DNA of 64,000 nucleotides. Origin: Shigella phage Henu11. Position numbers and translations under genes: made by a program. The notes beneath the pieces were generated by a model. The model was not told where the DNA came from, did no database searches, and saw only the letters and a list, made by a program, of their open reading frames with translations. This document shows, piece by piece, positions 1 through 64,000 of the stretch; within the stretch, counting starts at the first letter, position 1, and each line of letters opens with the position of its first letter. The stretch lies in sequence record OM953433. The stretch is one strand, 5' to 3'.

Positions 1-54
1 CACTGCAAAAAACACATCATTAAGATTAAACGTGCAAAGATTATTTGGGAATAA
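1..54 (+). CDS. partial CDS (3' end only); paralog of the C-terminus of the 84..533 product
   Basis: In-frame translation HCKKHIIKIKRAKIIWE* closely matches the end of ORF 84..533 (AYCKSHIIKIKRKKIIWE*). Confidence 0.4.
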   Translation, partial: HCKKHIIKIKRAKIIWE

Positions 55-83
55 TTTTATACACTATCTAAAGAGACAAAGTT

Positions 84-533
84 ATGATTAGCTCATTTTA
101 TGTAACGCTTGTTGAGATACTACACGAAAAATTCGGGACTGATAAGGAATTTGATTCCAATGAAGCGGTGAAAGCTCTAAGAAGCGGTTGTGATTATCTT
201 AAGAAAATGCCGATAGCAAACTCAAGGTATTATTTATCAGCGTTGCGTAAAGTTGGGGTACTCGTGACTGTCAAGCATGGTAGTAAAAATGGTGGAGTTC
301 TTTATATCAACCAGTTAAGCAAACCATTTATGGAAAATGAGCCACGACTAGCAAGACTGGTGACTGGTGTACAATACCAAATAAAAACTACAGAAATTCC
401 AGAAGTACAAGAGCAAAACCCAAATGTTAAGTACTTTGTTGGTGAAATCATGTTTGATACAATTAATGATGCTGTTGCATACTGTAAAAGCCATATCATT
501 AAAATCAAAAGAAAGAAGATTATTTGGGAATAA
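84..533 (+). CDS. hypothetical protein
   Basis: ORF track 149 aa; co-oriented with downstream operon. Confidence 0.55.
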   Translation: MISSFYVTLVEILHEKFGTDKEFDSNEAVKALRSGCDYLKKMPIANSRYYLSALRKVGVLVTVKHGSKNGGVLYINQLSKPFMENEPRLARLVTGVQYQIKTTEIPEVQEQNPNVKYFVGEIMFDTINDAVAYCKSHIIKIKRKKIIWE

Positions 534-570
534 TAAGTAACAAACGTAACTTTTGACTGAGAGAAATATT

Positions 571-1452
571 ATGAAAACTACTATTCGAGTTCTACTTAAT
601 TCAAATTCCAAAGGTTCTCATCAAGAGACCTTCAACATTATCCAGTTCCCTTCTGGGGAGATTGGTGGTAACTTCTCAGAAGACTTAGTAGACTTTGCTG
701 AACATGCTGCTGGTAAGATTGAAAACGTAGTCTTCACAGTACAAGGTTATGACAAAGACACACTCTTTGCATTAGCTATGGCTAAAGAAGCAATTGACCG
801 TTTGATTCCTCAGAAAGCAACTCTGAAAACTGTTGTCTTTGGATTCTTACCAAATGCTCGCTATGACCGTCACATGTTTAAAGGTGATGCAGCAGCACTT
901 AAAGTCTTTGCAAATCTTGTAAATGCTATGGAGTTCGATGCAGTATGTGCTCTGGATACTCACAGTAATGTTGCAGAGAATTTGTTTAAGAGCTTCTACA
1001 ACCTCCCTCAAAAAGAGGCAGCAGTCCACTTTGCAAGTGACCCACGCATTGATTACTTAGTGGCTCCAGATGCAGGTGCAGCTAAGAAGACTGAAGAGGC
1101 TGCTAAAGAGGTTGATAAACCTTATATTACAATGGCTAAGGTACGAAACCTGAAAACTGGTGAAATCACTGGTATGCGAATCCTTGATGATGTAGACTTG
1201 ACAGGTAAGACTGTCATGATTCTGGATGATATCTGTGACGGTGGTCGAACCTTTATCGAGGCTGCAAAGTATCTTCGTGAAGCTGGAGCAGAACGTGTGG
1301 AACTGTATGTCACTCATGGGATTTTCTCTAAAGGTGTTGAAAATCTCCTTGACAATGGTATCGACCATATCTACACTACAAACTCACTAGGGGATGAAAA
1401 AGACCGTGGTCTTTCCCACTTCTCACAAGTGACCGTAGCAAATATTGAATAA
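571..1452 (+). CDS. ribose-phosphate pyrophosphokinase (PRPP synthetase) family protein; possibly Adps-like
   Basis: ORF track (start moved to ATG 571 behind a GAGAG SD); PRPP-binding signature ILDDICDGGRTF and LVAPDAGAAKK. Confidence 0.8.
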   Translation: MKTTIRVLLNSNSKGSHQETFNIIQFPSGEIGGNFSEDLVDFAEHAAGKIENVVFTVQGYDKDTLFALAMAKEAIDRLIPQKATLKTVVFGFLPNARYDRHMFKGDAAALKVFANLVNAMEFDAVCALDTHSNVAENLFKSFYNLPQKEAAVHFASDPRIDYLVAPDAGAAKKTEEAAKEVDKPYITMAKVRNLKTGEITGMRILDDVDLTGKTVMILDDICDGGRTFIEAAKYLREAGAERVELYVTHGIFSKGVENLLDNGIDHIYTTNSLGDEKDRGLSHFSQVTVANIE

Positions 1453-1496
1453 CAACTTTAGGGGCTGAAAAGCCCCACTTTGAGAGAGATAAAAAG

Positions 1497-3323
1497 ATGA
1501 CTAAATCACTTTATGCAGTACCAGCAGCACTTAATGCAGATGCCTACAAATCTGGCCATTTCTACCAGTATCCAGATGCTACACAGTATCTTATGCTGAA
1601 CTTAACACCTCGTGGAGATAAATGGTTTAACTCTCCGTTAGAGATTGATGGTGTTGTAGCCTTTGGTATTCAGCGTTTTGTAAAAGACTATCTGGTAGAC
1701 CACTGGAATGCAACGTTCTTTGAACGTGATAAGAAAGAAGCCATTGACGAAATCTTGGAAATCATGAATGGTGTCCTTGGTGCAGATGCTATTGGTCGTC
1801 AACATTGGGAAGAACTTCATGACTTGGGTTACCTACCTGTTGAAGTCTACTCTGTAGAGGAAGGTACAATTGTCCCTATGCGTGTCCCGATGATTGTCTT
1901 TAAAAACACTGTAGAGGGATTCCATTGGGTAGCTGGTTACCTTGAAGATGCTTTCTCTGCTGAAATCTGGAAGGCTTGTACGATTGCAACTATTGCACTG
2001 CATTACAAACGTATCTGTAAACAATGGGCTGACAAGACCTGTGACAATGACTTCCATTTACCTTGGCAGTGTCATGATTTTGCAATGCGTGGTATGTCTG
2101 GCTTCACAGATGATGCTTTTAATGCTGTAGGTCACTTGACCAGCTTTAAAGGTACTGACAGCTTCCCTGCTGTGTATACTGCTAAACGTGCTTATGGTCA
2201 GTTTATGACAATCAGTGATATTGGCAACTCTGTACCAGCAACTGAACACTCTGTGATGTGTGCAAACATTTCATGGAATATGAAAGACCTGACAGAAGAG
2301 GATATTCACTCACAGTACATTATGCAGTCTGAAGGATTACTAGATGCCAAACGTTGGCGTGGTGAGGTAGAAACTTTCCATCGCCTTCTGACAGAAGTTT
2401 ACCCAACTGGTATTGCAAGTGCCGTATCAGATACTTACAACTTCTGGCGTACTGTTACACAGATTCTGCCAGAGCTACGTAATGTAATTCTGAATCGTGA
2501 TGGTAAGTTGGTAATTCGTCCAGACTCTGGAGACCCTGTTCACATTGTTACAGGTTACAAAGCCGTTGAATGGGAAACTGCTAAGTCAATGTTCTACAAG
2601 CACATGAAAGGTCTTGCACCAGATAATACCCATCTGCATGACACAATCTTGAATTGTGAAATGTCTGATATTGGTTTTGGGTTCTCTGCTTGGTTAATCT
2701 CTGAAGGTTATGAGATGGTTGTTGAAAATGAAGATTTTGATTATATTGACACAATCAACCTGATTACCGCTCAGAAAACTGGACAGTTTACTGTGAAGCG
2801 TATGTTAACAGCAGAAATTGATGGAGCTATACACACGCTGTATAACATCTTTGGTGGCACTGTTAACTCCAAAGGGTACAAAGTACTGGATGAGCACATT
2901 GGGCTAATCTACGGTGATTCTATCACTCTGGAAAGGGCTAATGAGATTCTGTCACGTCTTGCTGATAAAGGTTTTGCAAGTTCTAACGTAGTGTTTGGTG
3001 TAGGCTCATACACCTATCAGTACCTGACTCGTGACACCTTTGCATTTGCTGTTAAAGCAACTCTTGCACAGATGGATGGTCAAGAAATTATGCTGGCTAA
3101 AGACCCTAAAACTGACAGCGGTCTTAAGAAGTCTGCTTTTGGTGGAGTTGTCCCTATGTGGGATGGTGACAAGCTGGTAGCTGTAGATGGTTTTGGCTTT
3201 GCAGAGTTTGAAGGTGCAATTGACAACTGTCATAGTGCTTTGAAACTGGTATTTAGTAACTCGCAACCTTATGGTTACGTTAACCTGCGTGATGTTCGAA
3301 ATACTATTGACAAGCAACTTTAA
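1497..3323 (+). CDS. nicotinamide phosphoribosyltransferase (Nampt/NadV) family protein, 608 aa
   Basis: ORF track; N-terminal ADAYKSGH motif typical of Nampt family; immediately downstream of the Prs-like gene. Confidence 0.7.
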   Translation: MTKSLYAVPAALNADAYKSGHFYQYPDATQYLMLNLTPRGDKWFNSPLEIDGVVAFGIQRFVKDYLVDHWNATFFERDKKEAIDEILEIMNGVLGADAIGRQHWEELHDLGYLPVEVYSVEEGTIVPMRVPMIVFKNTVEGFHWVAGYLEDAFSAEIWKACTIATIALHYKRICKQWADKTCDNDFHLPWQCHDFAMRGMSGFTDDAFNAVGHLTSFKGTDSFPAVYTAKRAYGQFMTISDIGNSVPATEHSVMCANISWNMKDLTEEDIHSQYIMQSEGLLDAKRWRGEVETFHRLLTEVYPTGIASAVSDTYNFWRTVTQILPELRNVILNRDGKLVIRPDSGDPVHIVTGYKAVEWETAKSMFYKHMKGLAPDNTHLHDTILNCEMSDIGFGFSAWLISEGYEMVVENEDFDYIDTINLITAQKTGQFTVKRMLTAEIDGAIHTLYNIFGGTVNSKGYKVLDEHIGLIYGDSITLERANEILSRLADKGFASSNVVFGVGSYTYQYLTRDTFAFAVKATLAQMDGQEIMLAKDPKTDSGLKKSAFGGVVPMWDGDKLVAVDGFGFAEFEGAIDNCHSALKLVFSNSQPYGYVNLRDVRNTIDKQL

Positions 3324-3337
3324 AACAGTATGATAAG

Positions 3338-3359
3338 AGGCTCCTACGGGAGCCTTTTT
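3338..3359 (+). terminator. rho-independent terminator
   Basis: aggctcc-tacg-ggagcct hairpin followed by TTTT. Confidence 0.6.
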
Positions 3360-3376
3360 AATTTGTGGAGATTACT

Positions 3377-3712
3377 ATGAAAATTAAACAGATGAATGTT
3401 AATTTAATCATTGAAGAACGTTGGGAAAACATTAAGCGTCCTGAAGATGGTCATAAGTTTATCAATGAACTGTTTCAAGCAGCACAATCAGAGTTAGCTT
3501 CTGAGATTTATACAACGGTTACTTTGAAGGTCTATATCAAAGGTCTTCCACAGAACCATCAAGAAGCTCTTGATTTGTTTCAAGAAGAATTTTACAATCC
3601 AAACAAAAAGATACTTGAGAATAGTTTTGCAGTATCTTCGAGTATTGTTCATGACAGAAGTTTTGTCCTATTCAGAACTATAGGAGATAAGGTATGCAAG
3701 GTTATTGGTTAG
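3377..3712 (+). CDS. hypothetical protein
   Basis: ORF track; start moved to ATG 3377 with GGAG 8 nt upstream. Confidence 0.5.
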   Translation: MKIKQMNVNLIIEERWENIKRPEDGHKFINELFQAAQSELASEIYTTVTLKVYIKGLPQNHQEALDLFQEEFYNPNKKILENSFAVSSSIVHDRSFVLFRTIGDKVCKVIG

Positions 3713-3873
3713 AAATTGTTCTTTCACTCGGTTGTATAGTTGCTATTGCAATGTTACTATGCAAGTACTTCTCAGAGACTGAACCTTGTGATGAGTGTGA
3801 AGGTTCTGGGGTAGTTGGTATAGGTCATTGTTGCCCTTACTGTAATGGAACTGGAAAGAAATTTAAAAAGTAA
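3694..3873 (+). CDS. small membrane-anchored zinc-ribbon protein (59 aa)
   Basis: Unlisted ORF below the track size cut-off; GGAG SD at 3683; hydrophobic N-terminus then CDECEG...HCCPYCNG. Confidence 0.35.
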   Translation: MQGYWLEIVLSLGCIVAIAMLLCKYFSETEPCDECEGSGVVGIGHCCPYCNGTGKKFKK

Positions 3874-3874
3874 C

Positions 3875-3904
3875 TTGACAGTGGCATCTATAAAATTATA
3901 TAGT
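3875..3904 (+). promoter_or_regulatory. sigma70-like promoter TTGACA-N18-TATAGT
   Basis: ttgaca at 3875-3880, tatagt at 3899-3904, upstream of rIIA. Confidence 0.55.
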
Positions 3905-3935
3905 TTGCCACATCGACAACTAAGGAGATATTCTT

Positions 3936-6308
3936 ATGCGCATGGTAAATGACCACGCAACGGTAATTAAAAGCTCAAGTACACTGGAAACCTCTCAGGC
4001 TCAGATTAAGATGACACCTGAAATGTTCAGTCTTCTAAGCTCAGGTGTTTACACATATAAAGAACGTGCTGTAATTCGTGAATTGTCATGTAACGCAGTA
4101 GATGCTCACATTGATTCTGGTAACGTTGATAAACCTTTCTTGGTTCACTTACCAACTCGTTTCGAGCCATTCTTTGAAGTTCGTGACTTTGGTACAGGAC
4201 TGACTCATGATAAAGTTATGAAACTTTACATGACCTATGGAGAATCTACAAAGAACGATTCAAACGACTACATTGGTGCTATGGGTATCGGTTCAAAGTC
4301 CCCATTTGCAATTGCTCAGTCATTCACTGTATCAAGCTATGTTGATGGTGTAGTTAACAAATACTCAGTTTACCTTGAGAATGGTATCCCTCAAGTAACT
4401 AAGTTGACTACTAACCCAACTACAGAGCCAAATGGTTTAGCTGTTCGAGTAGCGGTATCCGATAACCGTATCAACAAGTTTCATGAAGAAGCGAGCAATG
4501 TATACTCGTACTTTAAAGTTAAGCCAGAGTGTAATGTTGAGTACTATGACATTCTTGAAGCAATGACTTCCATTTCTCGTGAAGATGGTGTCTATGATGC
4601 AATGAAGTACAAAGAGAACTGGCGCTCAAATAGTAACAGCGTCCATTTCAATGTAATCATGGGTAACATTGCTTATCCGGTTGAAATGGGTGAGTTGCTT
4701 GGCTCAGAGTTTACAAACATTCTGCCTCAGTTCTTCCGTAGTGCTGTAGACCTTGTTAACATCTACATGCCAATTGGTTCAGTGGCTATTGCTGCATCTC
4801 GTGAAGCATTGCAGATGAATGAGACCACTAAGACCAAGATTGTTGAAGCTGTGAAGAAAATCACTAAGACAATCGTAGAAGATGTGGTAAAAGAGATTGC
4901 TAACAAGCCAACTCTGATTGATGCTGCTCAAGCCTATGATACCATGAGGAAGGAGGCTCGTGAAATCTTTATTCACGTCCAAGATTCTCTGGAATGGCAA
5001 GGCCAGAACTTGAAAAAGCTTGAACAAAAACTGTTAGGTATCCGTCGTGGTCAGTTAACTGAAGCAGATGGTTCTCCGTCATTCTTGAAAGATGATGCAG
5101 GTAACTTGAGGCTTGACAAAGATGGTAATCCAGTTCCTAATATTGGTAATCTGTATGAACCTGTAGCATACTACAAGTACAGCAGTCTGGAGAACCGTAT
5201 TCGAGCAACTTCAGCAACTTATTCACAAGATGCAGCAATGTTTAGTATCTTTGGTGCAATGAGTAAAGACAAGTTGAGCAACTATTTGTTCCTTATTAAT
5301 GACCGTCGAAACAAGAACGGGTCTGAGAAGACAACTGGTAAAAACCAGATTATCCGTGGAGCTTGCCGTGACCGTGAACAGGAAGACTCTAACTTCCGTC
5401 GCTACAATGGTATTGCTTTCTTGTTCAGCAGTCAGCAGCAATTTGATGAGTTTGTAGCTTTGCATATGCTTGACAAGAGTCTGTTAAGTGTGCATACAAT
5501 GTCATCTAAAGAGCACCACTATGAAAAACGTACTATTGTACGTGGTGTTGTAAAACTGTATAAAGCATTTATATGTCCAAATACTTACATGATTCGTTAT
5601 ACAGAGGTTAAAGAGAACTTTGATGAGATTGAAGAACCACAACTGTATATCAAAGCACAGAGTGATGAAGTGATTGGTGGAATCTTCTCATGTTCACCAG
5701 AACGTGCTGCAACGTTGATGACAGAGTTAACTGGACAGTCAGTTTATGTCTTCCGTAAAGCCAACTGGAAAAAGATTCCTGAAGACTGGACAGAAGTCAA
5801 TGAACAAGTGATGAAAGATTTCATTGATGCTACACATTGGATTGAGTATCATCGTTTCTTGACTCACCAATATATGACTAATAATCATGATATTACTGAT
5901 TGTAATGTGATTTCTCGAAACTTTATGTTTGCTGATAAGCGTAAGTCCAGAGGCCACATTTACAGTAAAGACTTTAAGAAGACTATTTTCTTAGAGGGGA
6001 ATGAAGAGGCTATAGAAGCAATGTTTGGACGCTTGGCATACACTGCTGCACCAGTTGCTTACAAAGATATTACCAGCACTCTTGATACCATTCGCAGGAA
6101 TATGAGAGGCTCTTGTAAGCCAAGAAAGGTTCTGGATAACGCTAAGAAGCGTCTTGAAAGTAAGTTCAAAGATTACTTTGAGAAACGCCGTAAAGAAAAC
6201 TTCTTGCTTTCTAATCTGGATTGGAATAAAGTATCACCCGTCGAAGTTGGTAAGTTTTTAGGTTTTGACACTAAGAGCATTCCAGAAGATACTGTATGCT
6301 GGGATTAA
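3936..6308 (+). CDS. rIIA: rIIA-like protein (N-terminal GHKL/HATPase-like domain)
   Basis: VIRELSCNAVDAH, VRDFGTGL, NDYIGAMGIGSKSPF motifs as in T4 rIIA; AAGGAG SD. Confidence 0.8.
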   Translation: MRMVNDHATVIKSSSTLETSQAQIKMTPEMFSLLSSGVYTYKERAVIRELSCNAVDAHIDSGNVDKPFLVHLPTRFEPFFEVRDFGTGLTHDKVMKLYMTYGESTKNDSNDYIGAMGIGSKSPFAIAQSFTVSSYVDGVVNKYSVYLENGIPQVTKLTTNPTTEPNGLAVRVAVSDNRINKFHEEASNVYSYFKVKPECNVEYYDILEAMTSISREDGVYDAMKYKENWRSNSNSVHFNVIMGNIAYPVEMGELLGSEFTNILPQFFRSAVDLVNIYMPIGSVAIAASREALQMNETTKTKIVEAVKKITKTIVEDVVKEIANKPTLIDAAQAYDTMRKEAREIFIHVQDSLEWQGQNLKKLEQKLLGIRRGQLTEADGSPSFLKDDAGNLRLDKDGNPVPNIGNLYEPVAYYKYSSLENRIRATSATYSQDAAMFSIFGAMSKDKLSNYLFLINDRRNKNGSEKTTGKNQIIRGACRDREQEDSNFRRYNGIAFLFSSQQQFDEFVALHMLDKSLLSVHTMSSKEHHYEKRTIVRGVVKLYKAFICPNTYMIRYTEVKENFDEIEEPQLYIKAQSDEVIGGIFSCSPERAATLMTELTGQSVYVFRKANWKKIPEDWTEVNEQVMKDFIDATHWIEYHRFLTHQYMTNNHDITDCNVISRNFMFADKRKSRGHIYSKDFKKTIFLEGNEEAIEAMFGRLAYTAAPVAYKDITSTLDTIRRNMRGSCKPRKVLDNAKKRLESKFKDYFEKRRKENFLLSNLDWNKVSPVEVGKFLGFDTKSIPEDTVCWD

Positions 6309-6316
6309 AAAATAGT

Positions 6317-6345
6317 TTGACAGGGGCTGAAAAGCCCCTTAGAAT
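6317..6345 (+). promoter_or_regulatory. sigma70-like promoter TTGACA-N17-TAGAAT with hairpin in spacer
   Basis: ttgaca 6317-6322; spacer contains ggggctgaaaagcccc; tagaat 6340-6345. Confidence 0.5.
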
Positions 6346-6388
6346 ACGAACCACTAAGTAATTTTAAACAACAAAGAGAGATATTGAA

Positions 6389-7510
6389 ATGACTACTAAG
6401 ACTAAAGCACAAATCGACGCAGAAATCTATGCACTGGTTAAAGAAGGTAAACTGACCAAAACTGCAATCGCTCTGAAGTATAACACTTCAACCCGTTCGG
6501 TAGGTCGTGCTGTAGAGCGCCATGAAGCAACGCTGCTGTCAGGGAAAACCAAAGCAAAACCTGCAAAGACTCTGAAAGATATTGCAAAGAGTGCTAAGAA
6601 AGTTAAAGCGACCAAGAAGGTATCTAAGCAGAAACCTGTTGCAAAAGCTGTTAAAGAAGCAGTCAAAGCAGAACCTGTAAATGCTCTGCATGAAGCAATG
6701 CAGAATAACAGCCAGATTGAATACATGATTACTGGTGATTCTGTTATCATGACTTTCGGTGCAGAGTCTGAGATTGTTGAGTCAACTCACCCTAACTACA
6801 CTGATATTGTAATGGCTGTTGTTTCAGGTGAGTACAAGAAAGCTTTTGAACTGATGAACATTCGCAAGTCTATTGAGAACTTCACTCAAGGTGCTGTAAC
6901 CATCAAAGGTGACAACCTGTATTACGGTGCTGTTCAGATGCGCTCAACTCTGGTAGACCGTATTCTGGATATGATGAAGAAAGGTGATAATGGCTTTGTT
7001 CGACTGATTGCATTCTTTGAAAAACTGATGGAAAACCCATCAAAAGACTCTGTAGAACAACTTTGGGGCTTCGTATCACACCTCGATGTTGAAATTGATG
7101 AAGAAGGTTATATCATCGGTTGGAAGAAAGTCACAACTCGTGGTGGTAAACTGTTTGACTCTCGTACCTGCAAAGTTCCAAATGATTTGGGTAACATTGT
7201 AGAGATGCCACGTTGGATGGTTGATAATAACCGCCATGTAACCTGCTCTCAGGGTCTGCACGTTGGTGCTTGGGATTATGTAACTAGCTTCTCTGGTGAC
7301 ACTATCCTGAAAGTTCGTGTTCATCCTCGTGATGTTGTTTCAGTACCAACTGACTACAACGACATGAAAATGCGAGCTTCCCGTTATGAAGTTGCAGCGA
7401 TTGTAAATAGTCGCCGTGAAATCATCAAAGAGTGGGATGGTTCAGAAGCACTTCACGTAGTTGTAGGTACTGCTGGTGAACTGATTTCTCAGCGTAAACG
7501 TGAAGTTTAA
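6389..7510 (+). CDS. rIIB: rIIB-like protein
   Basis: LVDRILD, ENPS, KVRVHPRDVVSVPTDYNDMKMR motifs resemble T4 rIIB; adjacent to rIIA. Confidence 0.8.
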   Translation: MTTKTKAQIDAEIYALVKEGKLTKTAIALKYNTSTRSVGRAVERHEATLLSGKTKAKPAKTLKDIAKSAKKVKATKKVSKQKPVAKAVKEAVKAEPVNALHEAMQNNSQIEYMITGDSVIMTFGAESEIVESTHPNYTDIVMAVVSGEYKKAFELMNIRKSIENFTQGAVTIKGDNLYYGAVQMRSTLVDRILDMMKKGDNGFVRLIAFFEKLMENPSKDSVEQLWGFVSHLDVEIDEEGYIIGWKKVTTRGGKLFDSRTCKVPNDLGNIVEMPRWMVDNNRHVTCSQGLHVGAWDYVTSFSGDTILKVRVHPRDVVSVPTDYNDMKMRASRYEVAAIVNSRREIIKEWDGSEALHVVVGTAGELISQRKREV

Positions 7511-7526
7511 TAAGTAAATTCCTAAA

Positions 7527-7550
7527 GGGGCTGCTTCGGCAGCCTTTTTT
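7527..7550 (+). terminator. rho-independent terminator
   Basis: ggggctgc-ttcg-gcagcc hairpin plus T6. Confidence 0.6.
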
Positions 7551-7570
7551 ATTTGAAAAATGTGCAGGTT
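7543..7570 (+). promoter_or_regulatory. sigma70-like promoter TTGAAA-N16-TATAAT
   Basis: ttgaaa 7543-7548, tataat 7565-7570. Confidence 0.5.
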
Positions 7571-7611
7571 AGTGTATAATTATCTGCATGTTTAACAAAA
7601 TAGGAGTGCAA

Positions 7612-8160
7612 ATGAAGAAATTTGTTTTAGGTTTGTGCTTATTCTTTACAGCACATTTAGCTACAGCGTCTGACTGTCCAGAGCTTACAATCAGCCAGAA
7701 AGTTAATATGTTAAAAGCATATAACTATGGCGAAGGACAGATGGGAAAAGGTTGGGGAATCCCTTTAGCAGCTATAGCCTTACAAGAGTCACAATTAGGT
7801 GTCATGTTAGAAAATAAAAAGACTCATGATTATGGTGTTTTCCAAAATCACTTGAAGACTGTTGTAAAGCGTAACAAGGTATCTCCAAAGGTTGCTAAGA
7901 AGAAGCTAGTAAGTGACTTCCATTACTCAGCGAAAGAGGCTCATAAGGAGCTATTATTCTGGACTAAGGTTCATGGTAACCCAGATGGAAAGTACTCTAT
8001 GAAGCGTGTCCTAGCTTCTTATAATGCTGGTTACAAATACAAGATTCCAAAGGCTAGACAATACTCTCAAGATGTGTACAATAACATGAAACTGCTTGCT
8101 CAATGTGAGTTTGCAACAAACATTAAAAAGGTAAAATATGAGCGAATCAAAACAATTTGA
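7612..8160 (+). CDS. secreted protein with lytic-transglycosylase-like motif
   Basis: ORF track (start moved to ATG 7612 behind AGGAG); signal peptide MKKFVLGLCLFFTAHLATA; AIALQESQ...YGVFQN resembles SLT domain. Confidence 0.45.
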   Translation: MKKFVLGLCLFFTAHLATASDCPELTISQKVNMLKAYNYGEGQMGKGWGIPLAAIALQESQLGVMLENKKTHDYGVFQNHLKTVVKRNKVSPKVAKKKLVSDFHYSAKEAHKELLFWTKVHGNPDGKYSMKRVLASYNAGYKYKIPKARQYSQDVYNNMKLLAQCEFATNIKKVKYERIKTI

Positions 8161-8833
8161 TATGGTTCTGTGTCATGCTTATGATATTAAGCCACTTGAT
8201 TTAGATATCAGTTCTGCAAGTTGGTCAGATATTGCTAAAGCTGACTTTGCAGATACAGCAAGAAATGTTGTGTGTAGATTTGAAGACTTCCACTCAACAA
8301 AGACACAGATTCCTTGTCAGGATTTGCTAACAGGTAAAACTGTAGATGTTGGTCGTAACAGCCTTATCTTGGTTGCAAAGAACTTGGAAGAAAAACGTAA
8401 AATGGTCTTAGCAGACATTGACGGTGTTCTTACAAGCTTTAATAAGGAGCTTAATGCAACTTTGTTAGATGATGGTACTTACTCACAGTATACTAACTTG
8501 GTAGACTCTCGCAGAGCTAAACCAACATATGTTTTTAACATCCTGTGTGGTATATCAAGAAATGCTGATATAGGATTCTTAACTGCTCGTGGAGAATCAC
8601 AAAGAGTTGTCACACATCTTTTCCTGAATGAGAATGTAGACAGTGATTTCCTACTGTTTATGCGTGGATTTGGTGACAATGAGATTAGTGCAGAAAGTTT
8701 GAAAGTTCGTATGCTTCAGTCTTGCATTCTACCTTACTATGATGTAGTATGCTTTATAGAAGATACAGTGAAGAACGTGGCAAAGGTTGAAAGAATCTTA
8801 CCACACATCAAAACAATGCTTGTTAAAAACTGA
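8138..8833 (+). CDS. hypothetical protein
   Basis: ORF track 231 aa. Confidence 0.55.
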   Translation: MSESKQFDMVLCHAYDIKPLDLDISSASWSDIAKADFADTARNVVCRFEDFHSTKTQIPCQDLLTGKTVDVGRNSLILVAKNLEEKRKMVLADIDGVLTSFNKELNATLLDDGTYSQYTNLVDSRRAKPTYVFNILCGISRNADIGFLTARGESQRVVTHLFLNENVDSDFLLFMRGFGDNEISAESLKVRMLQSCILPYYDVVCFIEDTVKNVAKVERILPHIKTMLVKN

Positions 8834-8844
8834 GAGAGTAAACC

Positions 8845-9309
8845 ATGCAAAATATTATTACAGTAGCTATCGATGCTTCCGGTAACAAATCACAGATAGT
8901 TCGTGAGATTATCAAAAGTAATTTCGATGGTAAAATCTTTCGTGCAGTAAACGTGAAAGCTGATGGTAACATTCGTGAGTATCGTGCAATGTTGAATGTC
9001 ACAAAACACGTTAAAGGTGTTGGTTCAACTACTGCTCATAAAGAAAATCTGATGACTATCTATGATATGGGTATGGCTTCAGAGTTAGGTGCAAAAGGGA
9101 TTGTACAATCCGGTGCTCCTTACCGTTCTTTCAATCTGGAAACTGCTCTTATGCTTTCCTTTACAAGTGGTTCTCAGACTACCACTTACCTCTTCACAGA
9201 TACTGCAACGGTTTCTGCGATTAAGGATAATACCATTAAGGCTGGCGTAGCTGCTGCTTCAAAAGCCTCAACAATGGCAGCAAATGTCCTTGCGAAAGTT
9301 CTTGGTTAA
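8845..9309 (+). CDS. hypothetical protein
   Basis: ORF track 154 aa. Confidence 0.55.
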   Translation: MQNIITVAIDASGNKSQIVREIIKSNFDGKIFRAVNVKADGNIREYRAMLNVTKHVKGVGSTTAHKENLMTIYDMGMASELGAKGIVQSGAPYRSFNLETALMLSFTSGSQTTTYLFTDTATVSAIKDNTIKAGVAAASKASTMAANVLAKVLG

Positions 9310-9320
9310 AGTTATTATAG

Positions 9321-9342
9321 AGGCTCCTTCGGGAGCCTTTTT
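9321..9342 (+). terminator. rho-independent terminator
   Basis: aggctcc-ttcg-ggagcct hairpin plus TTTT. Confidence 0.6.
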
Positions 9343-9361
9343 CATTTCTAGGAGAAGTTAA

Positions 9362-9709
9362 ATGACGTTTAAAGAATTTTGTCAAGCAGCTTTTGTAATC
9401 ATTTTCTTAATAGGTGTTGGTGCTTGGGGAGGTTACACTTACAAGACCAGTCAAGTTAATGAAAAGGAGTTAACTAACCAGAGACTTGTAAGTGTTGCTA
9501 AAGATGCTTATCAAGAAGGTTTATCAAATCTTAGCTCCAATTACAAAAATGATTTGAAAGATGTGCTTGCTAAAAACAAACACACCAAAGAGGTATTGAA
9601 CTATGAAAAAACTAAGACAGTCTTTATTAATGATTGTGCTACTGAGCCTTATGTCAGGGTGTTCAACGAACAAAGTGAACAGTACCTTCAAAAACTCCCA
9701 AGTAAGTGA
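9362..9709 (+). CDS. membrane protein, i-spanin-like (N-terminal TM plus charged helical region)
   Basis: ORF track; N-terminal hydrophobic segment FVIIFLIGVGAWGG; 3' end overlapped out of frame by a lipoprotein ORF. Confidence 0.45.
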   Translation: MTFKEFCQAAFVIIFLIGVGAWGGYTYKTSQVNEKELTNQRLVSVAKDAYQEGLSNLSSNYKNDLKDVLAKNKHTKEVLNYEKTKTVFINDCATEPYVRVFNEQSEQYLQKLPSK

Positions 9710-9872
9710 GAGTGACAAGTACACTCAAGAAGAAGCACGATATGAGGTTAAAGGCACTAAAGGTGAAGACCTTGCAAGTGCTCTTGAGTTTTATCGTGAT
9801 GGTTACTATGAATGTACTATTAAGGCAAACAATTTAATTGATATGATTTTGTTAGGGAATAGGCAGCAATGA
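9603..9872 (+). CDS. lipoprotein, o-spanin-like
   Basis: ORF track; signal peptide with lipobox LMSGC; begins inside 9362..9709 in another frame. Confidence 0.4.
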   Translation: MKKLRQSLLMIVLLSLMSGCSTNKVNSTFKNSQVSESDKYTQEEARYEVKGTKGEDLASALEFYRDGYYECTIKANNLIDMILLGNRQQ

Positions 9873-10138
9873 CAGAGAAGAATGAAACATTTTTTGTGGA
9901 AGGTTATCTTCTGTTACCAAGACCAAATAACACTTACATGAGATTTGACATTATGCCAACGGTTATGGATGATGTAACTTGTCACATCTTTATGCAGGGT
10001 GTTTCTGCACAACTTAAACATGTTGGAAGAGATTGCAAAATACGTGTTGACAACCATCCTGAAATCAACGAGAATCACTACACATGGTTCGGAGAAGAGT
10101 CTAAAGAAATCTATGCAGTCCTTAAAACGAGGAAGTGA
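9869..10138 (+). CDS. hypothetical protein
   Basis: ORF track 89 aa. Confidence 0.45.
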   Translation: MTEKNETFFVEGYLLLPRPNNTYMRFDIMPTVMDDVTCHIFMQGVSAQLKHVGRDCKIRVDNHPEINENHYTWFGEESKEIYAVLKTRK

Positions 10139-10144
10139 GGTTTA

Positions 10145-10474
10145 GTGATGCAACTAGATGGTAAGAATTATGTAGCCGTCTTTTCAGACGGTGAGAAAGA
10201 AATTGGTACAGCACAAGTCTGTCACAGTGGTAAAGAGTTTCTCTATGGGGTTGTTGCATTCATTGGTACTCGTGGAGATATGAAGTCTTTTAAAGATTGT
10301 GTTGACAAGCTTGAAGAATCCATAGAGAATCATTGGTGTCTGATATGGCTTAATGCAGAGAATGTTAAAGAACGCTATGCAAAAGTTGGTATCCATATTG
10401 AAAGCATCGAACATGTTGACCTGTTTGAGCTAACTGAAAAGGTGATGTATGAAAGCAATTCTGGTAAGAAGTAA
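10145..10474 (+). CDS. hypothetical protein
   Basis: ORF track 109 aa. Confidence 0.45.
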   Translation: MMQLDGKNYVAVFSDGEKEIGTAQVCHSGKEFLYGVVAFIGTRGDMKSFKDCVDKLEESIENHWCLIWLNAENVKERYAKVGIHIESIEHVDLFELTEKVMYESNSGKK

Positions 10475-10685
10475 AGTTACACGTCAAGTGTTAGTAGGGG
10501 CTATATTTGTTGGACGGGATGAGGTAATACCATTCATGAACCCCTTGATTCACTACAACTTCAAGATAGGGGATTTTAAACACTACCTGAATCCTCTGCT
10601 TACAAGATTAAGCTTAGAAGAGTTTAAGTGTAATTACTCTTATGAAGGTGATACATACTTCCAAGAGGTAATATCAAATGGCTGA
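10449..10685 (+). CDS. hypothetical protein
   Basis: ORF track 78 aa; overlaps neighbours. Confidence 0.35.
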   Translation: MKAILVRSKVTRQVLVGAIFVGRDEVIPFMNPLIHYNFKIGDFKHYLNPLLTRLSLEEFKCNYSYEGDTYFQEVISNG

Positions 10686-10878
10686 TTTCTGCACTAAGTG
10701 TTCTGTTGAGATGTTTGGAAAAGATACAGGAGACTTAAAAGGTCTCTTTACAAAGGCAGAATTTAAAGCTGGTTCAGCAATGCCAGTAATCTGTGAAGGT
10801 TGCGGTGCTTTATGGGTAGACCATGAAGGTAACCGAGTTAAACCATCTGAAGATAACGAACGTTGGGAGCATTACTAA
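10678..10878 (+). CDS. small Cys-rich (zinc-ribbon-like) protein
   Basis: ORF track; CTKCS...CEGCG. Confidence 0.4.
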   Translation: MADFCTKCSVEMFGKDTGDLKGLFTKAEFKAGSAMPVICEGCGALWVDHEGNRVKPSEDNERWEHY

Positions 10879-10879
10879 T

Positions 10880-11674
10880 ATGGGTATCGTAAAAATTATT
10901 AAAGGTGATATCTTTAAAGATTTTGATGGTAAGAAGTTTGATATCATTGGTCACGGTTGTAACTGCATGAACTTGATGCCAGCAGGTATCGCAGCAACAA
11001 TTGCTAAACGCTACCCAAAAGCTTATGAAACTGACGCTGAAGTTTATGCTACAGTAGGTGGTGAAAATCATAACCCTAAGCATCTAATGCTTGGTAACAT
11101 CTCTGTAGCACGTTTTAAGCAGGGTCGAATTGCTAACCTTTACACTCAGGTTATCACTGGCAAAGATGCACGATACAACGCCTTAGAAGCAGCTTTACAG
11201 CGTCTTAACAACTACTGTAAAGTTAATCAACTTAAGAAAGTTGGGCTTCCGATGATTGGTGCAGGGATTGGTGGTCTTGATAGCATGGCTGTACTGTCCA
11301 TTATCAACCAGACTATGAAGGATGTTGACGTTTATATGTATGTCTATGAAGATAAGATGTACAGTCAGTTGACTAGTCCTGTTACTGGTTGGGAGAACTT
11401 CAGTGAGCCTCAATACTTTGATGGTGTTGCTGTGGTAGGCAAGGATAAAGTTACCCTCAAGGTGAAGCGTAATGGCAAGGTACACACCAGTTACCCTCCG
11501 GTTGAGAAGTACAATCGAAGTAACGCTCAAGTTACCCACCCGTTACAAGGCCACCACCACAGAGCGGTAACGTTTGGCGATGATGCAAGTGTATATATCA
11601 ATGCGACTACAGAAGAGTTTGCAGAAGATTATATCACACATGAAAACGTAAACTATGTTGAAGCACGTAACTAA
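10880..11674 (+). CDS. macro-domain-like protein with C-terminal extension
   Basis: ORF track with start moved to ATG 10880; GDIF...DIIGHGCNCMNLMPAGIAATIAKRYP and VGLPMIGAGIGGLD resemble macro-domain signature blocks. Confidence 0.5.
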   Translation: MGIVKIIKGDIFKDFDGKKFDIIGHGCNCMNLMPAGIAATIAKRYPKAYETDAEVYATVGGENHNPKHLMLGNISVARFKQGRIANLYTQVITGKDARYNALEAALQRLNNYCKVNQLKKVGLPMIGAGIGGLDSMAVLSIINQTMKDVDVYMYVYEDKMYSQLTSPVTGWENFSEPQYFDGVAVVGKDKVTLKVKRNGKVHTSYPPVEKYNRSNAQVTHPLQGHHHRAVTFGDDASVYINATTEEFAEDYITHENVNYVEARN

Positions 11675-11744
11675 TAAGTTACCCAGATAAACATAGACAA
11701 GCCCTCCAAAGTTTGAGTTTAAAATCTCAGGTAAGGAGGGCTTT

Positions 11745-11930
11745 TTCATTTTAAATTTGTGCAGGTATAGTTGCATAGAACTCTGGACAGATTTCTTTAG
11801 CTGAACTCCAAAGGGAAAATTCATTTCAAATTTGTGCAGGTTTAGACTCCAAAGGGGTTTTTCATTTTCAATCTGTGCAGATGCAGTTGGACTCCAAAGG
11901 GAAAATTCATTTTCAGTTTGTGCAGGTAGG
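11745..11930. repeat. four tandem copies of a ~50-65 bp unit ending in TTCATTTT-N-TTGTGCAGGT
   Basis: copies end near 11766, 11831, 11881, 11928. Confidence 0.6.
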
Positions 11931-12099
11931 TAGCTGTAGGAAACCAGCCCCACCATCCCCTCTTACTCCCCTTCCTCCCAAAAGTCAAGATAAAAATTTG
12001 TAGAGAACTCAAAAATAATTCTTGACTAGATTCCTGTTTTAGTGTATCCGCATACGTGCGTTCTATTCACGAAACATCAAAAATATTTTTAAAAATTTT

Positions 12100-12127
12100 G
12101 TTGACTTCATAAATCCAGTCTTATAGT
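12100..12127 (+). promoter_or_regulatory. putative promoter (TTGAC-like -35, TATAGT -10)
   Basis: gttgac 12100-12105, tatagt 12122-12127. Confidence 0.4.
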
Positions 12128-12178
12128 ATTTGCATCAACGGGAAACATCCCAACAATCCTAAACTGGAGAATCTGAAA

Positions 12179-12385
12179 ATGTTATATCAACGTGAGTTAA
12201 TGATTGTTGACAACAACAAAACAAATAAACGTCGTTTCTATATGCTAATTTGTGATGTTTGGCAACGTATCTCAGAAAAAGATTTTGATAAATATGTTAA
12301 TACGTCAATCAGGTCAGATTGTTACTTGACAAATCATACAAGACAGTTTACAAGACATACAGCAATTTATTATTACAACGTTTAA
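12179..12385 (+). CDS. hypothetical small early protein
   Basis: ORF track; conserved leader. Confidence 0.5.
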   Translation: MLYQRELMIVDNNKTNKRRFYMLICDVWQRISEKDFDKYVNTSIRSDCYLTNHTRQFTRHTAIYYYNV

Positions 12386-12397
12386 GAAGGCTTGACA

Positions 12398-12559
12398 ATG
12401 ATTAAAGAAAACGATGTAATACAATACAAAGATTTAGACGGATACCTAAAAATTGGTAAAGTCTTCTATCTCTATAAATCTGCTATGGGTAATAATTGTG
12501 TAGCCCTTACAAATGGCGATAAAATAACCATGAAAGATTTTATAAAAATTATTGCATAA
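12398..12559 (+). CDS. hypothetical small protein (53 aa)
   Basis: Unlisted ORF; AAGAAGG SD. Confidence 0.3.
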   Translation: MIKENDVIQYKDLDGYLKIGKVFYLYKSAMGNNCVALTNGDKITMKDFIKIIA

Positions 12560-12564
12560 AGTAC

Positions 12565-12593
12565 TTTACATGGGGTTTAAAAGCTAGTATCTT
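12565..12593 (+). promoter_or_regulatory. hairpin-embedded promoter TTTACA-N17-TATCTT
   Basis: lies within inverted repeat ggggttt...aagcccc. Confidence 0.4.
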
Positions 12594-12643
12594 AAGCCCC
12601 AGATAAAGAGCTTTACCAACAATCCTAAACTGGAGAATCTGAA

Positions 12644-13024
12644 ATGAAATATCGTGCGCCTAAATTTATCAACAAAGAAAACTTTCGTAGTATCTTAGAG
12701 GAAACTATGAAAGAAAACTTCAAAGGAAAAATAATTGTTGTTCACGCTTACAATTTTAAGTATGATGTTAATGGTAACCGTATCAACCACTACAAAGCTA
12801 CTATGCTTGACGGTACATTATCCGGTGAAAAAGCTATCATAAATGCTATTGCAGGACGTGGTAAAACTGTGATACGATGCGAAAAAAGACGCTATCAAGG
12901 CGGAAAATATGGATATGAAGATGCAATGTATCATCTTGATAAAATGGGGTATGATGTAGAGAAAGCTGGAGTATCCCAAACTATTGGTAGTGACGGCTAC
13001 GTTACAGTTTTCAAAATTAATTAA
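12644..13024 (+). CDS. hypothetical small early protein
   Basis: ORF track; conserved leader. Confidence 0.55.
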   Translation: MKYRAPKFINKENFRSILEETMKENFKGKIIVVHAYNFKYDVNGNRINHYKATMLDGTLSGEKAIINAIAGRGKTVIRCEKRRYQGGKYGYEDAMYHLDKMGYDVEKAGVSQTIGSDGYVTVFKIN

Positions 13025-13033
13025 ATAAAGTCC

Positions 13034-13062
13034 TTTACATGGGGTTTATAGTTAGATAAGAT
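13034..13062 (+). promoter_or_regulatory. hairpin-embedded promoter TTTACA-N17-TAAGAT
   Basis: same cassette architecture. Confidence 0.4.
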
Positions 13063-13114
13063 AAGCCCCAGATAAAGAGCTTTACCAACAATCAACCTAA
13101 ACTGGAGTATCAAA

Positions 13115-13372
13115 ATGGCTACTATCAAAAACATCATTGTATCTGCAAAATCTCGTGATGACGCTCGCGCAACTGCTAAAAAACTAAATGGTAAAGTGGT
13201 TGACAACGGAAAAGAATCTGCTGTAAGATGGGGCGTGAAATGTGATAAGGAAATTACTTTAAAACGTAGTTCCTATGACCTTTTCAAAGGTGTAAAAGCA
13301 ATCGGTAGAACTAACGTCTACACGAAGAAAGGTTATAAAATGCACTTATCATTAACTGACAATTTAATCTGA
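13115..13372 (+). CDS. hypothetical small early protein
   Basis: ORF track; conserved leader. Confidence 0.55.
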   Translation: MATIKNIIVSAKSRDDARATAKKLNGKVVDNGKESAVRWGVKCDKEITLKRSSYDLFKGVKAIGRTNVYTKKGYKMHLSLTDNLI

Positions 13373-13380
13373 TAAAGTGC

Positions 13381-13409
13381 TTTACATGGGGTTTATAAGT
13401 TGCTAGTAT
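13381..13409 (+). promoter_or_regulatory. hairpin-embedded promoter TTTACA-N17-TAGTAT
   Basis: same cassette architecture. Confidence 0.4.
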
Positions 13410-13464
13410 AAGCCCCAGATAAAGAGCTTTACTAACCAATAGTCCTAAACTGGAGAATCTTAAT

Positions 13465-13977
13465 ATGTCATACGTTGAAGCTACCTTTGAAGTTCAAAAA
13501 GAAAAATTCACTATCATCTATGAAGCTGTTAATATTTGTGAAGCATCCCATTGTGTGGAAAATTGGAAGTTTACCGATGAGCACAAAGGCGGGGTTACAA
13601 TCAAACTTAAAAATCCAGAGCGTAACGGGTACAAATATGCAATTCCACAGCATTACAGCCTTTCTCAATTGATGAGTGATTATGCTAAACAAGGCCGCGA
13701 AAATCCATCTATAGAGGCTTACAAGAGCTTACAAGATGAATTACAAAGAGATTTAGAGGCTAACAGCTATGTACTATTTGCAAAGGTAGAAGATAAAGAA
13801 GGTAATACGGTATTAAATAGCTTTTCACTTGCTTATGGTTTCGATTGGTGTTATCTTGACGGGGAAGATTTAGATTCACGATTAGAAGAGGAAGTGTCGA
13901 ACTCCGATGGAGAATCTGAAGTAATGGAACGTTTGGAAGACTTGAAAGATTCTGTTATGAATATCTTTAATATCTAA
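13465..13977 (+). CDS. hypothetical early protein
   Basis: ORF track; conserved leader. Confidence 0.55.
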   Translation: MSYVEATFEVQKEKFTIIYEAVNICEASHCVENWKFTDEHKGGVTIKLKNPERNGYKYAIPQHYSLSQLMSDYAKQGRENPSIEAYKSLQDELQRDLEANSYVLFAKVEDKEGNTVLNSFSLAYGFDWCYLDGEDLDSRLEEEVSNSDGESEVMERLEDLKDSVMNIFNI

Positions 13978-13982
13978 AGTGC

Positions 13983-14011
13983 TTTACATGGGGCTATCAA
14001 GTTGATAAGAT
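13983..14011 (+). promoter_or_regulatory. hairpin-embedded promoter TTTACA-N17-TAAGAT
   Basis: same cassette architecture. Confidence 0.4.
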
Positions 14012-14060
14012 AGCCCCAGATAAAGAGCTTTACCAACAATCCTAAACTGGAGAATCTAAA

Positions 14061-14357
14061 ATGTTTATTGCCGCAAACGTTAGAACTAAATTAAGCCAGC
14101 TATTAAGCAATATTCAATTCATTGAATCCATGCGCCGTACCTCTGAAGCCGTAGAATGGTATCACGGAAAGATTGACAAAAGGGAAGTTGTGATTTGTGT
14201 ATGGAGCTTTTGTAAAGAATACAGAAAGCCGTTGCTTCAGATAGATATCTATGATAATGCTAATAAATCAGCTATTAAATCCACAAAAGATATGGTAGAT
14301 TCTTATGAAATTAGTCACACTGGTAAACTATTCCACAAAGGTAAAAACAAATGCTAA
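14061..14357 (+). CDS. hypothetical small early protein
   Basis: ORF track; conserved leader. Confidence 0.55.
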   Translation: MFIAANVRTKLSQLLSNIQFIESMRRTSEAVEWYHGKIDKREVVICVWSFCKEYRKPLLQIDIYDNANKSAIKSTKDMVDSYEISHTGKLFHKGKNKC

Positions 14358-14698
14358 TCACATACACTGCAATTTTTATCTCTATTGTGGCGCTCTATAA
14401 AGCCTTGCAAGCGCACAGTATAGCTAATAAGGCACTTACAAGGGATTTAAAAATAAATCTTGTACGGGGCTTTTTAGAGCGTTTGAGCTTAGAACAATTG
14501 AAACGTTTAGAGATGAGCTTTCGATTCAAAGCAGAGACATACCGGATTGATAACATCCTAGATGGTGATTTTAAATTAATCAGTGATTATGACATACTTC
14601 TTGAGTCAATTCAAGATATAAACCTGAAAGATTATTATATTGTAATAGCACAAGAAATTAATAAAAAAGAGCTTGCAATGCAGAATCAAAACAAGTAA
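14351..14698 (+). CDS. hypothetical protein with N-terminal TM segment
   Basis: ORF track; start overlaps upstream stop. Confidence 0.5.
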   Translation: MLITYTAIFISIVALYKALQAHSIANKALTRDLKINLVRGFLERLSLEQLKRLEMSFRFKAETYRIDNILDGDFKLISDYDILLESIQDINLKDYYIVIAQEINKKELAMQNQNK

Positions 14699-14756
14699 AG
14701 TATTCATCAACGGGGCAAGATAGAAGCCCCAACAATCCTAAACTGGAGAATCTAAA

Positions 14757-15029
14757 ATGTATACTACTAATGACGGTCGCACTTTGAACGTAACTTTAAA
14801 ACACTATGTAGACGGTGTATTAAACTTTGAAGAGTTAAGAGCAGAACAGCAACTATTAGATTGGCAAGTAGCAGGTTTACAAAAAACCGCTACAGGATAT
14901 GGAAAGAAAATTCCTACATCTTGGAAAGTTCGATACCTTGGAAAGTTACGCAGAATTTATCAAGATGTTTATAGTAATAGCGGTGTAAGTTACATTATTG
15001 TTAGTGGTAAAAAGTTGTATTTAGTCTAA
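14757..15029 (+). CDS. hypothetical small early protein
   Basis: ORF track; conserved leader. Confidence 0.55.
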   Translation: MYTTNDGRTLNVTLKHYVDGVLNFEELRAEQQLLDWQVAGLQKTATGYGKKIPTSWKVRYLGKLRRIYQDVYSNSGVSYIIVSGKKLYLV

Positions 15030-15037
15030 TAAATTGC

Positions 15038-15066
15038 TTTACATGGGGTTATCAAGTTGATAAGAT
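15038..15066 (+). promoter_or_regulatory. hairpin-embedded promoter TTTACA-N17-TAAGAT
   Basis: same cassette architecture. Confidence 0.4.
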
Positions 15067-15118
15067 AGCCCCAGATAAAGAGATTTACCAACAATCAACC
15101 TAAACTGGAGTATCAAAA

Positions 15119-15526
15119 ATGACTAATGTTAATCACAAAGAAGTTGCAATTTTGAAAGCACGTTTGACCATTAACCGCATCAACATTGTAACATCAGCAG
15201 CGCCAGACGAAACACTGCATAATATCATCGGCAAAATTCAGGGCGTAGTAGTAGACACAAAACAGCTTAAAGAGTCCTTGCAAGATGTAGCAGCAGGGGC
15301 TATAATTGACGGTGCTCAATATGAGATGAAGGAAATGCTGTCAAAGTCAAAAGTAATGAATAAAGAACTTGACTTGAAAATGTTTAGATTTGCTGTTAAA
15401 GTGTGGCTATGTGTTGATTTTGATGCAAACTTTGCAATTGCTGATTTCTTTGCAACATGGTTACAGCGTAACTTACCGGTCGAAGTTTTCCGTGAAATCT
15501 GCGATGCAATTTATTCAGAGATTTGA
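15119..15526 (+). CDS. hypothetical early protein
   Basis: ORF track; conserved leader. Confidence 0.55.
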   Translation: MTNVNHKEVAILKARLTINRINIVTSAAPDETLHNIIGKIQGVVVDTKQLKESLQDVAAGAIIDGAQYEMKEMLSKSKVMNKELDLKMFRFAVKVWLCVDFDANFAIADFFATWLQRNLPVEVFREICDAIYSEI

Positions 15527-15611
15527 TTGACATTGCAAAAGCATAGTAGTAGAGTACTCATCAACGGGGCAAGTTAGAAGCCCCAACAATCCTAAACTGG
15601 AGAATCTGAAA

Positions 15612-15860
15612 ATGTTTAATATGTTGAATATCCCTGACACTTGCCGACTCTTAACACAATTTGATAACCTTGGTAAGCCGTTTTTATATCATATGCCAGA
15701 TAACACTGCAAAAACTTACAGTTACATTGTAAACCGTTTTACGGCTTATGGTTCAAAGTATGGCTATAATGTCAAGACTCAAAAGGTGACTTTGTTCACA
15801 AGTATTGAAGAGTTACCAACTGTTGCCGTTAAACTAATCTTTACAAAGAAAACTAAATAA
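15612..15860 (+). CDS. hypothetical small early protein
   Basis: ORF track; conserved leader. Confidence 0.55.
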   Translation: MFNMLNIPDTCRLLTQFDNLGKPFLYHMPDNTAKTYSYIVNRFTAYGSKYGYNVKTQKVTLFTSIEELPTVAVKLIFTKKTK

Positions 15861-15865
15861 AGTCC

Positions 15866-15894
15866 TTTACATGGGGTTTAAAAGCTAGTATATT
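15866..15894 (+). promoter_or_regulatory. hairpin-embedded promoter TTTACA-N17-TATATT
   Basis: same cassette architecture. Confidence 0.4.
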
Positions 15895-15944
15895 AAGCCC
15901 CAGATAAAGAGCTTTACCAACAATCCTAAACTGGAGAATCTAAA

Positions 15945-16502
15945 ATGAAATGCTTCCACGGTACTACACAAGAAAACTTCGTAAATCTTATTAATGGCGG
16001 TGATAAACCATCAGGAGCTTGGAATTGCTCTGATATGGATGGATGTTTTTATGTCTACCCTGTTAGCAAGTTCTATGATGTAGAAAATCTGGATGACGAA
16101 CAAATCATAGATGAAGGTATTAGAAACGCGCTTGATAGCGCAAGCATTACAGCAGCCTATCAAATGAAGTCACAAAAACTTGTCATCTTGGAACTAGATA
16201 TTCCAGAAGATGATTTACAAGATGACTGGAGTTGTGAGAACATGAGCGACGTCGCAAGCTTTACAGAATATTTCGATAAAGAATGGATTAAAAAGGTTTA
16301 CACAACTGAATTTAATGCTATGTATGCGCCTTTCTTTGTCCCTAACCTGAATAATAGGAACTTGGGTTATATACCGGATGAGTTACACAACATTGCGGCA
16401 ATAGTTCAACGTAGTGATGAGATGAATAATGTTTATATTGATATCTTCGAGACTATGCAATGTAACGTAGCAGAAACGGCTATAAACGACTTAACAGCAT
16501 AA
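15945..16502 (+). CDS. hypothetical early protein
   Basis: ORF track; conserved leader. Confidence 0.55.
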   Translation: MKCFHGTTQENFVNLINGGDKPSGAWNCSDMDGCFYVYPVSKFYDVENLDDEQIIDEGIRNALDSASITAAYQMKSQKLVILELDIPEDDLQDDWSCENMSDVASFTEYFDKEWIKKVYTTEFNAMYAPFFVPNLNNRNLGYIPDELHNIAAIVQRSDEMNNVYIDIFETMQCNVAETAINDLTA

Positions 16503-16565
16503 ACGATAGAATCATACCAGTTCACTAGAAAAGCCCCGCACAGGGGCTTACAAGAGGCTTAAAAG

Positions 16566-16796
16566 ATGCTTACAACAATCTATCTTATCCTATCTATCTG
16601 CAATGGTTCACAATGTGACTTTAAAGGTCTGGAAGAGTTTACAGGTAGCGAAAATAATGCTATTGTTGCCTGTCAGATAGCAAGGCAAGACTACCCAACA
16701 TCGGATGATATCCAATGTTACTATAAATCAGAAGATGATGAAGGGATTTACTTTGATAGTGTGAATGGTGAATATGAGATTCTTATAGAAAAGTAG
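16566..16796 (+). CDS. hypothetical small protein
   Basis: ORF track 76 aa. Confidence 0.45.
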   Translation: MLTTIYLILSICNGSQCDFKGLEEFTGSENNAIVACQIARQDYPTSDDIQCYYKSEDDEGIYFDSVNGEYEILIEK

Positions 16797-16886
16797 TTGA
16801 CACTAAAAACGCAAACAAGTAAAGTATTCATCAACGGGAAGGAAACTTCCCCACTAAACAAAATTCCTAAACTGGAGAATCTGAAA

Positions 16887-17228
16887 ATGGCCTATGTAAC
16901 AATTATCACCGATAAAGAAAATTCGTCATGGTCTACCCAAGTTAACGACAAAATGACACCTATGCAGTGTCTCAAATACTTTGAGCAGTGGAACAGGGGA
17001 GAAGATGTAAGCCCCTTTCAAGTGATGCAGATTGTACATGTTGACAATGAAGGGAATAAAACTACCCTTAACACTGAGTACTATACTACACGTTTCGAGA
17101 CTCGCAAATCAGCTATGCAGGGTTTAAGAGAAAAGGGATATAGTCACATTGCCGCGCTCATTTGGTCTGATTTGCTTAAAAAACAGTCATTAACCTATGT
17201 TAAGCCAGAAAAAATCTTTATAAGCTAA
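16887..17228 (+). CDS. hypothetical early protein
   Basis: ORF track 16797..17228; start moved to the ATG directly after the conserved leader. Confidence 0.5.
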   Translation: MAYVTIITDKENSSWSTQVNDKMTPMQCLKYFEQWNRGEDVSPFQVMQIVHVDNEGNKTTLNTEYYTTRFETRKSAMQGLREKGYSHIAALIWSDLLKKQSLTYVKPEKIFIS

Positions 17229-17355
17229 TCAACAACTTATAAAAATCTTTTGAAAAACTATTGACAATGCCCCTTGACAAGTGTAACTTTGTTCGAGGGG
17301 GTTTATCTAAAAGGATTCACTTAAAAGATTCTTTATAGATAAGCGTAAAAAGTAC

Positions 17356-17384
17356 TTGCAAAGGTTTAATCATATCTATATAGT
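17356..17384 (+). promoter_or_regulatory. promoter TTGCAA-N17-TATAGT
   Basis: ttgcaa 17356-17361, tatagt 17379-17384. Confidence 0.45.
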
Positions 17385-17423
17385 ATCTTCAAAAGGCAAC
17401 TTCCTAAACTGGAGAATCACAAA

Positions 17424-17564
17424 ATGTTAGATATCATTAAAAACCCTATCCTTTGCGGTATGATTGTTTCTGTTGTGTTGCCATTAGCAATGCTCATCAT
17501 TGGTGAAATCTCAGATAAACTTTTTGATAAAAAACTACTTGCAATACAGAATCAAAACAAGTAA
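17424..17564 (+). CDS. small hydrophobic protein (46 aa)
   Basis: Unlisted ORF behind a leader variant; C-terminus LAIQNQNK mirrors the end of 14351..14698. Confidence 0.35.
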   Translation: MLDIIKNPILCGMIVSVVLPLAMLIIGEISDKLFDKKLLAIQNQNK

Positions 17565-17628
17565 AGTATTTATCAACGGGGAGGGAGACTTCCCCACTAA
17601 ACAAAATTCCTAAACTGGAGAATCTGAA

Positions 17629-18156
17629 ATGAACAAGTTCCAAGCAATTAATCATATCCGTTCCAATGCAGTAATGAGCAAGCCAGTAAAAGACACCTTC
17701 GAATTCCGCTGTAATGATAAGTTGTTTGCAGTCATTACAAAAGGGGAAGATAAAAAGTATTATGTACATCGCCAAAACGTTAAGTTAGTAACAGCAGACA
17801 ACTTTATGAAAGCTGTTGCAACAATCCTACCGGATTTTATGGAACTGGTAGCAGAACTTTGTGAACACTGCATCAAGTCATCAAAGGCAGAATTAAACCG
17901 CTTTAAAATGGCTTATGAGCGTTCTATCAAGTCCCATAACATGTATATCATGCCATTGGCTTTTGGTACTCAGGCAATGGGAACAGGTTGTCATCCTTTC
18001 CACCTTTACGATGTAGAAAGCATTTACCTTAGTGAGTCAAAAGATATTGATTTTAGTTTACAGTTAGGACAAGCATTAAATGATATGATTAAATTACACG
18101 AAAAATCCGTAAAAGATATGCAAAAAGAGCTTGACGAAATCATCGTAAATCTATAA
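17629..18156 (+). CDS. hypothetical early protein
   Basis: ORF track; conserved leader. Confidence 0.55.
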   Translation: MNKFQAINHIRSNAVMSKPVKDTFEFRCNDKLFAVITKGEDKKYYVHRQNVKLVTADNFMKAVATILPDFMELVAELCEHCIKSSKAELNRFKMAYERSIKSHNMYIMPLAFGTQAMGTGCHPFHLYDVESIYLSESKDIDFSLQLGQALNDMIKLHEKSVKDMQKELDEIIVNL

Positions 18157-18216
18157 AGTACTTATCAACGGGGAGGGAATGACCTTCCCCAACAATCCTA
18201 AACTGGAGACTAGAAA

Positions 18217-18480
18217 ATGAATAATCAAGAAATCACTATCCTGTTACAAATCGGTACTGACAAAGAAGATATCCAACTTTGCAAACGTATTGAAAGTGAT
18301 TGGTTCAACGGTGAAATCATCGCAGAATCTTATGAAGTAGTCGGATTCATGAATGGTGAAGTTGTAAGCCATTTCGGTTTAACTAAATCTGAAGCCGTTG
18401 CAAAGTATGACGTTTTATCTTGTGAGATTCTTACAAAATACAATGAAAAAAGACTTGCAACTTATGCAGCAATGAATTAA
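18217..18480 (+). CDS. hypothetical small early protein
   Basis: ORF track; conserved leader. Confidence 0.55.
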   Translation: MNNQEITILLQIGTDKEDIQLCKRIESDWFNGEIIAESYEVVGFMNGEVVSHFGLTKSEAVAKYDVLSCEILTKYNEKRLATYAAMN

Positions 18481-18546
18481 TATTACTTTCAACGGGGAGG
18501 GAGACTTCCCCACTAAAACAAAATTCCTAAACTGGAGAATCTGAAA

Positions 18547-18798
18547 ATGGCTACTATCCGCGCAACTGTTAACAATTTTGGCTTCCATGTATTAGATGTT
18601 AAATTTGATATGGTTGGAACTGGTGATGCTTTCGGTATGATTGAAATGTGTCTGAAGGCAACTATTCAGGACTACAATCCATCGGAAACATTCTGGAAAG
18701 AAACTAAACAGGAAGTTTTAAAGGATGGTGTATCTTCTTACTATTGGGGTGATTCTCTTATCACGCTTTACTACCAAAAATTTGGTGTGATTAACTAA
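18547..18798 (+). CDS. hypothetical small early protein
   Basis: ORF track; conserved leader. Confidence 0.55.
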   Translation: MATIRATVNNFGFHVLDVKFDMVGTGDAFGMIEMCLKATIQDYNPSETFWKETKQEVLKDGVSSYYWGDSLITLYYQKFGVIN

Positions 18799-18839
18799 CA
18801 AGTCGCCGCAACGGGGCAAATAGCCCCAGATACCTATAC

Positions 18840-18862
18840 AGCCCCTTCAATGGGGCTTTTTT
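18840..18862 (+). terminator. rho-independent terminator closing the plus-strand early block
   Basis: agcccc-ttcaat-ggggct hairpin plus T5. Confidence 0.65.
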
Positions 18863-19292
18863 ACGTCTTCCTAGAATCTTACCAGACATTTAGAACAATA
18901 ACTCTATAGCTTACTCTATATCCTCTTATCAAATCAACTTAAATATAAGCCCATAACCCGAAAGGGAAGGGCAATCCCTAAAACGCTCTATAACGCTCTA
19001 TACGGGCTTATCATCTCATCTTAAGCAATCATATTAACCTACTCTTAAAAGCCCTTTATAGAGCTTTCTAGAGCCTTAAAAGAATCTTATAAGGGTATAA
19101 GCTTTATTATCTCGTTAGTATCTTGTGAATGGTTAAACAGGGGCTTGAAAGTTACTTAATAATGTGTTATGGGGAACTAAAAAGAGCTTAAAAGTAACGT
19201 AAAAGATGCTTAAAAGTAACGTAAAAGTTAGCCCCCTTTACATTCTCTTAACAAAATCTTAACAAATGCAACATAGTTATGCTTATTAGAGA

Positions 19293-19749
19293 CTTGTTAG
19301 CCCCTTGTTAAATCCTTGTTAGAGGTATGTTAAGAGCTTGTTAGACTCTTTGAAGTCCCTGTATAAGCCCCTAGAAAGCCCTATAAAGAGCTATACAGGC
19401 AATTGGGCTATAGTTACTATGGAGAACCTTAGAAATGGCTGTATAGAGCTATACAGGGCTTTTAAGAGGGCTTTTAAGAGAATCACTGAGAGAGGGAAGG
19501 GAACTATAGACCAAGAGATAGTGACCATGTTAATAGCTTGTTAAAAAGGTTTAGAACTTGTTAGCATCTTGTTAATTATCTTAACAAAATAACTCTTAAG
19601 ATTTAACTATTTAGCAACTTATAAGCAACTTGTTAGACTCTTGTTAGTAATGTTACAGACTTGTTAAGCTCTTGTTAGTTCTGTTAAGAGACTGTTAAGG
19701 ACTTTGAAGAGATGTTAAGAGCTTGAGAGAGTTGTTAAGAGATTGTTAA
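19293..19749. repeat. iteron-like array: at least 19 copies of (C/T)TTGTTA(A/G) phased at about 10-11 bp
   Basis: clusters 19293-19344, 19526-19575, 19629-19749. Confidence 0.7.
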
Positions 19750-20354
19750 TGATATTTTAAGATTTTGCAAAGGGGATGTTACAGGGCTGTTAAGGGCTAC
19801 CAAGCAGATATACACCCTAGACAGATATTTTTCAGTTCCTTCAAAGAACCTAAAAAGTGACCTACCTAGTCTATTTTATAAAAATTTTATAGAACTGAAT
19901 AACTATCTATACACTATCTAGTATAAAACAGGTAATAACAGGCTTATAAGATACCTTGTTAGTACCGTGTTAGACCTTGTAGGATAAGCCTTTACAGGGA
20001 ATACCTGTTTAGTGTTATATAACAGTCTATATAGAGGCTTAGTTGACCCTAGTGAACCATCTGTAGAGAGTACTCTCTGTGACATAGAGATTAAGATGGA
20101 TATAGGGGCTTCTAAGGGGCTATGAAGAGACTAGGAAGGTGATTATATAGGTTTGGAAGAGGGCTTGTTAGAGAGCTTTGTAGAGGGCTATTTAGAAGGG
20201 GCTATATAGTTTCACTAGATAGAGACTAAGAGGCTATATAGATACTATATAATACTATATAGAGAGTATGCTTAGATAGGTTGTTTAGAAGGTCTAGATA
20301 TTTTATCACATATCATGGTGACCCAAGATGAACGGAGTGAATCCAAATTTTATA

Positions 20355-20382
20355 AAATAATAAAAGCCCCAAAAGAGGGGCT
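20355..20382 (-). terminator. rho-independent terminator closing the minus-strand block
   Basis: plus strand taaaagccccaaaagaggggct; on the minus strand agcccc hairpin followed by a T-run. Confidence 0.6.
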
Positions 20383-20391
20383 GTAAAGTTC

Positions 20392-21057
20392 TTAGCAAAG
20401 GTTATCTATGATAGCCTGAATAGCTGGAATAGTTGTGTGATAAAAATGAGTGTTTCCGTTATGGGCTTCTCTCACTTGTAACATGATAGAGTGACCCTTT
20501 ACAGGGAAGCATTGAATGTGATAACGATTCCCGTTAAATACTACTCCACCACCTGAACAGAACCCTTCCAAGACTGACTTAGTAAGGAACTCTTCTTTTC
20601 CTGTGACCTTTATGAAGACACCTCTGTTAACTTGTGAATGGTAAATGTCTTCCATAAACAGCATCTGTTGTCCACCAAGTGAAACCATAGAGATACCTTT
20701 ACGATTCTGCTCTTTAACATATATCTCAAGTTTCTTCAAAGTCTCTTCATAGAACGGATAAGACTTCTTCACAAAGATACCTTCAAGTGGCTCATCACCA
20801 GCATCTTCACGTTCATCTTTAAGTCTACCTACAAGACAATCAAGGCTTCTTCTCTCGCTATCGTCAAGATACTTATTAATATCTTCCAAGCTAAGTACCA
20901 AGTACTTTCTCTCTAAGTTAAATTCTTTGGTCATCTCTATCAAATCCTTAAAAGCTTTTTCAGTAACCTTCTTCCATTCTTCTGAGTTCTTCTTCTGAGG
21001 GAGTACCATATCTCTCAAGAACTTGAAACTCTTCTTCAGACGGGCTTCCATAATCAT
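20392..21057 (-). CDS. hypothetical protein
   Basis: ORF track 221 aa. Confidence 0.55.
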   Translation of the reverse strand: MIMEARLKKSFKFLRDMVLPQKKNSEEWKKVTEKAFKDLIEMTKEFNLERKYLVLSLEDINKYLDDSERRSLDCLVGRLKDEREDAGDEPLEGIFVKKSYPFYEETLKKLEIYVKEQNRKGISMVSLGGQQMLFMEDIYHSQVNRGVFIKVTGKEEFLTKSVLEGFCSGGGVVFNGNRYHIQCFPVKGHSIMLQVREAHNGNTHFYHTTIPAIQAIIDNLC

Positions 21058-21062
21058 ACTCT

Positions 21063-21575
21063 TCAGAAATCGATTCTGTAGTCTGAACGGCTATAGTTTG
21101 CTGTAATGAATCCATCGTAACCTACCAACCATCTTCCATAGGTGTTAAAAATTGAAGTGTTATCAGCACTCATAATATCACCTTCATAGCCTAAATCGTC
21201 AATCTCTCTAACAAGCTTAATAGAGCCGACTGTTTCACCTGTTGGTGCATGTTTGATGATGTATACACGATTTAATTTACAATCTTCTTCTTCTTCTTCA
21301 CGTAAATCATATGGCTTCAGTAAATCTCTATCTGCTTGTAAGTTGGACTCTGAAAAAGCTGCATGAACCATGTAAGCTTCTGAACACTCCCAGATAAAGC
21401 TATGAAGAAGAACCTTTGCAGCATGTCTTGAACAACCAAATTCTGCAACGATATCTTTGTACATATCATCTTTAGTCCCGTTGTTAAGCAAAGCTTTACG
21501 CACTACCTCTTTAACATTCTTCATCTTTCCAATCCTCATCTCTCTCAATTTGAAACTCATCAGGTAACTCTGCAA
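21063..21575 (-). CDS. hypothetical protein (start uncertain)
   Basis: ORF track 170 aa; several in-frame Met near N-terminus. Confidence 0.5.
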   Translation of the reverse strand: MQSYLMSFKLREMRIGKMKNVKEVVRKALLNNGTKDDMYKDIVAEFGCSRHAAKVLLHSFIWECSEAYMVHAAFSESNLQADRDLLKPYDLREEEEEDCKLNRVYIIKHAPTGETVGSIKLVREIDDLGYEGDIMSADNTSIFNTYGRWLVGYDGFITANYSRSDYRIDF

Positions 21576-21807
21576 TAGCTTTCAAGTAATAAGCTTCTTG
21601 AATGTTGCAAAGTTCTTCATAACCACCATTCATAAGCCAGTTGTAACCAGCAGGTACACCGTTATCATCACAGAACCCTGTGTAGAGCATCGCTTTATGA
21701 ATCATGTTAAGTGGTTTGTAAGCAACTTCAACGATATAGAAAGTGTTATCTTTCCAGCCACCCTTTGGAGGATGGATACCTTTAACGCCTCTGGATTGTG
21801 GAGTCAT
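21511..21807 (-). CDS. hypothetical protein
   Basis: ORF track 98 aa. Confidence 0.5.
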   Translation of the reverse strand: MTPQSRGVKGIHPPKGGWKDNTFYIVEVAYKPLNMIHKAMLYTGFCDDNGVPAGYNWLMNGGYEELCNIQEAYYLKAIAELPDEFQIERDEDWKDEEC

Positions 21808-21848
21808 AGCTTTTCCTCTAAACAGGGGCTTTTACACCCCTTGGCAGA

Positions 21849-22058
21849 TTACTCTTCAGCAGATTCTTTATCTTTCTTTGAAGAAGTCTTTTTATCTTTC
21901 TTCTTAGTCTCAGTTGCTGCAATAGCAATGTCAACAAGCTGTGCTAAGTCAGATTTAATCACTGTTACTGGTTGTTCGTTGTAGAAACCTTTCTCAAGGT
22001 ACTCTTTGAACTCTTCCAGAGTGTTAAAGCCAAAAGGCTTGACAGGTGTTCTAATCAT
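21849..22058 (-). CDS. hypothetical small protein
   Basis: ORF track 69 aa. Confidence 0.45.
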   Translation of the reverse strand: MIRTPVKPFGFNTLEEFKEYLEKGFYNEQPVTVIKSDLAQLVDIAIAATETKKKDKKTSSKKDKESAEE

Positions 22059-22128
22059 TTACCCTCCGAGATATCTTTTAAGATTTTCTGGTTAATCATT
22101 TCCGCAATAGCATAGCGGATACAAACTA

Positions 22129-22635
22129 CTAAAATTTTAGGTTGCATTCTTTACTTACCTCTTCAAACTTACTCTCAAACTCTACAATCTTCTTCTTGTA
22201 AGTTGTCATTCTCAAACATGAGAGGATGATACCAACTATTGGAATCACATACAAGAACCAAATCTCAGAAATTTTCTTCTCAGCTTGGTTAAACGTTAAA
22301 TCCTGCATGTACATGCCACCGAATGAGATTACACAAATCATAGCAAGGAATACAGATAACATGATTGCTATTCCTGCCCACCCTCTGGTATTATGTTCAG
22401 CATTTCTACGCTTATTTTCCAGATTGATAAGTTCGTTGTAGTCTGCTGAGAAGTCTCTGTAGAAAGCTTTCAAGTACTCTCTGCTGTAACCTTCAAAACA
22501 TCCTGTACCAAACCAATTTTCACCTCCAAAGTGTGAAATAGTTCCTTCTTCACCGTTTGCTTTCACAATCTTGAAAGATACATGGTGTCTTGACTTCTCA
22601 TAAGAAATCTGGTCTCTTGAATCTTCATAAATCAT
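22129..22635 (-). CDS. membrane protein (two predicted TM segments)
   Basis: ORF track; hydrophobic stretches AGIAIMLSVFLAMICVISF and IWFLYVIPIVGIILSCL. Confidence 0.5.
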   Translation of the reverse strand: MIYEDSRDQISYEKSRHHVSFKIVKANGEEGTISHFGGENWFGTGCFEGYSREYLKAFYRDFSADYNELINLENKRRNAEHNTRGWAGIAIMLSVFLAMICVISFGGMYMQDLTFNQAEKKISEIWFLYVIPIVGIILSCLRMTTYKKKIVEFESKFEEVSKECNLKF

Positions 22636-22850
22636 TGTTCAATCCTCTTTAATCGTGCATTCCACTCTCTGTCAATCATTCTCTGGAATGTCTTACCTCT
22701 TGGAGTAACATTCTTAAGTGACTCTTCAGTACATACCAGAATATCACCTCTGGCAAACTTGCCATAGCACTGTTTAGTCTTCTTAGCTCGTCTGTACTGC
22801 TCAGAAACAGAGAGCTTCCAGTATTCACCTAGAGTTGTAAACTTTTTCAT
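22632..22850 (-). CDS. hypothetical small protein
   Basis: ORF track; overlapping stop/start with neighbours. Confidence 0.5.
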   Translation of the reverse strand: MKKFTTLGEYWKLSVSEQYRRAKKTKQCYGKFARGDILVCTEESLKNVTPRGKTFQRMIDREWNARLKRIEQ

Positions 22851-23587
22851 TCTTTCACCATTGCATTGTAGAATTGCCTTTGAATCTCTTCAGCAATCTG
22901 ATAAGGTGTTAAACCAGCTTTTAACATCATCCTTACTGTGTACTCAATGTCATTCTTATTAACCACATGGTCTGTGACACTGATTGCTTCTTTTAACTCT
23001 TCAGCTTTCTTTTTAGCATCTTCACAAGCATTGGTCAACATGGAGTCAAATTTCTTTTGTGGTGTAGTCCAAGCATGGCTATGTGGATTCGCATCACAGA
23101 AATACTTGAAGTAATCTCTGACATTATCTACGACCAGAGTTTGATGACCGTTTTCTTTAGCTTGATATCTAGACTCTTGCTCAGGTACATCTGCGAGTCT
23201 GTGTGTAGGAGCCTCAATAGTAACATCAATCGTTCTAACCTTTGGAGTTACCTCTTTCTTCAGAGTCGGAGTTGCCTCAAAAGTTGCCTTTTCAGACTCT
23301 TCATCTTTAACAATTCCAGTATCTACCAAAGCAATACCAAGGAGGTCTCTAAAGCTTCCTGTGAATACCAGATTTTCTATATCAGCAGTTGAATAAACTT
23401 TACCAGCCCACAAATGTCCTTCTGCAAGGTTTTGAGAATCTGGGTACAGCTTGAAGTGTATATTTTTCAAAGGTCTGAAGTACACCACACCACTATCAGA
23501 GACATGTGTGACCGTGGCTGCAACTCTACGCAATGGGTTTTCCTTGACATATATAAATATTGTATCTGATTCATTAACTTTGTTCAT
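22847..23587 (-). CDS. hypothetical protein
   Basis: ORF track 246 aa. Confidence 0.55.
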   Translation of the reverse strand: MNKVNESDTIFIYVKENPLRRVAATVTHVSDSGVVYFRPLKNIHFKLYPDSQNLAEGHLWAGKVYSTADIENLVFTGSFRDLLGIALVDTGIVKDEESEKATFEATPTLKKEVTPKVRTIDVTIEAPTHRLADVPEQESRYQAKENGHQTLVVDNVRDYFKYFCDANPHSHAWTTPQKKFDSMLTNACEDAKKKAEELKEAISVTDHVVNKNDIEYTVRMMLKAGLTPYQIAEEIQRQFYNAMVKE

Positions 23588-23657
23588 TTTATCTCTCCAA
23601 CAAAAAAGGGAACCACCTTTCGATAGCTCCCATCATACAAAATTCTAGATATTACTG

Positions 23658-24251
23658 TCAAGTATATTTTCTAGGCAGTAACTTACTTTTTCTGCTTCGA
23701 ACATCTTCAAGGATAGCTATGAAGTCATCAGAAGCACCCTTCCAAGGGCTGAAGTTTGGGATATGCTGACGAATAGCTTCAATAATCGTCTTCATACCTG
23801 TGTTCTTCATCCACCAATCTGAGCTTGAAGCAGTCATAACAAAGAACTGCTCATCATCGGTTAAGATGACCTCTTTAGTGAATGGGGAGGTGTACGTGGT
23901 GATAACTGAACCGCCATTCATGTAATATGTACGCTTGTGGACTTTATCAAGCATATCATGTAGGTCACCAAACAGTTTCACAACCTCTTGGTGGTTAATG
24001 TCTTTCTCAAGGTCTAAACGGTACTTCAGAAGTGCTTCATCAACTTCTTTAGATGAGAACTTAAAGTACTGCACATCTTCAATGATACATGCAGAGATGT
24101 TGTTCACATCCATAGTCAATTTGACAACTTTTGCTGGTGAGTTAATGTTTGGCTGGAACGCAGCAAGCACACCCTGAACATTACCGTAGTGTTGAACTAA
24201 TGCAACTTGTGGAGAATCAACTCCACCATTTTCTTTAATGTTTACACTCAT
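23658..24251 (-). CDS. hypothetical protein
   Basis: ORF track 197 aa. Confidence 0.55.
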   Translation of the reverse strand: MSVNIKENGGVDSPQVALVQHYGNVQGVLAAFQPNINSPAKVVKLTMDVNNISACIIEDVQYFKFSSKEVDEALLKYRLDLEKDINHQEVVKLFGDLHDMLDKVHKRTYYMNGGSVITTYTSPFTKEVILTDDEQFFVMTASSSDWWMKNTGMKTIIEAIRQHIPNFSPWKGASDDFIAILEDVRSRKSKLLPRKYT

Positions 24252-24252
24252 A

Positions 24253-24597
24253 CTATAACTTCCTCACTAAATACTTTTTAAGTGGTGTCTTCGGTTTTTC
24301 AAAGACCTCAATAGAATCTATTTTGATGCCCTCACCACGCATACCTGTGGATTGGTAGATGTAGAACTCAAGCATCCCTATATTTTTAGCTGGCATATCA
24401 TGCTTAACAAAGATGGTCACTGAATCTTCACTTTTAAAGATTACTGTACCATCTTTATACACAAGCTTATCAGGTTGTTTATAGTCAAGCATATCAAACA
24501 TCAGAAATAGTCTTTGCTGACATTTGTCCAGCCTTGATGACAGGGCTTCTTGTATATCTGCGAAATTCTTATAAACAACGATGTGTAGCTTAAGCAT
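24253..24597 (-). CDS. hypothetical protein
   Basis: ORF track 24253..24690; start moved to internal Met to give 8-nt overlap with upstream gene. Confidence 0.45.
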   Translation of the reverse strand: MLKLHIVVYKNFADIQEALSSRLDKCQQRLFLMFDMLDYKQPDKLVYKDGTVIFKSEDSVTIFVKHDMPAKNIGMLEFYIYQSTGMRGEGIKIDSIEVFEKPKTPLKKYLVRKL

Positions 24598-24883
24598 CTG
24601 CGTATTCTCTGACGAAGAAGTAGTTGATTTTGTTATCAGATACCAGAAGGTCATAGCAAGTAATTTCGAACTTACTCTTTTCAGCATCATAGCTTGTGTA
24701 TGGCTCGGAAACTTGCTTTGTTGACACTTTTGGGTTATTAGGGTTTAAAAGGCCACCATAAAGTTTCTTAATGGCCTTTGATACCACGCTCCAGATAACA
24801 TCATCAGTGAGTTCTTCGTACAGGTCAAACTCAGCTTCATAGCTGAAGTCATTAATTGGAAAGATAACCTGTACTTTACTCAT
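24590..24883 (-). CDS. hypothetical protein
   Basis: ORF track 97 aa. Confidence 0.5.
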   Translation of the reverse strand: MSKVQVIFPINDFSYEAEFDLYEELTDDVIWSVVSKAIKKLYGGLLNPNNPKVSTKQVSEPYTSYDAEKSKFEITCYDLLVSDNKINYFFVREYADA

Positions 24884-24884
24884 A

Positions 24885-25268
24885 TCAAACTACCTGTGTA
24901 ACTTGCAACGCTTCTGTTACGGAGATATCACCGACTTTTTCTTCTTTGATGAAGGTGAAAGTTAGAAGGGTTGGTTCTGAAACCTCATCTTCCAGAGGTA
25001 CACCATTCAGTTCATCAAAGATAGCTTGTGTAGTCCAATCTTCCTGACCATCTGGGTAGTGGTAAGCATATAACGGGAAATCAACCCCATACCAACCGAA
25101 AACAGGACAACCATCTTCATCATCACGAACACGGATAAGCTCATTATCAGACTTTGTAAAATGAAGGAAAAGCTCCCCATCACGTTCATATATGGAAGCA
25201 TCAACTAATTCCAAATCTTGAACACCATGACGCGAAGTGTCAACTTTGACTTGAATCTCTTTATTCAT
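24885..25268 (-). CDS. hypothetical protein
   Basis: ORF track 24885..25367; start moved to internal Met (MNKEIQ). Confidence 0.45.
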   Translation of the reverse strand: MNKEIQVKVDTSRHGVQDLELVDASIYERDGELFLHFTKSDNELIRVRDDEDGCPVFGWYGVDFPLYAYHYPDGQEDWTTQAIFDELNGVPLEDEVSEPTLLTFTFIKEEKVGDISVTEALQVTQVV

Positions 25269-25671
25269 AATAACCTCTCTCAGCTTTCTCAATTTTATCC
25301 AGAAGTTTAATACACTCATTGTTATGGTATGTAGCCTCACTCTGGTGTATCTTCTTCTTCTGCTCAAGTAGAACTTTATAGTAACCTGATAACTGCTCTC
25401 TTGTCAAGGGGTGCTCTGAAATAATATCAAGAGAACTTTCACCTAAAGGTGAGAACATGCCATTGTCATCCACGTTGTACAGTTCACCAGCAAAGAAACC
25501 TTTGTTAGCCATTGTGATAGGTGAACGTTCAATGACCTCAACAACAAACTTTGTGAACACCTTATCTCCCATCGTAATCAACTTGGTTCCTGCAATACGA
25601 ACCTTCATACCACTTCTTGTGTACTTGAAAGTACCATTATCATCTGCCCAAAGCTTCATAGTTTTCTCCAT
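25261..25671 (-). CDS. hypothetical protein
   Basis: ORF track 136 aa. Confidence 0.55.
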   Translation of the reverse strand: MEKTMKLWADDNGTFKYTRSGMKVRIAGTKLITMGDKVFTKFVVEVIERSPITMANKGFFAGELYNVDDNGMFSPLGESSLDIISEHPLTREQLSGYYKVLLEQKKKIHQSEATYHNNECIKLLDKIEKAERGYYE

Positions 25672-25675
25672 AGAA

Positions 25676-25699
25676 ATAAAAAAGGCTCCCGAAGGAGCC
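25676..25699 (-). terminator. rho-independent terminator downstream of endolysin
   Basis: minus strand ggctcc-ttcg-ggagcc hairpin plus T-run. Confidence 0.55.
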
Positions 25700-25709
25700 T
25701 CTTAATCTA

Positions 25710-26174
25710 CTATTTTGGATAAACAGCGTCAAGGTAAATCTTGGCTTCCAAACTACGTCTATTTTGTAGACCCTTGGAAGTTACTTTTTGACCATTCACT
25801 GTAATCTTGTTCCACCACTGCATAGCTTCTGCACAACCAACTTTATTACCAGCATTGTGACGCTTGATAAAAGTTGAATCCTGCATAGCACCGATACCAA
25901 TGTTGTAAGTCTCTACAACAAGTGCGTCAAATTCGTTCTGCGTAGTCGGAACCTTAATTGCTCTGTTTACTGCACCTACATAACTTTCAACATCTGCAAG
26001 GAGATATTGAACAGCTTGTTCAGCAGTAATCTTCATCCCCATTGTTACAGGTCTTCCGTTGATACGGATTGTTCCATAACCAATTGTAGGGATTCCAGCA
26101 GAGTCTTTATAGGCTTCTAAGCGAAGCCCTTCAAAGAACTTAATGGCTTCTAAGCCTTTACTTGAGAGTTGCAT
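25710..26174 (-). CDS. endolysin, GH24 lysozyme family
   Basis: EGLRLEAYKDSAGIPTIGYG catalytic-region motif; start placed at ATG 26174 behind GGAGG. Confidence 0.8.
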   Translation of the reverse strand: MQLSSKGLEAIKFFEGLRLEAYKDSAGIPTIGYGTIRINGRPVTMGMKITAEQAVQYLLADVESYVGAVNRAIKVPTTQNEFDALVVETYNIGIGAMQDSTFIKRHNAGNKVGCAEAMQWWNKITVNGQKVTSKGLQNRRSLEAKIYLDAVYPK

Positions 26175-26176
26175 TA

Positions 26177-26809
26177 TCAACCTCCTACTGCGTTAATAAC
26201 CACCTTGGCAGATTGGGATGTGATTGAGCCACCTACACCAGTTACAACACAAGAGTAAGTACCTTCATCATCAGCTTTAGAAGTCAGTGTCTTTTCATAT
26301 GTTGCAGATGTTGCTGAAGGGATATCTACATCATCTTTCTTCCACTGATAACCAGTTGCACCAGTGGCAACAACTGAAAGTGTAAGTGTTCCACCCTCGT
26401 TAACAGTTTGGTCAGTTGGCTGCTGTGTAATAACTGGAGGTGTGATTGCATCCTTCAACTTTGCATTAAGCATGGAGAAAGGTTTAACCCTTGCAAGCCA
26501 TTCACAGTAAATAGTGTCAACATCTTTACCGTTGATGATTGCATACTGCAAATCCATGAAGAAGTCAGCAGTTCTCATTTGAGCACCTACAGAGTATAGG
26601 AGTTCTTCAGAGAATGGAACTGTGTAGCTTGGGGTGTAGTTGAAATCGGTAACCTCAGCAATGTCTGACTCAGGCCACGGAGAGCTATATGTCAGTGGTA
26701 GCACAGCTTCTTGATACGTTCTGAAGTCGTATCTCTTACCAGCTTTAACATTCGCAATAAAAACTTTTACGAACTCTTTAAAATCTGGATATGTTTTTGC
26801 TTTAATCAT
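26177..26809 (-). CDS. hypothetical protein with C-terminal Ig-like domain; paralog of 26806..27174
   Basis: N-terminal 120 aa align with the neighbouring ORF; C-terminus GTYSCVVTG is Ig-like. Confidence 0.5.
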   Translation of the reverse strand: MIKAKTYPDFKEFVKVFIANVKAGKRYDFRTYQEAVLPLTYSSPWPESDIAEVTDFNYTPSYTVPFSEELLYSVGAQMRTADFFMDLQYAIINGKDVDTIYCEWLARVKPFSMLNAKLKDAITPPVITQQPTDQTVNEGGTLTLSVVATGATGYQWKKDDVDIPSATSATYEKTLTSKADDEGTYSCVVTGVGGSITSQSAKVVINAVGG

Positions 26810-27174
26810 TTATTAGCCTCTAATCTTGCGTTTAGTCTGAAATAACCTTTGTGTTGAGGTGATACATCACCAACTACAACACCTTCAATCTTATAACCCT
26901 TTCCCATTACATACTGAATGTCCATTAAGAACGTCCCTAGACCAACAATATGAAACATCGGATAAAGTAACTCTTCAGAATCTGGTAGGTCAGTTTTTGG
27001 GATGTATTTAACGGTAGCTGTAGTTGGGTTGATATCCTTCTCAGGCCATTTACTATCACGCCATGTTAAGGGTGTCGGAAGTACATCATCAAGATTATAC
27101 CTTTCACCTTCTTGAACACTTTGGACATAAGATTGTAGGAAGCAATAAAAGTCTTTTCTACTCTTTGCCTTCAT
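26806..27174 (-). CDS. hypothetical protein, paralog of the N-terminal domain of 26177..26809
   Basis: shared SEELLY...FLMDIQY blocks. Confidence 0.5.
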   Translation of the reverse strand: MKAKSRKDFYCFLQSYVQSVQEGERYNLDDVLPTPLTWRDSKWPEKDINPTTATVKYIPKTDLPDSEELLYPMFHIVGLGTFLMDIQYVMGKGYKIEGVVVGDVSPQHKGYFRLNARLEANK

Positions 27175-27187
27175 TATCTTTCCTTAA

Positions 27188-27211
27188 CAAATAAAAAGGG
27201 GCTTTCGCCCC
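27188..27211 (-). terminator. rho-independent terminator
   Basis: minus strand ggggc-gaaa-gcccc hairpin plus TTTTTATTT. Confidence 0.55.
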
Positions 27212-27217
27212 AAAAAC

Positions 27218-27808
27218 TTAAGCCATCGTCTTAAGCATATTTTTAAGTTTTTTGAGATTCATTGTCTCGTCCAACTTAAATCCAAACCCATTGACGTAAT
27301 CAATGAAATCAGATTTCTTACTCAGAGATAAAGCATACGACATATCAAAGTCATTACTTGGGGTTGATTCTGGTGAAGTGTTCACATCAAAAGAAATCTC
27401 TGTAGCAATGCTTTCACGCTCTCTCATATTATCAATAAGATTACATGTGTAGTTTGCTGGATAGAATGATGTTGAGCCAGATACATAACTATACTTTGAG
27501 TTATGGATGAGGTTAGAGAACACTTTGAAGAATGTCTCTGAATCGTGGCATACAAGCTTAAATTCACTATTAGCACCAAGAGCCATTAATGAATATGGGC
27601 TTTCACCATCAATTGTGTAGTCTGGATTTCTGGATTGTACAGTCACGCGCATAAGGTTGTTTGCAATAGTCTTCTGCTTAAATGAGCTTGGAACATAGTG
27701 CATACCTCTTTCACACTGATTGACCAATTCTTTAAGAAGGTCATCAGAATATGGTGAAGTGATTGATACAGACCCATCACCATTATAATTAAAACTCACA
27801 TTTAACAT
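27218..27808 (-). CDS. hypothetical protein
   Basis: ORF track 196 aa. Confidence 0.55.
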   Translation of the reverse strand: MLNVSFNYNGDGSVSITSPYSDDLLKELVNQCERGMHYVPSSFKQKTIANNLMRVTVQSRNPDYTIDGESPYSLMALGANSEFKLVCHDSETFFKVFSNLIHNSKYSYVSGSTSFYPANYTCNLIDNMRERESIATEISFDVNTSPESTPSNDFDMSYALSLSKKSDFIDYVNGFGFKLDETMNLKKLKNMLKTMA

Positions 27809-28035
27809 TTATCAGTTCTCCTACGATTGATAATCTTGCTGCAATAGAGAAATGAAGCAAATTCACTGGAAGAAACCATTAGAACCTGTTCACTAGATTG
27901 AGCTATTGCTCTGAAATACATACCAGTTAGTGCATCATAGTGCTTATTCTTTCCAATTGAAGTGATATACCCATGACTCTTTGCAGTTTGGTATAAATCA
28001 ATAATATCTGTGATTTCTAGTTGGGAGCTACACAT
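27802..28035 (-). CDS. hypothetical small protein
   Basis: ORF track 77 aa; first gene of the minus-strand block. Confidence 0.45.
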   Translation of the reverse strand: MCSSQLEITDIIDLYQTAKSHGYITSIGKNKHYDALTGMYFRAIAQSSEQVLMVSSSEFASFLYCSKIINRRRTDKC

Positions 28036-34765: not shown

Positions 34766-34839
34766 TGTGGCCTTATCATAAATGGATAATGACCCATGCT
34801 GTGAACATGGTCTATACGGGTTCGATTCCCGTAGGTCAC
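34766..34839 (+). tRNA. tRNA-His (GTG)
   Basis: acceptor gtggcct/aggtcac; anticodon arm ccatg-ctgtgaa-catgg; T-arm acggg-ttcgatt-cccgt. Confidence 0.7.
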
Positions 34840-34847
34840 CCCAATTT

Positions 34848-34923
34848 AATAGCTCAATTAGCTTATATGGTTAAAGCGCGTGTCTGAAAAACATGAGAAC
34901 AGGGTTCAAATCCCGATGGGCTA
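34848..34923 (+). tRNA. tRNA-Phe (GAA)
   Basis: acceptor tagctca/tgggcta; anticodon arm cgtgt-ctgaaaa-acatg; T-loop ttcaaat. Confidence 0.6.
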
Positions 34924-34941
34924 CCAACTTTATAGGTGCAT

Positions 34942-35677
34942 AATGAAAGAGATGACAGAACAAAGTAAAGAGATTTTTAATCTCCTTAAAACTGGTAATG
35001 GGTTCTCTAACCCTCTTATTACTGGTGCAGCAGTTCTTGGTGGTACTGTAGCTGCTTCTCAATCATTAGTGAACTCAATTAGTTCTGTAACAGACCCTGC
35101 AACACAACAGATTTTAGTTGCTGCTGGACTGACAACAGCCTTATTAGGAAGCTTCACAACAAGCCTTGGAAGTACAACTTCAACGACAAGTACACTCACT
35201 GAGTATGGACAAAAGTCTGTAGATGAGTTTTCACAACGTATGCAAGTAGCTAAAGGTTACTCTAACGTTATGGGAGCAGCAGGTGAACAGGTTGGATGTA
35301 CACCGTTTAGCGGTATCATGGGCGTAGCTACCGAGTACGGTAATAAAGCGATGGATTTGATTAATACCTCCATAGACGCTGTAAATAGCGTCCTAAGCGA
35401 TTTGCAAGATGCAATCGACCAAGGACTAGATACAATCTCTGAACTCGCTACACAGGCCGTTACAGCGATTAATGAGGGTATTACAAAGATTACTGCATAT
35501 GCTAATGAAGTAACTCAGATGATTGCAGATGAAGCAGCACTGATTGCAGAATACCTGAAAACAAATATTAATGGTTTCCTTGCGAATGTTCTACCAAGCT
35601 GGTTTGACGATTCATGTAAAACTGGTGTGATTGATACTATCGCAACTCCAGAGATGAAAGAAGCTCTGAACAAATAA
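34942..35677 (+). CDS. hypothetical Ala/Thr/Ser-rich low-complexity protein
   Basis: ORF track 34880..35677 trimmed to ATG 34942 to clear tRNA-Phe. Confidence 0.5.
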
Positions 35678-35678
35678 T

Positions 35679-35768
35679 GGAAGATTAACCCTAAAAGGTA
35701 AGGGAGCAGTTTGCTAAACTGCCAGTAACCGAGAAATCGGCGTACCAGTTCAAGTCTGGTATCTTCCT
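35679..35768 (+). tRNA. tRNA-Ser (GCT), type II
   Basis: 90 nt; acceptor ggaagat/atcttcc; anticodon arm gcagt-ttgctaa-actgc; T-arm accag-ttcaagt-ctggt. Confidence 0.7.
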
Positions 35769-35778
35769 CCAATTTAAT

Positions 35779-35851
35779 GTATCGGTGACAGAAATGGATA
35801 TGTGCCTGTCTGCAAAACAGGTTTATGAGGGTTCAAATCCCTTCCGATACT
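35779..35851 (+). tRNA. tRNA-Cys (GCA)
   Basis: acceptor gtatcgg/ccgatac; anticodon arm cctgt-ctgcaaa-acagg; T-arm gaggg-ttcaaat-ccctt. Confidence 0.75.
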
Positions 35852-35884
35852 CCAATTTATTAATATCTCTCTCAAAGTTATTAT

Positions 35885-35944
35885 GCCCTGCTATGAGTAT
35901 TCTCCCTTTCGCTACCGGAGAGTATTTTTAGACAGGGCTTTTTT
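35885..35944 (+). terminator. terminator-like long hairpin closing the tRNA island
   Basis: gccctg...cagggc stem followed by T6. Confidence 0.5.
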
Positions 35945-36009
35945 ATAGAGTTATACTTTATGGGCAGACCTATACAGTATGTCTCTGGCATACATTGTGG
36001 TTTCTCCTT

Positions 36010-36033
36010 GACGGTCTCTGCACCGTCTTTTTT
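36010..36033 (+). terminator. rho-independent terminator
   Basis: gacggt-ctctgc-accgtc hairpin plus T6. Confidence 0.6.
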
Positions 36034-36071
36034 CAGGGGAATCACTATAACTTTAATTTTGGAGAAATACA

Positions 36072-36278
36072 ATGAACGAGACTAATGTTTACAAAGAACT
36101 ATATGAAACTCAGAAACAGGCTCAGATGCTTCAAGCAACTGTAATGGCTGTGGCTGAACGTTTAATTGTTGCAACTGGTATTAACCCACAAGAAGCAACG
36201 ATGGATAAACTTCTTAATTTAGTAGATGAAAAGTTTGGTGTAGAACCTAAACAGGAATCTGAAGAAGTTTCTGAATAA
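36072..36278 (+). CDS. hypothetical small protein upstream of terminase
   Basis: ORF track 68 aa. Confidence 0.5.
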   Translation: MNETNVYKELYETQKQAQMLQATVMAVAERLIVATGINPQEATMDKLLNLVDEKFGVEPKQESEEVSE

Positions 36279-36299
36279 TTCTATTTGCAGAGGTGCTTA

Positions 36300-37901
36300 A
36301 TGGACTTAAATGTTATTAAGCAGAAGCGAGTGGAAGATGTAAGGAAAGTCCTAGCAGGTGAGTTGGGGCTTTCTGAAGAAGTAAAAGATATTATCAAATC
36401 CTTTGGTAAAGACCCCTCTAAATTCCTTCCAACTCAAATTCTGACTTTATTAAGGTACACCCCAGACCAAGTAAGACTCATCTTTAAATTGATGACTGAC
36501 AAGAACTATGTAGCTCCACAGCCTGGCTCTCAAGAGGTATTCTTGAACACTAATGCTGACTTGGTACTATATGGTGGTGCTGCTGGTGCTGGTAAGACTG
36601 CTGCCCTATTAATGGACTCACTAAGGTTCATTGAAGACCCAAACTATAATGCTGTTTATTTCCGTCGAAATACAACACAGTTACAAGGTGGTTTGTGGCC
36701 TGCGGCTAAGAAGTTATTTGGTAAGTTTGGTGGAGTTCCACATGAACAGAAAATGACTATCACTTTCCCTTCTGGAGCAACTATCAAGTTTACTTATTTG
36801 GAACTTGAGAAACACTCAGAAGGTCACCAAGGTATCGAATACTCAGCTATTTATTTCGACGAAGGTACACACTTCTCGGCTTCACAGATTTCATATCTTC
36901 AGACACGTTTACGTTCTGGTGCTGAAGGCGACTCATATATGAAAATCTCAATGAACCCAGATAGAGACCACTTTATTTATGATTGGGTAGAACCTTTCCT
37001 AGATGATGCTGGATATCCAGACCCAGAGAAGTGCGGTAGGATTCGTTGGTATGTTATGAATGATGGTGTCATGGTTTCTGATTGGGATAGAGATAAAATT
37101 CTTGAAATGTTCCCTCTTGAGATTCCTCAAACATATACCTTTATTTCCGGTACAATCGATGACAACCCTATTCTAGATTTCCTTGAACCTAAGTATCGTG
37201 GTAAATTAGAAAACAACACACCAGTTAACGTTGCACGTTTACGTTTTGGTAACTGGAAAGCTCGTGCTGAAGGTTCAAACTACTGGCAAAGACAATGGTG
37301 TGAAATTGTTGATAGTGTTCCAGCAGACGTATTTGACGTGAGAGCATGGGACTTAGCAGCAACATTACCTTCTGAGGTTAACCCTAACCCTGACTGGACA
37401 GCAGGTGTTAAAATGGGTAAATCTAAAAAAGATGGTTGCTATTATGTGATTAACGTAGTAAGATTTAGAGATAGACCTTCTGGAGTTGAAACACAAATTA
37501 ACCAAACTGCTGAAGGTGATGGTAAGCGCACAGGTATTTTTATCCCTCAAGACCCCGGCGCTGCTGGTAAATCCTACGCAACCTCCCTTATTAGAAAACT
37601 TGCTGAGAAAGGTTTCCGAGCAAGAGCTAAACCAACAAATAAAGATAAAGTCACCCGTTTTGCGGGTTTCTCTGCTGCTTCTGAGGCAGGACTTGTCAAA
37701 ATTGTTAGAGGCTCTTGGAATGAAGCATATTTCCAAGAACTAGAAGGTTTTTGTGGTGATGGTCGTACTAAGGATGACCAAGTGGATGCTACCAGTGATG
37801 CTTTCAACAGTCTAAACGAAGTTAAACTATTCAAGCCACCTTCAATGGGTGCTCATACAGATATTATGAAGAGTAATCCATATCAGGGGCTAAGACGATA
37901 A
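36300..37901 (+). CDS. terminase large subunit
   Basis: ORF track with start moved to ATG 36300; Walker A LYGGAAGAGKTAA; followed by portal. Confidence 0.8.
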   Translation: MDLNVIKQKRVEDVRKVLAGELGLSEEVKDIIKSFGKDPSKFLPTQILTLLRYTPDQVRLIFKLMTDKNYVAPQPGSQEVFLNTNADLVLYGGAAGAGKTAALLMDSLRFIEDPNYNAVYFRRNTTQLQGGLWPAAKKLFGKFGGVPHEQKMTITFPSGATIKFTYLELEKHSEGHQGIEYSAIYFDEGTHFSASQISYLQTRLRSGAEGDSYMKISMNPDRDHFIYDWVEPFLDDAGYPDPEKCGRIRWYVMNDGVMVSDWDRDKILEMFPLEIPQTYTFISGTIDDNPILDFLEPKYRGKLENNTPVNVARLRFGNWKARAEGSNYWQRQWCEIVDSVPADVFDVRAWDLAATLPSEVNPNPDWTAGVKMGKSKKDGCYYVINVVRFRDRPSGVETQINQTAEGDGKRTGIFIPQDPGAAGKSYATSLIRKLAEKGFRARAKPTNKDKVTRFAGFSAASEAGLVKIVRGSWNEAYFQELEGFCGDGRTKDDQVDATSDAFNSLNEVKLFKPPSMGAHTDIMKSNPYQGLRR

Positions 37902-37913
37902 TAGGTAGAAAGA

Positions 37914-39380
37914 ATGGCAGATATCACAGAAACACAAGAAAGCCTTCCTCCATTCAGAATGGGTGAGGTTGGGAGTCTTGGCCTTAAAGTTCGCTCAGGA
38001 AGAATCTATGAAGAACCTAGACAGGCTTTAAGATTCCCAGAAAGTATTAAGACTTTCCAACTTATGATGAGAGACCCTTCAGTAGCAGCCTCTGTAAATA
38101 TTATTAAGATGTTTGTCAGAAAGGTTAACTGGAGATTCGTACCACCGAAGGGAAAAGAGAAAGATGCCAAGATGATTGAAAGGGCTAATTTCTTTAACTC
38201 ACTAATGAATGACATGGAGCACGATTGGGCTGACTTTATTAACTCTGTAATGTCATTCTGTACTTACGGTTTCTGTGTAAACGAGAAAGTTTATAAGAAA
38301 CGTCAAGGCAAGAAAGGTAAGTACCCTTCAAAATATAATGATGGTTTAATTGGTTGGGCTAAATTACCAATCCGTAATCAGACTACATTAGACAAATGGT
38401 ACTTTGACTCTGACTATAGAAAAGTCATTGGTGTTAGACAGAACCTGCGTAATGTTTCCCATATTGCAGGAGCAATTAATCTTGGTGAACAACCATTGAC
38501 AAGAAAGCTTCCTAGAAGTAAATTCTTATTGTTCAAGTATGACGATGAATATGGTAACCCAGAGGGACGTTCACCATTACTTAATGCTTATGTTCCTTGG
38601 AAATACAAAGTTCAAATTGAAGAGTTTGAAGCAGTTGGTGTTTCCAGAGACTTAGTAGGTATGCCAAAGATTGGTCTTCCACCTGATTACTTAGGTGAAG
38701 ATGCAGAACCTGAAAAGAAAGCTTTTGTTAAATACTGCCAAGAAGTAGTAAATGATTTAATTGCTAATGACAGAGCAGGTTTAATTTGGCCTAGATTTAT
38801 CGACCCAGAAACTAAAGAAGATATCTTTGAGTTCTCATTAGTTTCTCGACAGGGTGCTAAAGCTTATGATACAGGTTCTATCATTGATAGATACTCTAAG
38901 CAAATTATGATGGCGTTTATGTCTGATGTTCTTGCTATGGGACAGTCAAAGTATGGCTCATTCTCTCTGGCAGATTCTAAGACAAGCTTACTGGCAATGT
39001 CAGTTGATATTCTTCTGAAGCAAGTGAAGAATGTAATTAACCGTGATTTGGTTGCTCAGACTTATGCACTGAATATGTGGGATGATGAAGAACACGTAGA
39101 AATTGTGTATGATGATATTGAGACTCCAGATTTGGAAGCTATTGCATCCTTTATTCAGAAGACCGTTGCAGTTGGTGCTCTGGAAGTTGACAAACCATTG
39201 TCTAACAAGCTTAGAGAATATCTTGACCTTGAACCTGCTGATGAGTCTAAACCAGTATCTGAGAAGCTATCTCCAAACACTCAAAGTCGTTCTGGTGATG
39301 GTTATCAAACTGCTGGAGAAGGGACTGCTAAAACTCCTTCAGCTAAAGACCCAAGTACGGCTAATAAGGCAAACAAATAA
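37914..39380 (+). CDS. portal protein
   Basis: 488 aa ORF directly after the terminase and ahead of the protease and capsid genes. Confidence 0.65.
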   Translation: MADITETQESLPPFRMGEVGSLGLKVRSGRIYEEPRQALRFPESIKTFQLMMRDPSVAASVNIIKMFVRKVNWRFVPPKGKEKDAKMIERANFFNSLMNDMEHDWADFINSVMSFCTYGFCVNEKVYKKRQGKKGKYPSKYNDGLIGWAKLPIRNQTTLDKWYFDSDYRKVIGVRQNLRNVSHIAGAINLGEQPLTRKLPRSKFLLFKYDDEYGNPEGRSPLLNAYVPWKYKVQIEEFEAVGVSRDLVGMPKIGLPPDYLGEDAEPEKKAFVKYCQEVVNDLIANDRAGLIWPRFIDPETKEDIFEFSLVSRQGAKAYDTGSIIDRYSKQIMMAFMSDVLAMGQSKYGSFSLADSKTSLLAMSVDILLKQVKNVINRDLVAQTYALNMWDDEEHVEIVYDDIETPDLEAIASFIQKTVAVGALEVDKPLSNKLREYLDLEPADESKPVSEKLSPNTQSRSGDGYQTAGEGTAKTPSAKDPSTANKANK

Positions 39381-39880
39381 TGGCAGAAGTTATCTCTATT
39401 TCCAATGCTACGCGAGTGCATTCTTATAGAGGTGTCTTAATTATCACTGATGAATTAACTGTAGAGGCTGGCTCAAGGGTCAGCCTTTCAGGGTATGTTA
39501 GTGATGGTGGAACCTCTGACGTTTTCACTATTTGCAGGTTACTTGATGCTCCAATGAGCGGAAAACAGTTTATTTCAAACAATTGTAACGAAATTGTTAA
39601 AATTCCATTTGACAGTTCATGCCTTTTGGGTGTAAAGTTATATAACTGTGAGAATAAACGTGTTAACGTTAATAGTGTTGAAGCTGCATTCATTACCATT
39701 GATACAGCATTTCAATCTCCAATGACAGTAAATAAAGAGTCTAACAGACTTGAGTACATTTTTTCACAAAATGATTACAAAGTACTTGTCAAAGGTAAAG
39801 TTTATGATATGATTGTAAATGTGGTAGATGAATCTGGTAACCATTCAACAATCCTTAAACAAAAAGTAAGGTTTAATTAA
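39380..39880 (+). CDS. hypothetical head-module protein
   Basis: ORF track; between portal and protease. Confidence 0.5.
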   Translation: MAEVISISNATRVHSYRGVLIITDELTVEAGSRVSLSGYVSDGGTSDVFTICRLLDAPMSGKQFISNNCNEIVKIPFDSSCLLGVKLYNCENKRVNVNSVEAAFITIDTAFQSPMTVNKESNRLEYIFSQNDYKVLVKGKVYDMIVNVVDESGNHSTILKQKVRFN

Positions 39881-40212
39881 TGGGAACATTAACGATTGAT
39901 GGTAAGAATAAAATCCTAGCCACACTAACCCCGACAACTATTGTATTACACAATGTAGACCCAACGGCAGACCCTACAGCAAACAAGGTTACTCAGCCAG
40001 TGGCTATCTTCTTCTCAGAACCTAACAATGGATTAATTGCCTCAGAAGACACAGTTAATATTACTGTTCCGGCTTCTGCTACAGTTTCTCATTTTAGTTT
40101 ATGGGATGACAACTCTAAGTGCGTGGCAACAGGTGCTCTAAGTAGCCCTCAGTTCTTTGCTGAAGAAGGAATTTATGTTATCTCTTCAGTATCCATTGAC
40201 TTAAATAAATAG
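39880..40212 (+). CDS. hypothetical head-module protein
   Basis: ORF track 110 aa. Confidence 0.5.
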   Translation: MGTLTIDGKNKILATLTPTTIVLHNVDPTADPTANKVTQPVAIFFSEPNNGLIASEDTVNITVPASATVSHFSLWDDNSKCVATGALSSPQFFAEEGIYVISSVSIDLNK

Positions 40213-40223
40213 GGTGAGTAAAA

Positions 40224-41570
40224 ATGAGTTCGAATATCTTCAGACTTGCTGACAGATTATTCAACCAACCTTTACTAGCTACAGAATCATTAGCCCACTC
40301 AGCAGCGACTTATGTTAATAACCGCTTGTTAGGTGAGGTACAAGCAGCAGTAAACTTCGATAAGCCAAAAGGTGAAGCAAGAAGTCTTTTAAAAGTTAAA
40401 GAAGACATTGCTATCATCCCTATTATGGGTGGCCTAACACATCGTATGACCTTCATGGATGCAATGTGTACTGGTGGACTAAGTTCTTATGAAGGTTTAC
40501 GCAGAGGCTTTGACGAAGCCCTAGCAGATGAGTCTATTAAGACTATCGTGCTGCACGTTGATTCAGGTGGTGGTGAAGCGTCAGGTTGTTTTGAGTTGGC
40601 ACGTCACATCATGGCTTCAAGAGGCCAAAAGAAAATTATTGCTTATGTAGATGAGTTTGCTTGCTCTGCTGCATACGCTCTTGCATCTTCCGCTGAAGAA
40701 ATTATTGCATCACCAGATGCAGATGTTGGTTCAATTGGTGTGATTATGGTTCACCAAGAATTAACTAAAGCATTTGAAAAGAATGGCGTAACTATTAACG
40801 TTATTAAAGCTGGTGAATTTAAAGGTATGGGTTCCCCATTCCAAGCATTATCAGAAGAAAGCAAGAATAGACTTCAAAAGAGAATTGATGACACTTACAA
40901 GACTTTTACTAGTTTTGTTGCAGACTCACGTAATATCTCTGAAGAAGCTGTAAAGAATACTGAGGCGAATGTTTATTCTGCTCAGGAAGCTCTTGAACTT
41001 GGTTTAATTAACTCTATCATGTCTCAAGATGATTTCTTAAATTACTTACAAGGTTCTGAAGAAGCTCCTGTAAGTTTAAACACAAACAATTCAGGTGAAG
41101 AAATGACTGAACAAGAAAAGCAAGAACTAGAAGCTCTGCGTCTTCAGGTTGCTCAAATGAAAGCTAAGGAACAGGAAACAGTTCTTACAGATTTAACTGG
41201 TAAGATTTCTGCATCTGCTGAAGCTTTTGGGTTTGATGCAAAAGAAGCTGCAACAGCTATTTTAGGTGCTGGTCTTGACAACCCTCTGAGTGTTCTGTTT
41301 ATGAATGCTATGGAAGGTGCTAACCAGAAACTTAATGAAACTATCGCGTCCCATGCTTCTGCCATGTCTGAGAAGGATTCTGAAATCACTAAGCTGAAAG
41401 AAACTGCTGGTGCTGTTCTGGAACACTCAAACGCTATGGAAGAACTTGGCAATGACGGCGAAGCAGAAGTGGATGACGGTAAAGACACCGCTCCAGAAGC
41501 AAATGCTAATGCTAACGCTGACCAACGCAAACTGGCTCTCCAGAATGCTTTGAAAACTCTTATCAAATAA
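40224..41570 (+). CDS. prohead protease (S49/SppA-like) with Ala-rich scaffold-like C-terminal half
   Basis: S49 peptidase blocks VLHVDSGGGEASG and CSAAYALASSAEEI; coiled-coil C-terminus. Confidence 0.75.
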   Translation: MSSNIFRLADRLFNQPLLATESLAHSAATYVNNRLLGEVQAAVNFDKPKGEARSLLKVKEDIAIIPIMGGLTHRMTFMDAMCTGGLSSYEGLRRGFDEALADESIKTIVLHVDSGGGEASGCFELARHIMASRGQKKIIAYVDEFACSAAYALASSAEEIIASPDADVGSIGVIMVHQELTKAFEKNGVTINVIKAGEFKGMGSPFQALSEESKNRLQKRIDDTYKTFTSFVADSRNISEEAVKNTEANVYSAQEALELGLINSIMSQDDFLNYLQGSEEAPVSLNTNNSGEEMTEQEKQELEALRLQVAQMKAKEQETVLTDLTGKISASAEAFGFDAKEAATAILGAGLDNPLSVLFMNAMEGANQKLNETIASHASAMSEKDSEITKLKETAGAVLEHSNAMEELGNDGEAEVDDGKDTAPEANANANADQRKLALQNALKTLIK

Positions 41571-41582
41571 GGAACACAAATA

Positions 41583-41960
41583 ATGGCATATCAAGGTTTT
41601 ACTAAATTAGGTAACAGAGAACCTCTGAACGATATCATCCTTTGGGAACAGATTACACCAACTGGTCACTCTCGTAAAGAGTACGCTCCAGTAGCCAGCA
41701 CTGAGTATCGTGTAGGTGAAGTTCTGAAAGCTGATGGTACTAAAGTTGCAGCAGGTGAAGAAGCTCAGGCAGATTCTGTATGTATCGTTAACTTCTACGC
41801 AGACCTACAACTGTCTTACCACGGTCAGTTAAAAGTTGTTGGTATTTACCGTGACGCTGAACTGAAAGACATGCTAACTCTGGCAGATAGTGTTGATGCT
41901 GCTGCTGTCAAGTCTGCTCTTAAGGCGAAAGGTATTGATTTCGTCCCAACTGGCCTGTAA
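41583..41960 (+). CDS. head decoration protein (lambda gpD-like)
   Basis: 125 aa ORF immediately upstream of the capsid gene, resembling gpD. Confidence 0.55.
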   Translation: MAYQGFTKLGNREPLNDIILWEQITPTGHSRKEYAPVASTEYRVGEVLKADGTKVAAGEEAQADSVCIVNFYADLQLSYHGQLKVVGIYRDAELKDMLTLADSVDAAAVKSALKAKGIDFVPTGL

Positions 41961-41991
41961 TTAATAATAAGACATTCTGGAGAATTTTACA

Positions 41992-43095
41992 ATGTTGACT
42001 AATTCTGAAAAAAGCAGATTTTTCCTTGCTGACTTAACTGGTGAAGTCCAGTCTATTCCAAATACTTACGGATATATCTCTGGTCTGGGACTGTTCCGTT
42101 CTGCTCCACAAACACAGACTACTTTCCTGATGGACTTGACTGATTGGGATATCAGCTTACTGGATGCGGTAGACCGTACCAGCCGTAAAGCTGAGACTAG
42201 CGCTCCTGAGCGTGTTCGTCAGATTAGCTTCCCGATGATGTACTTCAAGGAAGTTGAGAGCATCACTCCTGATGAGATTCAGGGTGTTCGTCAGCCAGGC
42301 ACTGCAAATGAACTGACTACTGAAGCAGTTGTACGTGCTAAGAAGCTGATGAAGATTCGTACCAAGTTTGATATTACTCGTGAGTTCTTGTTTATGCAAG
42401 CCCTGAAGGGTAAAGTTATCGACGCTAACGGTGTTCTGTACGCAGACCTGTACAAGCAGTTCGATGTAACTAAGAAGACTATCTACTTCGACTTGGACAA
42501 CCCGAACTCTGATATCGATGCGCACATTGAAGACCTGCGTATGCACATGGAAGATGAAGCTAAGACAGGTACTGTAATCAACGGTGAAGAAATTCACATC
42601 GTTGTTGACAGAACTTTCTTCAGCAAGCTTATCAAGCATCCTAAGATTCGTGACGCATACCTTGCACAGCAGACTCCGCTGGCTTGGCAACAGATTACTG
42701 GTTCTCTGAGAACTGGTGGTACTGATGGTGTTCAGGCTCACATGAACCGCTTCTACTACGGTGGTGTTGTATTCGTACAGTACAACGGTAAGTTCAAAGA
42801 TAAGCGTGGTAAGACTCATACTCTGGTTAGCATTGACGGTGTATCTGATACTAATGTTGGTGTAGGTCACGCATTCCCTAACGTAGCAATGTTGGGTGAA
42901 GCTAACAACATCTTCGAAGTTGCTTACGCTCCATGTCCTAAGATGGGTTATGCAAACACTCTGGGTCAGGAACTGTATGTGTTCGAATATGAGAAAGACC
43001 GTGACGAAGGTATTGACTTCGAAGCCCACTCTTACATGCTGCCATACTGCACACGTCCTCAACTGCTTGTTGACGTTCGTTCAGACGCTGAGTAA
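41992..43095 (+). CDS. major capsid protein (lambda gpE-like family)
   Basis: 367 aa; order protease-decoration-capsid; C-terminal region resembles gpE. Confidence 0.7.
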   Translation: MLTNSEKSRFFLADLTGEVQSIPNTYGYISGLGLFRSAPQTQTTFLMDLTDWDISLLDAVDRTSRKAETSAPERVRQISFPMMYFKEVESITPDEIQGVRQPGTANELTTEAVVRAKKLMKIRTKFDITREFLFMQALKGKVIDANGVLYADLYKQFDVTKKTIYFDLDNPNSDIDAHIEDLRMHMEDEAKTGTVINGEEIHIVVDRTFFSKLIKHPKIRDAYLAQQTPLAWQQITGSLRTGGTDGVQAHMNRFYYGGVVFVQYNGKFKDKRGKTHTLVSIDGVSDTNVGVGHAFPNVAMLGEANNIFEVAYAPCPKMGYANTLGQELYVFEYEKDRDEGIDFEAHSYMLPYCTRPQLLVDVRSDAE

Positions 43096-43117
43096 TAACT
43101 TGAAAGGAGGGTTATAA

Positions 43118-43567
43118 ATGTGTTATACAGGCGACCCCGCTAATAACCCTCTTGATAGAGTTCGAATCCTCTGCACCGATACTGACAACAATGAAATCCT
43201 CATTGACCAATCGGTGCTAGAGTGGTTCTACCAAGAATCTGGAAAGGATGAAAAGAAAGCAGCCATCAAAGCTCTTAAATATTTACTCTTTCAAGTAGCC
43301 AAGATGGGAGATGAGAAAGTTGGTGGTGTTTATTTACGAAACTCTTCCAGATTCAAATCTCTGAAAGCTGTCTATGACGACCTAGTTAAAAGCTCTGTTA
43401 GTGGCCTCCCTTATGCGGGTGGTATTAACCAGTGTGATATTGACATGCGTCGTCAAAATCCTTGCTCTGTCAAGAAATATACTGAATATGGCGATGCTGT
43501 TAGATACTATGGTAGAGATTACTGTGAACGTGTCAACGGTGTATTTATTATCGAGCGAGATGAATAA
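43118..43567 (+). CDS. head-tail joining protein (putative)
   Basis: ORF track; position after the capsid gene. Confidence 0.45.
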   Translation: MCYTGDPANNPLDRVRILCTDTDNNEILIDQSVLEWFYQESGKDEKKAAIKALKYLLFQVAKMGDEKVGGVYLRNSSRFKSLKAVYDDLVKSSVSGLPYAGGINQCDIDMRRQNPCSVKKYTEYGDAVRYYGRDYCERVNGVFIIERDE

Positions 43568-44049
43568 TGGTTAAAAGGGTTATTCACCCCGCTAGAGCTA
43601 AATTAGTCGGGGCTATGAAGAACTTGCATACGGCTAATGCTCAAGTTGGGTATTTTCAGGAACAAGGTCAACATAGCTCTGGTTTTTCTTACTCTGCTTT
43701 AATGTACTTGCATGAAGTTATTGGTGTACCAGCAGCTTCAGGCAAAGTATATCGTAGGTTGTTTGAAATTACTATGATGTTACACAGACAGGCCTTGTTA
43801 GAGCAGACTAAGAAGAATCTCTATAAGCAATTAAACAGTCTTAATACTGACCCCTCAGATACTTTAGAAGCATTTGCAAAGAGTGCTCAGAAAGCAATTA
43901 AAAGAGGTTTTGGTAATACGGCTATATTGCCTCCTAACGCTCCATCTACAGTTAAAAAGAAAGGTTTCAATGCCCCTCTTGTGGAAACTGGAGATTTACG
44001 AGATAACCTTGTTTATAAAATCTCTACTAAGAAAGGTATTAAAAAATGA
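43567..44049 (+). CDS. head completion or neck protein (putative)
   Basis: ORF track; overlapping stop/start. Confidence 0.45.
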   Translation: MVKRVIHPARAKLVGAMKNLHTANAQVGYFQEQGQHSSGFSYSALMYLHEVIGVPAASGKVYRRLFEITMMLHRQALLEQTKKNLYKQLNSLNTDPSDTLEAFAKSAQKAIKRGFGNTAILPPNAPSTVKKKGFNAPLVETGDLRDNLVYKISTKKGIKK

Positions 44050-44447
44050 GACTCTTAAATAGACACAGCTTTGTAGTTAAAAGGAAGGTATCTGAAGATG
44101 GTTATTACAATGAAGATGGTGATTGGGTAGCTTCACAGGATATTGTATCAATTAACTGTAAAGGTAATATTCAACCTTATATTAAGGGTTCTGTAAAGAA
44201 TGGTACACAGATTGTTTTACCTGAAGGTATCAGATTGACAGATACAAGAATCCTTTTCACTGTAGCTGAGTTAAGAACGTCTGATGATGTTGATTGGACT
44301 GAAGCGGATATTGTCATGATTAAGGGACACGAATACGAAGTCTTTATGACAATGGATTGGTCTGAACAATTAGCTCACACATCCCATTATGAGTATATCA
44401 TTATTAGAAGGGATAAGATGAATGCAGTTAGAAACAGCAGAACTTGA
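44046..44447 (+). CDS. neck or tail-completion protein (putative)
   Basis: ORF track. Confidence 0.45.
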   Translation: MRLLNRHSFVVKRKVSEDGYYNEDGDWVASQDIVSINCKGNIQPYIKGSVKNGTQIVLPEGIRLTDTRILFTVAELRTSDDVDWTEADIVMIKGHEYEVFMTMDWSEQLAHTSHYEYIIIRRDKMNAVRNSRT

Positions 44448-45021
44448 GAAAGGTATTGTCCGAGTTTTGGTTGATGTTATTGGTCACCGTTTAGCGAGAG
44501 ACAAGAATAACAGACCAAATGTTATTAGGGCTTACCCTTCAGATAATTCCAATGATAAAGGTCTAAAACCAGACCAGCCTTTTATTACAGTATACTGTCA
44601 AGATGCTACCACACCTTATGGTTGGGTTCTTGATAAGTTCGTGGAAGATGATGTAGTTTGTTATAGAATTGCTTTTCAGATTCCTGTACTGATTACTGTA
44701 AATGGTAAAGGTGCTCACAGTATTATGCTTGAGCTAAAACAAAGATTAGAGATGAGTACTACAAGAGATTATCTAGCTGACATGACAGGTGCTTCAGTAC
44801 TTGATACAGGGGCTATCCCAAATGATTATACTTATCTCAACACAGATTTTGAAAATTCTGCACCTCTTGTTGTAACCCTTGTAAAAAATTCAGTATTAAA
44901 AGATGAACGTGGAAGTATTATTGAACGTGTCATTGTGGATGGTGAATTGGTTTACGAGGAAGGACAGGAGCCACCAGAATATACTATCCATCTAGATGTA
45001 GACTCCAAAGGGGTAAAATAA
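44422..45021 (+). CDS. tail-completion protein (putative)
   Basis: ORF track. Confidence 0.45.
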   Translation: MQLETAELEKGIVRVLVDVIGHRLARDKNNRPNVIRAYPSDNSNDKGLKPDQPFITVYCQDATTPYGWVLDKFVEDDVVCYRIAFQIPVLITVNGKGAHSIMLELKQRLEMSTTRDYLADMTGASVLDTGAIPNDYTYLNTDFENSAPLVVTLVKNSVLKDERGSIIERVIVDGELVYEEGQEPPEYTIHLDVDSKGVK

Positions 45022-46374
45022 ATGTGGAATCCAATTGTTAATGTAGATATTACATTGAACACAGCAGGAACTACAAGAGAAGGTTTTGGTTTACCATTAT
45101 TCCTTGCTTCAACAGATAACTTTGAAGAAAGAATCCGTGGTTATACTTCATTAACAGAAGTAGCTGAAGACTTTGATGAAAGTACTGCTGCGTATAAAGC
45201 TGCAAAACAGCTATGGAGCCAAACTCCAAAAGTAACTCAACTGTATATTGGTAGAAGAACTATGCAATATACTGTTTCTATTCCTGACACAGTGGCTGAA
45301 GGAAGTGAATATTCATTGACAGTTGCTATCGGTGGTGGTGTTTCTCAACCATTCCAATACACTGCAAAAGAAAACGACACAGCACTTATTGTCTTGAATG
45401 AGTTTAAATCACAGATTGAAGCAAGCCCAACAATTAAAGATGGTGTTAATGTTAGTGTAACAGGTACTGGTGCTTCTGCGACGATGATTATTACTAAAGC
45501 TGGTGATAATGACTTCGTAAAAGTAACGTCTATTACACCTACAACATCTATTGCAGCAACAACTGCTGACACGGCTTCCGCTGCTCTGGCATCCATTGAA
45601 GCATATTCAACAGATTGGTACTTCATCTCAGCAGAAGACAGAACTCAACAGTTTGTCTTGGCAATGGCTTCAGAGATTCAGGCTCGTAAGAAGATTTTCT
45701 TCACAGCTAATGCTGACGTTAAGGCTCTGCAAGGCACTGATTTGACCTCTGCAACAGATGTTCCGGCACAGTTAGCTAAGAGCAAGTACACTCGTACAGT
45801 TTGCTTGTGGCATCACACAGCCGAGTATGACTACCCAGAAATGGCTTACATCGCATATGGTTCTCCATATGATGCAGGTTCAATTGCTTGGGGTAACGCT
45901 CAATTAACTGGTGTTGCAGCATCTCTACAACCTGCTAACCAGAGACCACTGACAAGCATTCAGAAGTCAGCTTTGGATACCCGTAGCTGTAATTTCATTG
46001 ACCTCGATGGTGGGGTTCCTGTAGTGCGTAGAGGTATCACTTCTGGTGGTGAATGGATTGATATTGTACGTGGTGTTGATTGGCTTGAATCTGATTTGAA
46101 AACATCTCTGAGAGACTTGCTAATTAATCAGAAGGGTGGTAAGATTACTTATGATGATACTGGTATTACCCGTATTCGTCAGGTCATTGAAACATCTCTT
46201 CAGCGAGCAGTTAACAGAAACTTTTTGTCAACTTACACCGTTACTGTTCCTAAAGCCTCACAAGTTGCATTGGCAGATAAGAAAGCACGTATCCTGAAAG
46301 ACGTTACCTTCCACGGTATTCTTGCAGGGGCTATCTTGGATGTTGACTTGAAAGGCACAGTGGCTTACGAATAA
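45022..46374 (+). CDS. tail sheath protein (putative)
   Basis: 450 aa ORF preceding the tube, chaperone and tape-measure genes. Confidence 0.5.
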   Translation: MWNPIVNVDITLNTAGTTREGFGLPLFLASTDNFEERIRGYTSLTEVAEDFDESTAAYKAAKQLWSQTPKVTQLYIGRRTMQYTVSIPDTVAEGSEYSLTVAIGGGVSQPFQYTAKENDTALIVLNEFKSQIEASPTIKDGVNVSVTGTGASATMIITKAGDNDFVKVTSITPTTSIAATTADTASAALASIEAYSTDWYFISAEDRTQQFVLAMASEIQARKKIFFTANADVKALQGTDLTSATDVPAQLAKSKYTRTVCLWHHTAEYDYPEMAYIAYGSPYDAGSIAWGNAQLTGVAASLQPANQRPLTSIQKSALDTRSCNFIDLDGGVPVVRRGITSGGEWIDIVRGVDWLESDLKTSLRDLLINQKGGKITYDDTGITRIRQVIETSLQRAVNRNFLSTYTVTVPKASQVALADKKARILKDVTFHGILAGAILDVDLKGTVAYE

Positions 46375-46388
46375 AGGAGTAATTAGGA

Positions 46389-46835
46389 ATGGCTATGTAT
46401 CAGCAATATTCCCCTAAAGATGTAGTTTGTAGCTGGAATGGCATTGCCATTGAAGGTTTTGCACCAGACTCATTCTTGCGTCTTCAGAGAACTTCTCCAC
46501 TTGTTACGCCAGTTGTAGGTGCAGGTGGTCAAGTAGCTCTGACAAGAAATGCAGACAAGACAGGTACGATTGAGATTGAGCTAATGCAGACTTCTCTATC
46601 AAACCAGATGCTTTCTGCAATTCAAGCTAAACAAGATGACATGGAACTTGAAGAAGATATCTCATCTAACTTTGTAATTTACGACCCATCTGGTTCAGTT
46701 CTGGCAACAGGTATTAATGCTTGGTTGCAAGAGCTTCCACAGATTGAATTAGGTCGTGACCAGAACTCGAAAACTTGGATTTTCGGTTGTGAGAAGTTAG
46801 ACTACACTTCAACAATCCCTGCGTCAAGCGTTTAA
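46389..46835 (+). CDS. tail tube protein (putative)
   Basis: 148 aa ORF between sheath and chaperones. Confidence 0.5.
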   Translation: MAMYQQYSPKDVVCSWNGIAIEGFAPDSFLRLQRTSPLVTPVVGAGGQVALTRNADKTGTIEIELMQTSLSNQMLSAIQAKQDDMELEEDISSNFVIYDPSGSVLATGINAWLQELPQIELGRDQNSKTWIFGCEKLDYTSTIPASSV

Positions 46836-46911
46836 CAAATCCTAATAAGGGGGAGACTGTAAAAGGTCTTCCCCTTTTGTGTTTTTATAGCATAACTTTT
46901 AAGGAATCACA

Positions 46912-47313
46912 ATGAAGACTGAAACTAAAATGATTAATGGCAAGAAGGTAACTATTATTCTTCTTGGAGCAAGAGATGGTATCCGTATCTCTATGAAACT
47001 TGGTAAAGCAGTTGTACCAGCATTTGCACAGATGTTCTCTGGTTTAACCTCTAAAGATGGGGAATCTAAAATCCCATTTAAAGAACTCGTTGAAGCTTGC
47101 TTTGAAAAGGTTGATGAACTAGATATTGATGCAATGGCAGAGACACTATTTCAGGGGGCAACAGTTAATGACTTCCCACTGAAAATTGATAGTTACTTCC
47201 AAGCGAACTACGGTGAATTTATTGACTTTTTAGCTTTTGCTTTGGAGGCAAACTTCGGAAGTTTTTTCGAGGCAAGCATTTTCAAAAGCCTAACTTCTCA
47301 ACAGGAAGCTTAA
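46912..47313 (+). CDS. tail assembly chaperone (G-like)
   Basis: ORF track; slippery T_TTT_TTC near 3' end; -1 frame runs into the next ORF. Confidence 0.55.
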   Translation: MKTETKMINGKKVTIILLGARDGIRISMKLGKAVVPAFAQMFSGLTSKDGESKIPFKELVEACFEKVDELDIDAMAETLFQGATVNDFPLKIDSYFQANYGEFIDFLAFALEANFGSFFEASIFKSLTSQQEA

Positions 47314-47321
47314 GTTATTCT

Positions 47322-47549
47322 ATGCAGACCCCGCTGACTGACGGGGCTGTAAAGGCAACTTATGATGAAGCAGATGAGATGAAATTTGTGCTTGCTATTT
47401 ATGGTATGGATGGGTGTAAAGAAACACTCAACCAACTTTTTGATATGACCTTCGTTGATTTATTATCTCTACGTCAATATTTAGAAATCCAGAAGTCATA
47501 TAAAGAAGAAATGGCTTACAACGAACTCAGAAAAGCAGGTAAAATTTAA
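47322..47549 (+). CDS. tail assembly chaperone frameshift extension (GT-like)
   Basis: -1 frame from 47262 is stop-free through this ORF. Confidence 0.5.
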   Translation: MQTPLTDGAVKATYDEADEMKFVLAIYGMDGCKETLNQLFDMTFVDLLSLRQYLEIQKSYKEEMAYNELRKAGKI

Positions 47550-49785
47550 TGGCACAATATACAGTTGATAGTTTTATTGTTGAACTTGGATTCAGTGAAA
47601 AGGTTATTAAGGGTTTGCAAAGAGTTGAGAAAATGGCTATGCAGTCTGCTCAACGTATTGAACGCAATATCAATAAAGCCTTTGATGTGAAGCCTAATAG
47701 AAGTTCACAAGACGCTCTAAACAGACTTGTAAAAAACGCTCAGACTGCTTCAGGCAGAATCAATAAATCCCTAAACAATGCTATGAATTTAGATTCACAA
47801 GGTGTAAAATCACTTCGTAGATTAGAAACACAGGGTAAGAAAACAGCCAAAGAAATTAATAAGGCTCTAAGACAAGCTATGAATGTTGAAGGTAAAGTCA
47901 ATGTTCGTGGTGGAGTTGGTAGAGGCCGTGGTAACACTATCCCTCCGGTTGGAGGTGGTGGTTCACCTAGAGTTAGACCTGATATTGCTCAAAGACAGAT
48001 GGAAAGAATGTTTAACAACAACTTCTATTCTGGTTTGACTCGTCGTCTTGAAACAATTGGTGGACAAGGTAACCAAATGGCTACTTCCTTCAGAGGAAGC
48101 TTACAAGGAATCTATAATAAGTACAAAGGTAGTGGTAAAGTTGGTGAGTATGAGATGGAAGTCAAGAAACTCATTGACACTACCAAACGTTGGGTTATTG
48201 CAGAAAATGCTAGACTTAAGGCAGTCAGAGAGTCAGCTTGGTTACAAGACAGAGCAAACTCTTCACTAAGACAGCTTGTAGGTGGTTTTGTTTCAGCGTA
48301 TGCTATGCTGGAATTAGCTCAGAAGACTATTGATGCAGGTGTAAAGAGACAGTCTGCACAGTTAGCCTCAACAGCTATCTTTGGAGGGGATACACAGCAA
48401 GCTAGAATGTTCGCTGCTACGTTCTCTCACCAGATTGGTCAGAACTACACAGACACTATGAAGCAGTACTCAAACTTCGCTGCTGGTGCTCAACCAGAGT
48501 TAGGTTTTAAAGGAACTCAAGAGTTCTATAAAAATGCTGCTATGTTCTCACGTATTCGTGGTGCTTCTGATGAAGACTTGAAAGGTATCATGGTTGCTTT
48601 CCAGCAAATGGCATCTAAAGGTAAGATTCAGGCTGAAGAACTTCGTGGTCAGTTAGGTGACCGTTTGGCAGGTGCGGTTCAGTTATTTGCTGATGCTATT
48701 GGTAAAACTCCACAAGAACTTGACAAGATGATGAAAGATGGTCAGCTTCTTGCAAAAGACGTTCTACCAAAAGTCTCAGAAAAAATGAGAGAGCTTGTTG
48801 AAGCAGCAGGTGGTATGAATGCAGTTTCTAAGCAGACAGCTACCTCTATGGGTCAAGCAAAGGCAATGTGGGATAACACCCTTGTAGCTTTGTTTAACAA
48901 CTCTAGCGAAGGTATCTCACAACTCTCTAACTCAGTTGCAATGTTCTTGCAAGGTTCCCTTGGTACATCTGAAGCACTTGGTACAGGTATTGGTTACCTT
49001 TTAAAAGGTGCTAGTAACCTTCTAGACTTCGTGACAGATATCATGTACCGCATTTCTTCATTGTACTATACCTCAATGGGCTATTTCAAGGAATTAGATG
49101 CTAGTCAACAGAAACTAATCAAGGATTCTGCTGAGTTAGTTGCTACGTTCACCGCTATTGGTGTCTCAATTGCAGCTATTACAAAAGTCGCTAAAATCTT
49201 TGGTGGTACTGTAGCATTTGTCAAGAGTATCTTTGAAGAAGGTATCTTAGCTAAGATTGCACAGAAGTTTGGATTAACTACAGCAGCAGAAACAGCAGCT
49301 ACAACGGCTGGTGTATCAGCAACCAGAATGGCTCTTGGTGTAGGTGGTTCTGCATTAATGTTATCTGGTTCAGTTGACAAGAATGCTGGAAAGAGATTTA
49401 ACGAGGTTAACACACCTAATCCTTTCAATGAAGCTATCTCAGGAATCACTAATCCAAAACGTCCAATGTTCTTTGACCAGAATGGGCAACTTCAGTTTGC
49501 ACAATATACCACAGACACTTCTGGAAATATTCAGAGGGTTGATAATGGTTTGTCAAATTGGGATATTATCATGAACAACCTGTCTGAGTCTCTAAATAAC
49601 TTTGCAAACAAGTTTAACCAGACACCTATGATGATGACTCCCTCTGGACTACCATTGCAAACTAAGCAGACGCTTAACGTTTCCTTTAATCTGGATGGTA
49701 AGCAGATTGCTACTAAGATGGTGGATATCACTGATAAGAGTCAGGAAGATATTCTGTTAAACTCTAGCTACCCAGAGGATGAATA

Positions 49786-49786
<1 letters not shown>
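47549..49786 (+). CDS. tail tape measure protein
   Basis: 745 aa; helical N-terminus, Gly-rich and hydrophobic segments; after chaperone pair. Confidence 0.75.
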
Positions 49787-52547
<2,761 letters not shown>

Positions 52548-52548
<1 letters not shown>

Positions 52549-52964
52549 TGAAAACAGATTTTGCAATTAATCTTGGTGGTGACTACGTAGCTAAATTAGG
52601 AAATGATTCTGTATACGTTGCTCACGGAGATTTAAAAATTACGGGTAATCAGATTAGAATTATCCCAGAAGACGATAAAGCTACTCAGGTAGCTCAAAGA
52701 TTACATATTAGGTGTCTTCTAAGGGCTGGAGAGGTATTCTTTAATACATCTGCTGGATTCCCTTATTTACAGCTTGCTAAGTTCAAGCAGAAGACCTCTA
52801 TTTTTGATAATTATATGAAAGGTTACCTTGTTGAAACGAGAGATGTAACAAACATCTACAACTACTCTTCAACAATGGATAATGCAATGAGGAAAGTGTC
52901 AGTAAGATTTAATGCAACGACAACTGCTGACGATGTTGAAATTAATACAGAGGTAAACATTTAA
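52548..52964 (+). CDS. baseplate wedge protein (putative)
   Basis: ORF track 138 aa; synteny. Confidence 0.4.
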
Positions 52965-54433
52965 TGGCTGGATTAACAACTACAGGTTTACAAACAAAAA
53001 GATATCAAGAAATCTTGGATGATGTTAAAGCAAGTCTGTATAGAGATATCTCACCAAACCTTGATGTTTCTGAAGATAGCGAACTTGGGTTATTCTTAGC
53101 TTCTGTTTGCCGGGGTCTTGCAGACGTTCATGAAATCTTGTCAGAAATTTATGACGGTGGTACTATTGACAAAGCTGAAGGATTCAGTTTAGATGATGTA
53201 ACAGCTTTGAATGCTGTATACAGATATGTGGCACAGGCTACAAGAGGCCAAGCTGAGTTCACTGGTAATTCTGGTGCTCCTGTACCAGCCACTACAAGAT
53301 TAAGAAGCACAGCAGGTAATATCTTTTACCCTGTGTCAACTTTCACGCTGACTCCATCTTACTGTGTAGAGGCAAACTTAGAAGTTAACTCTTTACGAAC
53401 AGATGCAAACTATGTTATTATCATTGACAACATTGAGTATTCATATCAGCCGACTAGTTCTGATACCATTACAACATTGCTACAGAAACTTGCAGATGCT
53501 ATTAATGGTGGTATTATTGCAAAGGCTGAAGTTATTAATGATGGCTCAGTTCTAAGAATCTATAAAGACACTGGAGATATCATTGCCAGAACTAACCCTA
53601 TGGTTGTTACTGCAACGACATTCTTAACATTTACAAAGATTACTTCAATCAGTGACGTTGTAGCAGATGAAACTGGAGCTATCCAGACTCTTGCAGGAAC
53701 CTTGATTGAGATTGAAACAACTGTAGATGGTCTTGATAGTGTTTTCAACAGATATGACTTGACAACAGGTCGTGATGAGGAAACTGACACAGAACTGAGA
53801 CAGCGTTACTTAGAATCTCTGGCTGTTACTGGTGTAGGTACTCTGGATGCTATTGTAGCTGCTGTCAAGAGAGTACAAGGTGTGTCTGATGCTTCTGGTG
53901 TAGAAAATGATACTGAGACAACAAACGCTGATGGTCTTCCTCCGAAGTCTTTTAAGATTGTTGTAGTTGGTGGTCAGAATGATAATATTGCACAGGCAAT
54001 CTGGGACACGAAACCTGCTGGTATTCGCCCATATGGTTCAATCTTTGGGACTGCATATGACTTAGGTTCTCTCCCTCACGACGTTTACTTTAGTAGACCA
54101 ATGCCTAAATACGTTTTTGTCAAGGTTACTTACTCTCTTTACGATGAAGAAACTCTTAACATCCCTGAACAGGATATTCATGACAGAATTGTTCAAGGTA
54201 TTAATGCCTACGGTAGAACTTTGAAAGTTGGTAACGATGTAATCCCTAACAGAATCTATGGACATATCTATGATGTGATTCAAGGTATCGAGATTAATGA
54301 GATTAAGGTTGCACTTTCAAATAACCAAGCAATTCCACCTGCTGAGGGGCAGTACACAACTTCAAGAATCACTATTGATGGTGACCAGTACACTGTTTGG
54401 GAAAGCTCACAGTATACAATTACCAAGGAGTAA
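52964..54433 (+). CDS. baseplate J-like protein (putative)
   Basis: ORF track 489 aa; synteny. Confidence 0.5.
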
Positions 54434-54435
54434 CA

Positions 54436-55293
54436 ATGTTTAAAAAGATTGAAAACTTTTATGAGAAAACATTGGACGAAAGAACTGTAACTCAATTCAA
54501 AGATAAGTTTATTTACACGAGTCTATTGAAATCTATCACAGATGAGTTACAATTATTAGAGGATATCAGTAATCAGTTATATACTGAAAGAAATATTCGT
54601 GTAGGTGTTGGCACACAACTTGATAACATTGGGGCTTTGATTAAAGTCCCTAGACCTATTGGTGCTGATGATGACACTTACAGAGCTATCCTCTACATTC
54701 AAATTTTCTTAAGACGTTCTGATACCACACCAAGCTTCTTACAAAGGGCTGTTATGACCCTTTACAACGCATCATTCAGTCAGATTTTTGAGCACATTAC
54801 GCCAATGACTGGTGGAATTGTTATCCGTGTAAACACTCGTAATAACGTGTTAGATACAGCATACACACTTTCTAAGATTGCTGCAACAACTATTGGTTCA
54901 GCAGTTATCCTTAGAGATGTTACCTTAAATGGTACTGCTTGGACTCCTGTAGAGGTTGCTGATTCATCTCTGGCAATTACTGATGAGAACAATAACTGGT
55001 TTGTAACAAACACTAACAAGGGTCTTATTACGAACAACACAGGTGGCTCTCTAGAAGCAAATAAATTAGGTAGTTTTGCAGATGCAGGTGTAAGAGATGG
55101 TTATGTAAGAGTGGATAAAACTGGTGGAAGTACCAGTAAAGATTATTTAAAAGTCAGCAAAACAAACAATAGCAACGACTATTTCATTGCTGGTAAAGAA
55201 ACAGTAGCAGGTGGTGATTATGGGATTATGGCAGAAGTCGCCCAAATCGTCAAAGGCAGAAAAGATAAATCTCAACAAGAAGGAAGTTCATAA
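54436..55293 (+). CDS. baseplate/tail-fibre-associated protein (putative)
   Basis: ORF track 54397..55293; start moved to ATG 54436 behind AAGGAG. Confidence 0.45.
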
Positions 55294-55592
55294 TGTCTCT
55301 TTCATGGTCTACAGACACAGTTGATGCTGATGGTAACCAGCTTAAAGTTTTACCACCTCCAGAAATTCAAGCCACTGGCCTATTAAGGGGTGAGCCTATG
55401 GGTCGTCAGTGGTTTAACTATATTATCAACTATTTGCTTAACAAAGTAAATGGTACGGTTGGAGAGGTTCGTTCATTTGCTACAGAGCAACCTGATTTAG
55501 TTTCCAATGGTTGGGAATTAATTGACACAGTAACAGGAACTGCACCCACTAGCACGACTAACCTTTACACATACGAATATAAAGGGAGCTAA
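55293..55592 (+). CDS. hypothetical tail protein
   Basis: ORF track 99 aa. Confidence 0.45.
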
Positions 55593-55594
55593 TA

Positions 55595-56770
55595 ATGCCA
55601 GTAGGTGAAATTCAAATTAGTGCATTACCTCAAGCCTCGTTGCCTATTGATTTAAGTGATATCTTTCACCTTAAGCAAGGTATTGAGGATAAACGATGCA
55701 CACTTGAGCAATTACTTGCTCCACACGCATCTTTAAGAAATAACCCACACGGTGTTACAAAGGTTCACGTAGAACTTGGTAATGTTGTTAACGCACTCCA
55801 ATTAGTGGCTGCTAATAACTTGTCAGACGTGGTTAGTGTTGAAGAGGCTAGACAGAACCTTAATATTCTATCAAGTGATGAAGTTAATGCCCTTATTCAA
55901 AATCACATTAATGACAAGAATAACCCTCACAACACTAACAAGATTCAAGTAGGTTTGTCTAATATTCAAAACTGGACATATTCAAACTCTTACTCTGAAG
56001 ATGCTGATAAGTATGCTACTGCAAAAGCTGTGAATGCTTTATATAGAGCTATCCAGAATAGCTATCCAATTGGTACTATTCATTTGTCAGTTAACCCTGC
56101 AAACCCATCTACATATTTACTTTGTGGTGGTACTTGGGAGTTAGTTTCTAAAGGAAGGTCTCTTGTCGGTTATGACACAGATACAAGACCTGTAGAATCA
56201 GTATTTGGTTCTGCTACTGTAACACTTACACAAAATAACATTCCAAGTCACACACACTCTGTGTTGTTAACTGGTGGTGGACACTCCCATAATGCAACAG
56301 TAGTAATTTCTAGCTTTGACTATGGGACTAAGAGCACATCAAGTTTTGATTATGGTTCTAAGGCCACAAACGACTCTGGAAGCCACGCTCATAATGTTAA
56401 TGGTTCTGTAAGCAGTGCTGGTAGTCACAGCCACAGGATTCCATTGAGGGGTTCTGACAGGGGTGGTGTAAACGCTATTACGGCAACGGCTGATGCAGGT
56501 GTTGGTAATGCGTCATATACAGACTTTGATGGGGTTCACACACATACCTTCAACGTTAACTCTTCAGTTGGTGGTAACCACTCTCACAGTGTGTATATCG
56601 GAGCACATGGACACAGCGTTGCAATTGGTTCACATGGACACTCAGGTACTGTGACAGTTCAATCTTCTGAGCACACTCACTCAGGTACAACTGGTGCATT
56701 TGGTGCTGGACAAGCATTTAATATTGAGCAACCTTCTTATGTTGTATATGTTTGGAAGAGAACTGCGTAA
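55595..56770 (+). CDS. tail fibre protein with His-rich C-terminal repeats
   Basis: repeated HxH motifs (HTHSV, GGHSHNA, GSHAHNV, GSHSHRI, GNHSHSV, GAHGHSV, GSHGHSG). Confidence 0.6.
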   Translation: MPVGEIQISALPQASLPIDLSDIFHLKQGIEDKRCTLEQLLAPHASLRNNPHGVTKVHVELGNVVNALQLVAANNLSDVVSVEEARQNLNILSSDEVNALIQNHINDKNNPHNTNKIQVGLSNIQNWTYSNSYSEDADKYATAKAVNALYRAIQNSYPIGTIHLSVNPANPSTYLLCGGTWELVSKGRSLVGYDTDTRPVESVFGSATVTLTQNNIPSHTHSVLLTGGGHSHNATVVISSFDYGTKSTSSFDYGSKATNDSGSHAHNVNGSVSSAGSHSHRIPLRGSDRGGVNAITATADAGVGNASYTDFDGVHTHTFNVNSSVGGNHSHSVYIGAHGHSVAIGSHGHSGTVTVQSSEHTHSGTTGAFGAGQAFNIEQPSYVVYVWKRTA

Positions 56771-56814
56771 TTATTTATAAGGGGCTACACAGCCCCTAGA
56801 AAGAGGATTTATAA

Positions 56815-59193
56815 ATGGCTGAATATAAGCTAAGTGAGCTAAACAGTATTGATACAGTTCGCTCAGAAGATTTACTTCACCTAAGAATTATCAAAAGGTC
56901 TGATATGCTAGGTGATGAAGACCGTAAAATGACCTATGCAAATTTCCTTGCCTCTTTCAAACTAGAAAGATTCTTACAACTAACTGGTGGGGATATGACA
57001 GGGAATCTTGGCATCGTCAAATTAAGATACGGTGGAAAAGACTTATTAGACCCAACAGGTTCTTCTGAGGTTATTCTCGGTGACACTGCCAAGACCTTTA
57101 GAATTAATGCAAGTGCTTTAAGATTAACTGTAAATGATGCCACAAGGTCTGCAACAGTTTATCACACACTTAATAAACCATCTCCTAATGAATTAGGTAT
57201 GAGAACTAATACTGAAAATGATGCAAGATATGCTATGAAGGAAACTGAAAATACTTTCTTGGCAAGACAAATCATTAATATCAACGGTGTTGGTCTAACA
57301 CTTAAAAGTATCTTACCAGATGGTGGAGCATATATTGAAGCAAGGGACTCAAATAATGCTTTGAGATTCACAGTTGGTAACTTGACTTCTGGTACTGATG
57401 TTACATTAGTTAATAGTAAGGGTGCTACGTTGACTCTTGGCACAAACTCTGTTAGTGTTGATAAGAATTTTGAAATCAATGGACAGGTTCAGCCTAATAA
57501 CTGGAATAACCTTGATGCAAGATTCTTTACACAGACTGCTGCTGACCAGAGATTTGCAAAACTTAATGCAAGTAATAACTTTGTTGGGGTTAACAACTTC
57601 AATGGTAAGACTTATGTTATTGCAGATAGTAATGCACTTAACTTAAGAGCGGTTACAGAGAATGCTGCATTATTTATGCGTGGTTATAACAGTGCTGGGA
57701 CAGGAACTTGGTATGTAGGTCAACCAGATGGTACGCAGTCTGAGATTGTTTTAGCAAATCAGATGACAAATGTTAACTTGAAAATTGCTACAGAGTTTTC
57801 ATTTAATAAAGCTATCAATGTAACTGGTCAGGTAAAACCAAGTGACTTTGCAAACTTTGATACAAGATACGTTCCAAGCTCTTTAACGAATGTTCTTGCA
57901 AGAACTAATGCTGCAAACGTGTTCACTAGCCCACAAACTATTGTTGCAACAGGTGGAGCATTAACAGTTCAAAGTGAAACAGCCAACTCATCACTGTACT
58001 TTGTTGGTGCTAATGCAGATGGTAACAGACGTTGGTTTATCGGTAACGGTGAAACAACTAAACCAAACTCTCTATTCCTGTACAACTATTCAAGTGGTGG
58101 TGTACAGTTAGAGATTGCTGATACTTTCATGTTCAATAGAAGCGTATCAGTAACTGGTCAGGTTCAGCCTACAGATTGGACAAACTTTGATACAAGATAC
58201 TACACACAATCTGCTGCAAACTCAAGGTATATGCTATCTGGTGTATCTGGAACGGGAACCGAAGTTGGTGATGCAACAGGTATTGCTTGGAATGCAAAAA
58301 CAGGTTTGTACAGTGTTACAAATTCAACTGGTGGGTCTACTCACTTAGTTTACCAAATGTACCTTGGAGTTGGCGCATCTACACCAACTGCACAGTTTAA
58401 ATTTAACTACAAGAATACTGGAATCTATTATAGAACAGCAAGGGATGGATTTGGTTTTGAAGAGGTTTGGGCTAAAATCTACACAGACCAAGACAAACCT
58501 ACACCCTCTGAACTTGGTGCTTACACCAAGGCTGAAGTAGACCAACGTATTGCTTCCGCTGTAACTGATGCTACAGACCTTAAAAAAGTGTATCCAGTTG
58601 GTATTGTGACGTTCTTTGCTTCTAATGTCAACCCAAATACAGCTTTCCCAGGCACTACTTGGACTTACTTGACAGAGGGTGCAAACAGAACTATTAGAAT
58701 TGGTTCTGCAAATGGTTCCGATGTGAAAGGTCTTGGTGGTTCTGATACGGTGGCTCTAAGTGTTGGTCATATTCCTGCGCACACTCATAGCTTCTCTGGA
58801 ACAACTTCTTGGTTTGACTATGGTACTAAGTACACAGATGGTCAGGGTGCTCACGACCACGACAGAGGTAATATGGAAATCTCTGGTAACTTTGGATGGT
58901 TTAGAAGTGATAATGAGTCATTTTACCTTGCAAACGGTGCTTTTGCAATGAGTGGTAGCCAAGGTGGTCATAGTTTCACTGGTTCTAACTTCACTTATGG
59001 TGCGCCAGTTAACTTCTATGCTTCCAGAACTTGGACAGGTAGAACTAGTTGGGTAGGTGCTCATGCTCACGGTGTAGGTATTGGTGGACACAACCACACA
59101 TTCAGTGGTAACACTGGGGCAACTGGTTCTGGTGCAGCATTCAGTGTTCTTAACACTTACATTAAACTAATGGCTTGGGTAAGAACTGCATAA
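56815..59193 (+). CDS. long tail fibre protein with internal repeats and His-rich tip
   Basis: three VTGQV(Q/K)PxDWxNFDTRY repeats; C-terminus shares HxH motifs and (W/A)WVRTA ending with 55595..56770. Confidence 0.65.
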   Translation: MAEYKLSELNSIDTVRSEDLLHLRIIKRSDMLGDEDRKMTYANFLASFKLERFLQLTGGDMTGNLGIVKLRYGGKDLLDPTGSSEVILGDTAKTFRINASALRLTVNDATRSATVYHTLNKPSPNELGMRTNTENDARYAMKETENTFLARQIININGVGLTLKSILPDGGAYIEARDSNNALRFTVGNLTSGTDVTLVNSKGATLTLGTNSVSVDKNFEINGQVQPNNWNNLDARFFTQTAADQRFAKLNASNNFVGVNNFNGKTYVIADSNALNLRAVTENAALFMRGYNSAGTGTWYVGQPDGTQSEIVLANQMTNVNLKIATEFSFNKAINVTGQVKPSDFANFDTRYVPSSLTNVLARTNAANVFTSPQTIVATGGALTVQSETANSSLYFVGANADGNRRWFIGNGETTKPNSLFLYNYSSGGVQLEIADTFMFNRSVSVTGQVQPTDWTNFDTRYYTQSAANSRYMLSGVSGTGTEVGDATGIAWNAKTGLYSVTNSTGGSTHLVYQMYLGVGASTPTAQFKFNYKNTGIYYRTARDGFGFEEVWAKIYTDQDKPTPSELGAYTKAEVDQRIASAVTDATDLKKVYPVGIVTFFASNVNPNTAFPGTTWTYLTEGANRTIRIGSANGSDVKGLGGSDTVALSVGHIPAHTHSFSGTTSWFDYGTKYTDGQGAHDHDRGNMEISGNFGWFRSDNESFYLANGAFAMSGSQGGHSFTGSNFTYGAPVNFYASRTWTGRTSWVGAHAHGVGIGGHNHTFSGNTGATGSGAAFSVLNTYIKLMAWVRTA

Positions 59194-59279
59194 TTACCTT
59201 GTTGACTAACTGTCAAGATGGTGTTAATATTTCTTAGTAGGTATTCTCACCATCTTGGCTCAAGAAGTAAGGTGATTAA

Positions 59280-59474
59280 ATGCCAACCATTCTAGCAATC
59301 CTCTTGAAAAATCTTGGGGCATTCTTCTGGAAGCTTCTACTTTCTCTTCTTAGCGAATACATGATTGAAAAAGTGTTCTTTAAGCTTGCAAGATACCTTG
59401 CGAGTAAAACAGACACACCTATCGATGATGAATTTGTAGATACCTTGGAAAAGGCTTTTAAGGGTGAAAAATAA
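59280..59474 (+). CDS. small hydrophobic protein (possible holin-like)
   Basis: ORF track 64 aa; hydrophobic N-terminus. Confidence 0.4.
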   Translation: MPTILAILLKNLGAFFWKLLLSLLSEYMIEKVFFKLARYLASKTDTPIDDEFVDTLEKAFKGEK

Positions 59475-59848
59475 TGAAGTGGATTGAAGAGGCTTTTAAG
59501 AACAACATTGGTGCAATTGTTGTAGGTATTTTCAGTGTAATTGGCATGTACACTACGATGCAGGTCTCTGATGGAAAGCAAGAAGTTTCTATCAACACAA
59601 AGTTACAACAGTTGGATAGTTACTCAAAAGGTAACTATTCAGCTATTCGTGATTTACAGTCTGATATGAAGCTCCTACAATTAGGGATGGAGAACCAGAA
59701 AGTTCAGCTAGAGAATGTTAAGGGAGAAAACGCTAAGTTGACTAAGACCCTTGATAAGTTCTCTGACAGTGTTAACAACTTAGCACAATCTGTATCAGCT
59801 TTGCAAGCAATTACAGAACAAAATACCCAAAGCACTAAAAAGAAATAA
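59474..59848 (+). CDS. membrane-anchored coiled-coil protein
   Basis: ORF track; N-terminal TM IGAIVVGIFSVIGMY then helical region. Confidence 0.45.
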   Translation: MKWIEEAFKNNIGAIVVGIFSVIGMYTTMQVSDGKQEVSINTKLQQLDSYSKGNYSAIRDLQSDMKLLQLGMENQKVQLENVKGENAKLTKTLDKFSDSVNNLAQSVSALQAITEQNTQSTKKK

Positions 59849-59854
59849 TTCTAA

Positions 59855-59880
59855 GGCTCCTTTTTACGGGAGCCTTTTTT
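59855..59880. terminator. terminator hairpin between convergent blocks
   Basis: ggctcc...ggagcc hairpin with T6 on the plus strand and an A-run upstream. Confidence 0.55.
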
Positions 59881-59884
59881 GTTT

Positions 59885-60784
59885 CTACTTACCTACTGAT
59901 AAAGGTGCTTCAATCTTACCAGCATGTTTATACCCTTTCAACCCACCTAGAAAGTCATCTGCTGTCATATGTCTCAAGTCTTCAAGAGACTTCAAATCTT
60001 GATGAATTTCAAACTTAGGTGCTGGAAACTCTTCATTACCAAGAAGTTGAAAAACCTGCGACATATGGTTCTGGTATATTTGAGTATCACCATAAGTCCC
60101 TATCAGATATCGCGGTGTATATCCCGTCAGTTTACACAACACTTCCAAGATAAAGGCATAGGAAGCGATGTTAAACGGTAACCCTAAGAACGTATCACAA
60201 GAACGCTGATACCATTTCAAATCCACCTCATTAGTGTTCGAGATATAAATCTGAAAAAGTACATGACAAGGTGCTAATGCCATAGAGTTACTTGAGATAT
60301 CTGCTGCATTCCATGCGTTAACGAGCATGTAACGGTCTGTAGGGGACTTTCTCATCTTCTCTACAAGATTACTCAACTGGTCTACAACAACGCCACCATG
60401 ACCTTCGTAGGCTCTCCATTGTACTCCGTAGATTCTTCCTCCAGCGTCCTCCAGCCAATCATTCTCTGTAGCATAGGTTGTTTTCAACCAACGTTTAAAA
60501 TCATCTGTCCAGATAGTCCAACGCTCTCCGTCGTTCTCCCCCCAAGTTCTGTAACGCAAATGGCCTAGTTGGTTTTCACCGTTCATAAACCATAATGCTT
60601 CACCGAGGACTTGACGCATAAATGTTTGTTTTGAGGTGATTAATGGGAATCCACTACGCATATCAAAACGGAACTCAGGTGGAGCAAAGGTCGAAATCAC
60701 TGAGCCAGTTCGGGTTTTACGCAACTCACCAACTGATAAAACATGGTTTAAAATAGCTTTGTAGCTTACATCTGCTTGTGACAT
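59885..60784 (-). CDS. thyA: thymidylate synthase
   Basis: ThyA signature LAPCHVLFQIY and YQRSCDTFLGLPFNIASYA. Confidence 0.9.
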   Translation of the reverse strand: MSQADVSYKAILNHVLSVGELRKTRTGSVISTFAPPEFRFDMRSGFPLITSKQTFMRQVLGEALWFMNGENQLGHLRYRTWGENDGERWTIWTDDFKRWLKTTYATENDWLEDAGGRIYGVQWRAYEGHGGVVVDQLSNLVEKMRKSPTDRYMLVNAWNAADISSNSMALAPCHVLFQIYISNTNEVDLKWYQRSCDTFLGLPFNIASYAFILEVLCKLTGYTPRYLIGTYGDTQIYQNHMSQVFQLLGNEEFPAPKFEIHQDLKSLEDLRHMTADDFLGGLKGYKHAGKIEAPLSVGK

Positions 60785-60785
60785 A

Positions 60786-61331
60786 TTAGAAACGTCCTCT
60801 TACTTGTGGAACATAGGTATCAAACACCACAGACTTATCTTCTGAGGGTTTGGACTGTACTTTAGCAAATAACTCTGTGTCATACAAGTACTGGAAGAAA
60901 CCCTCATAAGGTAGCTTGACAGTAGCCTCTTCAGTAACTTCCTTAATAACACTGTGGAAAACTACGTCAGCATACGGCAAAGCTGAGATTAAGATATTGG
61001 CTCCACCGATTACTAAAACATCTTCATCAATAGAACTATCAATATACTTTAGGAAAGCCCCAAAAGCTTCAGACTTAACTTTTGCTTTGCAATGAGAATC
61101 ATCTTTAAAGTCCAGACCATAAAAGTCAAGAGAGTTTGTCAAGACAAGGTTCTCACGGTTTGGCAAAGGTTTGCTCCCAAGAGTCTTCCAAGTTTCGCTA
61201 CCCACCAAGACTAACTGGTTAATAGTCTGCTTCTTAAACTCTGCCATATCTTGTTTATTACGAGGCCAAGGCATTCCAGTAGCTGTGCCAAATTCCCCGT
61301 TAATACCACTTGCAAAAATTAGCTTAATCAT
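60786..61331 (-). CDS. folA: dihydrofolate reductase
   Basis: DHFR motifs GMPWP, LVLVGSETW, PLPNRENLVLT; adjacent to thyA. Confidence 0.8.
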   Translation of the reverse strand: MIKLIFASGINGEFGTATGMPWPRNKQDMAEFKKQTINQLVLVGSETWKTLGSKPLPNRENLVLTNSLDFYGLDFKDDSHCKAKVKSEAFGAFLKYIDSSIDEDVLVIGGANILISALPYADVVFHSVIKEVTEEATVKLPYEGFFQYLYDTELFAKVQSKPSEDKSVVFDTYVPQVRGRF

Positions 61332-61600
61332 TTTGTAAATCCTTTGATAATGAACCAGTTCAGAACACGCTTCACAATCCTGTTCGGATGGTAAATAAGG
61401 TGAGGTTGTGGTTCATAACTTCCATAAGCCCAAAAAGATAAAATCTTTCCACATCCACAGCAACGGGTGTACTCTTCAGCGATGTTGCCAGAGACAATCT
61501 CTGAAACTTCACCTTGGAAGTTCTCACCTCCACAATGGCAGCATTTAACTGGCTCACCATCATTCATGTAACACTGTGATACTCCGCTTAAGATTTTCAT
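61328..61600 (-). CDS. small Cys-rich (zinc-ribbon-like) protein
   Basis: ORF track; CCHCGG...CCGCGK. Confidence 0.45.
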   Translation of the reverse strand: MKILSGVSQCYMNDGEPVKCCHCGGENFQGEVSEIVSGNIAEEYTRCCGCGKILSFWAYGSYEPQPHLIYHPNRIVKRVLNWFIIKGFTK

Positions 61601-62112
61601 TTTTTGTTTACCTTAAAAGTGCGTTCAAATTTTAGTATGAAATCAAGGTCATCAACTTCACTTGACAGGAAATCTTCAAAGTGTTTTGGAACAAAGTCTA
61701 AGAAACTCATAGAACCAAAGTCACCTGTCAGTTTGATAGTCCCTTGTTCATACTCAGCAGTTACTACATGACCACCTTCGGTCTGCTTAACAATCTCTAC
61801 AATATCAGCTATGAAGATGTTTAGCAATGCTTTAAAGCTTCTTGGATACTGTATGTCTGAGTAGAGTTCAATACTTGGCTCCAGATTAACTTCAATAGAA
61901 CGACTGTCACGTAGCTCTGGAGTAAATAAGTGAGCAGGAAGAACACACAGAGAGTCAGCAGTGTCTTCATCAATGAACTCAATAGTTCCTGCATCATAGT
62001 TAGTGTCAATCAAGAATGTCTTCTCAGTATGATTTGTAGCTTTCATATGCTCAGACAACATTGATTTCAAGAACTCTGCTTCAGGCTGGCAAAAGGTAAT
62101 TCCAATTTTCAT
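61597..62112 (-). CDS. hypothetical protein
   Basis: ORF track 171 aa. Confidence 0.55.
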   Translation of the reverse strand: MKIGITFCQPEAEFLKSMLSEHMKATNHTEKTFLIDTNYDAGTIEFIDEDTADSLCVLPAHLFTPELRDSRSIEVNLEPSIELYSDIQYPRSFKALLNIFIADIVEIVKQTEGGHVVTAEYEQGTIKLTGDFGSMSFLDFVPKHFEDFLSSEVDDLDFILKFERTFKVNKK

Positions 62113-62113
62113 G

Positions 62114-62617
62114 TTAAACCTCTACAAAAGTATCCTTGTCATTATCGTACTTGAAGAATTTTATACACTTTTGTGTATTCCAGTCAACCTTTTCATCATA
62201 AGCAAGACCTTTTGCTACACGCTTTCCAATAGTCTGTATGATGATTTCACGGAGTTTCATATACTCCTTCCAAGCTCTGGAGCCAATAGTTATATTATAT
62301 TTGTTATAACTATCAATTGCTTGTTCGTTATAGCGTATCTCCATAGGGCTTGCAGGCTTGTACAGATGGGGTAGTAAATCCCAACCCATATGCCCTTCTT
62401 CTTTGGCTAGTTCTAGTTGGTGAAGATATTCATTCAACCGTCCATCTTCCTCAAGCCACCTGTGAAGTGTCTGCAAGCCTAAGATGTTGTTGTTAAAGTG
62501 TGATGCACGTTTCACAGAACCTAAATCACAACGATAATCTGACTTTGGTAGTGATAGTATGCTGCCTTGCAATACACTGTACCCAAAGTATAAATCGAGT
62601 TTTAAGGGAAGAGACAT
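62114..62617 (-). CDS. hypothetical protein
   Basis: ORF track 167 aa. Confidence 0.55.
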   Translation of the reverse strand: MSLPLKLDLYFGYSVLQGSILSLPKSDYRCDLGSVKRASHFNNNILGLQTLHRWLEEDGRLNEYLHQLELAKEEGHMGWDLLPHLYKPASPMEIRYNEQAIDSYNKYNITIGSRAWKEYMKLREIIIQTIGKRVAKGLAYDEKVDWNTQKCIKFFKYDNDKDTFVEV

Positions 62618-62961
62618 TTGATATCCTCATTTTTAAACACAAAAGTTGTGTAGTTGTGACCATCAACATCTAACCAGACAGCCTTGACTTCAACACCATC
62701 TAGGTTATCTGACAACTCTTTGATGAAGTGGTCTCGTACCTTTTTAGCACTTGTAGTTTCAAGTTTGATGTTAGAGATTGCAGAGCCAATTGCCATATAA
62801 CCTCTTACACGGTTTGCTTCAGTATGCTTCATACCACCAGTTGTGTAAACCTCTTTCAAGGTCTCCAGAATTGCATTACCATAAAGTTTCTCTGCTGGAG
62901 TTGGTTTACCATAGAAGCCAATTGCAAAGTTATCATTAAAGATTGCATTTTCACGTTTCAT
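62602..62961 (-). CDS. hypothetical protein
   Basis: ORF track 119 aa. Confidence 0.5.
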   Translation of the reverse strand: MKRENAIFNDNFAIGFYGKPTPAEKLYGNAILETLKEVYTTGGMKHTEANRVRGYMAIGSAISNIKLETTSAKKVRDHFIKELSDNLDGVEVKAVWLDVDGHNYTTFVFKNEDIKCLFP

Positions 62962-62962
62962 A

Positions 62963-63262
62963 TTAATCTGCCAGCCTTAAGTTAAAATTTACACCAAGTT
63001 TTGTACAAGCATTAAGCATGTACTCTAAAGAAATCTTTTGAGGGTCGTTAATGATATTTGACACACGACTCTGCGAGATTTCACAAACAGTTGCTACTTG
63101 AGCCTGAGAAAGTTTTAGCTTCTCAATCTCTTTAAAGAATCTGAAAGATACAAAGTCTTTCATCTCTTCTATATCCATTGGACAGACATAACTCTCCATT
63201 TCAGCCTCTCTATCAGCCTCCCAAGAATCTTGAGGTGCATATGGGTCAAAGACTTCATTCAT
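62963..63262 (-). CDS. helix-turn-helix DNA-binding protein (XRE-like)
   Basis: HTH-like segment LSQAQVATVCEISQSRVSNII. Confidence 0.5.
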   Translation of the reverse strand: MNEVFDPYAPQDSWEADREAEMESYVCPMDIEEMKDFVSFRFFKEIEKLKLSQAQVATVCEISQSRVSNIINDPQKISLEYMLNACTKLGVNFNLRLAD

Positions 63263-63458
63263 CTTTCTTTCTCCGTTTTCGAGAAGTGTCTATTAACGAA
63301 TCAAGATTAGTTGCTCTGACGTTTTCACGAGTCCCATTAATGTAGTTATCTAAAGATTCTACAACGGTTGCAAAATCATTAGCCCAAACTCTGTAAATAA
63401 CTACTCCGTCATCATCGACCACTTCACCATAGTCTGTTCTACAGATGTTCTTCTTCAT
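63255..63458 (-). CDS. hypothetical small protein
   Basis: ORF track 67 aa. Confidence 0.45.
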   Translation of the reverse strand: MKKNICRTDYGEVVDDDGVVIYRVWANDFATVVESLDNYINGTRENVRATNLDSLIDTSRKRRKKDE

Positions 63459-63460
63459 GA

Positions 63461-63847
63461 TTATAAACCCATGCAGTGACGATTTTCAATAAAGTATTGA
63501 ACACCTTTGAAAGACTCACGCATAAAGTTGTCTTTCACATCTTCTACAGTCTCAATACCTTTGCTATCAAGAAGGTCAACGTTCTGAGTGACCATCTCAT
63601 CTGCTAATCTGTCATAGTAATCTCCCATAAAATGGTAGTTGTAGTCAACCATCTTATCAGTCATTTCTTGAACAGTCTGAGCAGACAACGGTTTAGTCAA
63701 CTCTCCAGCATTTGAAGCGATTTTCTGTACAATCTTACAAGATTCTAAAGCGATACCATTAAAGTTTGCTTCAGGCATCTTCATAGCTGCTGCACTAAAA
63801 CTCATACCAAGAGCAATGACACCAACAAGTAACTTTTTCATAAACAC
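63461..63847 (-). CDS. secreted/periplasmic protein (signal peptide)
   Basis: ORF track; N-terminal MKKLLVGVIALGMSFSAAA. Confidence 0.5.
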   Translation of the reverse strand: MFMKKLLVGVIALGMSFSAAAMKMPEANFNGIALESCKIVQKIASNAGELTKPLSAQTVQEMTDKMVDYNYHFMGDYYDRLADEMVTQNVDLLDSKGIETVEDVKDNFMRESFKGVQYFIENRHCMGL

Positions 63848-63865
63848 CCCCGAGGTTTCTGACGG

Positions 63866-63907
63866 GTTCCTATATAATTTTCTATATAGGTAGTATACCC
63901 GTCAGGT
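63866..63907. promoter_or_regulatory. nested palindrome, candidate operator upstream of the minus-strand block
   Basis: ctgacgggt...acccgtcag enclosing cctatata-N-tatatagg. Confidence 0.4.
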
Positions 63908-64000
63908 TACTCATGTCAACAATTTTATACTAAATACATTCTAACTGCTGCATTTACTGCAAATGACAACAGAGTAAGGGCTAAGGCTGCTTTGTATGTT

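Follow-up and report, generated by a model that had tools for sequence, protein, structure and literature searches.

A non-coding gap of a Felix O1-like Shigella phage aligns with mapped terminal repeats of its relatives and carries a conserved, helically phased TGTTAR array

Why does a phage genome keep a long non-coding stretch, filled with short repeats, between two converging gene blocks? The window analyzed here (the whole stretch of 64,000 nucleotides) comes from a Felix O1-like phage (Ounavirinae, Mooglevirus), and the record nearest to it is that of Shigella phage SFPB, which is 93% identical. The gap at positions 18863-20355 of this window is non-coding and is flanked by two convergent terminators. 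As the first-pass annotation had claimed, each of the converging blocks is closed by a hairpin of its own. An intrinsic terminator at 18840-18862 on the plus strand (hairpin 18840-18857, a 6-bp stem with five G-C pairs followed by a T-run) ends the rightward block, which holds the genes closest to the right genome end, and another at 20355-20382 on the minus strand (hairpin 20382-20365) ends the leftward block. Each hairpin is an inverted copy of the other (repeat 20362-20388).

We analyzed the coding content of the gap by comparison with related phages. There is no conserved ORF in the gap, as all four ORFs of at least 37 aa contain frameshifts or stops in relatives; the first-pass view that this region encodes no conserved protein is thus borne out, since no ORF is kept intact. 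The one ORF that had been considered and rejected before, at 19338-19544, is rightly dismissed as a gene, because its reading frame is broken even in the 93%-identical SFPB. A search of the gap against Rfam returned a single chance-level match, to a vertebrate lncRNA model (E = 0.83, 16 bits versus a gathering score of 70). Within the limits of these tests, the gap as a protein-coding region or as a member of a known RNA family is excluded. A scan for sigma-70-type promoters found 11 sites versus 11.3 in shuffled sequences, so there is no excess of such sites. Unusual intrinsic curvature was also considered and rejected, as the wedge-model peak of ∼22 degrees at 19175-19225 compares with a 99th percentile of 23 degrees for the window (Bolshoy-Trifonov parameters).

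The ORF-free gap is kept in ∼290 records of Felix O1-like phages, and it is 76% identical to its counterpart in Felix O1, whereas the adjacent genes are 67-68% identical. The entire gap is pieced together from tandem units of 10-12 bp. Strong self-matching at 10, 11, and 20-22 bp occurs only at the gap: 10 of 637 sliding 300-bp windows across the 64 kb had z > 3, and all of these fall within 18801-20000.

The source of this conserved non-coding DNA becomes apparent from relatives with mapped genome ends. Positions 19231-19801 (571 bp) align to the repeat_region 1-581 of phage Pr103Blw with both boundaries coinciding. In its GenBank record, this feature is labeled as a short direct terminal repeat (DTR), and the published DTR of 581 bp was determined by PhageTerm (PMC8303462). 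Position 1 of Pr103Blw (GCCCCCTTAACATT) corresponds to window position 19231, and position 581 (..GGGCTACC) corresponds to window position 19801, with AAGCAGATATACA coming next. In Ro111lw, the segment between the two boundaries is 613 bp, the same length as the DTR obtained by PhageTerm (PMC6454146), and in UAB_Phi87 it is 614 bp versus the 608 bp measured by Bal31 digestion and run-off sequencing. The record of NBSal004 has an exact 694-bp repeat at both of its ends that aligns to 19231-19801. The record of Erwinia phage M7 likewise has an exact 444-bp repeat at both ends, and window positions 19693-19814 align to M7 positions 323-455, spanning the M7 DTR end at 444. Several GenBank records begin near 19231 and others finish near 19801, and a record often matches at two places. 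Phages of four genera share the boundary motifs exactly or almost exactly, and each motif is present as a single copy in the window.

Based on these alignments, the DTR within the gap is, by homology, the counterpart of the short DTR of Felix O1-like phages (608 bp in UAB_Phi87, 581 bp in Pr103Blw, 613 bp in Ro111lw, and 444 bp in M7). It resembles them in its sequence, with the boundary motifs GCCCCCTT.. and ..GGGCTACC/AAGCAGATATACA and with both boundaries kept; in its non-coding position between the same convergent gene blocks; and in the presence of a near-identical large terminase (TerL) of the Felix O1-type, DTR-making lineage. It differs in that the equivalent here is 571 bp, with ends that are known through homology only. 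We therefore assign, with high confidence, 19231-19801 (∼±3 nt) as the probable DTR of this phage, of which the circularized sequence contains a single collapsed copy. Its ends are deduced from relatives whose gap sequences show 76-93% identity, and the exact points of cutting are uncertain because the ends of the M7 record differ by 2-3 nt from the ends defined by PhageTerm. Homology to mapped ends, together with a TerL that is 95% identical to that of Pr103Blw, places the gap, on comparative grounds, as the concatemer junction, that is, the genome ends. On this assignment, 18863-19230 would be unique non-coding DNA that borders the right terminal repeat on its inner side, and 19802-20355 would be its counterpart at the left end. 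The physical genome ends were absent from the first-pass annotation, and the comparison with homologous phages supports the packaging option that it had listed. The original Felix O1 paper suspected short terminal repeats without placing them, and it listed the site as no more than the junction at which genes 23 and 24 converge.

Two sets of records that might be taken as further examples were set aside. The feature labeled repeat_region in the Danish wastewater phages heid and humlepung is really a set of 35-49-bp tandem repeats, and the apparent DTR of KMM2 is merely a 64-bp assembly overlap inside the third iteron cluster described below.

The left flank of the DTR (18863-19230), which would lie just inside the right-end DTR copy, contains 10-11-bp units (CTATAACGCT and CTTTATAGAG, detected by TRF) and no TGTTAR; its identity across three genera is 0.8-0.97. 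Several repeats that had been noticed before were recovered in the flanks: a direct repeat reported near 19190-19230 is found as a 22-bp repeat at 19180-19227, a ctctata repeat is CTATAACGCT in 2.5 copies at 18978-19002, and the ctatatag units are CTATATAG units at 20202-20263. Five phased AAAAG tracts (19180-19228) adjoin the left DTR boundary.

The DTR equivalent itself (19231-19801, oriented on the plus strand, a single collapsed copy of 571 bp with ends placed to within ∼3 nt) starts with GCCCCCTTTACATT and ends with GGGCTACC. At its left edge, from 6 nt inside the end, three inverted iterons (TTTACA, TTAACA, and TTAACA; 19237-19266, minus strand) are spaced at 11 bp, and all three are TTAACA in Felixounavirus relatives. 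Iteron cluster 1 (19293-19344, plus strand) consists of five TGTTAR at exact 11-bp spacing. The central segment that follows (19359-19481) contains no TGTTA and has instead two copies each of GAGCTATACAGG, CCCTAKAAAG, and AGGGCTTTTAAG. It also contains an imperfect dyad, the arms of which (19368-19404 and 19433-19469) are 76% complementary, and the least conserved stretch of the DTR (19400-19439). What had been described as a perfect 18-bp palindrome at 19439-19456 really has 8-bp arms around a 2-nt center, with 16 of its 18 positions symmetric. The inverted 11-mer CAAAATCTTAA/TTAAGATTTTG was considered as a covarying element and rejected, as the perfect pair is not kept in Felixounavirus relatives.

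Iteron cluster 2 (19526-19588, plus strand) has four plus copies and one minus copy and lies within one of the most conserved blocks (19520-19599, 0.91-0.99). Between clusters 2 and 3 is an AT-rich stretch with 15% GC (19572-19611); 40-mers with a GC content of 15% or less make up 0.05% of the window. Iteron cluster 3 (19629-19749, plus strand) has ten TGTTA at spacings of 9, 11, and 20 bp on one helix face. The right-edge block (19750-19814, plus strand) includes GATATTTTAAGATTTTGCAAAGGGG, iterons at 19777 and 19788, and the boundary GGGCTACC/AAGCAGATATACA. This block is the sole part of the gap that can be aligned with Erwinia Kolesnikvirus phages, and a deeply conserved sequence, TTTTAAGATTTTGCAAAGGGG, lies between cluster 3 and the last two plus-strand iterons. 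The right flank (19802-20355), which would lie just inside the left-end DTR copy, opens with the conserved AAGCAGATATACA and contains a 12%-GC stretch (19872-19911), a block with two further iterons that is invariant in six relatives from three genera (19940-19979), and GGCTATATAG units (20200-20265).

When read inward, on the strand that has its 5' end at the terminus, both DTR edges show G..GCCC followed by TTAACA every 10-11 bp. This edge symmetry is imperfect because 6 nt separate the cut from the first TTAACA at the left edge but 8 nt at the right edge.

The iterons are far more numerous than expected by chance. The exact 8-mer YTTGTTAR occurs 37 times in the 64-kb window, and 16 of these copies are in the gap (13 on the plus and 3 on the minus strand) versus 0.25 expected per strand. 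The TGTTA core is present 26 times on the plus strand of the gap, whereas dinucleotide-preserving shuffles contain 2.3 copies on average and at most 8, so the motif number exceeds that of shuffled sequence, as the first-pass reading required. Within the 571-bp DTR segment, there are 19 plus and 3 minus copies of TGTTAR versus 0.57 expected per strand, and 21 copies of the core on the plus strand versus a shuffle maximum of 6. Outside this segment, TGTTAR is absent from the left flank (368 bp) and has 3 copies in the right flank (554 bp). The array has a strong strand bias, with 21 of its 24 TGTTA copies on the plus strand. The earlier count of at least 19 copies of (C/T)TTGTTA(A/G) is correct for the TGTTA core, of which there are 19 in the three clusters, but not for the full 8-mer, which accounts for 11 of the 19. 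The phasing at 10-11 bp that had been reported is also present: the spacing between neighbors is mostly 11 bp, with some intervals of 9 and 20 bp, and this mixture gives a long-range period of ∼10.25 bp (resultant 0.76), which puts the sites on one helix face.

We then asked how well the array is kept among relatives. When 26 distinct DTRs (569-694 bp; three genera of enterobacterial phages) were aligned, the TGTTA core was 96% conserved, the spacers 68%, and the whole DTR 81%, with the caveat that aligners tend to stack repeat cores. Each of the DTRs of heid, Felix O1, SUSP1, SUSP2, Michonne, SFPB, Pr103Blw, Ro111lw, and UAB_Phi87 has 16-20 plus-strand copies with a near-identical series of spacings. 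The DTR of Erwinia phage M7, taken here as 439 bp, has the same motif, with 11 plus and 5 minus copies. The conservation of the core relative to the spacers, the presence of the motif in M7, and the better conservation of the gap than of neighboring genes argue for selection on the iteron core for sequence-specific recognition, rather than for neutral slippage. In the literature searched, there is no description of iteron arrays inside the DTRs of Felix O1-like phages, nor of a role for them.

Considering these results together, we regard as probable, though well short of settled, a reading in which the gap is the concatemer junction and the DTR iterons are sites for predicted binding of a packaging protein and for staggered nicks. 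The DTR iterons are a candidate terminase-recognition array that could position these nicks at both boundaries. The ∼22 TGTTAR in the DTR would be bound by a packaging protein, either TerL or an unrecognized small-terminase-like partner, and the location of the sites on one helix face (∼10.25-bp phase) may allow cooperative or wrapped binding. Since both DTR edges are alike when read inward, one complex could make both nicks on opposite strands, at 19230/19231 in the top strand and at 19801/19802 in the bottom strand. These nicks would leave 571-nt 5' overhangs, and their fill-in by polymerase would provide a full DTR for every packaged genome, as in the classical T7 model. Packaging may take its direction from the preponderance of plus-strand copies in the array. 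Both flanking operons run toward the genome ends and are halted by terminators before the gap. Among the functions first proposed for this region (origin, partition, or packaging), packaging at the genome ends is the one that the data favor, as the clusters lie within the DTR homologue, where terminase would cut concatemers; partition is disfavored by the virulent character of the family and the lack of par-like genes next to the gap. The ∼920 bp of conserved non-coding DNA outside the DTR, with its own repeat families, is not accounted for by packaging.

The expected cutter at the DTR boundaries is TerL (36285-37901, plus strand), which belongs to phrog_979 and has Terminase_6N and Terminase_6C domains. 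According to Bardina et al., the TerL group of these phages falls in a DTR cluster. No small terminase (TerS) has been reported for Felix O1-like phages (PMC3185647, PMC4837284). Directly upstream of terL is an ORF of 68 aa (36072-36278, plus strand; phrog_4397, of unknown function, with no Pfam match), which by its position only is a candidate small-terminase-like partner. This ORF product is 56% identical to its Pr103Blw homologue, whereas TerL is 95% identical at the amino acid level, and this difference agrees with a role for TerL in reading a motif shared across genera, though it is only a hint that TerL itself may read the iterons. A single-sequence AlphaFold model of the TerL N terminus had a pLDDT of 43, too low for use, and there is no sequence homologue of TerL in the PDB.

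Known packaging systems offer partial parallels. The concatemer junction of T7 and T3 has a 160-230-bp terminal repeat, adjacent arrays of short repeats, and pac signals. The junction described here shares with it an exact short terminal repeat that would be duplicated in packaging, arrays of short repeats, and the applicability of a staggered-nick and fill-in model. It differs in that no T7-type RNA polymerase or promoter is involved, in that the motif is distinct and mostly inside the repeat whereas the T7/T3 arrays are beside it, and in that the terminase is of another lineage (Terminase_6). The hexamers of P1 pac and the boxes of SPP1 pacL/pacR are also repeated short elements, and the SPP1 boxes are bound by the small terminase. 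By analogy with these sites, several copies of a short motif around the cleavage site might here too be bound cooperatively by a packaging protein. However, P1 and SPP1 package by headful and have permuted ends, whereas the relatives of this phage have fixed ends and no small terminase is known here. A headful pac site of the P1/P22/SPP1 type was itself considered and rejected, as virion DNA of the relatives ends at fixed points with an exact short DTR and is not permuted.

Several other explanations of the array were weighed against packaging. That the iterons are neutral products of slippage in mere spacer DNA would agree with the patchwork of 10-12-bp tandem units, with the variation in DTR length among relatives (569-694 bp) through internal tandem expansions, and with the existence of simple TTGTTAR 11-mer arrays in unrelated AT-rich viral contigs. 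A search of IMG/VR for three TTGTTAR at 11-bp spacing gave 22 Ounavirinae among the 120 matches listed, and the nine arrays inspected from the other 98 loci were simple, near-perfect 11-mer tandems in unrelated AT-rich contigs that carried no functional information. The 96% core and 68% spacer conservation across 26 DTRs in three genera, the same motif in an Erwinia phage DTR, and a gap that is better conserved than its neighboring genes make slippage very improbable. A plasmid-type partition centromere is scarcely credible. R1 parC has two sets of five 11-bp iterons that are bound by ParR, and the ∼11-bp direct repeats found here, facing one side of the helix, do resemble it, but this is a virulent family, the array sits in a terminal repeat, and no ParM, ParA, or ParR-like domains were found in the flanking genes.

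A replication origin inside the DTR, where a phage or host initiator would bind TGTTAR and open the duplex in the 15%-GC or 12%-GC segment, either alone or beside end formation, is unlikely, yet it is a live rival because very AT-rich stretches adjoin the iterons: the 40-mers at 19572-19611 and 19872-19911, which are among the most AT-rich in the window, are beside them, and many direct repeats are under selection. Direct repeats next to an AT-rich element are indeed found (22 TGTTAR; 15% and 12% GC), as in the iteron origins of lambda (ori) and plasmids (oriV), but this is a resemblance only, and the units here are 11 bp versus ∼19-22 bp and are located in a terminal repeat. The gap lacks DnaA boxes and matches to the IHF consensus, and none of the nine flanking proteins, all from PHROG families of unknown function, has a Rep, O-like, or DNA-binding Pfam domain, so that no recognizable initiator gene lies beside the array. 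Within the literature searched, Felix O1-like phages have no mapped origin, which leaves room for one here. The replication genes of these phages include a polymerase and a primase-helicase (PMC3185647), a set that seems to resemble systems without iteron-binding initiators. End formation fits better than an origin, as nearly all of the iterons fall inside the DTR and conservation reaches deepest at its boundary. Likewise doubtful is a new kind of packaging signal in these phages without a recognizable small terminase, in which a polar array of ∼20 phased TGTTAR across the terminal repeat would be read by TerL directly or by a tiny unrecognized partner; such an array could also double as the origin, which would make the DTR a combined ori and pac module. 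Quite unlikely, too, is another end-related job for the iterons, such as end protection or tethering, pausing of ejection, or pairing of DTRs for concatemers. This proposal draws on the presence of iterons at both virion ends in a fixed orientation, on the large conserved non-coding flanks with repeat families of their own, and on the termination of both neighboring operons before the ends; T5 has a repeat-rich injection-stop region that is proposed to pause DNA ejection. Neither two-step ejection nor an end-binding protein is reported for Felix O1-like phages within the literature searched, however, and there is no candidate among the flanking genes.

With the gap assigned to the genome ends, the largest non-coding region of this genome is accounted for, and it is not an annotation hole. 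It follows that records of Felix O1-like phages should open at boundaries of the 19231 type and should annotate the DTR. Ounavirinae phages are in wide use for typing, biocontrol, and therapy of Salmonella, E. coli, Shigella, and Erwinia, and the signals that form their ends matter for the rebooting of synthetic genomes, for engineering, and for judging the risk of transduction. The conserved TGTTA array provides a concrete candidate for DNA recognition by a terminase that has no known small subunit.

The short direct terminal repeat (DTR), whose equivalent in the window of Shigella phage Henu11 is 19231-19801 (571 bp), differs in length between related phages (569-694 bp). In the DTR of phage NBSal004 (L012, 360-500), a unit of ∼49 bp between clusters 2 and 3 of the iterons, the helically phased TGTTAR copies found mostly within the DTR, is present in about three copies and is the source of the extra length. 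The genome of Citrobacter phage KMM2 (OP902295) was called complete on the basis of a "DTR" (PMC10383413). When the ends of this record are compared, they share only a 64-bp overlap that corresponds to 19726-19789, inside iteron cluster 3, and this 64-bp "DTR" is probably an assembly overlap rather than a true terminal repeat of ∼570 bp.

To the right of the DTR, at a distance of 70 bp, lies the most AT-rich 40-mer of the non-coding gap (19872-19911, 12% GC); 40-mers with a GC content of ≤15% make up only 0.05% of all 40-mers in the 64-kb window. A 40-bp block at 19940-19979 is invariant in six relatives from three genera and contains two TGTTAG iterons, 155 bp beyond the DTR; this block might be an additional recognition site. 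The same flank contains a 55-aa ORF (19918-20085, minus strand) that is intact in SFPB and Michonne (Mooglevirus) and broken in Felixounavirus and Suspvirus. This ORF is probably not a gene, although it may be one within the genus.

The top σ70-like match of the region (20171-20142, minus strand; CTAACA-18-TATAAT, 10/12) is directed leftward to the DTR, and its −35 element is a reversed iteron. The overall frequency of promoter-like sites in the region was not above chance. The terminators that flank the gap (18834-18860 and 20362-20388) represent a single 27-nt module in opposite orientations, with 81% complementarity.

Three short segments between genes of the rightward block (16809-16891, 17573-17624, and 18154-18191) can each be aligned with intergenic sequence in relatives, and the first of them has two matching places in heid. 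Repeated intergenic promoter/terminator modules are noted in the Felix O1 paper, and these three segments are probably such modules. Elsewhere on the plus strand, 26 tRNA genes are clustered at 30455-35854, as they are in other Felix O1-like phages.

Near-perfect tandem 11-bp units containing TTGTTAA, with 10-12 copies per array, also occur in unrelated AT-rich viral contigs from IMG/VR (L062, 6376-6503; L077, 8613-8707; L071, 3979-4080).

Immediately upstream of the gene for the large terminase, TerL (36285-37901, plus strand), is a 68-aa ORF (36072-36278) that belongs to phrog_4397, a family of unknown function, and that has no match in Pfam. Its position makes this ORF a candidate for a small terminase in a phage family that is reputedly without one.

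Follow-up and report, generated by a model that had tools for sequence, protein, structure and literature searches.

The DNA analysed here (the window) is a stretch of 64,000 nt from Shigella phage Henu11 (sequence record OM953433), taken as one strand, 5' to 3'. The phage is a myophage of the Mooglevirus type (Ounavirinae, Felix O1-like). Over positions 46389-47700, where 262 phage records match, it is 100% identical to Henu12, 99.4% identical to Sf14 and about 95% identical to the Citrobacter phages Michonne, Mordin and Moogle. Pfam and PHROG matches give the gene order of this region as sheath, tube, ORF1, ORF2 and tape measure, followed by baseplate genes, and all the features described below up to the tape measure gene lie on the + strand.

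The tail sheath gene (45022..46374) matches phrog_205, tail sheath (5e-118), and Pfam DUF3383, and carries the same name in Sf14. It is followed by the tail tube gene (46389..46835; Pfam KPP10_Orf10 and phrog_280), whose protein the structure paper on Sf14 names tail tube gp40 (PMC11821841). Between the tube and chaperone genes stands a terminator-like hairpin (46847..46886), made of a 12-pair stem and then the T-run TTGTGTTTTT, and the Michonne record has a terminator annotated at the equivalent place. This hairpin could lower the expression of the chaperone and tape measure genes relative to sheath and tube. The tape measure protein gene itself (47549..49786) is recognised by Pfam TMP_3 (4e-17) and by phrog_4036 (1492 bits).

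The two chaperone reading frames and the predicted fusion

ORF1 (46912..47313) encodes, by normal decoding, a G-like tail assembly chaperone of 133 aa with a pI of 4.8. The sequence AGGA lies 6 nt before its ATG at 46912, and its stop is the TAA at 47311-47313. The protein belongs to Pfam family PF21822 (Phage_TAC_15; 1e-19, 71.7 bits against a gathering threshold of 22), with a match that spans residues 9-122 and positions 1-124 of the 127 in the profile; the Pfam scan found no family besides this one for the chaperone product. The PHROG match, phrog_1613, is likewise a tail assembly chaperone (1e-48).

ORF2 (47322..47549), annotated as a separate gene in Henu12 and Sf14, is in the -1 frame relative to ORF1 and comprises 75 aa when counted from its ATG at 47322. 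This ATG, 8 nt past the ORF1 stop, has no well-spaced Shine-Dalgarno (SD) sequence, a GGAAG being found 13 nt upstream. In the enterobacterial relatives an in-frame ATG also occurs near the ORF1 stop, at a position that varies between subgroups. The last upstream stop of the -1 frame is at 47223-25, and from 47226 the frame stays open to the TAA at 47547-49, so that it contains the whole of ORF2 and overlaps ORF1 by 88 nt. Its stop overlaps the tape measure ATG as TAATG (47547-47551), and ribosomes arriving there after a frameshift, or after translating ORF2, would thus terminate right on the tape measure start.

The slippery heptamer T_TTT_TTC (47262..47268, +) is situated within this overlap. 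The ORF1 codons at the site are AGT (47260-62), TTT (47263-65) and TTC (47266-68), followed by a G at 47269. Since ORF1 starts with the ATG at 46912, TTTTTTC reads as X_XXY_YYZ in the zero frame, 15 codons from the ORF1 TAA. The earlier note had proposed an in-frame heptamer near the end of ORF1 and a -1 frame free of stops through 47322..47549; the codon coordinates and the open frame described above bear out both statements. The window also carries an array of 26 tRNA genes (30455-35854, +), among them tRNA-Phe(GAA) at 34851-34926, which reads both slippery-site codons, and tRNA-Arg(ACG) at 34176-34252, by which the first -1-frame codon, CGA, would be read.

The T-like segment read after a slip (47268..47549, +) consists of 93 codons and a stop, and matches phrog_4963, tail assembly chaperone (1e-51). 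The predicted fusion would join ORF1 residues 1-119 to 93 new residues, beginning R-G-K-H-F-Q, in a protein of 212 aa and 23.9 kDa. Its predicted junction peptide is IDSYFQANYGEFIDFLAFALEANFGSFFR, and the peptide encoded in the -1 frame upstream of the Met at 47322 is HFQKPNFSTGSLSYSMQTPLTDGAVK. A PDB sequence search with the 212-aa fusion gave matches at chance level only (E > 0.04). With the fusion as query, a search of a large protein collection returned 86 homologues, all of 123-136 aa and all carrying PF21822; this search listed proteins of ORF1 length only, so that it bears on ORF1, and candidate selection is probably behind the lack of ORF2-type matches. No in-frame G-T fusion occurs among these 86 homologues, which indicates that the two-frame layout is the rule in the Phage_TAC_15 family.

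Conservation of the slippery site

Within the window, the 67 long ORFs (16,315 codons) contain 45 in-frame X_XXY_YYZ heptamers, which corresponds to a chance expectation of about 0.08 per 29-codon overlap. The site at 47262 is the sole in-frame TTTTTTC of these 67 ORFs and, at 95 codons, has the longest -1 continuation of the 45 heptamers. The window has fewer copies of TTTTTTC than expected: 11 on both strands together, against 28.8 +/- 4.7 from shuffles, and only three on the + strand. This depletion is consistent with avoidance of slippery runs, and fits the under-representation of TTTTTTC in E. coli genes (PMC4066793). The same screen yielded a second candidate on the minus strand, G_GGT_TTA at 63470, which precedes the stop of ORF 63847..63461 by two codons. 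There the -1 frame continues for 71 codons, but this extension is an ORF that has an ATG of its own (63458..63255), and thus probably just the next gene; the candidate was rejected.

Relatives were collected from IMG/VR (32 with ORF1 as query, and 16 more distant ones through an alignment of ORF1 homologues) and from GenBank loci. The pattern AAY TTY NNN NNT TTT TTC G, in the ORF1 frame and at a homologous N-F-x-x-F-F position, is present in 50 of 50 related loci, and in every one of them the -1 frame is open past the ORF1 stop, with no stop codon between the heptamer and the ATG region. The set includes Erwinia-phage-like relatives with 44-46% protein identity and metagenomic relatives with 25-30% protein identity, whose loci have 57-65% G+C. 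In the long open frames of these GC-rich loci the third codon position is T in 17% of cases and TTT makes up 39% of Phe codons, by a rough tally that may include non-coding frames. In one lineage, Asp replaces the Ser before Phe-Phe and the T is still kept (GAT TTT TTC), which shows that the base is conserved and not the peptide alone.

The -1-frame peptides are themselves homologous and can be aligned across the groups of relatives, the distant ones included. After the heptamer, the -1 frame contains no ATG, GTG or TTG for 57 codons in loci L031 and L033, for 39 codons in L032 and for 64 codons in L043 and L044. A comparable case is provided by Erwinia phage phiEa104 (NC_015292; locus L052, 770-1002), whose record gives the second tail assembly chaperone as an ORF of just 37 aa. 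This ORF is preceded by 119 nt with homology to the T part, over which its frame is open but offers no start codon. In these loci, a T-like part could therefore be produced only by a change of frame, and the phiEa104 record should probably be amended to a CDS joined by slippage.

Nucleotide identity between the Moogle/Felix O1 and Erwinia-phage groups is 0.97 over 47263-47283, against a mean of 0.53 over both ORFs, and the conservation peak sits on the heptamer, not on the ATG at 47322. The 41 nt at 47251-47291 are the sole blastn similarity to Erwinia phages among the matches listed (29 Erwinia records). Directly after the heptamer lies a nearly invariant block of 23 nt, GARGCAAGCATTTTCAAAARCCT (47269..47291, +), which is read in both frames; it is conserved within the Ounavirinae only, and missing from distant lineages that keep the heptamer. 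It was accordingly rejected as a universal stimulator, and the constraint of coding in two frames is the simplest explanation for its conservation and the more likely cause.

The comparison also agrees with the two further statements of the earlier note. The conserved chaperone arrangement ahead of the tape measure gene, which it had named, is recovered in the gene order, in the Pfam and PHROG families and in the 50 loci; and its reading of a programmed -1 frameshift gains support from the conserved heptamer, the startless -1 ORFs and the Michonne annotation described below.

Probable programmed frameshifting and alternative readings

Several features of the G/GT type are found together at this locus, namely two ORFs between the tube and tape measure genes, a -1 overlap, an in-frame heptamer, and conservation of the arrangement in relatives. 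On comparative grounds, we consider it highly probable that this Felix O1-like (Mooglevirus) myophage uses the site for programmed -1 ribosomal frameshifting of the lambda G/GT type. In the literature, no direct evidence of the fusion protein came to light for any Ounavirinae phage, and the support for the frameshift is thus comparative.

Under this proposal, most ribosomes would finish ORF1 at its own stop and release the 133-aa acidic chaperone. A minority would slip while tRNA-Phe occupies UUU in the P site and UUC in the A site (47263-47268), move back one base to UUU UUU, and go on in the -1 frame with CGA and a further 92 codons to yield the 212-aa fusion of ORF1 residues 1-119 with the T-like domain. 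By standard decoding rules, tRNA-Phe(GAA) would read both codons and could re-pair with UUU UUU after such a one-base backward slip. In E. coli, the H_HH.U_UU.Y class, of which U_UU.U_UU.C is a member, ranks with the most efficient -1 heptamers, and U_UU.C is the second best A-site tetramer (PMC4066793). By analogy with lambda, the shared G part would bind the tape measure protein, and the rarer T part would recruit the tube protein for polymerisation around the tape measure; a fixed slip rate would, we propose, fix the ratio of the two products.

An SD-like GGAGG (47244..47248, +) lies 13 nt upstream of the heptamer and may act as a stimulator. GGAGG occurs only four times, this copy included, on the + strand of the 23-kb structural module (36285-59193), and the codons that form it are minority choices (Leu codons ending in G, 27%; GAG, 28% of Glu codons). 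Of 21 distinct relatives, 18, among them the GC-rich ones, have (G)GAGG at this spacing of 13 nt; the Erwinia-phage-like group lacks it. Part of this conservation may come from a conserved A-L-E-A peptide. Stimulation of -1 frameshifting by internal SD-like sequences 9-14 nt upstream has been described, with dnaX as an example (PMC5009743), and the element here falls within this range. From its sequence and spacing, GGAGG at 47244-47248 is a plausible dnaX-like stimulator; upstream elements of this sort are, to our knowledge, not recognised among tail chaperone frameshifts.

Downstream of the site, no stimulatory RNA structure was detected: the fold of 47262-47350 has a z-score of -0.96, and the consensus fold of nine diverged relatives reaches only -1.1 kcal/mol, with nearby pairs that are invariant and no informative covariation. 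A scan of 46800-47700 against Rfam (E <= 1) returned no match. A CCCCG/CGGGG hairpin at about 47329-47347 was considered as a stimulator and rejected, as it is some 60 nt away on the 3' side and Felixounavirus-type loci have not retained it. The lambda frameshift is not known to need a downstream structure, and the lack of one here therefore does not speak against the model.

An alternative reading is that ORF1 and ORF2 are independent genes, with ORF2 expressed only from the ATG at 47322, for instance by re-initiation, and an incidental heptamer. This is how ORF2 is annotated in Henu12, Sf14 and many other records. An in-frame ATG near the end of ORF1, which the window shares with the enterobacterial relatives, would suit this reading, as would the detection of gp42 without gp41 in Sf14 particles by mass spectrometry. 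However, the ATG at 47322 lacks an SD at a usable distance, and the homologous -1 ORF is startless for 39-64 codons in distant relatives. Moreover, the heptamer is kept at the nucleotide level, against codon bias, in all 50 loci; it is the heptamer and not the ATG that bears the conservation peak; and the stretch leading from one to the other is free of stops in every relative. Independent genes are thus very unlikely to be the whole explanation, and a separate ORF2 product alongside the fusion is possible.

Two further readings concern the heptamer itself. RNA polymerase could add one U in the T6 run, after which normal translation would give a protein with ...SFFR...; the site is indeed a homopolymer run, and since the product would be identical to that of ribosomal frameshifting, protein data cannot separate the two. 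The run, however, is of 6 T, against about 9 A or T in bacterial cases of transcriptional slippage (PMC5009743). It is also placed exactly as X_XXY_YYZ, a class efficient for tRNA re-pairing in E. coli, and the conserved SD-like element at 13 nt fits the ribosomal range of 9-14 nt, so that we regard a transcriptional origin as most unlikely. Finally, the heptamer might be a chance match next to a -1 frame open by accident, for which the expectation of about 0.08 per overlap leaves some room. Against this, the heptamer recurs in 50 of 50 loci over at least seven lineages, the -1-frame peptides are homologous, and no other in-frame heptamer of the window has so long a -1 continuation; the conservation of the heptamer rules out a chance match, a reading effectively refuted by the comparative data and left with next to no probability.

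The Sf14 data bear on the fate of the T part in programmed frameshifting. In Sf14 (NC_042075), FDI99_gp115 corresponds to window positions 47322-47549 and FDI99_gp116 to 46912-47313. Mass spectrometry of Sf14 particles detected gp42, the ORF2 part, and did not detect gp41, the ORF1 product (PMC11821841, Table 1), which indicates that the -1-frame segment is translated in a phage 99.4% identical to this one. A fusion should yield tryptic peptides of both parts, and a gp42-only pattern is not expected from a simple GT fusion. The Sf14 preparation was pelleted and not gradient-purified, and also contained holin or lysozyme (PMC11821841); with such a preparation, the sampling of low-abundance proteins is sufficient to explain the non-detection of gp41. 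The supplement to the Sf14 paper gives no data on individual peptides of gp41 or gp42. A more elaborate scheme, in which a separate T-like product of about 8.7 kDa (made by re-initiation at the AUG at 47322 once ORF1 has terminated, or released from the fusion by cleavage) is particle-associated, unlike lambda gpG/gpGT, and in which the frameshift is boosted by the conserved dnaX-like GGAGG 13 nt upstream, seems to us rather doubtful.

Annotation value and comparison with known systems

The value of this analysis is mainly one of annotation. Henu12, Sf14 and most of the approximately 260 related records list two separate chaperone genes or, like phiEa104, have the second one truncated, and the comparative evidence favours a joined CDS with slippage at TTTTTTC. 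The site is a well-conserved example of its kind, a single heptamer being retained all the way from the Felix O1-like phages of enterobacteria to metagenomic relatives rich in G+C. Two small leads come out of it, one on a possible SD-like stimulator upstream and one on what becomes of the T part, and it opens no new question.

The closest known cases are sister phages. The Citrobacter phages Michonne, Moogle, Mordin, Mijalis and Maleficent have the same ORFs and the same TTTTTTC, with about 95% nucleotide identity and no substantive difference from the window. In Michonne (KT001916, CPT_Michonne70/71), a joined CDS is annotated as "tape-measure chaperone" with the note "ribosomal slippage (47149)", and through the locus coordinates this base equals window position 47265, inside the heptamer. 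By contrast, Henu12, which matches exactly, and Sf14 have two separate genes annotated. The genome papers of Moogle, Mijalis and Michonne mention the frameshift, and all cite Xu, Hendrix and Duda 2004 (PMC4319497, PMC5543628, PMC4591319).

The lambda system shares the same layout, with two ORFs between the tube and tape measure genes and a -1 slip near the end of the first. Lambda is a siphovirus and its heptamer is G_GGA_AAG, whereas the phage studied here is a myophage with T_TTT_TTC and a GGAGG 13 nt upstream. Lambda gpG and gpGT were reportedly characterised by Levin et al. in 1993 and by Xu, Hendrix and Duda in 2004, 2013 and 2014. In the lambda model, the G part binds the tape measure protein and the T part recruits the tube protein, and frameshifting is presumed to keep G and GT in a fixed ratio for tail assembly (PMC5009743). 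Neither G nor GT is present in lambda virions (PMC5009743), whereas the T part was detected in Sf14 particle preparations.

Two other systems resemble the site in part. The heptamer of phage P2 is TTTTTTG, likewise T-rich and different in its last base from the one found here, and the protein family differs as well. In P2, which has a contractile tail, the -1 frameshift takes place between the chaperone ORFs that precede the tape measure gene and gives gpE and gpE+E' (Christie et al. 2002), with an efficiency 2- to 3-fold above that of lambda (PMC5009743). The E. coli dnaX gene has an upstream SD-like element in the 9-14 nt range, to which the GGAGG at 13 nt is similar. It slips on A_AAA_AAG, has a strong 3' stem-loop and reaches an efficiency of about 50%. 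Its frameshift product is the shorter one, whereas at the site described here no structure was found downstream and the frameshift product would be the longer. Because the feature is of a well-known kind, and the same site has been annotated and published in sister phages, the frameshift site of the Henu11 chaperone locus is to be counted among those already known.

Follow-up and report, generated by a model that had tools for sequence, protein, structure and literature searches.

The two adjacent genes at positions 55595-59193 encode, with a probability of roughly 85%, the short (F1) and long (F2) tail fibres of a Mooglevirus, each with a C-terminal receptor-binding module of the T4 gp37 type and with heads that differ between the two. 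All coordinates refer to the analysed window, a stretch of 64,000 nucleotides.

Fibre locus and relatives

The locus is that of a Mooglevirus (subfamily Ounavirinae) and a close relative of Shigella phages Sf14 and Henu11, with 95-97% nucleotide identity to Moogleviruses. An open reading frame check gave two adjoining genes on the plus strand (Table 1), and their outer limits were exactly those that a sequence-only reading had assigned to two fibre genes. F1 was 100% identical to gp52 of Shigella phage Sf14 and matched phrog_2097 (tail fiber, E 5e-131). F2 was 100% identical to the tail fibre of Shigella phage Henu11, ~94% identical to Sf14 gp53, and matched phrog_4277 (1322 bits).

Both genes lie directly 3' of the baseplate wedge genes and the gene of the long tail fibre (LTF) platform. 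The 99-aa platform protein matched phrog_4141 and chain S of PDB 9NDY ("LTF platform protein (gp025)", phage Bas63; phmmer, E 1.3e-54). Downstream of F2, the open reading frames encode a 64-aa protein without assigned function and a putative holin. The gene order, wedge 2, wedge 1, LTF platform, short tail fibre (STF), LTF, small ORF, holin, is that of Sf14 and Bas63. F1 and F2 share both orthology and this conserved order with the STF/LTF pair of the Ounavirinae (Bas63 gp26/gp27, Sf14 gp52/gp53). A stem-loop in the gap between F1 and F2 lacks a T tract and for that reason was not called in a consensus terminator scan; the equivalent gap in wV8 and Moogle contains an annotated terminator feature.

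The identification of both products as tail fibres was borne out by their orthologues, which cryo-EM has placed in the virions of Sf14 and of Escherichia phage Bas63 (JohannRWettstein; STF gp26, LTF gp27, PMC12609058). For Sf14, the fit to the tail map includes gp52 and gp53, each with a "Yes" in the virion-protein table (PMC11821841). In the virion, the orthologous fibres measure ~430 Å (F1 type) and ~630 Å (F2 type), and the F1 orthologue runs along the sheath in both phages (PMC11821841, PMC12609058).

Table 1 Features of the fibre locus, in window coordinates.
Feature	Coordinates	Strand	Remarks
LTF platform protein, 99 aa	55293..55592	+	immediately 5' of the fibre genes
F1, short tail fibre, 391 aa	55595..56770	+	orthologue of Sf14 gp52 and Bas63 STF gp26
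F1 aa 1-145, baseplate-binding N-terminus with two short 'NNPH..TK.qVgL.N' repeats	55595..56029	+	repeats read from the translation
F1 aa 146-215, collar domain, N-terminal part	56030..56239	+	
F1 aa 216-280, outgoing needle strand	56240..56434	+	HxH at 219, 230, 264, 278
F1 aa 281-314, head, predicted receptor-contacting apex, 34 aa	56435..56536	+	homology with T4 gp37 932-965
F1 aa 315-365, returning needle strand	56537..56689	+	HxH at 315, 329, 338, 347, 360
F1 aa 366-391 and stop, C-terminal collar segment ending VWKRTA	56690..56770	+	end of Gp10_C match
Intergenic stem-loop GGGGCT-ACAC-AGCCCC	56781..56798	+	between F1 and F2, sequence reading
F2, long tail fibre, 792 aa	56815..59193	+	orthologue of Sf14 gp53 and Bas63 LTF gp27
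F2 aa 131-474, shaft, three gp37_trimer repeat domains	57205..58236	+	Pfam gp37_trimer, 3 stretches, E 3e-43
F2 aa 475-587, gp37_C / phage Mu fibre S-like domain	58237..58575	+	Pfam gp37_C, E 9e-19
F2 aa 588-652, collar, N-terminal part	58576..58770	+	Pfam Gp10_C aa 590-791
F2 aa 653-682, short outgoing needle	58771..58860	+	HxH at 656 and 680, one FDYGTK motif
F2 aa 683-749, head, 67 aa, 'RGNMEISG...FYASRTWTGRTSW' type, predicted receptor-binding apex	58861..59061	+	between the HxH groups
F2 aa 750-792 and stop, returning needle and C-terminal collar segment ending AWVRTA	59062..59193	+	HxH at 750 and 759

Domain organization of the two fibres

The N-terminus of F1 was 90% conserved relative to Citrobacter Moogleviruses, and its sequence showed no resemblance to the N-terminus of F2. 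The only Pfam match of F1 was Gp10_C (PF21939; aa 155-390, 63.5 bits, cut-off 27). Its outgoing needle strand bears a tandem FDYG[TS]K motif, with a DNA duplication of FDYGTK at 56305-56368. The head was the least conserved segment, with 22% over aa 283-312 among 31 homologues and 23% relative to Citrobacter phages. The motif histidines of the returning strand were 94-100% conserved. The C-terminal collar segment is the counterpart of residues 1010-1026 of T4 domain D10.

The F2 shaft is accompanied by a family of direct DNA repeats (D1) spaced by 345 and 330 nt, and it includes a mosaic patch (aa 361-450) that differs from ESh19. Further on, aa 477-582 were homologous to the Mu tail fibre S (PDB 8JU3, E 1.4e-21); this gp37_C domain has another sequence in Citrobacter Moogleviruses (16-19% identity). 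The Gp10_C match of F2 barely exceeded the cut-off of 27 (28.8 bits), and the N-terminal part of the collar was 69% identical to Citrobacter phages. The short outgoing needle aligned with F1 motifs 219 and 264. The F2 head, also written 'RGNMEISG...ASRTWTGRTSW', varied more among close relatives than any other part of the protein (84% to Sf14, 10-14% to Citrobacter phages), and a PDB search gave no matching solved structure for it. The last W and R were (nearly) invariant in the alignment.

In the AF2 monomer models, both collar halves of F1 and F2 had high pLDDT, with values of 79-86 for the C-terminal segment of F1, 82-85 for the N-terminal part of F2 and 87 for the last 13 residues of F2. 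The heads had pLDDT of 38-46 (F1) and 34-44 (F2). Foldseek searches with these monomer models returned no significant match.

HxH motifs

F1 contains 25 histidines and nine HxH motifs, seven of them of the form G-x-H-x-H; F2 has four, three of that form (positions in Table 1). None of 20000 residue shuffles per protein reached the observed count (shuffle means 1.5 for F1 and 0.19 for F2), which upholds the earlier observation of repeated HxH motifs in both fibres. The same reading had the fibres end in these repeats. The repeats are there but stop short of the chain end, in two groups around a His-free segment (F1 aa 281-314, F2 aa 683-749). Among homologues, the HxH histidines were 81-100% conserved, compared with 22% for the head. 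A shared (W/A)WVRTA C-terminus had also been proposed. The actual ends are VYVWKRTA in F1 and LMAWVRTA in F2, and the common motif is therefore W-x-R-T-A.

Comparison with T4 gp37

F1 aa 146-363 matched chain residues 18-228 of the T4 gp37 tip structure (PDB 2XGF) with E 4.2e-25. The match of F2 (aa 629-766) was weak (E 4.1e-4), and F2 was additionally linked through F1 (E 8e-17). The HxH motifs of T4 gp37 start at 883, 915, 929, 966, 980, 989 and 998, with spacings of 32, 14, 37, 14, 9 and 9, compared with 34, 14, 37, 14, 9 and 9 for F1 motifs 230, 264, 278, 315, 329, 338 and 347. On the outgoing strand, F1 230, 264 and 278 correspond to T4 H883/H885, H915/H917 and H929/H931. On the returning strand, F1 315, 329, 338 and 347 correspond to H966/H968, H980/H982, H989/H991 and H998/H1000. 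All seven Fe-binding motifs of T4 are thus in register in F1, and two F1 motifs (219, 360) are extra. This agrees with the earlier link of the HxH repeats to metal-coordinating motifs in known fibres. In T4 gp37, H929 and H931 are Fe ligands, and changing either to Ala abolishes plaque formation, as do Ala substitutions in the tip segment (PMC6957217). The F1 head aligned without gaps to that tip segment, residues 932-965, at the equal length of 34 aa. F2 has the two-group arrangement in reduced form only, with 2 + 2 motifs around a 67-aa segment.

The T4 gp37 tip (residues 785-1026) comprises the D10 collar, formed by residues 811-881 and 1010-1026 (PMC6957217), and the D11 needle. F1 and F2 resemble it in the succession of collar, needle, head, needle and collar segments, and their C-terminal strand would likewise go back to the collar. 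The duplicated (S/T)xDxGTK / FDYGTK motif is shared as well. They also differ from it. Both are single-protein fibres on the baseplate, whereas gp37 is the terminal member of a four-protein chain (gp34 to gp37). Their collar sequence fits the Gp10_C profile better than Pfam Collar, and the head residues are only ~20% identical. The two extra motifs of F1 are collar-proximal, a position without a motif in T4 gp37; F2 has just four motifs, and its head is larger and unrelated. Among solved structures, F1 motifs 219 and 360 and all four F2 motifs are without a direct counterpart.

Folding of T4 gp37 requires gp38 and gp57A. No gp38-type chaperone gene lies downstream of the fibres, and a tblastn search of the whole 64-kb window with the T4-type gp38 of a Mosigvirus gave no match (best E 1.2). 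Assembly of F1 and F2 may therefore differ from that of gp37. The Mu S/S' and lambda fibres likewise have a separate assembly chaperone (U/Tfa), and none is encoded beside F1 or F2; in addition, the Mu tip has no HxH needle.

By homology, each fibre would be a homotrimer, and its last ~210-245 residues would form the receptor-binding module. The module would start with a globular collar of the gp10/gp11/gp12 fold. From there, needle strands would run to the tip and back. Metal ions on the three-fold axis would join them, each held by six histidines, one HxH per chain; in T4 the needle is six-stranded and the metal is octahedrally coordinated Fe(II). The head would form at the hairpin turn and touch the receptor, and the chain would then go back to the collar, where W-x-R-T-A would close the domain. 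F1 would have a needle of T4 length, with seven in-register and two collar-proximal HxH motifs, and a 34-aa head. F2 would have a minimal needle with 2 + 2 motifs and a larger, 67-aa head from another sequence family. We infer the metal occupancy and trimer geometry of F1 and F2, as well as the assignment of head to receptor and the recombination mechanism.

Cassette exchange between phages

Whether calculated per domain or in sliding windows, identity dropped sharply from the first to the last HxH motif and was regained in the collar. Among the 120 closest F2 homologues, one collar type bore two alternative cassettes, one with four HxH motifs and a ~70-aa gap containing RGxMEI, the other with six motifs and a 35-39-aa gap. 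The papers on Sf14 and Bas63 also describe the fibre tips as the variable parts (PMC11821841, PMC12609058). The HxH and FDYGTK motifs are kept and the segment between them is not; between phages, needle and head are exchanged as a cassette within a conserved collar. [quoted passage not shown]

Divergence between phages begins and stops at HxH or FDYGTK motifs. This, together with a passage in Trojet et al., could be taken to mean that G-x-H-x-H motifs are mainly recombination boxes (the 'His boxes' of Tetart and Krisch), with metal binding absent or incidental in F1 and F2. We consider this very unlikely. As protein sequence, the motifs persist with the exact spacing of T4 even where DNA identity falls to 35-50%; the aligned histidines bind Fe in T4, with loss of plaques on substitution. 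Roles in swapping and in metal binding can, moreover, coexist.

The relatives of the F1 head were T4, lambda and Felixounavirus STF; those of the F2 head were wV8 LTF, Mosigvirus gp37 and Stf-like proteins. Over aa 680-752, the F2 head type was 56% identical in the LTF of wV8 (Felixounavirus) and 62% in gp37 of ZQ3 (Mosigvirus). These two phages share a 284-nt segment with 89% nucleotide identity, bounded by the FDYGTK motif and a GAHSH box; identity between their collars is ~23%. The head type was also found in a lambdoid Stf-like protein; lambdoid Stf-like fibres have gp37-type HxH tips, and their cluster P0281 has the RGxMEI head type of F2. A head cassette of ~280 nt, with the signature 'H-x-H-[DN]-R-G-N-M-E-I-S-G ... 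F-x-A-S-R-x-W-[TS]-G', appears to move between unrelated fibre frames, with junctions at the FDYGTK motif and the G-x-H-x-H box. The frames appear to be Ounavirinae LTFs, Mosigvirus gp37, lambdoid Stf-like fibres and a 290-aa fibre of a Pam3/E217-like metagenomic myophage. A reading that is plausible, though less likely than not, is that the F2 head is a structurally unsolved, non-T4 receptor-binding head on a minimal four-site metal needle, mobile as this cassette and able to fold without a gp38-type chaperone in Ounavirinae. In that case, the head would be a portable receptor-binding unit that needs no chaperone, of use in fibre engineering.

The collar and T4 gp10

Close known counterparts of the collar are the collar-type domains of T4 gp10, gp11 and gp12 (PDB 2FKK, 1EL6; PF21939 Gp10_C). 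The Gp10_C match runs from the start of the collar to the last residue in both F1 and F2, with the needle as an insertion. In T4, gp10 and gp11 serve as wedge and pin proteins of the baseplate; they have no long HxH needle/head insertion, and their N-terminal domains are missing from F1 and F2. F1 is highly unlikely to be a baseplate component of the gp10 kind with a purely structural HxH region. That reading could draw on its sole Pfam match, its gene position directly 3' of the wedge genes, T4 gp10 and gp11 as the top fold matches of its model, and the annotation of the phage Moogle orthologue ('baseplate wedge subunit and tail pin'). Similarity to gp10 covers only ~85 aa of collar (F1 aa 143-228, gp10 440-521), not the full-length architecture, and that to phrog_958 (baseplate wedge subunit) only aa 67-221 (E 2e-10). 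The remainder of F1 matches the gp37 tip with its seven Fe motifs, the orthologues were seen by cryo-EM as a sheath-aligned fibre, and the apex is hypervariable, as expected of a receptor-binding site.

Common scaffold and different tips

The C-terminal ~240 aa of F1 and F2 were homologous (BLASTP E 8e-17), at 29% identity with 17% gaps. At the DNA level, their only shared repeat was a 34-nt stretch encoding the FDYGTK motif, and no DNA repeat between the two regions was found beyond it. The modules are 29% identical with unlike heads, and therefore the collar and HxH needle scaffold is common and the tip is not; the shared tip on two shafts of the sequence-only reading did not hold. By homology with T4 gp37, the true distal tip would be the His-free segment between the HxH groups. 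W-x-R-T-A is taken, on the same basis, to be the last collar segment, not the tip, since the chain would turn back at the head.

That one His-rich tip was recently copied or exchanged between the two shafts within this phage, for one common receptor, is hardly tenable, since the homology and the common G-x-H-x-H, FDYGTK and W-x-R-T-A motifs are outweighed by the low identity, the 34-nt limit of DNA similarity, nine versus four HxH motifs, heads of 34 versus 67 aa that do not align and have separate relatives, and the predicted position of the shared C-terminal motif in the collar. With such unlike needles and heads, F1 and F2, as short and long fibres with gp37-type modules, most likely recognise different structures. 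A Henu12-resistant mutant lost adsorption and carried an insertion in the LPS core (waaH), which indicates LPS as the receptor for the Mooglevirus genus.

Relation to published fibres and implications

The collar/needle/head architecture is already known from T4 gp37 (2010) and from Sf14 and Bas63 (2025), and the earlier finding is real but ordinary. For Bas63, cryo-EM and modelling gave both fibres a collar/HxH-needle/head tip with the chain doubling back, but with seven HxH motifs in the STF and six in the LTF (PMC12609058), in contrast to nine and four in F1 and F2. The LTF head of Bas63 is T4-like, whereas F2 has a 67-aa RGNMEISG head on a four-motif needle. The Sf14 paper discusses HxH for the central spike only, not for the fibres, and reads the AlphaFold model of gp52 otherwise, with a [quoted passage not shown] (PMC11821841). 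Added here are the exact T4 motif register, the HxH count of nine versus four, and the RGNMEISG head type with its distribution across families.

Fibre tips decide which bacteria can be infected, and the position of the receptor-contacting segment therefore matters for predicting and engineering host range, with relevance to therapeutic phages of Shigella and E. coli. By homology, that segment would not be the C-terminus but would lie in mid-sequence, flanked by the two HxH groups. The exchangeable cassette spans the stretch between conserved motifs within a conserved collar.

Two tail fibre genes of the Ounavirinae STF/LTF family

The two adjacent fibre genes encode F1, a short tail fibre (STF), and F2, a long tail fibre (LTF), which are members of the Ounavirinae STF/LTF family. 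The ORF limits were identical to those proposed from the sequence alone. The proposal of two tail fibres was also borne out, as their orthologues in phage Sf14, gp52 (391 aa, ~430 Å) and gp53 (792 aa, ~630 Å), were fitted into the cryo-EM tail map (PMC11821841). There they form two sets of fibres, folded upwards along the sheath, and both are marked 'Yes' in the virion-protein table. F1 is 100% identical to Sf14 gp52, and F2 to the tail fibre of Shigella phage Henu11. Across the segment, DNA identity to Moogleviruses (Ounavirinae) was 95-97%, including Shigella phages SFPB and Sf13 to Sf19 and E. coli phage 3HA14.

The genes run in the order wedge 2, wedge 1, a 99-aa match to the LTF platform, F1, F2, a 64-aa ORF and a putative holin. 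A mechanical ORF list (54397-55293) gives wedge 1 a TTG start 13 codons further upstream, so that it overlaps the preceding gene; both the PHROG profile and the annotation of Sf14 point to the tabulated ATG as the true start. The LTF-platform ORF is 'hypothetical' in most GenBank records, and its Sf14 orthologue is listed as 'Homolog of T4 gp11?' and marked 'No' in the virion-protein table (PMC11821841).

Features of the fibre locus, with protein matches and percent identity to the Citrobacter Moogleviruses Moogle, Michonne and HP1.
Feature	Position	Strand	Length	Match or remark	Identity
Wedge 2			489 aa	Baseplate_J	
Wedge 1	ATG at 54436		285 aa		
LTF-platform protein	55293-55592		99 aa	upstream of F1; 9NDY_S (PDB 9NDY chain S, Bas63), E 1.3e-54	
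F1 ORF	55595-56770	+	391 aa		
F1 N-terminus					90%
F1 collar, N-terminal part					87%
F1 outgoing needle					41%
F1 head					23%
F1 returning needle					49%
F1 C-terminal collar					~70%
F2 ORF	56815-59193	+	792 aa	adjacent to F1	
F2 N-terminal region				precedes shaft repeats	
F2 three gp37_trimer repeat domains				E 3e-43; DNA repeats 345 and 330 nt apart	
F2 gp37_C domain				homologous to Mu fibre S (8JU3), E 1.4e-21	
F2 Gp10_C collar	aa 590-791			score just above threshold	
F2 collar insert				two HxH, 67-aa His-poor segment (aa 683-749), two more HxH	
F2 collar					68-69% and 74-81%
F2 head					10-14%

The 44-nt gap between F1 and F2 contains a perfect 6-bp G+C-rich stem-loop (56781-56798, GGGGCT-ACAC-AGCCCC) and, after it, the F2 ribosome-binding site. 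The stem-loop lacks a T tract and was not called by a consensus terminator scan; phages wV8 and Moogle have terminator-annotated features in the equivalent gap. It might control the ratio of STF to LTF expression or increase mRNA stability. Further downstream, a bidirectional terminator-like hairpin (59853-59876, 9-bp stem, T tracts on both strands) separates the tail/lysis operon, which ends with a putative holin (59474-59848), from the convergent thymidylate synthase and DHFR genes on the minus strand.

HxH motifs and the likeness of the two C-terminal regions

F1 has nine HxH motifs (aa 219, 230, 264, 278, 315, 329, 338, 347 and 360), seven of them G-x-H-x-H; F2 has four (aa 656, 680, 750 and 759), three of them of this form. 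None of 20000 shuffles of each protein reached the observed count (means 1.5 for F1 and 0.19 for F2). Tetart and Krisch reportedly called G-x-H-x-H the 'His box'; the terms 'His box' and GXHXH gave no match in the open-access literature. The tail gene cluster encodes a third HxH protein, absent from the sequence-only reading: the central spike (213 aa, ORF 51907-52548), whose motif at 52486-52494 (NEHTHH, H194 and H196) is known from Sf14 gp47, where it was described as the iron-binding motif of the apex.

Over their C-terminal ~240 aa, the two fibres are homologous (E 8e-17) and HxH-rich, as had been noticed, but at only 29% identity with 17% gaps and with unrelated heads, the head being the His-free or His-poor segment between two HxH groups. 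A 'shared tip' was thus an overstatement. The proteins end in VYVWKRTA (F1) and LMAWVRTA (F2), so that the common C-terminal motif is W-x-R-T-A. This motif does not mark the tip: the T4 gp37 collar domain D10 comprises residues 811-881 and 1010-1026 (PMC6957217), which places VWKRTA of F1 within the collar, proximal in the module and remote from the head. A DNA repeat search between the two genes found a single 34-nt stretch, coding FDYGTK, and no evidence of recent duplication or exchange between them. BLASTP detected no similarity between the N-terminal halves, in agreement with the statement for phage Bas63 that the domains binding the baseplate are conserved in structure only (PMC12609058).

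Anatomy of the tips

From sequence, both tips are assigned to the T4 gp37 collar-needle-head class. Homology, motif register, collar profile and gene order all agree with membership of the STF/LTF family and of this tip class for F1, and in a reduced form for F2. A T4 gp37-like tip on both fibres was described for the Ounavirinae in the Bas63 study, where the chain doubles back at the head and variability is highest in the tips (PMC12609058).

F1 aa 146-363 matched the T4 gp37 tip crystal construct (2XGF) with E 4e-25 (phmmer). For the comparison, 2XGF chain numbers were converted to gp37 residues and the conversion was checked by H929/H931, named as Fe ligands by Islam et al. (PMC6957217). 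The T4 motifs starting at 883, 915, 929, 966, 980, 989 and 998 align with those of F1 at 230, 264, 278, 315, 329, 338 and 347, with spacings of 32, 14, 37, 14, 9 and 9 in T4 and 34, 14, 37, 14, 9 and 9 in F1. This register of seven F1 motifs with the Fe-binding motifs of T4 gp37 favours the earlier view of HxH as a metal-type motif. The His-free segment between aligned motifs 3 and 4 is 34 aa long in both proteins and aligns ungapped, at only ~20% identity; in gp37, Ala substitutions that abolish T4 plaque formation lie within it (PMC6957217). Among 31 F1 homologues, the HxH histidines were 81-100% conserved and the head 22%.

The two extra F1 motifs are adjacent to the collar (PSHTHS at 219, SEHTHS at 360). 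The one at 219 is the conserved 'LP-x-H-x-H' of the collar family (alignment A2), which has no counterpart in T4 gp37. Just before the needle, F1 aa 146-215 resemble the T4 gp10 C-terminal domain (E 5e-7), and the Pfam Gp10_C profile covers aa 155-390, thereby bracketing the needle. At 56305-56368, F1 contains a tandem duplication of a ~10-codon FDYG(T/S)K unit (SSFDYGTKST / SSFDYGSKAT). T4 gp37 has two copies, gp37 of Mosigvirus ZQ3 three and F2 one, so copy number varies between fibres.

The F2 needle is predicted to be much shorter than that of F1. Judged by its sequence, the F2 head is larger than the F1 and T4 heads and unrelated to either.

Structure prediction was the check suggested with the sequence-only reading. 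AlphaFold2 (AF2) monomer models had mean pLDDT values of 65 (F1 aa 140-391) and 59 (F2 aa 580-792). In both modules the collars reached 76-87, the needles were moderate and the heads stayed below 50. Foldseek against the PDB gave no match at E <= 1e-3 for either model; the weak top matches were gp10 and C24. Since it takes the trimer to form the metal sites, monomer models neither show nor exclude metal-binding geometry, and we regard the register with 2XGF as the stronger evidence.

Cassette exchange between phages

Modularity, as suggested in the sequence-only reading, was found in general, yet the evidence points to exchange between phages and not between F1 and F2 of this phage. Identity by segment to the Citrobacter Moogleviruses is given in the table. 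Against Michonne, sliding nucleotide identity of F1 was at least 84% in most windows up to ~aa 180, dropped from ~aa 211 (first HxH at 219), reached a minimum of 35% at ~aa 271-316 and regained 73-84% from aa 361 (last HxH at 360). The F2 homologues of Moogle, Michonne and HP1 have 6-7 HxH motifs, versus four in F2.

Homologues were searched with whole F2, as domain-sized queries returned matches only up to ~1.7x the query length and missed full-length fibres. Among the 120 closest, ~105 had the cassette of four HxH with an RGxMEI head and ~14 a six-HxH cassette with a T4-like gap of 35-39 aa; the collar end AWVRTA or TWVRTA was common to nearly all. This pattern fits the long-standing view that T-even adhesins are exchanged at conserved motifs (Tetart et al. 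1996, 1998, as cited in Trojet et al. 2011).

The F2 head type also occurs outside the genus: in the LTF of wV8 (Felixounavirus, 56% identical), in gp37 of ZQ3 (Straboviridae, 62%), in a lambdoid Stf-like protein (P0281), and in a 290-aa fibre whose gene comes after those for Baseplate_J and Wedge1 in a Pam3/E217-like metagenomic myophage. ZQ3 gp37 has a T4-type collar ending in NYIVRLA and is followed by a T4-type gp38. Over 284 nt, wV8 LTF aa 723-816 and ZQ3 gp37 aa 908-1001, both with the RGxMEI head, share 89% nucleotide identity, with junctions at the FDYGTK motif and the GAHSH box; the flanking collars share only ~23% protein identity. This looks like a recent cassette transfer across phage families. 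When the F2 head was searched exhaustively, the best-scoring match, P0279 (2081 aa), was rejected as the translation of a satellite-like repeat: 19 query residues matched in each of 29 near-identical ~70-aa repeats, and the repeat scores were summed.

A mosaic patch lies over the third shaft repeat of F2 (57895-58164, aa 361-450). Nucleotide identity to Shigella phage ESh19 falls to 47-61% in the patch, from 98-100% in the shaft before it, and is 86-100% after it. Even among very close relatives, exchange therefore involves shaft repeat domains as well as the tip.

Proposed mechanism and novelty

We infer trimer geometry, metal occupancy and receptor assignment as follows. Each fibre would be a homotrimer anchored to the baseplate by its N-terminus; in Bas63, the F1 counterpart binds wedge 2 and the F2 counterpart the LTF platform (PMC12609058). 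The distal collar would nucleate the needle, in which metal ions would act as staples along the axis, each held by one HxH per chain, with at most nine predicted sites in F1 and four in F2. Receptor binding would fall to the head, where the chain makes its hairpin turn. As the two heads differ, the fibres probably have different binding targets. For the genus, LPS is implicated as a receptor: recognition of the outer core is a hypothesis of the Sf14 authors (PMC11821841), and a Henu12-resistant mutant without adsorption carries a waaH insertion.

Unlike T4 gp37, which depends on gp38, the F1/F2 locus has no such arrangement: tblastn of a T4-type gp38 against the whole window found no gp38-like chaperone, and the Sf14 authors found no homologues of the Mu chaperone (PMC11821841). 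Folding may thus need no chaperone, or it may depend on another factor.

All of the essentials were published for orthologues in 2025 and are thus already known. Only the counts of nine and four motifs with the exact T4 register and the RGNMEISG head are mildly new, and for this head, which has no solved structure, the novelty lies in its definition and its spread across phage families.
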